Shown here in pieces: positions 1 to 33,126 of a stretch of 33,126 bases of DNA. The notes beneath the pieces were generated by a model. That model was not told the DNA's origin, did not search any database, and saw only the letters and a list, made by a program, of their open reading frames with translations. This DNA comes from Actinomycetota bacterium (GTDB lineage Bacteria; Actinomycetota; Acidimicrobiia; IMCC26256; VFJJ01): positions 1 to 33,126 of the forward strand of contig VFJJ01000160.1 of the NCBI GenBank assembly GCA_009886115.1, given 5' to 3'. The number at the start of each line of letters is the position of its first letter. The first letter of the stretch is position 1. Both the position numbers and the translations under genes were made by a program.

Positions 1-669
1 ATGCTGAACCAGGGCCACCTCGTCGGCGAGGTCATCAGGCGCATCACGGGCTTGCGGCTGCGCCGGTTCTTCGCCGACGAGGTCGCTGGCCCGTTGGGCG
101 CCGACTTCCACATCGGGTTGCCGGCCGATGCCGACCACCGGGTCTCGAACGTGATCGCCCCGCCGCCGATGCCGTTCGACATGAGCACCATCGACCCCGA
201 CGGTCCTGCGGTCAAGACCTTCACCGGTCCGATGATCGACGTGTCAACGGTGTCGAGCGAGGCCTGGCGTCGAGCCGACATCGGAGCAGCCAACGGGCAC
301 GGCAACGCCCGTTCGGTGGCCCGGATCCAGGCGGTGGTCGCCAACGGCGGTGAGGTCGACGGCGTGAGGCTGCTGTCGCCCGAGACGATCGCGCTCATCT
401 TCGACGAGCAGTCGAACGGCTTCGACCTCGTGATCGGCATACCCGTCCGCTTCGGTATCGGGTACGCCCTCACCCCCGCGCCGACGCTGCCGTACATTCC
501 CGACGGTCGCATCTGCTTCTGGGGCGGCTACGGCGGGTCGATGATCATCGTCGACCTCGATCGCCGCATGACCTTCGCCTACATGATGAACAAGATGGCC
601 GCCGGCCTCGTCGGTAACCCGAGCGCCGAGGCACTCATCACCTCGCTCTACGACCGGAAGGCACCATGA
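1..669 (+). CDS. Serine hydrolase, beta-lactamase/EstB-like esterase family; 5'-truncated at window edge
   Basis: C-terminal family motifs GHLVGEVIRRITG, PLGADFHIGL, GHGNARSVAR, FGIGY, WGGYGGS. The SxxK motif is absent, so it lies upstream of the window. Confidence 0.85.
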   Translation: MLNQGHLVGEVIRRITGLRLRRFFADEVAGPLGADFHIGLPADADHRVSNVIAPPPMPFDMSTIDPDGPAVKTFTGPMIDVSTVSSEAWRRADIGAANGHGNARSVARIQAVVANGGEVDGVRLLSPETIALIFDEQSNGFDLVIGIPVRFGIGYALTPAPTLPYIPDGRICFWGGYGGSMIIVDLDRRMTFAYMMNKMAAGLVGNPSAEALITSLYDRKAP

Positions 670-800
670 GCGCCAGCGTGGCGACATCGGCGCCGTCGTG
701 AACCGATCCGGTGGTGCTCGACGAGTGGCATCCGATCTCCGCTCTCGCCGAGATCGCGCCGTCGATCGTGCACCGCACCATGCCTCTCCACGATCAGCCG
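666..800 (+). pseudogene. N-terminal gene remnant resembling a Rieske-oxygenase-family alpha subunit
   Basis: ATG at 666 overlaps the upstream stop (ATGA). Reads MSASVATSAPS*TDPVVLDEWHPISALAEIAPSIVHRTMPLHDQP, with in-frame TGA at 699-701, then runs into the 3' end of the convergent monooxygenase. Family assignment is by recalled resemblance only. Confidence 0.4.
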
Positions 801-2338
801 ACCGGTCGGGGTTCCGATCCGTCACGGGCGCTGGCCTCGGAACGGGTCCGCGTGGTCTCTGACAAGCGCCCGAGCGCTCTGACGAGCGCACGGTAGGCGA
901 GGGGGCTGTAGGGCCACTGCGTCACGACCTTGCCGCTGCCGGACTTGAAGTAGTTGTTCGAGACCGTCCACGCCGTGCCCTGCATCGTCGACTGCAACCA
1001 GCGGTCGTAGCGGTCGGCCCAGCGGCGCTTCACCTCGACGGAGGTCGCCCCGGTTCGGGCCAGGCGCCGCACGGCTCGCACCGCGTGCTCTGCCTGGCGC
1101 TCCAGCATCCAGACGATCTCGCCACCGTTGGTGCCGGGGCCGTACATGATGAAGAGGTTCGGGAACCCGGGGACGGTGATGCCGAGGAACGCCCGAGGCT
1201 CTCCGGCCCAGTGCTCGTGGATCGAGCGACCCCCGCGGCCGATCACTTCGAGATGCGCGAGGTAGTTCGTGGGCTGGAACCCGGTCGACATCACGAGCAC
1301 GTCGGCCGCGCGCTCGACACCGTCGACGTCGACGACGCCCGTCTCGGTGACCGCAGCGACCGCACGGGGGATCAGCTCCACGTTGTCGCGCTTGAGGGTC
1401 GGGTAGAACGACGACGCCATGATCACGCGCTTTCCCCAGTAGGGGTAGGTCGGCGTGACGGCCTCGCGCAGGTCGGGGCGATCGGCGAACTCGCGATCGA
1501 TGTAGTCGCGGCACATCTGCTCGTAGGTGGCGTTGACCTTCGAGCCGGGGCGGTACACATTGCGGCGCCAGAGGCTCTTCTCGATCCGACGCAACTGGCG
1601 GAGGCGCTCGCGCTGCCATTTCCACGGCCGACGAAGGGCGGTCCGCTCCTCGGGGCTCAGGTCGCGATCTCCCTTGGGCATCACCCAACCGGGCTCGCGC
1701 TGGAACACGAGCACCCGTCCGGCCACCTTGGCCACTTCGGGCACGAGCTGCGATGCGCTCGATCCGGTCCCGACGACCGCCACCCGCTTGCCGGTCAGGT
1801 CGTGCTCGTGCTCCCAGCGCGCCGTGTGGAACGCCGGGCCACGGAAGGTGTCGAGGCCGGGCCAGTCGGGGTAGCGAGGGACGTTCAAGAAGCCGACTGC
1901 GCTGATGAGCACCTGGCACGTCGCCGACGTCCCGTCGTCGAGGGCGAGCGTGTACGTGTGTGATCGCTCGTCCCACACCGCCTCGTTGACGCCGACGCCG
2001 GTGCGGAAGTGGTTGCGCAGGTCGAACTCGTCGACGACACCCTCGAGGTACTTCTGCAGCTCGGCCTGGCGGGCGTGGGTCCTCGTCCAGTCGGGGTGCG
2101 TGAAGGAGTAGGCGTAGAGGTTCGAGTGCGTGTCGACCTCGCACCCCGGATAGGTGTTGTCGCGCCAGGTGCCGCCGACGGAGAGCGACTTCTCGTAGAT
2201 CGTGAACGTCTCGATCCCCGCCCGTCGGAGCTTCACGCCGGCGCAGATGCCGGCGAAGCCCCCGCCCACGATCGCCACGTGCGGGGTTCGGGCCTGGCCG
2301 AGACGCCGACGGACAGCGGCCGCGCTCGTGACCTTCAC
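794..2338 (-). CDS. Flavin-containing monooxygenase (Baeyer-Villiger type)
   Basis: GGGFAG FAD motif, GGTWRDNTYPG, BVMO fingerprint FRGPAFHTARW, GTGSSA NADPH motif, STGF, PNLFIMYGP. Confidence 0.92.
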   Translation of the reverse strand: MKVTSAAAVRRRLGQARTPHVAIVGGGFAGICAGVKLRRAGIETFTIYEKSLSVGGTWRDNTYPGCEVDTHSNLYAYSFTHPDWTRTHARQAELQKYLEGVVDEFDLRNHFRTGVGVNEAVWDERSHTYTLALDDGTSATCQVLISAVGFLNVPRYPDWPGLDTFRGPAFHTARWEHEHDLTGKRVAVVGTGSSASQLVPEVAKVAGRVLVFQREPGWVMPKGDRDLSPEERTALRRPWKWQRERLRQLRRIEKSLWRRNVYRPGSKVNATYEQMCRDYIDREFADRPDLREAVTPTYPYWGKRVIMASSFYPTLKRDNVELIPRAVAAVTETGVVDVDGVERAADVLVMSTGFQPTNYLAHLEVIGRGGRSIHEHWAGEPRAFLGITVPGFPNLFIMYGPGTNGGEIVWMLERQAEHAVRAVRRLARTGATSVEVKRRWADRYDRWLQSTMQGTAWTVSNNYFKSGSGKVVTQWPYSPLAYRALVRALGRLSETTRTRSEASARDGSEPRPVG

Positions 2339-2464
2339 GCTGGCGCCCCTCTCAGGTGGTCCATCCGACGGAGTCGACGCACCCTCGATGCTCGTTGAGC
2401 CCGACGGGTGGCGTCAACCCGCTGACGTGGAGCACGAACGCGAACCATGCCGCCGTGCCTGGGG

Positions 2465-2504
2465 ACCGACCAGCCTGGTCGGTGGTCGGTGGTCGGTGGT
2501 CGGT
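2465..2504. repeat. Heptamer tandem repeat (GGTCGGT)x4 preceded by an inverted copy (ACCGACCA)
   Basis: 2477-2504 = GGTCGGT x4. 2465-2472 ACCGACCA is complementary to TGGTCGGT, so a hairpin can form just downstream of the SnoaL gene stop. Confidence 0.8.
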
Positions 2505-2508
2505 ACGG

Positions 2509-2910
2509 TCAGCGGTCGGGGCGGTCGCTCAGACCGTCGGCCACGATGAACTGGCACCGGGTGGCGGCGATCTTCCAGCCGTCGCCGGTGCGGACGAGGT
2601 CGTCGTGGTACACGGCGCAGCGCGGGGTGCCGACACCGCGTTCGATGAACAGCAGGTTCCGCACCGTGTGGGCGTGGTCGTCGTCGACCATCTCGATCAC
2701 CGGCGGGCCGCCGAGATGCAAGCCTCCGGGAGCGGCGCCCATCATCCGGCGGAGCCCGTCGTGGCCCACCCAGGGGCGTCCGTACACCTGGTAGGTGGCG
2801 TCGGGCGTGAACAGCGCCACCCACCCCTCGGTGTCGTCGAGGTCGAGGGTCAGGCAATAGCGGGCCACGAGATCGCTGATGGCCACGTGGTCGTCAGGGC
2901 TCGGGATCAC
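2509..2910 (-). CDS. SnoaL-like / NTF2-family protein
   Basis: AISDLVARYCLTLD..D..GWVALFTPDA and YHDDLVRTGDGWKIA are SnoaL_4-type. GTG start overlaps the ligase stop (GTGA). Confidence 0.85.
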   Translation of the reverse strand: MIPSPDDHVAISDLVARYCLTLDLDDTEGWVALFTPDATYQVYGRPWVGHDGLRRMMGAAPGGLHLGGPPVIEMVDDDHAHTVRNLLFIERGVGTPRCAVYHDDLVRTGDGWKIAATRCQFIVADGLSDRPDR

Positions 2911-4526
2911 GATGCGCTCTCCGGTGGACGGTCGAGGTTCGACGGGATGTGCACACGAGCAGCCAGCTCGCACGGCCGGCCCGCTGACTCCCCGGCCAGG
3001 CGTGACCGGACGACCTTGCCCGAGGGGGTTCGGGGGAGCGGCCCGTCCCAGACCACCAGCTGCTCGGGCAGCTTACGGGTGGCGATCCCACCGGCGCGCA
3101 GGTGCTCGACGACGTCGCCGAGCCGGATCGTCGCTCCAGCCTCCGGCTGCACGGCCACGGCGAGCCGCTCGCCGGTGTCGGGGTCTCCGACCCCGAACGC
3201 CGCGCACTCCACGATCCCCGGAAGACGGGCCAGCGCACCGTCGAGCTCGCTCAGCGAGATCTTGAGCCCGTTGCGGTTCACGACCTCCGCGATGCGCCCG
3301 ACCACGGTGAGCCGATCGTCGTGCACGTCGACGGCGTCACCGGTGCGGAACCAGTCGTCCTCGAATGCGGCGGCGTTGTCGGCGGGGTCGACGTAGCCGA
3401 GGAACAGGGCGGGCCCGCGCAGCAGGCCTTCCTGGGCGTGGTCCCGGGAGCCCACCCTCACCTCGGTCCCCGCCATGAAGGCGCCGTCGTCGCCCAGTCG
3501 GGTGGAGGGGTCGTCGCTCGGCAGGCTGCCGGTGGTGTTCGGCGCCTCCGACGATCCGTAGACGCGAGCGGCCACGATTCCGAACTCGCCGGTGGCCTGC
3601 TCGAGGAGCGGGCGGGCCAGCATGGCGCCACCCAGGGCGACGGTGCGAAGGGCGATACGGCGGTCGTCCCGCCCGGCCGCCGCTCGCAGCAGCCGCTCGA
3701 CGATCACGGGTGCGCCGCCGAGCACCTCGGCGCCGAGCTGGTTGATCCGTTCGAGCGACGCCTCGGCCTCGAAACGGTCTTCGAGCGCCAAGGTGGCGTG
3801 CTGGTCGGCGCACAGGTGCATCTGCATCACGCCGGCGATGCTGGTGAGCGGGCTCACGAGGAACACCACCGTCCCGGCTCGGGTGCCGGTGACATGCGCC
3901 ATGTTCCGGGCTCCGGCCGTGAGCGTGTTGAGCGAGTGCACGACCCCCTTGGGACGGCTGGTGGTGCCCGAGGTGAACAACACCACGGCCGGCCCGTCGC
4001 GTTCGGGCTCGCCAGCGGTGTCGCGACTGCCGTCGAGGACGGCTCCGTCGGCGGCTCCGGACAGATCGCCCAGGCGCTCCAACGGCCAGGGGTCGACCTC
4101 GAGACCGGCGAGCAGCCGCCCGATGTCGGAGGCGGGGGCCACCACGACCGGGGCGCCGCCGATCGTCTCCACGGCCAGCGCCACGTCGGCCGTCCCGACG
4201 CGCCGGTCGAGGACGATCGTCGTGGCGCCCGTGCGCAGGAGGGCGTGGTAGGCGACCACGCCGTCGACGGTGTTGCCGGTCACGAGCACCGCTGCGGTTC
4301 CGGGCCGCAGCCCGCCCGACCGGAGCACGGCTGCGGCGCGGGCGACGTCGCGGGCGAGCTCGGTGGCGGTGAGCGACCTCTCGTTGTCGATCACCGCGAG
4401 CATGTGGGGACGGCTCGACGCCGCCGCTTCGATCCCGTCGGTCAGGGTCCGGTCGTCCCAGAGCCGCTCGGCTCGGTAGCGGTCGGCCCGGTCGGTCGGA
4501 ACGGGCTTCGTCGGCGTGATCACCAT
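2907..4526 (-). CDS. AMP-binding acyl-CoA synthetase (cyclohexanecarboxylate-CoA ligase-like)
   Basis: VLFTSGTTSRPKGV, YGSSE, WFRTGD and PRTPSGKV adenylation motifs. Confidence 0.92.
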   Translation of the reverse strand: MVITPTKPVPTDRADRYRAERLWDDRTLTDGIEAAASSRPHMLAVIDNERSLTATELARDVARAAAVLRSGGLRPGTAAVLVTGNTVDGVVAYHALLRTGATTIVLDRRVGTADVALAVETIGGAPVVVAPASDIGRLLAGLEVDPWPLERLGDLSGAADGAVLDGSRDTAGEPERDGPAVVLFTSGTTSRPKGVVHSLNTLTAGARNMAHVTGTRAGTVVFLVSPLTSIAGVMQMHLCADQHATLALEDRFEAEASLERINQLGAEVLGGAPVIVERLLRAAAGRDDRRIALRTVALGGAMLARPLLEQATGEFGIVAARVYGSSEAPNTTGSLPSDDPSTRLGDDGAFMAGTEVRVGSRDHAQEGLLRGPALFLGYVDPADNAAAFEDDWFRTGDAVDVHDDRLTVVGRIAEVVNRNGLKISLSELDGALARLPGIVECAAFGVGDPDTGERLAVAVQPEAGATIRLGDVVEHLRAGGIATRKLPEQLVVWDGPLPRTPSGKVVRSRLAGESAGRPCELAARVHIPSNLDRPPESAS

Positions 4527-4527
4527 C

Positions 4528-5778
4528 TCAGGCCCGCGGGAGCCCGAGGAGCTGACGGCTGATCAGGCCCCGCAGGATCTCAGACGCGCCACCCGAGATC
4601 GTGAGCGCCCGCCCCCAGAGGAAGGCCGCGTACCAGCGGTCGACGACCTCGCGTCCGGCGTCATCGACCGATGCGGATGACGCGAGCAGCTCGAGAGCTG
4701 CTTCCCCAAGGGCCACATGGAGCTCCGAGTAGGCGAGCTTTGCGAGCGGACCGTCGCTCACGTGCTCGTCGTCGCGCAGGAGCCGCTCCACGGTGTCGGC
4801 GACGACGAGCTTGGTGGCCTCCACTCGGGTGAGCAGCACGGCCAGTTGGTGCTGGATGTCCTCGTGGTCGATGGCCCGGCTGCCGTCGGGGAAACGGGCG
4901 AGGCGGGCGAGGGCAACGAGGTCGTCGAACATCATCTGGAGCTGCACGGCGTTGGCGCCCACGTACGCCCGCTCCGACGCCAACCCCGACGTGACCACCG
5001 GCCAGCCGCCGTGCAGCGGGCCGAGCACGTGCTCGGCCCCCAGGCGGACATCGTCGAGGAACACCTCGCAGAACTCCGCGGCGCCCGTCATCTCCCGGAT
5101 GGGACGAACCGTGATCCCCTGTGCCGCCATGGGGACGATGAACGCGGTGAGCCCCGCGTGACGGTCGACGGTCGGGTCGGTGCGCGCGAGCAGGAGGCCC
5201 ACGTCGGCCCACTGGGCATCGGTGCTCCAGATCTTCTGGCCGGTGACGACGAAGCCGTCGCCATCGGCCTCGGCCCGGGTTCGCAGTGACGCCAGGTCGC
5301 TGCCGGAGTCGGGCTCGCTGAACAGCTGACACCAGATGTGCTCGCCGCTGCGGATGCGCGGGAGGTACCAGCGCTTCTGGGCGTCGGAGCCGAACTCGAT
5401 GAGCGCATGGGCGGCCAGCAGGACCTGCTCGATCGGACGGTAGGCCCGGGCCCGGTAGAGCTCCTCCATGAGCACGAGGTCGCGCGTCGGGTCATGCCCG
5501 ATACTGCCGCCCCACTCGACGGGCCATCCGGCGCCGAGGTAGCCCGCGCCGTAGAGCGCGCCCAGCCACGCTCGGATCGCCGCTTCCTCAGTGGCGTCAC
5601 GGGGTGACCGGACGCCCTCGGGGAACGGCAGGAAGGGAGCCCGCTCGGCGATGAACCGTCGAACGTGAGCACGGAACTCGTCGACTCCGAGGTCGTCGCC
5701 GCCGGAGCCTCCGGCGCGAGGCTCAGCTTCGTCCGGTGCTGGCCCTTGGTGATCGGTCCGACCCCCGGACGAGTCCAT
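4528..5778 (-). CDS. Acyl-CoA dehydrogenase (catalytic-type subunit)
   Basis: WCQLFSEPDSGSDLASLRT, GQKIWS, FCEVFLDDV, TISGGASEILR. ATG at 5778 follows a GAGGAG RBS. The longer 815-aa ORF start is antisense shadow. Confidence 0.92.
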   Translation of the reverse strand: MDSSGGRTDHQGPAPDEAEPRAGGSGGDDLGVDEFRAHVRRFIAERAPFLPFPEGVRSPRDATEEAAIRAWLGALYGAGYLGAGWPVEWGGSIGHDPTRDLVLMEELYRARAYRPIEQVLLAAHALIEFGSDAQKRWYLPRIRSGEHIWCQLFSEPDSGSDLASLRTRAEADGDGFVVTGQKIWSTDAQWADVGLLLARTDPTVDRHAGLTAFIVPMAAQGITVRPIREMTGAAEFCEVFLDDVRLGAEHVLGPLHGGWPVVTSGLASERAYVGANAVQLQMMFDDLVALARLARFPDGSRAIDHEDIQHQLAVLLTRVEATKLVVADTVERLLRDDEHVSDGPLAKLAYSELHVALGEAALELLASSASVDDAGREVVDRWYAAFLWGRALTISGGASEILRGLISRQLLGLPRA

Positions 5779-5779
5779 C

Positions 5780-5832
5780 TCGCTCCTCGGTGCTCGCTCC
5801 TCGGTGCTCGCTCCTGGCTGCTCGGTGCTCGC
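5780..5832. repeat. Degenerate 14-bp tandem repeat (CGCTCCTCGGTGCT) in the divergent intergenic region
   Basis: Two exact copies from 5781 plus degenerate copies. On the minus strand each exact unit contains GAGGAG. Confidence 0.7.
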
Positions 5833-5940
5833 TGTTGTCAGTGTGACCCAGTTGCCCTGAGGCGGGCAGATCCGTAGCTTGACGCCGATGTCGTTGCCGC
5901 GTGTGCCCGTCGAGCTCGTTGTGCCTCCCGGCGTCTCGCT

Positions 5941-7008
5941 GTGACGACATCGGCCGCCGAGCTGCACGACCTCCGCGACACCGTCCGACGGGCTCTGGGC
6001 GGCGGTCCATCCGGTGGCGGGCCGCCGTCGCTCGATCCCGCGTGGCGCGACTCCTGGCCCGAGCTCGCCGGGCTGGGGGTGCTGGCCCTGTGCGTTCCCG
6101 AGGATCTCGGCGGGCTCGGGTGGGAGATCGAAGCCGCGTTCGTCGTCGGCCACGAGCTCGGAGCCGCGTTGCATGGTGCCCCCTACGCCGGCGCCGCCGC
6201 CGCCACCGCAGCCCTCGCACCCGGGCTGTCCGACTCCCAGCGGGCCGAGGTGGTCGGCGCCGTGCTCGACGGGAGCGAGCTGCCCACCGTGGCCCTCCTC
6301 GAACCGGGCGGGGTCATCAGCTCGTCGGTCTCGTCGGGTGCGTCCGACACGTCGGTGCGGGTCGACGGGATGGCTCGCGCCGTGGCCGGCGCAGGGCACG
6401 CCGACGCCTTCCTCGTGATCGGCGCCGATGCCATGGCCTACGTCCGCCGCACCGGGCGTTGCGCCCTGGTGAACGAGAACAGCTTCGATGTCACGCGCTC
6501 GTGCGCCGACGTGCGTTTCGACGGCGCCTCGGGGCTGGCCGTGGCGAGCGACCCCACCCGCCGGGCCACGACACTCTCGCTCCACGGGCTCCTGCTCGCC
6601 GCCGACGCGCTCGGCGGTGTCGAGCGCACGCTGGCGCAGACCATCGACTACGCCCGCACGCGACAGGCGTTCGGTCGACCGATCGGCGGGTTCCAGGCCG
6701 TCCAGCACCGGATCGTCGACCACACCGTGACGGTACGAGGAATGGTCCTGCTCGCCAGGAAGGCGGGCGATCAGCTCACGTCCGGCGACCCCGGTGCCGG
6801 GCGCACCGCGTTGCTCGCCCAGGCCGCCATCGCCACCGACGCCGTCGCCATCCTGCACGACCTGCTGCAGCTCACCGGCGCGATCGGCTTCACGTGGGAG
6901 TACGGCCTGCACCTCTACGAACGCCGAGCCCATCTCGACGCTCGCCTCGCCGGCAACCCGCGCCACGCCCGTCACGCCCTCGCCCTGCTCGAAGGCTGGT
7001 GCGCCTGA
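5941..7008 (+). CDS. Acyl-CoA dehydrogenase, short partner-type subunit
   Basis: DYARTRQAFGRPIGGFQAVQHR and QLTGAIGFTWEYGLHLYERRA. Lacks the SEP..GSD motif, as in partner chains of heteromeric actinobacterial ACADs. Confidence 0.88.
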   Translation: MTTSAAELHDLRDTVRRALGGGPSGGGPPSLDPAWRDSWPELAGLGVLALCVPEDLGGLGWEIEAAFVVGHELGAALHGAPYAGAAAATAALAPGLSDSQRAEVVGAVLDGSELPTVALLEPGGVISSSVSSGASDTSVRVDGMARAVAGAGHADAFLVIGADAMAYVRRTGRCALVNENSFDVTRSCADVRFDGASGLAVASDPTRRATTLSLHGLLLAADALGGVERTLAQTIDYARTRQAFGRPIGGFQAVQHRIVDHTVTVRGMVLLARKAGDQLTSGDPGAGRTALLAQAAIATDAVAILHDLLQLTGAIGFTWEYGLHLYERRAHLDARLAGNPRHARHALALLEGWCA

Positions 7009-7035
7009 GCGAATCCAACGTGCGGGAACCTGCCG

Positions 7036-8454
7036 TCACACCTGCGAACGGGCGCCGGCGACCACGGCCTCACGAACGATGGGGAGGCGCACCCGAACCG
7101 TGGTCGACCCCGGGTGTGAGTCGAACTCGATCACGCCGTCGTGACGTTCGACGATCCGACGCGAGATGTCGAGCCCGAGACCGGTCCCCTTGCCGACGTC
7201 CTTGGTGGTGAAGAACGGCTCGAAGACCCGGTGCAGCACCGCCGGATCGATGCCCGGCCCGCTGTCGGTGAGCTCCACGACGATGTCGGCTCCCCGGCGG
7301 AGCGTTGCGATGCGCAACGTCCCGCGCCCCTCCATCGCATCGACGGCGTTGTCGATCAGGTTCGTCCAGACCTGATTGAGCTCGGCCGCGTACACCTCGA
7401 TCTCGGGGATCTCGGCGTCATAGGCACGAACCACCTCGATGTCTCGCAGCTTGACCGCCAGCATCGTGAGCGTGCTCTCGATGCCCCCGGTCACGTCGAT
7501 CCGATTGAGCGCTGCGCGATCCATCGCGGAGTACGTCTTGACGTCCTCGACGAGGTGCGAGATACGGGCGGTGGCCTCGGCGAGCTCGTCGAGGATCGAC
7601 ATCATCCCGACCGTGCTGGTGATCCAACGCACCGCCGGCGACAGCGCCTCGGAGCCGACGGCGGCTTCGAGCTCCTCCAGCCAGACACGGTCGACACCTG
7701 AGGCGGCGAGAACCGGGGCCAGCCGCCAAGCGATGCCGACGTCGTGGTCCTCGAGCCAGGAGCCGATGGCATCCTCGCGATCGGCGCGCTCGATGGCGCC
7801 GTCATCGGCGTCGGGACGTTGTCGGAGCTCGGCCCGGAAACGGTCGAGCTTCAAGAACTGATCGGCGGCGACCCCCTGTTCGGCGAGGGCGACGAGCGAG
7901 GACATCATGTACTCGCTGGCGTTTCGCAGCCCTTCGACAGCACGCATCGACGCCGCCGCGGGATTGTTGATCTCGTGGGCGAGACCGGCGGCGAGGGTTC
8001 CCAGGGCAACGAGCGACTCGCGCTCGCGGGCATGGGCGTCGATACTGCGAACCGTGTGGAAGACGCCGGTGATCATGTGCATCGCGAACGGCGACCACGA
8101 GCCGACCACCGAGGCGAGCTTGTCGGACGGCACGACCAGGCACCGACCCGGAGTCACGGCGCGCCCAGACGCCCGGTAGACCCCGTCGGCGCCGCCCCAC
8201 GCCGCGAGGCCGCCGGCCCATTGACCCGGTGTCGACATCGTGGCGACGACGTTGCTCCGATTGGCGACCCGACGCGACAACTCGATCTCACCCTCCAGCA
8301 AGATCCACAACTGATCTGCTTGGCGGCCCTCGGTGAACAATTCGTCATCGGGCGCAAAGCGGATCTCGTGCCCGGCATCGATCAGCTCGGCCCGCTGCCC
8401 GTCGTCGAGCTCTGCGGTGAGGAACGCGGCCCGCAGATCGTCGGCGAGGCTCAT
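7036..8454 (-). CDS. Cytoplasmic sensor histidine kinase with N-terminal cyclic-nucleotide-binding-like domain
   Basis: LFTEGRQADQLWILLEGEIEL (cNMP fold), H-box LAHEINNP, N-box QVWTNLIDNAVDA, DSGPG, FEPFFTTK, GKGTGLGL. Confidence 0.93.
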   Translation of the reverse strand: MSLADDLRAAFLTAELDDGQRAELIDAGHEIRFAPDDELFTEGRQADQLWILLEGEIELSRRVANRSNVVATMSTPGQWAGGLAAWGGADGVYRASGRAVTPGRCLVVPSDKLASVVGSWSPFAMHMITGVFHTVRSIDAHARERESLVALGTLAAGLAHEINNPAAASMRAVEGLRNASEYMMSSLVALAEQGVAADQFLKLDRFRAELRQRPDADDGAIERADREDAIGSWLEDHDVGIAWRLAPVLAASGVDRVWLEELEAAVGSEALSPAVRWITSTVGMMSILDELAEATARISHLVEDVKTYSAMDRAALNRIDVTGGIESTLTMLAVKLRDIEVVRAYDAEIPEIEVYAAELNQVWTNLIDNAVDAMEGRGTLRIATLRRGADIVVELTDSGPGIDPAVLHRVFEPFFTTKDVGKGTGLGLDISRRIVERHDGVIEFDSHPGSTTVRVRLPIVREAVVAGARSQV

Positions 8455-10115
8455 ACCGTCTCCAGGTAGAGGTGCACGTTGCTGATCGCGCTCGAGCCTT
8501 CACCGACCGCGGATGCCACTCGTTTCATCGAGGAGCGCCGCACATCGCCGGCCGCGAACACGCCGGGTGCACTCGTCTCCAGGAGGAACGGCGGCCGTCG
8601 CAGCGCCCAGCCGGGGCCGTCGACGCCGCCCAGCGCACCAACGTCGGGACCGGTCAAGATGAACCCGTGCTCATCTCTCGCGACGACGTGAGCGAGCCAG
8701 TCGGTGCGCGGTTTCGCCCCGATGAACGCATACAACCAGTTCGCCGACACGTCCTGCTGCGTCCCGGTGTCGCGCTCGACAAGGGTGAGCCATTCGAGGT
8801 GATCGGAGCCGCCACCCCGGACGATCTCGGTGCGTAGACGTACTTCGATCCTGTCGGAGGCGAGGATCCGATCAACGAGGTACCTCGACATCGAGGCCTC
8901 GAGCGACTCGCCGCGCACCAGCATCACCACGCGGCGTGCGTACTGAGCGAGGTGGAGCGCCGCTTGCCCGGCCGAGTTGGCAGCGCCGACGAGATACACG
9001 TCGTCGCCCTCGGTCGTGCGGGCATCACTCACCGAGGCGCCGTAGTACACGCCTCTCCCCGTGAAGTCGGCGAGCCCTTCAGCGGTCAGCAACTGGTACG
9101 ACACGCCGGTAGCGACGACGACGGCTCGCGACTCGATCTCGGAACCGTCGTCGAAGCTGAGCGCGAAGATCGAACCGCGCAACTCGAGCGACTGCACATT
9201 GCGGGCGAGCACCATCTCGGCTCCGAGCCGGCGCGCCTGTGTCGCCGCTCGATGGGACAGATCGGCGCCGCTGAGGCCGTTCGGGAAGCCGAGGTAGTTC
9301 TCGATCCTCGAGCTCTGGCCTGCCTGTCCCCCCGGCGCATCGCGTTCGATCACGATGGTCCGCAAGCCCTCCGAGGCCGCGTAGACCGCCGCAGCCAGAC
9401 CAGCAGGCCCGGCGCCCACGACCACGACGTCGTACAGCGCTGCTTCTGTGGTGGTGTGGAGTCCCAGCGCGCTCGCGAGCTCGAGCGTGCTCGCGCCGTG
9501 CAGCACCGTGCCGTCCGGCAGGAGCACCAGAGGAAGCCCGCCCTCCGAGGCGCCGAAGAGGCCGTGCAGCCGCTGGGCCTCGGCGTCGGTGTCGAGCTCG
9601 AGCCACTGGTAGTGGACATGGTTGCGGGCGAGGAAGATCCGCGTGTCGTAGCTCCGTTCCGACCACCGGTTCCCGACCACGCGAACGCCTTCGAATCGTT
9701 GGCTGTTGGCACGGTCCCAATCGTCCAACAGATCGTCGAGCACCGGGTACAGACGCTCTTCCGGCGGCGCCCACGGCTTCATCAGATAGTGGTCGAGGCC
9801 GATCTCGTTGATCGCGGTGATCGCCACCTCGGTGTCGGCGTATGCAGTGAGGAGGAGGAGCTTGGCGCCCGGCGCGATCGGTCGAGCCCGTTCGAGGAGC
9901 TCGATCCCGGTCATCTCCGGCATGCGATGATCCGACAGGATCAACGCAACCGGATGATCACGTCGACCGAGCTCCTCCAACGCCGCCAGTGCCTCTGCGC
10001 CCGACGTGGCCCGGATGATCCGGTACCGCTCGGCGTAGCGCGCCCGCAGGTCACGGGCCACCGCCTGCGAGACCGTCACGTCGTCGTCGACAGTCAGAAT
10101 CGCCGGTCTCGCCAC
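8451..10115 (-). CDS. Response-regulator receiver fused to thioredoxin-reductase-like FAD oxidoreductase
   Basis: REC domain ILTVDDD...LILSDHRMPEMTG...LLTAY...KPW, then GAGPAG, GGQAGQSSRIENYLGFP, GAANSAG, PGVFAAGDVR. Overlaps the kinase start (ATGA). Confidence 0.93.
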   Translation of the reverse strand: MARPAILTVDDDVTVSQAVARDLRARYAERYRIIRATSGAEALAALEELGRRDHPVALILSDHRMPEMTGIELLERARPIAPGAKLLLLTAYADTEVAITAINEIGLDHYLMKPWAPPEERLYPVLDDLLDDWDRANSQRFEGVRVVGNRWSERSYDTRIFLARNHVHYQWLELDTDAEAQRLHGLFGASEGGLPLVLLPDGTVLHGASTLELASALGLHTTTEAALYDVVVVGAGPAGLAAAVYAASEGLRTIVIERDAPGGQAGQSSRIENYLGFPNGLSGADLSHRAATQARRLGAEMVLARNVQSLELRGSIFALSFDDGSEIESRAVVVATGVSYQLLTAEGLADFTGRGVYYGASVSDARTTEGDDVYLVGAANSAGQAALHLAQYARRVVMLVRGESLEASMSRYLVDRILASDRIEVRLRTEIVRGGGSDHLEWLTLVERDTGTQQDVSANWLYAFIGAKPRTDWLAHVVARDEHGFILTGPDVGALGGVDGPGWALRRPPFLLETSAPGVFAAGDVRRSSMKRVASAVGEGSSAISNVHLYLETV

Positions 10116-10395
10116 GGCACCTCCCTTCTGAAGCGACCCCTTCGGGGCTCAGGCGAGGGAAGCTACCCCACCAATCCGCAGAGCGACATGCCTCATCAGG
10201 CGTGGATCGGCCCCGAACGACGACGCGAACGAACGCCCCCGTCGTCGAAGAGCGAACTACGTTGGGTTCGCAGTTCGAGGAGCCGCACGAGAGGCGTCAC
10301 CGACGACGACGCACCTGGGCACAACCGGCGCTTCGCAGGAGCGTCTCTCACGGCCGAGACCGCTGGACAACATCGAGCACCGAAGGATCGTGACC

Positions 10396-11637
10396 ATGGC
10401 CATGATCGAACCGATCGAGGATCTCTCCGACCCCACCTGGGATCCGCATCTCGGCGACGAGTTGTTCTTCGGGACGCTCAGCGATCCGTACCCGATCCTC
10501 GCCCGGCTCCGGGAGAGCGCCGGAGTGGTGCCTGGTGATTTCCGCGACGCCATGGGATTGCCGCCGAGCCCCCCGCAGGCGTACGCCCCGCACTACATGG
10601 TGCTGTCGTTCGCGGCCATCGACCATGTGCTGAGCCATCCCGAGGTGTTCTCGAACAAGGCGTTCGATTCCACGCTCGGGGCCGCGTTCGGCCACACGCT
10701 CAGCGTCATGGACCAGCCCGAGCACACGGGCTACCGCAAGACCCTCCAGCGGGTGTTCCGGCCCAACATCGTCCAGGAGTGGGGTACGGGGATCGTCGAC
10801 CCGGTGATCGACGAGCTCGTCGGTGCTTTCCGCGAGAACGGCAGGGCCGAGCTCGTCGAGCAGTTCTGCCGTCCATACCCGTTCACGGTCATCTACCGGA
10901 TGATCGGCCTCCCGGCTCGCGACATCGCCACCTTCTACCGGTTGACAGTCACCCAGATCCTCTCGCCCGTGCGGATGGACATGGCGCTCGAGGCCTCGGC
11001 CAAGCTCGGCCGGTACTTCACGGCGATGCTCGCCGAGCGGCGCAGGAACCCCGGCACCGACCTCGTGAGCGTCCTCGCCACCGCCGAGACCGACGGTGAA
11101 CGGCTGCCCGACGATGTGGTCATCTCGTTCCTGCGTCAGCTCATCAACGCCGGCGGCGACACGACCTTCCGGACGACGACCATCCTCCTCACCGGCCTGT
11201 TGACCAACCCCGATCAGCTGGAGGCGGTCCGCGCCGACCGCTCGCTCATCGGTCCGGCCATCGAGGAGGCCCTGCGATGGGACGGCCCCGTCGTCGCCAG
11301 CATGCGCGAGACGATCGAGGACACCGTCGTCGAAGGCGTGCCCATCCCCTCGGGGACCTTCATCGACCTCCTCTACGGCGCCGCCAACCACGACCCGGCC
11401 ATGTACGAGCACCCCGAGCGCTTCGACATCTTCCGCGCGAGGCGCCGCCACTTCGGCTTCTCCAGCGGCATCCACAACTGCATCGGCCAGCAGCTCGCCC
11501 GTCTCGAGATGACCCGGGCCGTCAACGCCATCCTCGACCGTCTCCCCAACGTGAGGCTCGACCCCGAAGCCCCGGCCCCCCAACCCCGGGGAGCCATGAT
11601 GCGCACGCCCCCGGCGATCAACGTCGTGTTCGACTGA
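10396..11637 (+). CDS. Cytochrome P450
   Basis: I-helix NAGGDTT, K-helix EEALR, heme motif HFGFSSGIHNCIG. GAAGGA RBS before ATG 10396. Confidence 0.95.
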   Translation: MAMIEPIEDLSDPTWDPHLGDELFFGTLSDPYPILARLRESAGVVPGDFRDAMGLPPSPPQAYAPHYMVLSFAAIDHVLSHPEVFSNKAFDSTLGAAFGHTLSVMDQPEHTGYRKTLQRVFRPNIVQEWGTGIVDPVIDELVGAFRENGRAELVEQFCRPYPFTVIYRMIGLPARDIATFYRLTVTQILSPVRMDMALEASAKLGRYFTAMLAERRRNPGTDLVSVLATAETDGERLPDDVVISFLRQLINAGGDTTFRTTTILLTGLLTNPDQLEAVRADRSLIGPAIEEALRWDGPVVASMRETIEDTVVEGVPIPSGTFIDLLYGAANHDPAMYEHPERFDIFRARRRHFGFSSGIHNCIGQQLARLEMTRAVNAILDRLPNVRLDPEAPAPQPRGAMMRTPPAINVVFD

Positions 11638-11682
11638 GTGACTGAGTGACTGAGTGACTGAGTGACTGAGTGACTGAGTGAC
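11632..11682. repeat. Perfect octamer tandem repeat (GACTGAGT)x6 plus a partial unit
   Basis: Read directly. The first unit contains the P450 last codon and TGA stop. Confidence 0.95.
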
Positions 11683-11720
11683 GGCCCGCCGAGCATGGGC
11701 GACGTCGAATCCGTCACACC

Positions 11721-11726
11721 TACACT
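11721..11726 (+). promoter_or_regulatory. Putative -10 element (TACACT) for a leaderless transcript of the merB-like gene
   Basis: TANNNT hexamer ending 8 nt before ATG 11735, with no clear Shine-Dalgarno sequence. Confidence 0.45.
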
Positions 11727-11734
11727 CGAGCGGC

Positions 11735-12394
11735 ATGGAAGCTGCCGATCTTCAGGTGCGGAACACGACGTATCACGGCTTCGTGGAGCTGGGCCGGGCC
11801 CCTGTCGTGGGCGAGATCGCCGGGCGCCTCCAGATGAGCGTCGCCGAGGTGGGGGCGAGTTGGCAACGACTCCACGGTCTCCATGCACTCGTCCTCGACG
11901 GTGACGGCTCCAGCCTTCGGATGGCCAACCCGTTCTCTGCCGTGCCGACCCGTCACCGAGTTCGCGCCGATGGACGATGGTGGTTCGCCAACTGCGCGTG
12001 GGATGCTTTCGGAATCTGCGCGGCGTTGCACGTCGACGGGCACATCTCGTCGGTCTGCCCGGACTGCAGCGAACCGATCGAGATCGACCTTGTCGCCGAG
12101 CAGCCCAGCGATACCTCGCTGCTGTTCCACAGCATCGTCCCCGCCGCACGGTGGTGGGATGACATCGTGTTCACGTGAGGCTCGATGAACCTCTTCCGGT
12201 CGGAGGAGCACATCGCCCACTGGCTCGACGGCCGTAGTCCTGGCATGACCACCACGGTCGTCACACTCAGCGAGCTCGCGCACGCCTGGTGGGGCAACCG
12301 CCTCGACCCCGCGTGGCAGCCCAGGTCGAAAGCGGCCAACCGCGCGATCCTCGACTCCCTCGGCCTCACCGGGCCGCTCTGGTCGCTCGACTGA
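11735..12394 (+). CDS. MerB (alkylmercury/organomercurial lyase)-like protein, probable selenoprotein (UGA148 = Sec), 219 aa
   Basis: N-terminal helical/HTH-like region, PFSAVPTRHRV, FANCAWDAFG (Cys87/Asp90), CPDC, WWDDIVFT-TGA-GSMNLFRSEEHI. ORFs 11678..12178 and 12185..12394 are in the same frame and separated by one TGA (12176-12178). Confidence 0.8.
12179..12215 (+). promoter_or_regulatory. Putative bacterial SECIS element
   Basis: Upper stem CUCUUCC (12191-12197) / GGAGGAG (12202-12208) with GGUC loop starting 19 nt after the UGA. Lower stem CGAUG (12183-12187) / CAUCG (12211-12215). Confidence 0.7.
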
Positions 12395-12517
12395 GCTCCG
12401 CCGCACCCGGTTCACCAGCACCCCGGCGTGTCGGCCGTCGTGTCGTGTCGCGTCCGCCTGGTTCGATCAGGTTTCGACGCGCTACTCGAACCGGTGATCG
12501 TCGTCGCGGCGGCGTTC

Positions 12518-13579
12518 TCACGGCACGGATGACGCGGCCCGAACGTGTTCCACGACAGGGGCGAACGCTTCGATCGTCTCCCTGAGCCCCTGATACATCG
12601 AAAACCCCGGCCGGCGCACGGCCGCCAGGTTGAAGCTGAGGCTCGTGAATCCCAAGTCCAGCACTCGCTCGACGAGCCGCATGCAGTCGTCGGCAGTCCC
12701 GGCCACACCGAACGCCTCGACCATCTCGGCCGAGATGAGCTCGTCGAGCTCGGGTGGGTCGTAGCGGTCGTGGGCGAAGTACCAGCCCCGCGCCCCGGTG
12801 AGTTCCGCGGTGATGGCGGCGAGTTGCTCGTCATCGATGGCGATGTCGTCGGGTCGGATCAAGGTGAGGTAATGGGCCACGTAGCGCTTGATCGACCGTC
12901 GGGCCAGGCTGCCGTCGGTCGAGGCGCACAGGGTGAGGCGGGGGGCGATCTCCACGGCGTTGACGGAGCGCCCGACGCGTGCCGCGCCGTCGGCCAGCCA
13001 ACCCCTGTATCTGTCGGCCACCTCGGCCGAGAGATATCGGGCCCCTACCAGCGCGATATCGGCCATCTCGCCAGCGAGCCGCATCACCTGTGGACTGCGA
13101 GTCCCGATCGAGATCGGAACGCCGCCCGCCAGGGCACCGCGCTCGAGCCTTCCGCTCGTGAGCGTGGCGCGGATCGTGTCGACGGCCGAGCGCAGCGTGG
13201 CAATGGGATCGGGATAGCCGATACCGAGGTCTTCCAAGCCGGCGCCGACCCCCAACCCGCAGAACACCCGTCCATCGCTCAGCTCGTGCAGCGACTGGAG
13301 TGCCCCGGCGATGATCGCCGGATGGCGGGTGTAGGCATTGGTGACCATCGATCCCACGTGGATGCGACTCGTGGCCCGCAGGCACTCGGCCTGGACGAGA
13401 AAACAGTCGGGGTACCACAACACGTCGGAAACGCCGAGCCGGTCGAAGCCGGCGTCCTCTGCAGCGCGAGCCAGCGAGGCGGCTTCGGCCAGCGTCATGC
13501 CCGGGGTGATCTCGGCCTCGAGCGTGAGCGGCCGTCGTTCGTGGAGCGCTGATGGCATGTGCGTCGTCGCGGCGCTCAC
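12518..13579 (-). CDS. LLM-class (luciferase-like) oxidoreductase, Mer-like, possibly F420-dependent
   Basis: ARAAEDAGFDRLGVSD, TSRIHVGSMVTNAYTRHP, LHELSDGRVFCGLGVG, MRLAGEMAD. GTG start overlaps the upstream stop (alternative ATG at 13558). Confidence 0.88.
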   Translation of the reverse strand: MSAATTHMPSALHERRPLTLEAEITPGMTLAEAASLARAAEDAGFDRLGVSDVLWYPDCFLVQAECLRATSRIHVGSMVTNAYTRHPAIIAGALQSLHELSDGRVFCGLGVGAGLEDLGIGYPDPIATLRSAVDTIRATLTSGRLERGALAGGVPISIGTRSPQVMRLAGEMADIALVGARYLSAEVADRYRGWLADGAARVGRSVNAVEIAPRLTLCASTDGSLARRSIKRYVAHYLTLIRPDDIAIDDEQLAAITAELTGARGWYFAHDRYDPPELDELISAEMVEAFGVAGTADDCMRLVERVLDLGFTSLSFNLAAVRRPGFSMYQGLRETIEAFAPVVEHVRAASSVP

Positions 13580-14025
13580 GGCATCTGCAGCAGGTGGTGG
13601 CTCACGTCTCCCGGGAGGTGTCCCGAGCCCTCGCGGTAGACGATCCTCCAGCGCCCGTCGATGCGACGGAAGCGGTCTTCGTAGCGGTTGGCCCACACGG
13701 GCTGCAGGGGGAACTCGTCGGTCCGCTGGATCACCGTCATGTAGTAGTGGCATGACGCGGTGCCGGCCTCGTCGTCGATCTCGACGATGTGGTTCGTGGC
13801 GATGTGGCGCGTGTGCGGTGTGCCATCGTCGGGGTAGCGCCGAGTCCACTGCTCGAACGACTCCCTCACGGCGTCGCTGCCGTGGTACGAGCGGCCCTCG
13901 GCCATGACCACCTCGGCATCCTTCAACAGCTCACCGATCCCGGCGAAGTCGCCGGCGTCGATGAGCCGTGGATACGAGTGCACCAGATTGATGATCTCCA
14001 GGTAGCTCTCGAACGACGCGGTCAT
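13576..14025 (-). CDS. SnoaL-like / NTF2-family protein
   Basis: EIINLVHSYPRLIDAGDF, TRHIATNHIVEID, RYEDRFRRIDGRWR. Confidence 0.87.
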   Translation of the reverse strand: MTASFESYLEIINLVHSYPRLIDAGDFAGIGELLKDAEVVMAEGRSYHGSDAVRESFEQWTRRYPDDGTPHTRHIATNHIVEIDDEAGTASCHYYMTVIQRTDEFPLQPVWANRYEDRFRRIDGRWRIVYREGSGHLPGDVSHHLLQMP

Positions 14026-14219
14026 GGTCACGCTCCTCGAGTTCGTGGACGGTTCCGAAAGCGCGGGCTGCTGGCGAACCCGACGGGCCATGCGAGACAC
14101 CGGTACGTTACGGTCGCCGGACCCCGGGCACACGCGCCAACGACCGACCGGCGCTCGCGATCGGGGGGGGTGCTCGCTTTGGGCACCTGCACCACGTCGA
14201 CCGGGCGGAGGCCAGTGGC

Positions 14220-15056
14220 ATGGAGCTGAACGGCGCAGTGGCGGTGGTGACGGGCGGGGCGAGTGGCATCGGGCTCGCGCTGGCGCGGCGGGCGCTGGCC
14301 GAGGGCGCACGCGTCGTGCTGGCCGACGTCGAGGAGGCTGCGCTCGACAGGGCCGTCGCCGAGCTCTCGACCAACGGCAACCAGGTCTGGGGTGTGCGTA
14401 CCGATGTGAGCGATGCGTCATCGGTGGAAGCGTTGGCCCGTGAGGTTTCGGAGCGCCATGGCGACGTGCGGGTTGTGTTCGCCAACGCCGGGGTCACAGC
14501 CAGCGGAGCCATGTGGGAGAGCACGATCGACGACTGGCGCTGGATGCTCGATGTGAACGTGATGGGAACCGTCCACTGCGTGCGCTCCTTCGTGCCGAGG
14601 ATGATCGACGCCGGTCTGCCCGCGCACGTGTGCATCACCGGGTCGCTGGCCGGCTACCTGAACCAGCCCGGTTTCGGCGCGTACAACGCATCCAAGCACG
14701 CCGTGGTGGCCATCGCCGAGACCCTCGCCGCCGACCTGCGCGAGGCTGGGCACGCGATCGGCGTCACCGTGGTCGCGCCGTGGTTCGTGAGCACCCGCCT
14801 GGCCCAATCGGCCCGCAACCGCCCTTCGGCCCTCACTGACGCCACCGTCGCCAGTCCCTACATGCAGGCCCTGTGGGGAAAGCTCGCCGCGTATCGCGAG
14901 ATCGCTCAGACGGCCGACGAGGTTGCCGCCCAGACGGTCGACGCGGTGAAGGCCGATCGGTTCAGCGTGTTCCCGTTTCCCCCGTCGATCGACGCCGTCA
15001 GGGCCCGGTTCGAGGCCGTGCTCGGTGGCGACGTGCTCGGGCTCTACCAGCCGTAG
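14220..15056 (+). CDS. Short-chain dehydrogenase/reductase
   Basis: TGGASGIG, ANAG, catalytic YNASK. GGAGG RBS. Confidence 0.93.
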   Translation: MELNGAVAVVTGGASGIGLALARRALAEGARVVLADVEEAALDRAVAELSTNGNQVWGVRTDVSDASSVEALAREVSERHGDVRVVFANAGVTASGAMWESTIDDWRWMLDVNVMGTVHCVRSFVPRMIDAGLPAHVCITGSLAGYLNQPGFGAYNASKHAVVAIAETLAADLREAGHAIGVTVVAPWFVSTRLAQSARNRPSALTDATVASPYMQALWGKLAAYREIAQTADEVAAQTVDAVKADRFSVFPFPPSIDAVRARFEAVLGGDVLGLYQP

Positions 15057-15088
15057 CGCGCCTCGGGGCCCGGGCGCACCCTGCGCGG

Positions 15089-16060
15089 CTACAGGACGGC
15101 GATGGGGTTGACGGGGCAGCCCGTCCCCCCTCGAATGCGCAACGATGCCACGATCATCTGGAACTCGTAGCGACCGTGCTCGCGACATGCGGCTGCGAGC
15201 GTCTCGAGGTGCAGGTTGTCGATGAGGTGCAAGCCGATCCCGGTGATACCGATCTGGTGGATGGGGAACGGCCAATCGGCGATGGTGTGGAAGGGCATCC
15301 TGTCGGAGATGCCATCGCTCCCGAGCACCGATATCTCACGCTCGTGCAGGAACGTCAGACACTCTGGATGCAGCCCGGGCAGGCCCTCACCGAACGGGCT
15401 GAGCTGGCCGTGATGCTGTCGGCGGCGGGCATCGCGCCCGGTCGAGATCACGAGGAAGTCACCGGTTCCGACGCGGACGGCTTGCGCATCCTCGGCGGCG
15501 TGCAGGTCGTCGAGTGTCACGAGGTCGTCAGCGCTCAGGAACTCGCATCCCCGGAGGGCGGGGACGTCGATCAGAACGCCCCGCCCGACGAGACCGTCGG
15601 AGACGCTCATGATCGTGTTGGCCCGGGCGCCGTCGGCACGCACCTCCGATGCCGGGATGCCGTTGTACATCTCGCCCCGCACGAACATGTGGCACAGGGC
15701 GTCGATGTGGGTGAGGCCGAGACCGTGCACCTGGGTGCCCACGTAGTCGCCACACGCTTCGTAGCCCGGAATCCCGGTGCTGTCGCGCGAGTCGCCCGAC
15801 GTGAGCATGTGGTGCTGCGCCGGGAATGGCGACTCGGCAGATGGCATGACGGGGAGGTCGTGGGCCATGCTCAGCGTCACGCCCTGCCTGACGAGCGCGG
15901 CGGCCGCGGCCCGGTGCTCGGCCGTCTGATGGTTCAAGGCGCCCCGCTGGTCGTCGCCACCCCAGCGCCCCCAGTTCTTGAGCCGCTCGTACGCGGCGTC
16001 GAGGTCGGCTGTTGAGGGCAACGGCCGGGGCTGGACGGGTGCAGGTGTGGGTGTGGTCAC
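15089..16060 (-). CDS. Cyclase family protein (kynurenine formamidase-like metal hydrolase)
   Basis: NWGRWGGDDQRGALN, HGLGLTHIDALCH, GRGVLID, GGTGCPVNPIA. Confidence 0.9.
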   Translation of the reverse strand: MTTPTPAPVQPRPLPSTADLDAAYERLKNWGRWGGDDQRGALNHQTAEHRAAAAALVRQGVTLSMAHDLPVMPSAESPFPAQHHMLTSGDSRDSTGIPGYEACGDYVGTQVHGLGLTHIDALCHMFVRGEMYNGIPASEVRADGARANTIMSVSDGLVGRGVLIDVPALRGCEFLSADDLVTLDDLHAAEDAQAVRVGTGDFLVISTGRDARRRQHHGQLSPFGEGLPGLHPECLTFLHEREISVLGSDGISDRMPFHTIADWPFPIHQIGITGIGLHLIDNLHLETLAAACREHGRYEFQMIVASLRIRGGTGCPVNPIAVL

Positions 16061-16175
16061 GAAGGCTCTCCCAGCGGATGTGCGACGGCCGACGGCAGCC
16101 CGCACCGGCGTAGCTTACGGAGCGGGTCGGGGCCCCAGAGGCGCTGGTTCGACGGGGGAGCCGTGCGGGGAATCA

Positions 16176-16379
16176 TCATCGCCGGGGTGGCGCCCGTCTC
16201 ACCGACAAGCTCACGCGGCGCGAGCCCGGTGCGCACGAGGTCGTCGGCCGGGCGGTTAGGAGCTCGACGAGCGGGCCGAACGACGTGCTCCGGTCGTGCA
16301 TCCCATGCACGAGCACGACGCGTGGTGCGTCGACCCGGCCGCTCGAGTGCTCGCGCCGGTGGATGGTCGCCGCTGTCAT
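16176..16379 (-). pseudogene. N-terminal fragment of an alpha/beta hydrolase
   Basis: ATG 16379 reads MTAATIHRREHSSGRVDAPRVVLVHGMHDRSTSFGPLVELL (VLVHG oxyanion motif), then loses similarity. Only about 300 bp are available before the next gene. Confidence 0.55.
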
Positions 16380-16405
16380 CGAACCACCCGCCCTCGAACC
16401 ACCCG

Positions 16406-17728
16406 TCAACGGGGTGCTCGGCGCTTCTGATCGGCGAGCTCGTTGTGTCGGGCGAACATCTCGAATGCCTTGCGCTGCAGGTCGACCGGCACGGCCGGCA
16501 GCGGGGGAAGGCCGGCGTCGCGTGAGGGGAGCGAGACCGTGGCTGACGCATAGGCCGTCTCGGTGTCGCGCTGGTTGACCATGTGCAGCTCGAGGTCGAC
16601 CAGGTATCGGCCATCGACCTCGCGCTGGGCCACCACCTTGCCCGAGAGGAACTGCGTGTCGCCCTGGTAGTTGAACTTGCGGATCGAGTCCTCCATCCGC
16701 TCGATGAAGGCGTCGTCGCCGGCCCAGTCGGACACGTGGTGGTAGAACCACGACTGCCGCAGAACCCCGTAGTCGTACGCCATGGGGTTGCCGATCGCCT
16801 TGGCCCACTGCGAATCCCAGTGCAGTCGTTGAGCGACGTCGTAGACCCCGTTCTCGTTCTTGATGTAAAAGGGTCCGATTCGCTTGCGGTTCTTGTACCC
16901 GACCCGTGACGAGCGCAGCCCATAGGGCACGAAGCCGTAGCCGCCGGCATGGAAGGCGATGATCTCGGTGACGGTCAAGGGCCCCTTGACCATCGGCGGG
17001 AGCTCGTCGCCAACCACGACATCCTCCCAATAGCGCTTCTCGCTCCCGAAAGGTCGTTCCTGCTCGTAGATGGCGTCGATCTTCTCGTAATCGGCGTCGG
17101 TGTAGTGGGCGGCCTCGATCTCGGCGTACTTGCCGCGATCGCGGGCTGTCTTGCGCTCGGTAAGCACGCGCACGATGCGATAGACGCCGACCACCTCGCC
17201 CCGCTGGTTGATGGCGACGTCGCGCCGCACCTGGATCACCGATCGGCCGGCGAACTCCGACTGCTTGACGTCGATGGTCTCCTCACCGTCGAACGAGAAG
17301 ATGCGGTCGCCGGGGTAGATGGGCCGGTACCAATCCCACGTGCCGCCCGACACGAAGACGTGGATGCCTCGAAAGAGGCTCTTGGTCTTCTTCTTCACGT
17401 CGTCGGGAATGGGGTCGCCGAGCATCGGCGTCTTGACGTGGCCGACCATGGTGCCGTGGCCGATCTGGGAACCCCAACGAGTCGTGCGCCCGTACTCCTC
17501 GTCGGTGTAGAGGGGATTGTCGTCACCGACGCCGAGCGACCAGTTGCGGATCGCGTCCTCGGTGGCGACCGAGTACAGCTCGCGATGACGCGAAGCGGTG
17601 TCGTGGCCCAGCAGATGGTGGGCCCGTTCTATGTCCTCGTCGGTGAGGAGGTAGGCCGTGGCCCGTTCGAACTCCGCCTCGAGCGACGGGTCGACCTTGA
17701 GCGATTCGGGTGCGGCGTCGTTCGACAT
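16406..17728 (-). CDS. Twin MaoC/FAS1-like hot-dog dehydratase (acyl-CoA hydratase)
   Basis: AIRNWSLGVGDDNPLYTDEEY, WDWYRPIYPGD, second domain RYWEDVVVGDELP...HWDSQWAKAIG. GGAGG RBS. Confidence 0.88.
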   Translation of the reverse strand: MSNDAAPESLKVDPSLEAEFERATAYLLTDEDIERAHHLLGHDTASRHRELYSVATEDAIRNWSLGVGDDNPLYTDEEYGRTTRWGSQIGHGTMVGHVKTPMLGDPIPDDVKKKTKSLFRGIHVFVSGGTWDWYRPIYPGDRIFSFDGEETIDVKQSEFAGRSVIQVRRDVAINQRGEVVGVYRIVRVLTERKTARDRGKYAEIEAAHYTDADYEKIDAIYEQERPFGSEKRYWEDVVVGDELPPMVKGPLTVTEIIAFHAGGYGFVPYGLRSSRVGYKNRKRIGPFYIKNENGVYDVAQRLHWDSQWAKAIGNPMAYDYGVLRQSWFYHHVSDWAGDDAFIERMEDSIRKFNYQGDTQFLSGKVVAQREVDGRYLVDLELHMVNQRDTETAYASATVSLPSRDAGLPPLPAVPVDLQRKAFEMFARHNELADQKRRAPR

Positions 17729-17742
17729 GCGTGGGCCTCCCG

Positions 17743-17766
17743 GGTGAAAAGTCTTCACCTATATTA
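17743..17766 (-). promoter_or_regulatory. Putative internal promoter (-10 TAATAT) with inverted repeat GGTGAA-N5-TTCACC
   Basis: AT-rich patch. TAATAT overlaps the ACAD TAA stop, and the palindrome at 17743-17759 lies between it and the RBS. Confidence 0.45.
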
Positions 17767-18930
17767 TCCAGACGGTTCGTGGGGCAGCCCGAGGGTGCGC
17801 TCGGCCACGGTGTTCTTCTGGATCTCGATGGTGCCCGCGCCGATCGTCGAGGCCCGGGTGCGCAGGAAGCCGAAGGTCCAGCGCCCACCTTCGATGGCTC
17901 GGGGATCGCGCGCTCCGAGGAGCGCGTCGGCTCCGAGGAGCTCGAGCGCCAGCTCGTGGAGACGCTGTTCGAACTGCGTCACGAGGATCCGCGTCGTCGA
18001 GGCGCCGGGCCCGGGCTCACCGTTGGCGACGATCTGGCCGATCGTGCGGGCGCCCGCGTAGGCCATCAGGCGCACGTCGATCTCGACGGATGCCAGGCGC
18101 TGGCGCACGATGGGATCGTCGGCGATGCCACGGCTCCGGGCGAGCACGTGGAGCTCGTCCACGATTCGCCGGTACCTGTGAGCCTGGTTCATCGCCCCGG
18201 CGGCCCGCTCGTGGCCGAGGCTGGTGCGCGTGATCGCCCAGCCGCCGTTCTCGTCGCCGATGCGGTCGGCGACCGGCACCACCACGCCATCGAGATGGAT
18301 CTCGCAGAAGTCGCTCCGCCCCGTGAGATCACGGATGGGGCTGACCGCCACCCCCGGGGCGTGGGCATCGACGATGAGATACGTGATGCCGTCTTGACGG
18401 CTTCCGGGGGGACCGGTGCGGACGAGGCAGAACAAGATGTCGGCGATCTCGGCCGAGCTGCTCCACACCTTCTGGCCCGTCACCACATAGTGATCTCCGT
18501 CGCGAACGGCCAAAGTTCGCAGTGACGGGAGGTCGGAGCCGGCGTCGGGCTCGGAGTACCCTTGGGCCCAGATGCGGTCGGCGCGCAGCATCGGACGCAG
18601 CCACCGCTCGCGCTGCTCCTCGGTGCCGTGCCTGACGATCGTCGGCCCCGCGATCCCCACGCCGGTACCGAGCGGCCCGGGGACCTTGGCCCGGGCGAAC
18701 TCCTCCGAGTACACGACCTGGTGAGCGAACGGGAGATCGGAACCGCCGTAGCGAACGGGCCAGCTGGGACTGCCGAAGCCCCCGTCGACCAGCGTCGCGT
18801 TCCACGCCTTCTGCCAGGCCAACCGCTCTGGTCGGCTCTTCGGCGCGGATCCCGGATGGTTCTCGTGCAGGAACTGCCGGAACCGCTGCCGAAACCGTTC
18901 AGGCGCTTCGCGGAGATCGGTCTCGGTCAT
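17764..18930 (-). CDS. Acyl-CoA dehydrogenase
   Basis: WAQGYSEPDAGSDLPSLRT, GQKVWSS, LGHER, TIGAGTIEIQKN. Confidence 0.93.
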   Translation of the reverse strand: MTETDLREAPERFRQRFRQFLHENHPGSAPKSRPERLAWQKAWNATLVDGGFGSPSWPVRYGGSDLPFAHQVVYSEEFARAKVPGPLGTGVGIAGPTIVRHGTEEQRERWLRPMLRADRIWAQGYSEPDAGSDLPSLRTLAVRDGDHYVVTGQKVWSSSAEIADILFCLVRTGPPGSRQDGITYLIVDAHAPGVAVSPIRDLTGRSDFCEIHLDGVVVPVADRIGDENGGWAITRTSLGHERAAGAMNQAHRYRRIVDELHVLARSRGIADDPIVRQRLASVEIDVRLMAYAGARTIGQIVANGEPGPGASTTRILVTQFEQRLHELALELLGADALLGARDPRAIEGGRWTFGFLRTRASTIGAGTIEIQKNTVAERTLGLPHEPSG

Positions 18931-19019
18931 GGGGAGATACTGCCGCAGCATGACGGCGCGCGAGCAACCGCCCTGTCACTGCTGCTCGCCCGCCAGGCGG
19001 GCCTGCCTGACCGCCGCCG

Positions 19020-19898
19020 TCAGGACGGATCGAGCTTGAGAACTCGACGGGCGTTGTCGCGCAAGAACTTCGGCCACACGTGGTCGCGGAACGGAACGGC
19101 CGGCATCTCGGAGAAGATCCGTTGCAACGTGAGCCCTGAGGGGAAATAGCCGGCGTACATGACCTTGTCGGCCCCACGGCTGTTGGCATAGTCGATGATC
19201 TCGTGGGGATAGTGCTTCGGCGCAAAGGCCGACGGCGAGTAGTGGAGGCCGGGCCACTTGAGCATCAGCTTGACCAGGAGGTCGCACCACGGCTCACCCC
19301 CGTGCCGTGTGACCAGCACGAGCTCGGGGAAGTCGTAGCAGACGATGTCGAGGCGGGCGACCTCCTGGGGCCACATGGGAAATCGTGGTCCAGGAACGCC
19401 GGCGTTGATGAACATCGGGATACCGAGCTCGACGCACTTGGCGTAGAACGGGTACATGAGGGCGCCATCGATCCCCACCTGGGGCTGCGTGCCGCAGGGG
19501 AAGCAGGCCGCGGCGATGGCCCCGTGCTCCCGCACGGCACGCTCGAGCCGACGCACGTCGTGCATGCCCTGGTTCGGGTCGATGGTGTACGAGCCGAACA
19601 ACCGACCGGGGTGTCGAGCCACCGCTCGCGAACCCACATGGTCGACGTCGACACCCACCGGGAGCAGGCCGGCCTCGATCTCGAAGGCATCGAGCTGGGC
19701 GACCATCCAGTCGCCGTAGTCGACTTCCTCGGCCGCTGGCGCCTCGGGCAGGTCCTTGAACATGTATCCGGCGGGATGCTTGAACTCGGAGCTTCCCTCG
19801 TCGCGCACGAGCGAGCCGAAGTCCTTCTGCCAGCTGTCTCGCTTCGACGGCAGTCCGAGCATGGTGTCGAAGGTGCGGGGGTTCGCCGGGATCGCCAT
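19020..19898 (-). CDS. Amidohydrolase family 2 protein
   Basis: YPFYAKCVELGIP, DFPELVLVTRHGGEPW, GADKVMYAGYFP. Confidence 0.88.
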   Translation of the reverse strand: MAIPANPRTFDTMLGLPSKRDSWQKDFGSLVRDEGSSEFKHPAGYMFKDLPEAPAAEEVDYGDWMVAQLDAFEIEAGLLPVGVDVDHVGSRAVARHPGRLFGSYTIDPNQGMHDVRRLERAVREHGAIAAACFPCGTQPQVGIDGALMYPFYAKCVELGIPMFINAGVPGPRFPMWPQEVARLDIVCYDFPELVLVTRHGGEPWCDLLVKLMLKWPGLHYSPSAFAPKHYPHEIIDYANSRGADKVMYAGYFPSGLTLQRIFSEMPAVPFRDHVWPKFLRDNARRVLKLDPS

Positions 19899-19904
19899 CG
19901 TGGG

Positions 19905-19910
19905 ATCGTA
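19905..19910 (-). promoter_or_regulatory. Putative -10 element (TACGAT) for a leaderless amidohydrolase transcript
   Basis: TACGAT ends 6 nt upstream of ATG 19898, with no RBS. Confidence 0.5.
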
Positions 19911-19915
19911 ACGAG

Positions 19916-19973
19916 GCGCCCCGGCAGGCGCAGCTTGGCAAGCACAGCCCGGGAAGCGCCCCGGCAGGCGCAG
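19916..19973. repeat. Direct repeat pair of an 18-bp quasi-palindrome GCGCCCCGGCAGGCGCAG (40-bp period), REP-like
   Basis: Copies at 19916-19933 and 19956-19973, each able to fold GCGCC/GGCGC. Confidence 0.75.
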
Positions 19974-20205
19974 AGCAGGGCACGGTGCGCAGATGCGAGG
20001 CGGCGGTCAGAATCAACGCCATGGGCGAGGGGCTTCGCCGACGAGGGGGCCCGCGTCGTGTGCGTTGCTCGTACCGTGCACGAAGGCGACCATCGCTGGC
20101 CGGGATCGCTCGACTCGACCGTGAGCGACATCGAGGCCAGTGGTGGCCCGTCGCAGGTCGTCGTCACGGCGGTTACGCGCAGATCTGAGTAACGGACCCC
20201 GCAGC

Positions 20206-21477
20206 TCAGCCCGCGAGCTCACCCCAGGCGACGGGTACGGCGTCGGGGCCGCGCTCGTACAGGCCGATGATGCGAGGCGCTGGACGAGCGGGGTCGAGCC
20301 GCAGGTTCGGTAGACGATCGATGAGCGCGCTGATCGCCGTGGTGATCTCGGCGCGAGCCACGTGCGCGCCCAGACAGGCGTGCGGGCCGGTGCCGAAACC
20401 GAGGTGTTGGCGCGGGGCGCGTCCGGGGTCGAACACGTCCGGATGCTCCCACCGTGCGGGATCGCGGTTGGCCGACGCGAAGCAGGTGTGGATCACCGAG
20501 CCCGCAGGCATCGCCACACCGTGGAGCTCGGTGTCGTTGCGAACGAAGCGAGCGAACACCGGATCGGTGGGCATCCACCGTACGGACTCTTCGATGACAT
20601 CGCGCAACAGCGACGGATCTCTGCGCACTCGATCGAGCCACTCGGGGTGCTGCATCAGCGCGACGAGGGTGATGCCCATCTGCTTCCAGGTGGTGCCCGA
20701 GCCTGCCGCGAGAAGCAGGAACGCGAAGCCGAGGATCTCGCTGTCGTCGAGCACGTGTCGAGATCCGTCGTCGTCGACCAGCTCGGCCTGAACGAGCACG
20801 CTGATGAGGTCGTCGTGCGGTCGGGCGCGACGGGCGCTCACGATGGGCATGACGATCTCGAAGAACCGCCCCAGCCCGAGTCCGTCGCTCGTGACCGCGG
20901 CGCGGATGTCGAGGGCATCGGCGACCGAGACCCCGAAGCTGCCGCAGATGGTGAGCAGTGGGATCGGGGCGCAGAACTCGACGTTGAGGTCGGCGTGGCC
21001 GTTGGCCTCGATGCCGTCGAGGAGCGCGTCGACCGTGGCGCGGATCCATCGGTCGATCCACCACTGGGCACGCTTGGGCACGAACGACGGTTGGACGAGC
21101 ATGCGATGGCGGCGATGCTGCTCGCCTTCCATCATGAGCATCGTCTGCTCGTGCAGCGAGGAGCCGGCGGCATGGGCATGAGCCTGGGGCGTGAAGCGAG
21201 CGGTGTCGCGCAGGACGAGGTCGCAGGTGTCGAAATCGAAGGCCGTGAAGTGCCGGCGGTCGGGGAACGGCAGACCCTCGAACACGGCCTCGCCGTGGAA
21301 CCCGGCCATGGGACCGGGGACACCTTCGTGCACCGGGGCGTGGTCGCGCAGCGCGTTGAAGATCGGGTTGATGTCGAGGTCGAACGCGCCACCGCGGGTG
21401 GCGTAGACGTCGCCGCTGAGGTCGAAGAGCTCCCGGAGCCGGCCCGGGTCGAGCCGTAGCTCGCTCTTCGCCGTCAT
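20206..21477 (-). CDS. Cytochrome P450
   Basis: I-helix LAAGSGTT, EESVR, heme motif HLGFGTGPHACLG. ATG overlaps the upstream stop (TGATG). Confidence 0.95.
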   Translation of the reverse strand: MTAKSELRLDPGRLRELFDLSGDVYATRGGAFDLDINPIFNALRDHAPVHEGVPGPMAGFHGEAVFEGLPFPDRRHFTAFDFDTCDLVLRDTARFTPQAHAHAAGSSLHEQTMLMMEGEQHRRHRMLVQPSFVPKRAQWWIDRWIRATVDALLDGIEANGHADLNVEFCAPIPLLTICGSFGVSVADALDIRAAVTSDGLGLGRFFEIVMPIVSARRARPHDDLISVLVQAELVDDDGSRHVLDDSEILGFAFLLLAAGSGTTWKQMGITLVALMQHPEWLDRVRRDPSLLRDVIEESVRWMPTDPVFARFVRNDTELHGVAMPAGSVIHTCFASANRDPARWEHPDVFDPGRAPRQHLGFGTGPHACLGAHVARAEITTAISALIDRLPNLRLDPARPAPRIIGLYERGPDAVPVAWGELAG

Positions 21478-21923
21478 CACGTCACCGGCTCGAGCACGAC
21501 CACGGGAATCAGGCGGGTGGTTCGCGCTGCGTACTCGTCGTAGTTCGGCCAGATACCGGTCATCAGCGTCCACAAGCGGTCACGTTCAGCGCCCTCGGCG
21601 GTGCGAGCGACAGCGGCGAAGCGCTCGCTCTTGACCTGCACAGTCACATTCGGATCGGCGACGAGGTTGTGGTACCACGACGGGTGCGTGGGTGCGCCGC
21701 CACGTGAGGCGACGATGATGCAGTTGTCGCCATCGAAGCCGCAGATGAGCGCCGACTTGCGCGGCTGTCCGCTCGTGCGTCCGGTGGTCTGCAGAACCAG
21801 GCACGTGGCCCCGTTCCACAGATACCCGACCTCGCCGTTGGTCTCTTCGTAGCGGCGGACGTGCTCGTCGCCCATGAGGGAGAGGTCGGGCTTGAAGATG
21901 GGAGCTGGTTCGTTCTGAGTCAT
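21477..21923 (-). CDS. Deazaflavin (F420)-dependent nitroreductase/quinone reductase, Ddn family
   Basis: LQTTGRTSGQPR, IVASRGGAPTHPSWYHNLVADPNV, WPNYDEYAARTTRLIPVVVLEP. Confidence 0.92.
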   Translation of the reverse strand: MTQNEPAPIFKPDLSLMGDEHVRRYEETNGEVGYLWNGATCLVLQTTGRTSGQPRKSALICGFDGDNCIIVASRGGAPTHPSWYHNLVADPNVTVQVKSERFAAVARTAEGAERDRLWTLMTGIWPNYDEYAARTTRLIPVVVLEPVT

Positions 21924-21936
21924 GTCTTCCTGTCTC

Positions 21937-22524
21937 TCAGCGAGCGGTGTATCCACCATCGACCGGCAAGAGCACGCCGGTGATGTTGATCGAGTCGTTG
22001 CACGCGAGGAAGAGCGCGGCTGCTGCGCAGTCCTCGGCGGTGACGATACGGCCGTTGGGTTGGAGCGAAGCGGCGAACTCCACGTACTCGTCGGAGGGCG
22101 CCTCGAAAGGCTTGTCCGGGTTGGCCATGATGAACTGCTTCACGGCGTGCTTGCAGCCGAGAAACACTCCCTTGAAGTTGATGTCGGTGAGCCGTTGCCA
22201 ATCGTCGACGGTGTGGTCCTCGAACATCTGCCCCGGCTTCATCCCGGTTATGCCCGCGTTGTTGAACATCACATCGAGGCGACCGAACTGCGTGACGGCG
22301 GTCGAGACCGCGGCCTCGACATCGGCCTCCGACCTCACGTCGCAGTGGACTCCGAAAGCGATGCCGCCGGCCGCGGTGACGAGACGGACGGTCTCGGCCG
22401 CCCACTCGTCGTGCACATCAGCCACGACGACCTTCGCACCCTGCGCGCAGAACAGCAACGTCGACGCGCGCCCAACGCCTGAGCCGGCGCCGGTGATCAC
22501 GACCGATGTGTCAGCGAGCTTCAT
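21937..22524 (-). pseudogene. SDR oxidoreductase with an in-frame internal deletion removing the catalytic Ser/YxxxK region
   Basis: TGAGSGVG, FNNAG and GVFLGCKHAVKQF are joined directly to the C-terminal segment (...AEDCAAAALFLA...ITGVLLPVDGGY). Only 195 aa, with no YxxxK or IRVN..PG. Confidence 0.75.
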
Positions 22525-22567
22525 GGATCGGACTCCTCGGCGAAAGACGGTGATGGGGCGTTGCAGT

Positions 22568-23791
22568 TCACAGCACCACCCCCTTCATCTTGAGGGCGAC
22601 AACGTCATCCCAGCTGTAGCCGAGGGATTGCAGCACGTCGTCGGTGTTCTCGCCCAGGTCCGGACTGGCGTGCAGCGCGGCCGGCTGCTCATCGAACTGC
22701 ACGGCACCCGCCGGGAGGGGGAACGTGGACCCGTCGGCTCGCGTGGCGGTGCCGATGTATCCGTTGGCGATGACGGCGGGATCGTTCATGAGCTCGTCGA
22801 TGCGCTGGTACGGACCCCACGGAACCCGGGCCGCGTTCAACGGTTCGCGCCAGTGCGCGAGCGGTCGCGACGCGAATGCCGCCTCGAGCTCGGTGACCAG
22901 GGCCGCGCTGTTCAGCCCACGGTCGTGCATCGAATCGAACCGCTCGTCGGAGAGCAGGTCGGCCCGGTCGAGCAACGTGCACAGGTCGGCCCAGTACCTG
23001 TCGGGCTGCAGGCAGCAGATCATGAGCCATCGTCCATCGGCGCACTTGTAGTTCGCGGCGAGCGGGTTGGGCAACGACGTGCGCGGCCGGCCCAGCGGTG
23101 GGCTCTGACGGTACGCGCCCTGCATCTGTGACAGCACGTCGGAACCGATCATCCACAGTGCCGTGCCGAGCAACGACACGTCGACCACCGAGCCCTCACC
23201 GGTGCGCTCCCGGCGGAACAGTGCGCCAGCGATGCCGAACGCGAGTTGCGTGCCGGCATAGCGGTCGCCGAGGGCGCCTCGCTGCGGGATCGGCTCGACC
23301 AACCCCTCCGGGGCGATCGTCTCCTCGATGGCGCCACGCGCCCAGAACGATGTGGAGTCGTACGCCGGCGTGTCGGCATCGTCGCCACGTACGCCGTAAC
23401 CGTGGCCCCGCGCGTAGATGAGCCGCGGGTTCACGGCCCGCAGCGCGTCGACGCCGAGACCGAGCCGATCGAGCACCGATGGCAGGAAGTTCGTGAGGAA
23501 CACGTCGGCCTGCTCGATGAGCTGCAACAGGATCGTCCGGCCCTCCTCGGCCTTGAGGTCGATGGCGACGCTCGACTTGTTCCGATTGGCCATCTCCATG
23601 GCGTAGTTCACCGACGACGTGCCTGCACCAGGCAGCGCGAGCCCGCGATAGCCGTCGCCGCCGTGTGGGTGCTCGACCTTGATGACCTCCGCACCCCAGT
23701 CGGCCATGAGCGCGCCGGCCACGGGGACGAACACCCACTGCGCGAGCTCGACGACGCGCACGCCACCGAACACGTTCACGGACGGTGCCAT
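22568..23791 (-). CDS. CoA transferase family III (CaiB/BaiF)
   Basis: GVRVVELAQW, GAEVIKVEHP..GD, NRNKSSVAIDLK, NPRLIYA, PDLGENT. Confidence 0.93.
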   Translation of the reverse strand: MAPSVNVFGGVRVVELAQWVFVPVAGALMADWGAEVIKVEHPHGGDGYRGLALPGAGTSSVNYAMEMANRNKSSVAIDLKAEEGRTILLQLIEQADVFLTNFLPSVLDRLGLGVDALRAVNPRLIYARGHGYGVRGDDADTPAYDSTSFWARGAIEETIAPEGLVEPIPQRGALGDRYAGTQLAFGIAGALFRRERTGEGSVVDVSLLGTALWMIGSDVLSQMQGAYRQSPPLGRPRTSLPNPLAANYKCADGRWLMICCLQPDRYWADLCTLLDRADLLSDERFDSMHDRGLNSAALVTELEAAFASRPLAHWREPLNAARVPWGPYQRIDELMNDPAVIANGYIGTATRADGSTFPLPAGAVQFDEQPAALHASPDLGENTDDVLQSLGYSWDDVVALKMKGVVL

Positions 23792-23793
23792 GC

Positions 23794-25023
23794 TCAGGTC
23801 CCCTGGGGGACGGCGGGTTCGATGGGGGTGAAACGGAACAGCCGCTCGGCGTTGGTGCGGAGGATCTTGCGCTGCGTTTCGGGGGGGAGCTCCTTCACCA
23901 ACCGCTGGGCAACCTCGATGCAGTCGGGCCAGGTCGTGTCGGAATGCGGATAGTCGGTCTCGATCATCACGTTGTCTTCACCGATGATGTCGAGGCACCG
24001 CAAGCCCGAGGTCTCCTCGATGAAGCAGCCGTAGACGTGGTCGCGAATCGTGCGGCGGATGTCGAGCGTGGCGAGGTTCGCCTGGGGGACCGGTGCCGTC
24101 GCCTCGGATCCCGAGTCGCCCTTGTAGAACTGCACGCCCCCCGTGGCCGCCCAGTGCCGCTGCTTGTCGATCACCTGCTCGGCCCGCTCGATGAAGTACG
24201 GCATCCAACCGATGTTGCCCTCCGAGAGTGCGATCTTCAGGTTCGGCATGCGCTCGAAGTAGTCGCTGAACAACCAGGCGAGCATCGTCCCCGCCGCGCG
24301 CACGGCGCCGAAGGTGAGGTTCGCGAGCGGCGGCGCATCGGATGAGATCGACGGCATCGTCGACGACGACCCGACGTGCATGCTCACCACCATGCCGGTC
24401 TCTTGCGCCGCTGCCATCACCGGATCCCAGTAGCGGCCCGGATCGTGAATGGTCGGCAGACCGAGCGGCTCGGGGTTCTCGGAGAACGCGAACGTTCGGG
24501 CTCCCTTCGCCGCCGTGCGCTCGATCTCCCTTGCTGCGCCCATCGGGTCCCACAGCGGGATGAGCACGAGCGGGATGAACCGACCAGGCGCCGAGCCGCA
24601 CCATTCGTCGATCATCCAGTCGTTGTATGCCCGGACGCAGATCGCCGCGAGGTCCTTGTCGCGGGCCTCCCAGAAGATCTGGCCGCAGAACCGAGGAAAC
24701 GACGGGAAGTTGATGGAGGCCAGGATCCCGGCACGGTCCATGTCCTTCACCCGGGCGACCGGGTCGTACGCTCCCTCGCGCATGTCGTCGAACGACACCG
24801 GGTTCGGCGAGAACTCTTCCTTCTCCTTGCCGGCCGCCACCGATAGCCCAATGGTGTGCACGAGCATGTCCTCGTATTGCCACACCGCACCCCGGGCGCC
24901 CTTGGCCATGCGCGGCGCGCGGTCGTGGTACTTCGCCGGGAGCCGGTCGAGCCACACGTTCGGCGGTTCGATGACATGGTCGTCGACGGATATCAGCCAG
25001 TCACTGGGCGGAACGAGCGTCAT
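23794..25023 (-). CDS. Amidohydrolase family 2 protein
   Basis: ISVDDHVIEP, RAYNDW, SMHVGS, SEGNIGW, ETDYPHSD. Confidence 0.92.
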   Translation of the reverse strand: MTLVPPSDWLISVDDHVIEPPNVWLDRLPAKYHDRAPRMAKGARGAVWQYEDMLVHTIGLSVAAGKEKEEFSPNPVSFDDMREGAYDPVARVKDMDRAGILASINFPSFPRFCGQIFWEARDKDLAAICVRAYNDWMIDEWCGSAPGRFIPLVLIPLWDPMGAAREIERTAAKGARTFAFSENPEPLGLPTIHDPGRYWDPVMAAAQETGMVVSMHVGSSSTMPSISSDAPPLANLTFGAVRAAGTMLAWLFSDYFERMPNLKIALSEGNIGWMPYFIERAEQVIDKQRHWAATGGVQFYKGDSGSEATAPVPQANLATLDIRRTIRDHVYGCFIEETSGLRCLDIIGEDNVMIETDYPHSDTTWPDCIEVAQRLVKELPPETQRKILRTNAERLFRFTPIEPAVPQGT

Positions 25024-25062
25024 GACGTTGCTCCTGGTTCATCGAAAGATGGGAACTGTTCC

Positions 25063-25473
25063 TCACGACTCGGCGTCGGGCGCGAAGTGCGGGATGACGG
25101 CGTGGTCGTCGATGACCTCGAACGTGACGTGGACGCGCATACCCACGTGCACGTCGGCGGCCGGGCAGCCGACGATGTCGGTATGGAAGAACGGCCCCTC
25201 GTCGAGCTTCACGACGCATGCGGCATAGGGCACGGCGTCGACGAGTGAGCGGTCGTAGGCGTGATGCACGACGGTGTAGGTGAAGACCTCGCCGAGTCCC
25301 GATGCCGGCTGCCATTGCATCGAGGCCGAGCCGTGATCGATGCACGTCGACGCTGGCCAATATGCGCGACCACAGATGGTGCACCGGTGCACCATGAACA
25401 CGCGATGCGCGCAGGCTTCCCAGAAAGGGTCGTCGAGGTCGTCGGGCGCCACGTCGTCGGGTCGAAGCGTCAC
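25063..25473 (-). CDS. DUF35 zinc-ribbon/OB-fold protein (ChsH2 C-terminal-like)
   Basis: PFWEAC..RCTICG..WP...C, SGLGEVFTYTVVH, VVKLDEGP. GTG overlaps the thiolase stop. Confidence 0.9.
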   Translation of the reverse strand: MTLRPDDVAPDDLDDPFWEACAHRVFMVHRCTICGRAYWPASTCIDHGSASMQWQPASGLGEVFTYTVVHHAYDRSLVDAVPYAACVVKLDEGPFFHTDIVGCPAADVHVGMRVHVTFEVIDDHAVIPHFAPDAES

Positions 25474-26639
25474 CGGTCGACCCCCAGCACCATGGTGGCG
25501 TGGGCCCAGGTGTTCTGGACGCCTCCGTTCCCACCGTGACCGCTCACAAGCGCAACCTGCGCATCGGGCACCTGCGTTGCGGCGCTCTCGCGTCGGATCT
25601 GCCGTAGGCCCTCGATCACCGCCGTGAAGCCGGTGGCGTAGAACCCCGATAACTGACCGCCGCCCGTGTTGGTGGGTATCGCACCGTCGAGCCGCAGGGC
25701 ACCCGAAGCGACGAACGGGCCACCGTCGCCCGGTGCACAAAAGCCGAAGGCCTCGAGCTGCATGATCACCGAGATCGTGAATGGGTCGTAGAGCGCGGCG
25801 ACGTCGACGTCACCGAGCGAGATGCCGGCCTGACCAAAGGCCGTGGCCTTGGCTGGTGCGATGTCGTCGTGGAGGTCGTACACGTCTCCGGTCCACCAGT
25901 TGCGCATGTTGTGTCCGGAACCGAAGCCGAGAACCACCGCCGGCGTCGACGCCAGATCGCGAGCACGCTCGACGGAGGTGACGATCACACAGACGCCGCC
26001 GTCAGTGTCGCGGCAACAATCGAGCAAGCGGAGGGGGTCGACCACCATCCGCGAGCTCTGGTGCTCTTCGAGGGTGATCGGTGTGCCGTAGCCGAGCGTG
26101 CCGGGCCGCACCGATGCATGCGCCCGCTGCGCGACGGCGACGGCGCCGAGGTGCTCGGAGGTGGTGCCGTAGCGGTGCATGTGACGACGGGCGTGGAGGG
26201 CGTGGCTCATGCCGGCACCGATGAAGCCGTAGAGACGTGGGTAGCCATAGCTGTACGTGCCGAACGAACCCTTGGTGCCGTCGGCCCGGGCCATGCGCCC
26301 GCCGGTGGGCGCAGCGCCGTAGATGCACGCCACCGTTGCGGCCTGCCCGGTGAGGATCGCACCGATCGCGTTGATGATCGACCAGATCGCGGTCGCGCCA
26401 CCCGATTGCATCGTGTAGGCGAAGCCTGGAGCGAGACCGAGATGGCGAATGTCGTCGAACATCTCGCTCGACGTTCCGATGCAGCCGTCGATGTCGCGAC
26501 GGGAGAGGCCGGCATCCCCGAGCGCGAGCTCGAGCGCCTCACGTCGCAGGTCGCGCGGCGAGCGGCCCAAGTGCGGTCCCTGATCGGTGACGCCGAGGCC
26601 GGCGACGGCGAAGGAGCGACTGATCCCCGTCGTGGGCAC
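25470..26639 (-). CDS. SCP-x / Ltp2-type thiolase-family protein
   Basis: DPLRLLDCCRDTDGG, YDPFT, PTNTGGGQLS. GTG 26639 follows GAGGGAGG. The N-terminal catalytic Cys position reads QSGGAT. Confidence 0.88.
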   Translation of the reverse strand: MPTTGISRSFAVAGLGVTDQGPHLGRSPRDLRREALELALGDAGLSRRDIDGCIGTSSEMFDDIRHLGLAPGFAYTMQSGGATAIWSIINAIGAILTGQAATVACIYGAAPTGGRMARADGTKGSFGTYSYGYPRLYGFIGAGMSHALHARRHMHRYGTTSEHLGAVAVAQRAHASVRPGTLGYGTPITLEEHQSSRMVVDPLRLLDCCRDTDGGVCVIVTSVERARDLASTPAVVLGFGSGHNMRNWWTGDVYDLHDDIAPAKATAFGQAGISLGDVDVAALYDPFTISVIMQLEAFGFCAPGDGGPFVASGALRLDGAIPTNTGGGQLSGFYATGFTAVIEGLRQIRRESAATQVPDAQVALVSGHGGNGGVQNTWAHATMVLGVDR

Positions 26640-26721
26640 GAGCCCTCCCTCATCTCCTGCCCGGTACCTGAGGCTGTCGCTCTCAACCGGCTCGAATCTC
26701 AGCGGATCGCTCGGCATGCTA

Positions 26722-27001
26722 GTACCGCGCTCGTCGGTGACGGTGGCGACGACGACCTGCAGGCGCTTGCCCTCCCGCACCACCTCGGCATCGACGCCGA
26801 GGCGTCCGAGCGGGACGGGCCGGTGCATGTCGATGGTGATCCGAGCGATCCGCATCGGCACGCGGGTCGGCATGCGCTCCACGGTCCACGTCAGCAAGGC
26901 TGCGGGTGTCCCCCCATGCTGGGCGTTCGGATCCCAGGGCCCCTGCGTGAGGACGGTCGCCACAACCGCAGCGTCCCGTCCGGTATGAACATCGCATCCA
27001 C
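26722..27001 (-). pseudogene. Truncated, frameshifted TesB-like thioesterase
   Basis: TQGPWDPNAQHGGTPAALL...RITIDMHRPVP...VREGKRLQVV is the first hot-dog domain only. The RBS-preceded GTG at 27001 (MDAMFIPDG) is out of frame by one base near 26975-26977. Confidence 0.65.
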
Positions 27002-27071
27002 TCGGACTTCCTACACGACGCGCGGATACATCCACGGGTCGACGCGTACCGGATCGCTCGCCAGCGGGGCC

Positions 27072-28880
27072 TCAGGTCTCGCTGGTGGGCAGCGGGGTCC
27101 GTACGAGACCGGGGAACGTCCCGTCTTCGCGCCATTGCCGAAGGATCTCCACGAACTCCAGCGCGCTGGCCATGTAGGCGCCACCGCGCTTGGCGCTCTC
27201 GGGAGGCGGGGCGCCCTCCATGTTGAGGTAGCTCGGCGTGCAGTCGGCGTAGTAGTTGCCGTAGGCCGGCAGCGTACGGACGATGACCTGATACCAGTCC
27301 TCCTCGGCGTCCATCGTCGGTTCGATGGTGTCGACCCCGTCGTCGATCGCGGCGGCGATGGTGACGGCGGTGTGGCGGGCGATCTCGGTGATGGCAAAGG
27401 CGAAGTTGATGTGTTGGCCGCCCTGCACGAAGCTGTTCATCGCCAGGTTCGGGAAGCCGTGGGTGTGGATGCCGTGCAGCGTCCAGGGGCCGTGCTCCCA
27501 GGCCTCCGACAATGAGACGCCGCCGATGCCCACGGGGTCGAAGCCGAGCCGGTGCGTGTAGAAGGTCTGGTTCTCGAAGCCCGACGCGTAGATGATGCAG
27601 TCGACCGCGTACTCGGTCTCGCCGACGACCACACCAGTGGGCGTGATGCGGTCGACCCCACGACCGTGGGTGTCGACGAGCTTCACGTTGGGGCGGTTGA
27701 ACGCCGGCAGGTAGTCGTCGTGGAAGCACGGCCGCTTGCAGCTGACCTTGTACCAGGGCTTGAGCGCATCAGCGGTCTCGGGATCGTCGACGATCCCGTC
27801 GACCCGGGCGCGGATGCCTTCCATCAGCTGGAAATCGAGCAACTCCAGCTCGCGCGCCTCGTCGTCGGTCGCGGCCGGCTTCTTCGGGTCGACGCAGAAC
27901 AGGGCGGTCCACCCGTCGTCCACCATGTCGACCGGCGGGTTGAGCCCGGTGGTCATGGCCACGAAGTTGGCGATCCGGTCGAGCTGCCAGCCCGGCGTGC
28001 TGGCCATCTCCCGGAACCACTCGGGGTCGGTGTCGCGCTGGTCGCGAGCGCTCACGGCCGAAGGCGTCCGCTGGAAGACATAGAGCTGCTTGGCCGCCTC
28101 GGCGAGCTTGGGGACGGCCTGCACCGCCGTGGCCCCCGTGCCGACGATGGCGACGACCTTGTCGGCCAACTGGTCCATCGGCTCCTCGGGCCCGCCGCCG
28201 GTGTAGCGGTAGTCCCACCGGCTGGTGTGGAACGAGTGCCCCTGGAACGTTTCGATTCCGGGGATCCCCGGGAGCTTGGCCTTGTGCAGCACGCCTCCGC
28301 AGATCACCACGAACCGCGCCGAGATGCGATCGTCGCGCGTGGTCGTCACCTGCCAGCGGTGCGCCCCCCGGTCCCAGACCATGTCGGTGACCTCGGTCTG
28401 GAACATGGCCGCCGGATACATGTCATAGCGACGAGCCGTCTGCTGGCAGTACTCGAAGATCTCTGCGGCGTGCGAGTACTTGTGCTTGGGCATGAAGCCG
28501 CTCTCCTCGAGGAGCGGCAGGTAGCAGTACGACTCCACATCGCACATGCAGCCGGGGTAACGGTTCCAGTACCACGTGCCGCCGAAGTCGCCGGCCTTGT
28601 CGATGATGCGGAAGCGATCGATGCCCTGCTTGCGCAAGAACGCAGCGGTGGTCATGCCGCCGAAGCCGGCCCCCACGATGAGGACGTCGGTCTCCTCCAC
28701 GATCGGGTCACGCACGAAGCCCGGCTCGACCCACGGATCGGCGTCGAAGTCGCCAGCGACGTCGGCGAGATCTCGGTACTGGCCGTCGCCCTCGGGCCGG
28801 AGCCGAGCCTGCCGCTCGCGCTCGTAGCGCTCGCGTAGCTCCTCTGGCGAGAACTCCAGGTGTGCACCCTGCTCGGTCAT
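27072..28880 (-). CDS. Baeyer-Villiger monooxygenase (cyclododecanone/PntE-like long type)
   Basis: GAGFGG, GGTWYWNRYPG, FQGHSFHTSRWD, GTGATA, CKRPCFHD. GAGG RBS. Confidence 0.94.
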   Translation of the reverse strand: MTEQGAHLEFSPEELRERYERERQARLRPEGDGQYRDLADVAGDFDADPWVEPGFVRDPIVEETDVLIVGAGFGGMTTAAFLRKQGIDRFRIIDKAGDFGGTWYWNRYPGCMCDVESYCYLPLLEESGFMPKHKYSHAAEIFEYCQQTARRYDMYPAAMFQTEVTDMVWDRGAHRWQVTTTRDDRISARFVVICGGVLHKAKLPGIPGIETFQGHSFHTSRWDYRYTGGGPEEPMDQLADKVVAIVGTGATAVQAVPKLAEAAKQLYVFQRTPSAVSARDQRDTDPEWFREMASTPGWQLDRIANFVAMTTGLNPPVDMVDDGWTALFCVDPKKPAATDDEARELELLDFQLMEGIRARVDGIVDDPETADALKPWYKVSCKRPCFHDDYLPAFNRPNVKLVDTHGRGVDRITPTGVVVGETEYAVDCIIYASGFENQTFYTHRLGFDPVGIGGVSLSEAWEHGPWTLHGIHTHGFPNLAMNSFVQGGQHINFAFAITEIARHTAVTIAAAIDDGVDTIEPTMDAEEDWYQVIVRTLPAYGNYYADCTPSYLNMEGAPPPESAKRGGAYMASALEFVEILRQWREDGTFPGLVRTPLPTSET

Positions 28881-28937
28881 CTGGCACCTACCTCGTGGTT
28901 CGTCGTCTGAACGGGCGTTGCGTGCACGTCCGAGAAC

Positions 28938-28967
28938 ATGCTAGAAGTAGATTCTAGTTCTAGTCAA
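28938..28967 (-). promoter_or_regulatory. SigA-type promoter (-35 TTGACT, 18 bp, -10 TAGCAT) with overlapping palindromic operator CTAGAA-N5-TTCTAG
   Basis: AT-rich island between the divergent BVMO and TetR genes. Palindrome at 28941-28957, with a second offset imperfect copy at 28948-28962. Confidence 0.75.
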
Positions 28968-29007
28968 GGTGTGCCGTACTGTTCGAGATTCCGATGGAAC
29001 GGAGCCG

Positions 29008-29652
29008 ATGAGCGCGATCCCGAGATCCGAGGCGCTCGAACGCACATCGGGGCCCCCCGAGCGCGATGGGCTGCCGGCGGCGCAGCGCGCCCGGCGCGAC
29101 CGCATCGTCGGCGCGGCCATCGCGCTCCTCGACGACGCCGAGTACGAAGCGGTCCAGATGCGAGACGTCGCCAAGCGCGGCGGGGTCGCGCTCGGGACGC
29201 TCTATCGCTACTTCTCCTCGAAGGAACATCTCTACGCGGCGTCGCTCGTCGCCTGGTCGTCGGAGTACGGCCAGCCGCGACGGATGGCGGCGTTCGCCAG
29301 CATGGACGATGAAGACCGCCTGCGGGCCCTGTTGCGCCGGACCGTCCGCGCGTTCGAGCGCTCCCCCCAGATGTTCCGGGTCCACATGGTCGTCGAGCAA
29401 TCGACCGATCCCAACGCCGCTGCGCTCTACCACGACTTCTCGGCCATGAACACCGCCGTGCTGCGGACCGCGCTACGCGACCTGGAGCCGTCAACGGCGA
29501 GCGCCGTCATCAACACCGTCGACGGCGTCCTCGAGACCTGGCTGCGCGCCTGGGCCCTGGGCCGGTGCCCGATCCAGGAGGTCAACACCGTCGTGCAGGA
29601 CGCGATCGGCCTCATCTTCGGCGGACACCCGGCGACGGCCGGCACGTCGTGA
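29008..29652 (+). CDS. TetR-family transcriptional regulator, KstR-like
   Basis: AQRARRDRI...YEAVQMRDVAKRGGVALGTLYRYFSSKEHL closely resembles the KstR DNA-binding domain. GGAG RBS. Confidence 0.9.
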   Translation: MSAIPRSEALERTSGPPERDGLPAAQRARRDRIVGAAIALLDDAEYEAVQMRDVAKRGGVALGTLYRYFSSKEHLYAASLVAWSSEYGQPRRMAAFASMDDEDRLRALLRRTVRAFERSPQMFRVHMVVEQSTDPNAAALYHDFSAMNTAVLRTALRDLEPSTASAVINTVDGVLETWLRAWALGRCPIQEVNTVVQDAIGLIFGGHPATAGTS

Positions 29653-29723
29653 GCCCGGCACCGAACCATCCCGCCGACCGAGAATCGGCGGCGACACCAC
29701 CCGAACCCAAAGGAGCGGCAACC

Positions 29724-31601
29724 ATGGAGCCAACGATCGATCGGACCTTCATCCGGCGGGCGATCGAGCTCGCCGACCTGAACGCGGTGCGGGTCACCCT
29801 CTACCAGCACACGCACGATCCGGAGATCGCCGCCCTGCCGGTAGCCGCCCAGCTCGACGAGACCGGGCGGGAGGTGCTCGTCGCCAAGGCCGTCGACTGG
29901 CTCTGCGAGCACGCCGATCCGGCGATGCCGGCCGAGCCACCCGAGGTCGAGCTGCGGGCACTCATGGACATGGCCACCGGAGGGCACATGGGCGATCTCG
30001 AGTTCGAGTCCCGCCGTGACCTGCCGGCGTTCAAGGCGTTCCCCTGGACGGTGGAGTGGAGCGACGCCAAGCCGGACCTGCCAGAGGGTTTTCAGGTCGC
30101 GATCATCGGCAGCGGATTCAGCGGTCTGGCGATGGCGGTGCAACTCGAGCTGCTCGGCATCCCGTACGTCGTGCTCGAGCGCCGCCCTGACCCGGGCGGG
30201 ACGTGGAGCGTCAACCGTTACCCCGACATCCGCGTCGACACCATCTCGATCACCTACGAATACAGCTTCGAGAAGAAGTTCCCGTGGAAGGAGTACTTCG
30301 GGCGGGGTGCCGAGGTGCGGGAGTACCTCGAATACATCTCGAAGAAGTACGGCGTGTTCACGCACACGCGCTTCGAGCGGGAGCTCACGTCGGCCACGTT
30401 CGACGAGTCTCGTGACCTCTGGGTCCTCGAGCTCCAGACACCCGATGGCGTCGAGACGGTCGAGGCCAACGCGATCGTCAACGCGGTCGGCACGTTCGCC
30501 AATCCGAACTTCCCCCGCTTCGAGGGCCAGGAGATCTTCGGTGGCCAGATTCTGCACCCGGCTCGTTGGCCGGCCGACTTCGACGCGACAGGCAAGCGTG
30601 TGGCGATCATCGGGAACGGTTCCACGGGGGTGCAACTCCTCGCCCCGATCGCCGAGGACGCCGACCAGGTCCACGTCTTCCAGCGCACACCGCAGTGGAT
30701 CAGCCCGCGCGACAAGTACGGCAAGCCCGTCGAACCCGAGATCCGTTGGCTGGTCGACAACTTCCCGGGCTATTGGAACTGGTGGCGCTACATGGCCATC
30801 GCCTCGCTGTTCGGTACCCACGGCTATCTCGTGGCCGATGAGGAGTGGAAGGCCCAAGGCGGCAAGTTCAACCCGATGAACGACAAGCTGCGCGACGACC
30901 TCACCGGCTATATCAAGGTCCAGACCGGCGGTCGCCAGGACCTCGTCGACCGCCTGATCCCTGAGTATGCGCCGTTTTCACGCCGCCCCGTCGTCGACAA
31001 CGGGTGGTACAAGGCGCTTACCCGCGACAACGTGGAGCTGGTCACCGACGACATCGCTCGCCTCACGCCCACCGGTATCGAGACGGTCGACGGCACCGTT
31101 CGCGAGGTCGACACGATCGTCACCGCCACGGGATTCGAGGTCGCCAAGTACCTCTGGCCGGCGCGCTACTCGGGTAGGGGCGGCATCGAGCTGCACGAGC
31201 AATGGTCGGTCGACGGCCCGCGGGCCTATCTCGGCATGATGGTCCCGGGGTTCCCCAACATGTTCACGCTTTATGGTCCGAATTCGCAGCCGCTGTCGGG
31301 CGGGACCGGCCTGCCCATCTGGTACGTGATCTGGTCGGCATACGCGGCGCGCTGCCTGGTCACGATGCTCGAGACCGGGCGGTCGCGCGTCGAGGTCAAG
31401 CAGGAGGCGTTCACCCGCTACAACACCGACCTCGACGAGACCGCCAGCAACCTGCTCCTCCTCCGCGAGGAAGGCGCCCCCGACAAGAACTACTACGTCA
31501 ACAGCGAGCACCGCCGGCTCCAGGTGAGTGCGCCGTGGTATGGCCCCGAGTACCACCGGATGTGTACGCACGTGAACTGGGACGACCTCGAGCTCGCCTG
31601 A
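29724..31601 (+). CDS. Baeyer-Villiger monooxygenase with N-terminal extension (4-hydroxyacetophenone monooxygenase-like)
   Basis: AAGGAG RBS, about 120-aa N-terminal extension, GSGFSG, GGTWSVNRYPD, FGGQILHPARW, GNGSTG, PNMFTLYGPN. Confidence 0.92.
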   Translation: MEPTIDRTFIRRAIELADLNAVRVTLYQHTHDPEIAALPVAAQLDETGREVLVAKAVDWLCEHADPAMPAEPPEVELRALMDMATGGHMGDLEFESRRDLPAFKAFPWTVEWSDAKPDLPEGFQVAIIGSGFSGLAMAVQLELLGIPYVVLERRPDPGGTWSVNRYPDIRVDTISITYEYSFEKKFPWKEYFGRGAEVREYLEYISKKYGVFTHTRFERELTSATFDESRDLWVLELQTPDGVETVEANAIVNAVGTFANPNFPRFEGQEIFGGQILHPARWPADFDATGKRVAIIGNGSTGVQLLAPIAEDADQVHVFQRTPQWISPRDKYGKPVEPEIRWLVDNFPGYWNWWRYMAIASLFGTHGYLVADEEWKAQGGKFNPMNDKLRDDLTGYIKVQTGGRQDLVDRLIPEYAPFSRRPVVDNGWYKALTRDNVELVTDDIARLTPTGIETVDGTVREVDTIVTATGFEVAKYLWPARYSGRGGIELHEQWSVDGPRAYLGMMVPGFPNMFTLYGPNSQPLSGGTGLPIWYVIWSAYAARCLVTMLETGRSRVEVKQEAFTRYNTDLDETASNLLLLREEGAPDKNYYVNSEHRRLQVSAPWYGPEYHRMCTHVNWDDLELA

Positions 31602-31650
31602 CGCATGACGCAGTGACGGGCGTGTCTCGCAGGCTTCTACACGTGATGCC

Positions 31651-31884
31651 ATGGCGGTCACGATCGAGCTCCCAGCCGAAGCGCAGGCACGCCTCGAGGC
31701 CGAGGCCGCCCGCCGTCGGATCACGCTTGATCAACTCATCGCCGATCTCGCCGCGACCCTCCCCGCCGAGGACCCGCTCGAAGCGTTCATCGGGTCAGGG
31801 TCGTCGGGCCAAGGAGACCTCGGTCGTCGCCACCGCGAGATCCGAGCCGAGCACACGGCCGGTCTCGCCGCGCGCGATCTCTGA
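31651..31884 (+). CDS. Putative VapB/CopG-like antitoxin
   Basis: 77 aa, VTIELP...RLEAEAARRRITLDQLI (RHH-like) and FIGSGSSGQGDL, directly upstream of a PIN N-terminus. Confidence 0.75.
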   Translation: MAVTIELPAEAQARLEAEAARRRITLDQLIADLAATLPAEDPLEAFIGSGSSGQGDLGRRHREIRAEHTAGLAARDL

Positions 31885-31888
31885 GCGC

Positions 31889-32236
31889 GTGACGATCATC
31901 GTCGACACGGGAGTCCTGATCGCCGCAGCCGACACCGACGACACCGATCACGACCGCTGCGCGGCGGTGCTGCGCGACCACCACGGTGAGCTTCACGTGC
32001 CAGCGCCGGTCATCCCCGACGCCGACGGCTACGGCTACGGCTACGGCTGGGCGTTGCTCTCCGAGGCGCGAGTCCCTGCCCGGGTCGCCGTCGGTCGCAT
32101 GTTGCTGGCTGGCAACTCCCAAGCGATCGCCGTGGTACGTGTGGTGGCCGTCGACGACGACGGCCAGGTCCACTTCGCCGTCCTTCCCGGACCCGTCAAC
32201 AAGAACCAGCATCTGCTCGACCACGCGTCGGCCTGA
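31889..32236 (+). pseudogene. Truncated VapC (PIN) toxin fused in frame to an unrelated small-protein C-terminus
   Basis: MTIIVDTGVLIAAADTDDTDHDRC...LHVPAPVI is a PIN N-terminus. The expected conserved Glu and later Asp residues are missing after about 32014. An (ACGGCT)x4 repeat lies at 32025-32048. Confidence 0.65.
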
Positions 32237-32369
32237 CAAGCCACCGGCGCGACGCCTCAGGAGCACCACGAGCTACATCGCGTGATCTCCAGGGCGTGCC
32301 AGCATCGCTATCCGCTGCCCCATGATCGAGGGCGAGCGGTGGTGGTGGTCGGCGTGGGAGGCTGGGCGT

Positions 32370-33126
32370 GTGGAGAGCCTGCCTTCGGGAACCGTCACCT
32401 TCTTGTTCAGCGATATCGAGGGTTCGACGCGTCGTTGGCAGGACGAACCCGAAGCGATGCGGGCCTTGCTTTCCGAGCACGACACGATCCTGAGGGACGT
32501 GATCGTCAAGCATCGTGGAACGCTGTTCAAGCACACCGGTGACGGGGTGGCGGCGGTGTTCGCTTCGGCGGCCGATGCGGTGAACGGGGCGGTCGACGCG
32601 CAGGCCCGGCTCCACGGGGTGTTACCGGTGCGGATGGGTTTGCATACCGGTGAGGCCGAGTTACGTGACGGCGACTATTTCGGCTCCACGTTGAACCGGT
32701 GTGCCCGGTTGATGGGTGTTGCGCATGGCGGCCAGGTCGTGTGCAGCGCCGCGACCGTCGAGTTGGTACGTGACCGGGATGATCTGACCGATCTGGGGGA
32801 GCATCGTCTGCGGGATCTGCTGCGGGCGGAGCACGTGTGGCAGGTCGGAGGTGGTGGTGAGTTCGCGGCGTTGCGGTCGCTGGCGAATTTGCCGACGAAC
32901 TTGCCGTTGCAGCAGACGTCGTTGATCGGCCGTGACGTTGATCTGACCGAGACGATCGAGGCGCTCGACGAGGCTGTTGTGGTGACCCTGACCGGTGTTG
33001 GTGGTGTGGGTAAGACACGGTTGGCGTTGCAGGTCGCGGCGGAGCTTCTGCCGGGGTTCGCGGGGGGAGCGTGGCTGGTCGAGTTGGCGGCGGTGGGTGA
33101 GGCCGAGACGTTGCTCGATGTGATCG
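32370..33126 (+). CDS. Class III adenylate/guanylate cyclase fused to a STAND-type ATPase; 3'-truncated at window edge (absent from ORF track)
   Basis: GGGAGG RBS. Hand translation gives LPSGTVTFLFSDIEGST, KHTGDG, VRMGLHTGE, DYFGSTLNRCARL, TNLP...IGR and Walker A TLTGVGGVGKTRLA. Confidence 0.92.
   Translation, partial: MESLPSGTVTFLFSDIEGSTRRWQDEPEAMRALLSEHDTILRDVIVKHRGTLFKHTGDGVAAVFASAADAVNGAVDAQARLHGVLPVRMGLHTGEAELRDGDYFGSTLNRCARLMGVAHGGQVVCSAATVELVRDRDDLTDLGEHRLRDLLRAEHVWQVGGGGEFAALRSLANLPTNLPLQQTSLIGRDVDLTETIEALDEAVVVTLTGVGGVGKTRLALQVAAELLPGFAGGAWLVELAAVGEAETLLDVI

Follow-up and report, generated by a model that had tools for sequence, protein, structure and literature searches.

A MerB-like protein family of Actinomycetota and Chloroflexota with an in-frame UGA that is probably decoded as selenocysteine

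Background

The closest described counterpart of the gene studied here is SaoL (NCBIfam NF040728), a MerB-like selenoprotein of the SAO locus found in Clostridioides difficile and other anaerobes, according to the accessible part of its description (Haft & Gwadz, bioRxiv 10.1101/2022.07.06.499078). Reviews of prokaryotic selenoproteins from 2022 and 2026 list no MerB entry other than SaoL, and a literature search on MerB, organomercurial lyase or alkylmercury lyase in combination with selenocysteine (Sec), with most subscription journals outside its reach, returned nothing beyond it. A further precedent concerns the Sec codon itself: in Geodermatophilaceae, including Blastococcus, tRNA-Sec carries the anticodon CUA and selenoprotein genes have TAG as the Sec codon, as stated in the available portions of two papers (PMC5330540; PMC5133445), the first of which names FDH, UGSC proteins and AhpC of Blastococcus saxobsidens as UAG-encoded selenoproteins.

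Here we describe a MerB-like gene interrupted by an in-frame TGA at the position of the second catalytic Cys of MerB. It lies in a window of 33,126 bases (the whole stretch of DNA that was analyzed, which is an entire contig) and represents a subfamily that has apparently not been reported as a selenoprotein before.

Results

The gene occupies a 219-codon frame on the + strand (11735-12394) interrupted solely by a TGA (12176-12178); GGC TCG separates this codon from an ATG at 12185, and the open reading frames 11678..12178 and 12185..12394 share this frame (Table 1). Homologues begin with MDxxDL, in agreement with ATG 11735 and not with GTG 11678. When TGA is read as U from ATG 11735, CAWD forms residues 87-90 and U148 stands within DIVFT-U-GSMNLF. 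The initial annotation had joined the two open reading frames into one protein of 219 aa, and all of its coordinates (the TGA, the two same-frame pieces, the length, CAWD 87-90 and the context of U148) proved correct. Against Pfam MerB (PF03243, gathering cut-off 27 bits), the read-through protein scored 91.2 bits (E=6.5e-26, profile positions 1-124 of 126), the N-terminal piece alone 60.2 bits, thus also passing the cut-off, and the C-terminal piece alone 14 bits. The match is thus no product of chance, and as the read-through outscored either piece, both pieces belong to one domain. Upstream of the gene, a perfect 8-bp tandem repeat (GACTGAGT, 6.4 copies, 11632-11682) fills the spacer that separates the P450 stop codon (11635-11637) from the start of the MerB-like gene, and gives TGA in all frames.

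Table 1. Positions of the MerB-like gene and its proposed elements in the window
Feature	Position	Strand	Details
Complete CDS of the putative MerB-like selenoprotein	11735..12394	+	219 residues plus terminal TGA (12392-12394)
N-terminal helical domain, residues 1-62	11735..11920	+	Three predicted helices (H3-19, H25-32, H36-48 in the model), winged-helix-like
MerB catalytic domain (PF03243), residues 67-185	11933..12289	+	Pfam match running across the TGA
C-A-W-D motif	11993..12004	+	Cys87 (TGC 11993-11995) and Asp90 (GAT 12002-12004), aligned with MerB Cys96/Asp99
In-frame TGA, codon 148, proposed selenocysteine	12176..12178	+	Aligned with MerB Cys159
C-terminal 71 residues, made only on TGA read-through	12179..12391	+	Protein-level conservation, with free synonymous variation outside the hairpin
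SECIS-like hairpin	12183..12215	+	Lower stem 12183-12187/12211-12215; upper stem 12191-12197/12202-12208; GGUC apical loop 12198-12201

The AlphaFold2 model of the read-through protein (pLDDT 96.4, pTM 0.92) has a helix at 144-149 that passes through residue 148. In a Foldseek comparison with the PDB, all 11 matches at E<=0.001 were MerB or MerB2 (TM-score 0.47-0.71), and the family profile matched MerB2 (5c17) at E=3.5e-14 as well as MerB. In the alignment made with this profile, C87, D90 and U148 lie opposite C96, D99 and C159 of MerB: none of the 75 aligned sequences departs from C87 or D90, while the third catalytic position (Cys159) is taken in the window gene by the TGA codon, proposed here as Sec, and not by Cys. 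Together, model and alignment show a predicted MerB fold with U148 placed at the MerB Cys159 position, bearing out the parallel that the initial annotation had drawn between the TGA and the second catalytic Cys. The N-terminal helical domain gave a weak match to Sigma70_r3 (E=0.0097), and the MerB2 alignment starts at residue 17. Furthermore, Cys95, Cys108 (invariant), Cys111, His132 and Cys133 (about 12017-12133) are invariant or nearly so in the family and could together hold a structural metal. The window protein has Ser at 133, and it retains all 38 family-invariant residues.

The interruption recurs throughout the family. A protein search returned 6002 relatives; among the 120 matches listed, 98 are exactly 147 aa long, ending where the window TGA lies, three span the whole query, and the two entries named by NCBI are both called 'organomercurial lyase'. 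At least 587 relatives were found when a single genome per species was scanned, and 80 loci were retained for analysis. Every one of the 80 has a stop exactly 61 codons past the catalytic Cys, the same Cys87-to-TGA spacing that the initial annotation had counted in the window. This stop is followed by a conserved in-frame C-terminal region of ~70-86 residues (interrupted by the contig end in two of the 80). Downstream of the TGA the invariant R, G, L and P codons vary synonymously, and the frame past the TGA is therefore translated.

Counterparts with Cys at the interrupted position were also found. Column 148 is Cys in four close homologues of full-length type (the three matches spanning the whole query and one N-terminally truncated fragment), in the context VYT-C-TTMNLFR. 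Of the best 150 representatives (50% identity), 77 stop after residue 147 and 29 others do not cover column 148; Cys is present in 36 of the 44 that cover it, while the remaining eight comprise two Trp, one Ala, one Tyr and four in apparently misaligned or frameshifted stretches. Cys in homologues at this column and a stop conserved in independent genomes are the two patterns that the initial annotation had named as support for Sec, and both are now seen. The two sequences with Trp at the Sec/Cys column (P0129 and P0139), both full-length relatives, arose either from mutation to TGG or from a gene caller's use of a different code for TGA. When longer proteins were sought with the 71-aa C-terminal piece, two matches came up. 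A tblastn search of plasmids for Cys-type DNA gave, among the matches listed, identities of at most 31%, with all 141 records below 60%, and these were left out of the analysis.

The identity of the internal stop is far more constrained than that of the terminal one. In the window and the 80 loci, the internal stop is TGA in 78, TAG in three and TAA in none (77 TGA and three TAG when the window is set aside), while the terminal stops of the TGA-type genes are TGA in 37, TAG in 35 and TAA in four, with two genes running off the contig (Fisher p=1.3e-15). With the internal stop fixed while the terminal stop varies, the former is unlike a stop that merely terminates. The three TAG-type genes are those of Blastococcus jejuensis, B. 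capsensis and one metagenome-assembled genome, which shares a 9.6 kb blastn alignment with the B. jejuensis locus; the terminal stop is TGA in all three, and the internal TAG of the Blastococcus genes is followed by the same hairpin as the internal TGA elsewhere. UAG-encoded selenoproteins in Geodermatophilaceae were reportedly first described by Mukai et al. in 2016. Confinement of TAG to Blastococcus-type genomes, a lineage reported to read UAG as Sec, supports the decoding of the internal stop as Sec. FastTree analysis separates the B. capsensis copy (L048) from the other TAG-type genes (L027 and L032), which could reflect either two independent TGA-to-TAG changes or poor resolution of the tree.

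Bacterial SECIS (bSECIS) elements are described as having an apical loop of 3-9 nt with G in its first two positions, an upper stem of 4-16 bp and a distance of 16-37 nt from the UGA (PMC13188914). Numbering from the U of UGA, the hairpin CUCUUCC-GGUC-GGAAGAG spans nucleotides 16-33 and continues below into a lower stem between 8-12 and 36-40; it can form in all sequences, and the window copy lies within these constraints (4-nt loop with G first, 7-bp stem and 19-nt spacing). The GGUC loop falls at positions 23-26, compared with 22-25 in fdhF of E. coli (K-12 genome), an offset of 1 nt. Across 79 distinct sequences the codons of the stem-loop are nearly frozen (CTC in 78/79, TTC in 78/79, CGG in 79/79 and TCG in 78/78), whereas the other invariant Leu, Arg and Ser positions of the gene use three to five codons each, with a synonymous entropy of 1.1-2.2 bits, the exception being a Leu just 3' of the hairpin (mostly CTC, 0.52 bits). 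This frozen codon choice is the strongest evidence for a putative SECIS element. The Glu codon that faces U19 is GAA in 44 sequences and GAG in 34, either of which pairs with U. Moreover, pairing in the upper helix holds for 97.8% of cells, versus 38-56% of all cells when its 3' partners are slid by 1-3 columns. No compensatory changes were found (one cell changed on both sides, and shuffle controls were not exceeded), because the hairpin is too conserved to covary; its support is therefore synonymous-site conservation and not covariation. Folded alone, the window hairpin is not unusually stable (z=-1.31), Rfam gave no family match in the window or in an E-value scan of 12100-12300, and the protein-level conservation of LFRSEE extends to the closest Cys forms.

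Genes for Sec insertion were searched for around the MerB-like genes. Using E. coli SelA, SelB and SelD as tblastn queries, no match was found in 1,183,489 bases (the window and the 80 loci), and the MerB-like gene is therefore not linked to sel genes. No tRNA-Sec was detected in the window or in the 60 of the 80 loci scanned, these searches covering the contig and the flanks of the loci. At 3367-3460 (- strand) of one locus (L069), ARAGORN called a 94-nt 'tRNA-Ala (tgc)' where Rfam gave no tRNA at E<=0.01; this is probably a false call. The Sec trait occurs in aerobic bacteria and in Actinobacteria, according to the available part of a survey (PMC5029168), and the host type is therefore no argument against Sec.

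The neighbourhood favours no particular substrate. In the window, the neighbours of the MerB-like gene encode a P450, a luciferase-like monooxygenase, an SDR and acyl-CoA dehydrogenases. No neighbour is conserved across the family, the commonest one (a generic ABC ATPase) being present in 11 of 80 sources. With queries taken from one Methylobacterium mer locus, tblastn gave no match to MerT, MerP-like protein, MerF or the adjacent HTH regulator within 10 kb in the window and the 80 loci; one of the 81 sequences contains a MerA homologue, at 32% identity.

The contig (1-33126, 68% G+C) is otherwise a catabolic cluster, with two P450s, three flavin monooxygenases (Baeyer-Villiger-type), acyl-CoA dehydrogenases, a family III CoA-transferase, SnoaL-like proteins, amidohydrolases, a thiolase-like protein and a TetR regulator. 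A gene at 8451-10115 (- strand) encodes a response-regulator receiver domain fused to a thioredoxin-reductase-like flavoprotein, and the adjoining gene (7039-8499, - strand) a cyclic-nucleotide-binding domain with a histidine-kinase-type ATPase. A 215-residue frame at 21940-22584 (- strand) has as its best short-chain dehydrogenase match positions 1-120 of a 236-position profile, with a second stretch that also matches, and the gene may be truncated or frameshifted.

Discussion

We consider it very likely that the window encodes a 219-residue protein of the MerB fold in which UGA148 specifies Sec. The initial annotation had proposed this reading, and it is strongly supported at the level of sequence: i) homologues have Cys at the same column; ii) an in-frame stop is present in 80 of 80 loci; iii) a SECIS-type hairpin with frozen codons follows; iv) the stop switches to TAG in Blastococcus; v) the codon aligns with Cys159 of MerB. 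From these we infer selenium insertion itself. SelB and tRNA-Sec would decode UGA148, directed by the bacterial SECIS hairpin within the 40 nt of coding sequence that follow, and the resulting Cys87/Asp90/Sec148 active site would stand in for Cys96/Asp99/Cys159 of MerB. By analogy with MerB, the thiolate and the selenolate would bind the metal of an organometal or organometalloid substrate, and Asp90 would protonate the leaving carbon.

The invariance of the ATG three codons past the stop (79 of 79 distinct sequences) would also fit a split gene, which ends at TGA148 and restarts at ATG 12185 to yield a 69-residue peptide, the two pieces together forming a MerB-like protein without the second catalytic Cys. 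Gene callers do predict proteins of 147 aa, and a hairpin near the restart site could in principle serve translational coupling. Such an arrangement is nevertheless quite improbable: a genuine stop would be expected to show the variation seen at the terminal position, but the internal one is TGA in all 78 genes outside the Blastococcus type, and the appearance of TAG solely in the UAG-Sec lineage would be left unexplained. Moreover, stop and ATG are always separated by two in-frame codons, which are never a stop and nearly all encode G, S, A or T, and these small residues before Met resemble the Cys forms (C-T-T-M), in which Met151 is kept where no restart is needed. The consensus TGAAGCACGATG has no good Shine-Dalgarno motif, and the break would fall inside a helix with loss of the catalytic residue.

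Insertion of a standard amino acid (Trp, Cys or Gly) at UGA148, through near-cognate suppression or a non-standard code, has very little probability in our view. Trp read-through is unlikely because TGA is also the true terminator in 40 of 79 of these genes, and the column holds Cys rather than Trp in 36 of the 44 covering representatives. The two of these 44 with Trp (P0129 and P0139) would suit such decoding, but they may equally be TGG mutants or code-4 gene calls, and neither the hairpin nor the TAG switch in Blastococcus would then have a role. As for a nonsense pseudogene or an assembly error peculiar to this contig, the window copy does sit on the longest branch of the gene tree and does carry Ser at the nearly invariant Cys133. 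Such a defect is practically excluded: all 80 loci, drawn from different species-level genomes, have the stop, and the sequence after it is under purifying selection. The hairpin and all 38 invariant residues are intact in the window.

By homology, the leading guess for the substrate is organomercury. Selenium ligands have been reported to promote Hg-C protonolysis in model compounds, but a selenolate may give up Hg(II) only with difficulty, and with no MerA nearby this is a problem for an organomercury substrate. We put forward only tentatively, as a possibility with the odds against it, that the genes represent a large, unrecognised family of Sec-dependent carbon-metal lyases, present in abundant and mostly uncultured soil Actinomycetota and Chloroflexota, which would break down organometals or organometalloids outside any mer operon and whose Sec codon would track the tRNA-Sec anticodon. 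If so, soils would harbour a hidden selenium-dependent route for the breakdown of methylmercury (or of other organometals or organometalloids), and selenolate-bearing MerB homologues outside mer operons could alter estimates of soil demethylation potential. The Sec codon (TGA mostly, TAG in Blastococcus) would in that case be a natural marker of Sec-codon reassignment. For Sec decoding as such, the TGA-to-TAG switch in Blastococcus may serve as an internal control, and the genus offers cultured strains for testing. With UGA read as Sec, the same hidden selenoprotein sits truncated in the databases for many soil bacteria, and a second lineage of MerB-like selenoproteins, in bacteria labelled as soil Actinomycetota, would extend Sec-assisted organometallic chemistry beyond anaerobes.

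The family is a large one in Actinomycetota and some Chloroflexota, encoded by a stand-alone gene and distinct from both SaoL and canonical MerB; NCBIfam release 20 has no model for it. The initial annotation had rightly cited SaoL as a precedent. In the accessible part of its description, SaoL shares with the window family the MerB fold (PF03243), Sec at the MerB Cys159 position (proposed in our case), Cys and Asp at the Cys96 and Asp99 positions, database entries routinely truncated at the UGA, and the existence of Cys-containing relatives. Identity with SaoL was rejected on three grounds: i) the window protein scores 50.8 bits against a cut-off of 140 bits, with the alignment limited to residues 28-121; ii) SaoL has a C-U motif while the window family has T-U-[G/S/A/T], the stop being preceded by Thr in 79 of the 81 sequences and by Ala in two; iii) the nine-gene SAO neighbourhood, as described there, is absent around the window-family genes. 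In addition, the SAO taxa given there are exclusively anaerobic, whereas the hosts of the window family are labelled Actinomycetota, Chloroflexota and similar.

With MerB (PDB 3f0p and related) and Bacillus MerB2 (5c17), the closest solved relative by the profile match, the window protein shares the predicted fold (TM-score 0.57-0.71 to the crystal structures) and, in the alignment, the three active-site positions. It differs from them in the proposed Sec in place of the second Cys, in an identity of 17-24% to the solved structures, and in the additional, nearly invariant Cys95, Cys108, Cys111, His132 and Cys133 of its family. Identity as canonical MerB was rejected on the NCBIfam scores (30.5 bits for NF033555, cut-off 200; 34.5 bits for NF009710, cut-off 193) and on the location of the gene outside any mer operon. 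Finally, no MerB-like protein is among the UAG-Sec proteins named in the available portion of PMC5330540, and the Blastococcus copies of the window family resemble those UAG-encoded selenoproteins of Geodermatophilaceae in carrying TAG at the proposed Sec position.

Follow-up and report, generated by a model that had tools for sequence, protein, structure and literature searches.

In the 33,126-nucleotide stretch of actinomycetote DNA analysed here (the window), a 219-codon gene is, judged by its sequence, a real selenoprotein gene with an architecture like that of the organomercurial lyase MerB and of the MerB-like selenoprotein SaoL, and it stands outside both curated families. Its internal UGA, codon 148, is almost certainly decoded as selenocysteine (Sec) by SelB and tRNA-Sec with the help of a downstream GGUC-loop hairpin. 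Profile alignment and a structural model show Cys87, Asp90 and the predicted Sec148 in the places of MerB Cys96, Asp99 and Cys159, and by analogy the product may well be a stand-alone Cys/Asp/Sec lyase of soft-metal(loid)–carbon bonds working like MerB. The features on which the argument relies are listed below.

11735..12394, plus strand: MerB-fold selenoprotein gene, 219 aa by read-through, final stop included (sequence, Pfam, AlphaFold model)
11735..11926, plus strand: predicted N-terminal winged-helix domain (about residues 1–64), as in MerB (VIA-align)
11993..12004, plus strand: Cys87-Ala-Trp-Asp90, equivalent to MerB Cys96/Asp99 (CALD in MerB; alignment)
12056..12067, plus strand: CPDC, residues 108–111, C108 being equivalent to the structural Cys117 of MerB (alignment)
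12176..12178, plus strand: in-frame UGA, codon 148, predicted Sec at the MerB Cys159 position (homologue column, anticodon, hairpin)
12185..12187, plus strand: internal ATG (Met151), where gene callers open a second ORF (Ile in 16 of 112 Sec genes)
12191..12208, plus strand: putative bSECIS hairpin with a 7-bp stem and the GGUC loop at 12198–12201, 19 nt past the UGA (folding, conservation)
12287..12391, plus strand: C-terminal segment, residues 185–219, with conserved W185, R189 and W216, beyond the part alignable with MerB/MerB2
11632..11682, plus strand: perfect 8-bp tandem repeat, 6.4 copies, overlapping the stop of the P450 gene and ending 52 nt before the gene start

A sequence-only reading of this DNA had joined two ORFs into one frame split by a TGA, with a 219-aa read-through product and the TGA as codon 148, 61 residues after Cys87, and all of this proved correct. 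The frame starts at ATG 11735, passes through TGA (12176–12178), GGC, TCG and ATG (12185), and closes with the TGA at 12392–12394. The start agrees with the gene call on contig VFJJ01000160.1 (P0003), which is 147 aa long, and the majority of homologues likewise begin 147 codons upstream of the TGA; an alternative GTG start at 11678 was rejected on both grounds. Since the ATG after the TGA is replaced by Ile in 16 of the 112 Sec genes, the 3′ portion does not form a gene of its own. The TGA does not stem from misassembly: two runs belonging to separate studies, X2 (record 11685–12212, no other letters) and X5 (11685–12214, two other letters), have contigs that span it with no listed difference at 12176–12178, this bridging evidence consisting of contigs rather than raw reads and the X2 study being perhaps the window's own source. 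The summed contig depth of X5 reaches 294 at 12178–12211, compared with about 20 on the flanks; because the homologues of many organisms have the hairpin sequence in common, this jump suggests many family members within one community. The one RNA run, X9 (share 0.14), gave short or divergent contigs only.

The gene is preceded by a P450 gene and followed by a convergent LLM-class oxidoreductase gene, with acyl-CoA, thiolase and monooxygenase genes in the wider surroundings. No sigma-70 promoter and no terminator were found for it. The 8-bp tandem array upstream is the sole such array in the genome. Further short tandem repeats are present in the window at 2476–2504, 5779–5834 and 26351–26391 (periods 7, 7/14 and 21), and the minus strand at 7036–10115 carries a response-regulator/thioredoxin-reductase-like fusion followed by a cNMP-binding histidine kinase.

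The stop at codon 148 recurs throughout the family. Among 82 close homologous loci, comprising the best 80 of 197 relatives confirmed in a genome scan and two additional relatives, column 148 is TGA in 80 and TAG in two, no second stop occurs in the aligned region, and past the column the reading frame runs on through about 71 further conserved codons. Such a coincidence is far beyond chance, since the stop sits at exactly this column in all 82 loci. Of the top 120 of 6018 protein matches, 116, the window's own gene call included, end directly before column 148 and four continue with Cys. The best 150 cluster representatives at 50% identity divide into 70 that end at column 146/147, 75 that span it and five that do neither. 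At this greater distance the 75 spanning representatives have Cys in 66 cases, Ala in three, Trp in two and another residue in four (some look frameshifted). The Trp at the Sec column of P0139 and P0152 may reflect loss of function, another translation code in the source organism or a non-UGA Sec codon. The sequence-only reading had proposed Cys in homologues and a TGA conserved in independent genomes as supporting signs, and both were found; none of the observations it named as refuting, such as a TGA unique to this assembly, was made.

The machinery for Sec insertion, which the same reading had proposed to look for, is complete in the source genome (95.6% complete). There, selA and selB are adjacent on contig C73, which also carries a tRNA-Sec with anticodon UCA (selC), and selD is on C57, so the case of a genome devoid of the machinery does not arise. 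The formate dehydrogenase-like gene of this genome also contains a TGA in frame, with a hairpin of like form behind it (loop GGUCU). Among 301 genomes of the window's class, 34 matches were found: 27 with one TGA (its position verified for 24 of the 27), six full-length without a stop and one partial. The selA gene is present in 204 of the 301 genomes overall, in 26 of the 27 TGA carriers and in two of the six full-length Cys carriers, counts that overstate independence because the genomes are related. The 27th TGA carrier, in which no selA was found, has a tRNA-Sec gene (selC) near a contig end, and in four of the six carriers of the full-length Cys form neither selA nor tRNA-Sec was found. 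Within the same class, a family whose genomes measure about 1 Mb has selA in 23 of 26 of them (cf. the Actinomarina preprint).

Moreover, the recoded codon and the tRNA change together. A set of 101 Geodermatophilaceae genomes gave 11 matches: eight with TAG, one with TGA and two with Cys. All eight TAG genomes encode an Rfam tRNA-Sec with anticodon CUA (labelled Pyl by ARAGORN, from the anticodon), and the six TGA genomes examined (G000, which is the source genome, G043, G044, G045, G052 and G167) all have tRNA-Sec with UCA; the TGA/TAG contrast within the family rests on the single genome G052 (UCA), itself unpublished. The TAG genomes are kin and probably reflect one anticodon switch. The TAG/CUA pairing supports recoding because the gene followed the switch, as a true stop need not. 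UAG-encoded Sec with tRNA-Sec(CUA) in Geodermatophilaceae has already been published (PMC5330540), and the members found in this family use TAG and tRNA-Sec(CUA) in the same way as the UAG selenoproteins FDH, UGSC and AhpC of that work; the available part of the paper names no MerB-like gene. This co-variation and the hairpin both go beyond the argument of the sequence-only reading.

The hairpin has a folding energy of −9.5 kcal/mol and a loop of 4 nt. It satisfies all four constraints of the bSECIS model described in PMC13188914, namely a loop of 3–9 nt with G in the first two loop positions, a stem of 4–16 bp, a spacing of 16–37 nt and an MFE of at most −7.5. Conservation of the predicted element at synonymous sites is decisive. 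Arg+7 is CGG in 112/112 Sec genes versus 32% of the other Arg codons there, Ser+8 is TCG in 111/111 versus 39% elsewhere in Sec genes, and the GGTC loop occurs in 111 of 112 Sec genes versus none of seven Cys genes. Across the 112 Sec genes, stem pairs vary in a compensatory manner (U-A, U-G, C-G), and four of the seven change on both sides in ten hand-picked rows. In close Cys forms with an identical FRSE peptide the hairpin is weak or lost, at −3.9 and −1.5 versus a median of −8.8, these energies belonging to two distinct sequences; the pattern scan for such forms gave nine loci, of which four are family members (two distinct site sequences) and five are unrelated. Folded alone, the hairpin is no more stable than shuffled sequences (z from −1.04 to +0.02), and it has no match in Rfam. 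As a genome-wide scan for a UGA plus hairpin returned 66 rows, mostly due to chance, a hairpin by itself is not diagnostic.

It is very improbable that the stop is not recoded, that is, that the locus is a nonsense pseudogene, a natural split into a 147-aa protein and a 69-aa protein starting at ATG 12185, or a gene in which UGA is read as Trp. Databases do list a 147-aa protein, an ATG does lie two codons past the TGA, and Trp does occupy the column in 2 of the 75 distant representatives. However, the same stop is found in more than 100 genomes with a conserved downstream frame, and Cys homologues are single ORFs. The Ile substitutions at the downstream ATG count against a split, the identity of the stop switches with the tRNA-Sec anticodon, and the invariant Trp141 is encoded by TGG in 112 of 112 genes. 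Pseudogene, split gene and UGA-as-Trp were rejected on the shared stop, the Ile variants, the anticodon switch and the TGG codon of Trp141. The proposal that UGA 148 encodes Sec is upheld by a conserved stop column, Sec machinery, a hairpin and a codon/anticodon switch that all agree.

The read-through protein is recognised as a MerB homologue across the stop. The Pfam MerB model PF03243 covers residues 67–185, spanning the TGA (E 6.5e-26; 91.2 bits against a cut-off of 27), and profile alignment places C87, D90, C108 and residue 148 at MerB C96, D99, C117 and C159, in accord with the triad assignment made from the sequence alone. C87, W89 and D90 are invariant in the 112 Sec genes, CPDC is not (C108 in 99/112, C111 in 96/112), and Sec is preceded by Thr in 109, Ser in two and Ala in one. 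Asn86, found in 111 of the 112 at the position of MerB Trp95, is one of the family-specific features, along with H132, W141 and the C-terminal W185/R189/W216, and because Trp95 is replaced, the substrate pocket is expected to differ from that of MerB. An AlphaFold2 model (U modelled as C, 58 sequences) has a pLDDT of 96.9, and all 11 Foldseek matches at E ≤ 0.001 are MerB or MerB2, with MerB2 5C17 the best (E 2.8e-10). Alignment of the model to 5C17 by VIA-align gives Z 18.1 and an rmsd of 3.3 Å over 186 residues and stops at model residue 191, while model residues 1–64 match a winged-helix domain (wHTH) of the LexA/MntR type (Z 9.7, rmsd 1.6 Å, 63 aligned). In a quick tree of 103 rows, with the close clade subsampled and SaoL left out, the Sec forms and several Cys sisters make up a group separate from ordinary MerB-like genes, with an SH-aLRT of 81. 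The nesting of three Cys proteins within starred Sec clades suggests Sec-to-Cys reversion.

Like MerB (EC 4.99.1.2; PF03243, NF033555, PRK13239; 3F0O, 3F2G, 1S6L) and MerB2 (5C17), the protein has the MerB fold, at 17–22% identity, and it shares with MerB the combination of wHTH and catalytic domain and the equivalents of Cys96, Asp99 and Cys117, which belong to the canonical MerB signature as given in PMC8261052. Unlike MerB, it has Sec for Cys159, Asn for Trp95, a C-terminal extension and no Cys160, and it is encoded outside mer operons with no link to merA. Its scores are below the curated MerB cut-offs (30.5 versus 200 for NF033555 and 34.5 versus 193 for PRK13239), and no NCBIfam model (June 2026) reaches its cut-off for this protein. 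The best-scoring one is the SaoL model NF040728 (Haft & Gwadz, bioRxiv 10.1101/2022.07.06.499078), with 50.8 bits against a cut-off of 140; six relatives score 39–52 bits, and further members are also far below 140. SaoL, as described there, shares the MerB fold, the Cys/Asp/Sec triad with Sec at the Cys159 position, the shortened database entries and a place outside mer operons. In contrast to the CU motif of SaoL, Sec follows Thr in the family described here and never Cys; 71 residues follow Sec versus about 50 in SaoL; and the nine-gene SAO locus described for SaoL does not surround the gene. The hosts are soil and sediment Actinomycetota and Chloroflexota versus about 52 anaerobes reported for SaoL. 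The earlier caution that SaoL might already cover this gene was apt, given the shared Sec position, yet the score and the TU instead of CU mark a distinct family.

A description of the family was not found in the literature searched, in which subscription journals are partly covered, so that absence from print is unproven. In the available parts of a 2026 inventory of 119 families (PMC13188914) and a 2022 review (PMC9312934), the one MerB-like row is SaoL, with the same accession in both. MerB had no full-text match in deep-Sep (PMC12013277), no text match in the BSepDB paper (PMC13326102; Table S2 outside the scope of the search), and none in the GOS paper with its supplements (PMC2398784) or in the Actinomarina preprint.

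The surroundings of the gene are not conserved. When ORFs of at least 70 aa on both strands were clustered for 80 loci and the window, the largest cluster was represented at 10 loci, with no constant distance or strand. A Pfam scan that took in 14 cluster representatives and 102 of the 106 same-strand ORFs next to the gene found no mer or SAO family; it gave one partial Pyr_redox_2 match, many of the ORFs being spurious, and a divergent merR in a few loci could escape it. The merA gene was detected in 2 of 27 carriers versus 28 of 274 other genomes, with five candidates per genome scored. In the source genome all 63 candidates were scored and none was merA, the best reaching 351.7 bits against a cut-off of 454.45. 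Ordinary MerB-like genes of the same sample do occur within about 4 kb of merA (G005, G009, G031 and G211). A genome-wide search for SaoC, run without a positive control, found none. Among 164 plasmid records there was no close member, all being below 60% identity (best 33%). With neither conserved neighbours nor a merA link, a role in classical mercury resistance is doubtful.

In MerB, according to PMC10114901, R-Hg is held by Cys96 and Cys159, the carbon receives its proton from Asp99, and Hg(II) passes on to MerA; in the same account Cys159 is the protonated residue feeding Asp99. By analogy, the two chalcogen ligands of the stand-alone lyase would capture a soft metal(loid) bearing an organic group, Asp90 would protonate the carbon, and R-H would be released while the metal ion stays bound to the S/Se pair. 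Since selenols are ionised at neutral pH, Sec148 would probably strike first as the nucleophile, with Cys87 or water then supplying the proton. The product would not be coupled to MerA, and the metal would not undergo reduction but be sequestered or passed to a low-molecular thiol. Because such coupling is absent, the substrate is probably a trace organometal(loid) of soil or sediment, and methylmercury may be included. Of the earlier suggestion of an organomercury or organometal lyase, the fold and triad fit, while no mer operon, merA or merA co-occurrence accompanies them. A broader and more tentative proposal is that a widespread family cleaves carbon–metal(loid) bonds independently of MerA, converting methylmercury to Se-bound Hg or acting on a bond to As, Sb, Sn, Te or a halogen.

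The probabilities attached to the functional readings hold on the premise that the protein is made. A selenoprotein of classical organomercury resistance, handing mercury from MerB to MerA, appears improbable. The MerB fold, the triad positions and the name 'organomercurial lyase' in Pfam and source records speak for it, as does the report that genomes commonly have MerB without MerA (PMC8261052), but merA is no more frequent among carriers (2/27) than among others (28/274), none exceeds the cut-off in the source genome, and the ordinary MerB-like genes of the same sample do adjoin merA. Somewhat less improbable, though still unlikely, is a chemistry without metals, in which Sec would abstract an electrophile (a halogen, S or Se group) from carbon, Asp90 would protonate the carbon and Cys87 would resolve the Se–S bond, as in a deiodinase-like or redox cycle. 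This reading is inferred from chemistry and finds some favour in the altered pocket, in the scatter of the genes among catabolic and redox genes with no metal genes, and in sporadic fusions of Cys sisters to metabolic enzymes, which, however, may be gene-calling accidents. Against it, direct evidence and a conserved reductant partner are both lacking, and a sister subfamily with Cys/Cys/Cys and no acid fits metal binding better. Finally, the protein might be a non-catalytic soft-metal scavenger, chaperone or sensor built of a wHTH and a metal site, for which the chances are low. Se–Hg binding is very tight, which would disfavour turnover without MerA, and the wHTH domain is clear. HgSe end-products (PMC10114901) also count for this reading, yet none of the 112 Sec genes lacks Asp90, the same wHTH is present in MerB, the few invariant N-terminal residues are mostly hydrophobic and no target neighbours are conserved. 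The stand-alone soft-metal(loid) lyase is also left with no tie to a metal pathway, as neither mer genes nearby nor a merA link was seen in the loci and genomes examined, and the altered pocket (Asn86 for Trp95) and the nine distant representatives without Cys at the column likewise speak against it; the three-Cys subfamily counts in its favour, being what is expected of a soft-metal site.

The hidden gene is carried by many soil and sediment bacteria. Genes with one TGA occur in 27 of 301 genomes of the window's class, in 17 of 201 of the class of G043 (Gaiellaceae) and in 12 of 251 of the phylum of G045 (Dehalococcoidia), the TGA position being unverified in the latter two sets; carriers thus make up about 9% of the sampled genomes in the two actinobacterial classes and 5% in Chloroflexota. 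By their titles, the best 80 of the 197 relatives belong mostly to Gaiellales/Thermoleophilia, Acidimicrobiia and other Actinomycetota. In a related subfamily, which makes up 25 of 75 full-length representatives (P0151, P0156, P0159 and others), each of the three triad positions is Cys, and the one member scanned reached no curated model. Fusions were seen for Cys sisters among 15 long matches (ketopantoate reductase in three, PhzF-like in one, SDR in one), with no recurrent partner for the Sec clade; in P0123, P0124 and P0126, from three clusters, a Cys-type sister protein stands behind a ketopantoate-reductase domain.

Several other MerB-like genes were noted along the way. L214 (G473:C27, minus strand) has a UGA at both catalytic positions (Sec-x-x-Glu plus Sec, if both are recoded), the second followed by the same GGUC hairpin. 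G832 has two TGA codons in its MerB-like match, at unverified positions, and in G428 a second stop stems from a frameshift. The source genome holds two more, very divergent MerB-fold genes (G000:C23:49337-49705 and G000:C95:95502-95816), with a Cys-x-x-Glu or similar first motif, Cys at the second site and no internal stop; genes like this pair occur in G027 and G009 and form a long branch in the tree.

The finding concerns a large family of selenoproteins whose members are truncated by gene callers at the catalytic residue, as in 116 of the top 120 database matches, among them NCBI records named 'organomercurial lyase'. Sec in place of Cys159 thereby extends beyond the anaerobic SAO system. 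Signature-based merB surveys require Cys159, as stated in PMC8261052, and would therefore drop these genes, while less strict ones treat them as fragments; either way, estimates of demethylation potential in soil and sediment are distorted. The enzyme is small and encoded by a single gene, exists in nature in Sec, Cys and three-Cys versions, and has at least one cultured host (Blastococcus jejuensis JCM 15614, with the TAG form), which makes the role of a MerB without MerA directly testable. In a sample of 401 Actinomycetota genomes, seven unpublished ones included, 69 have a PF03243 match and 31 of these 69 have the single-TGA form. On that basis, if MerA-independent cleavage by this family is true, merB surveys would have overlooked or misinterpreted an enzyme that ranks among the most common with a MerB fold in these phyla.
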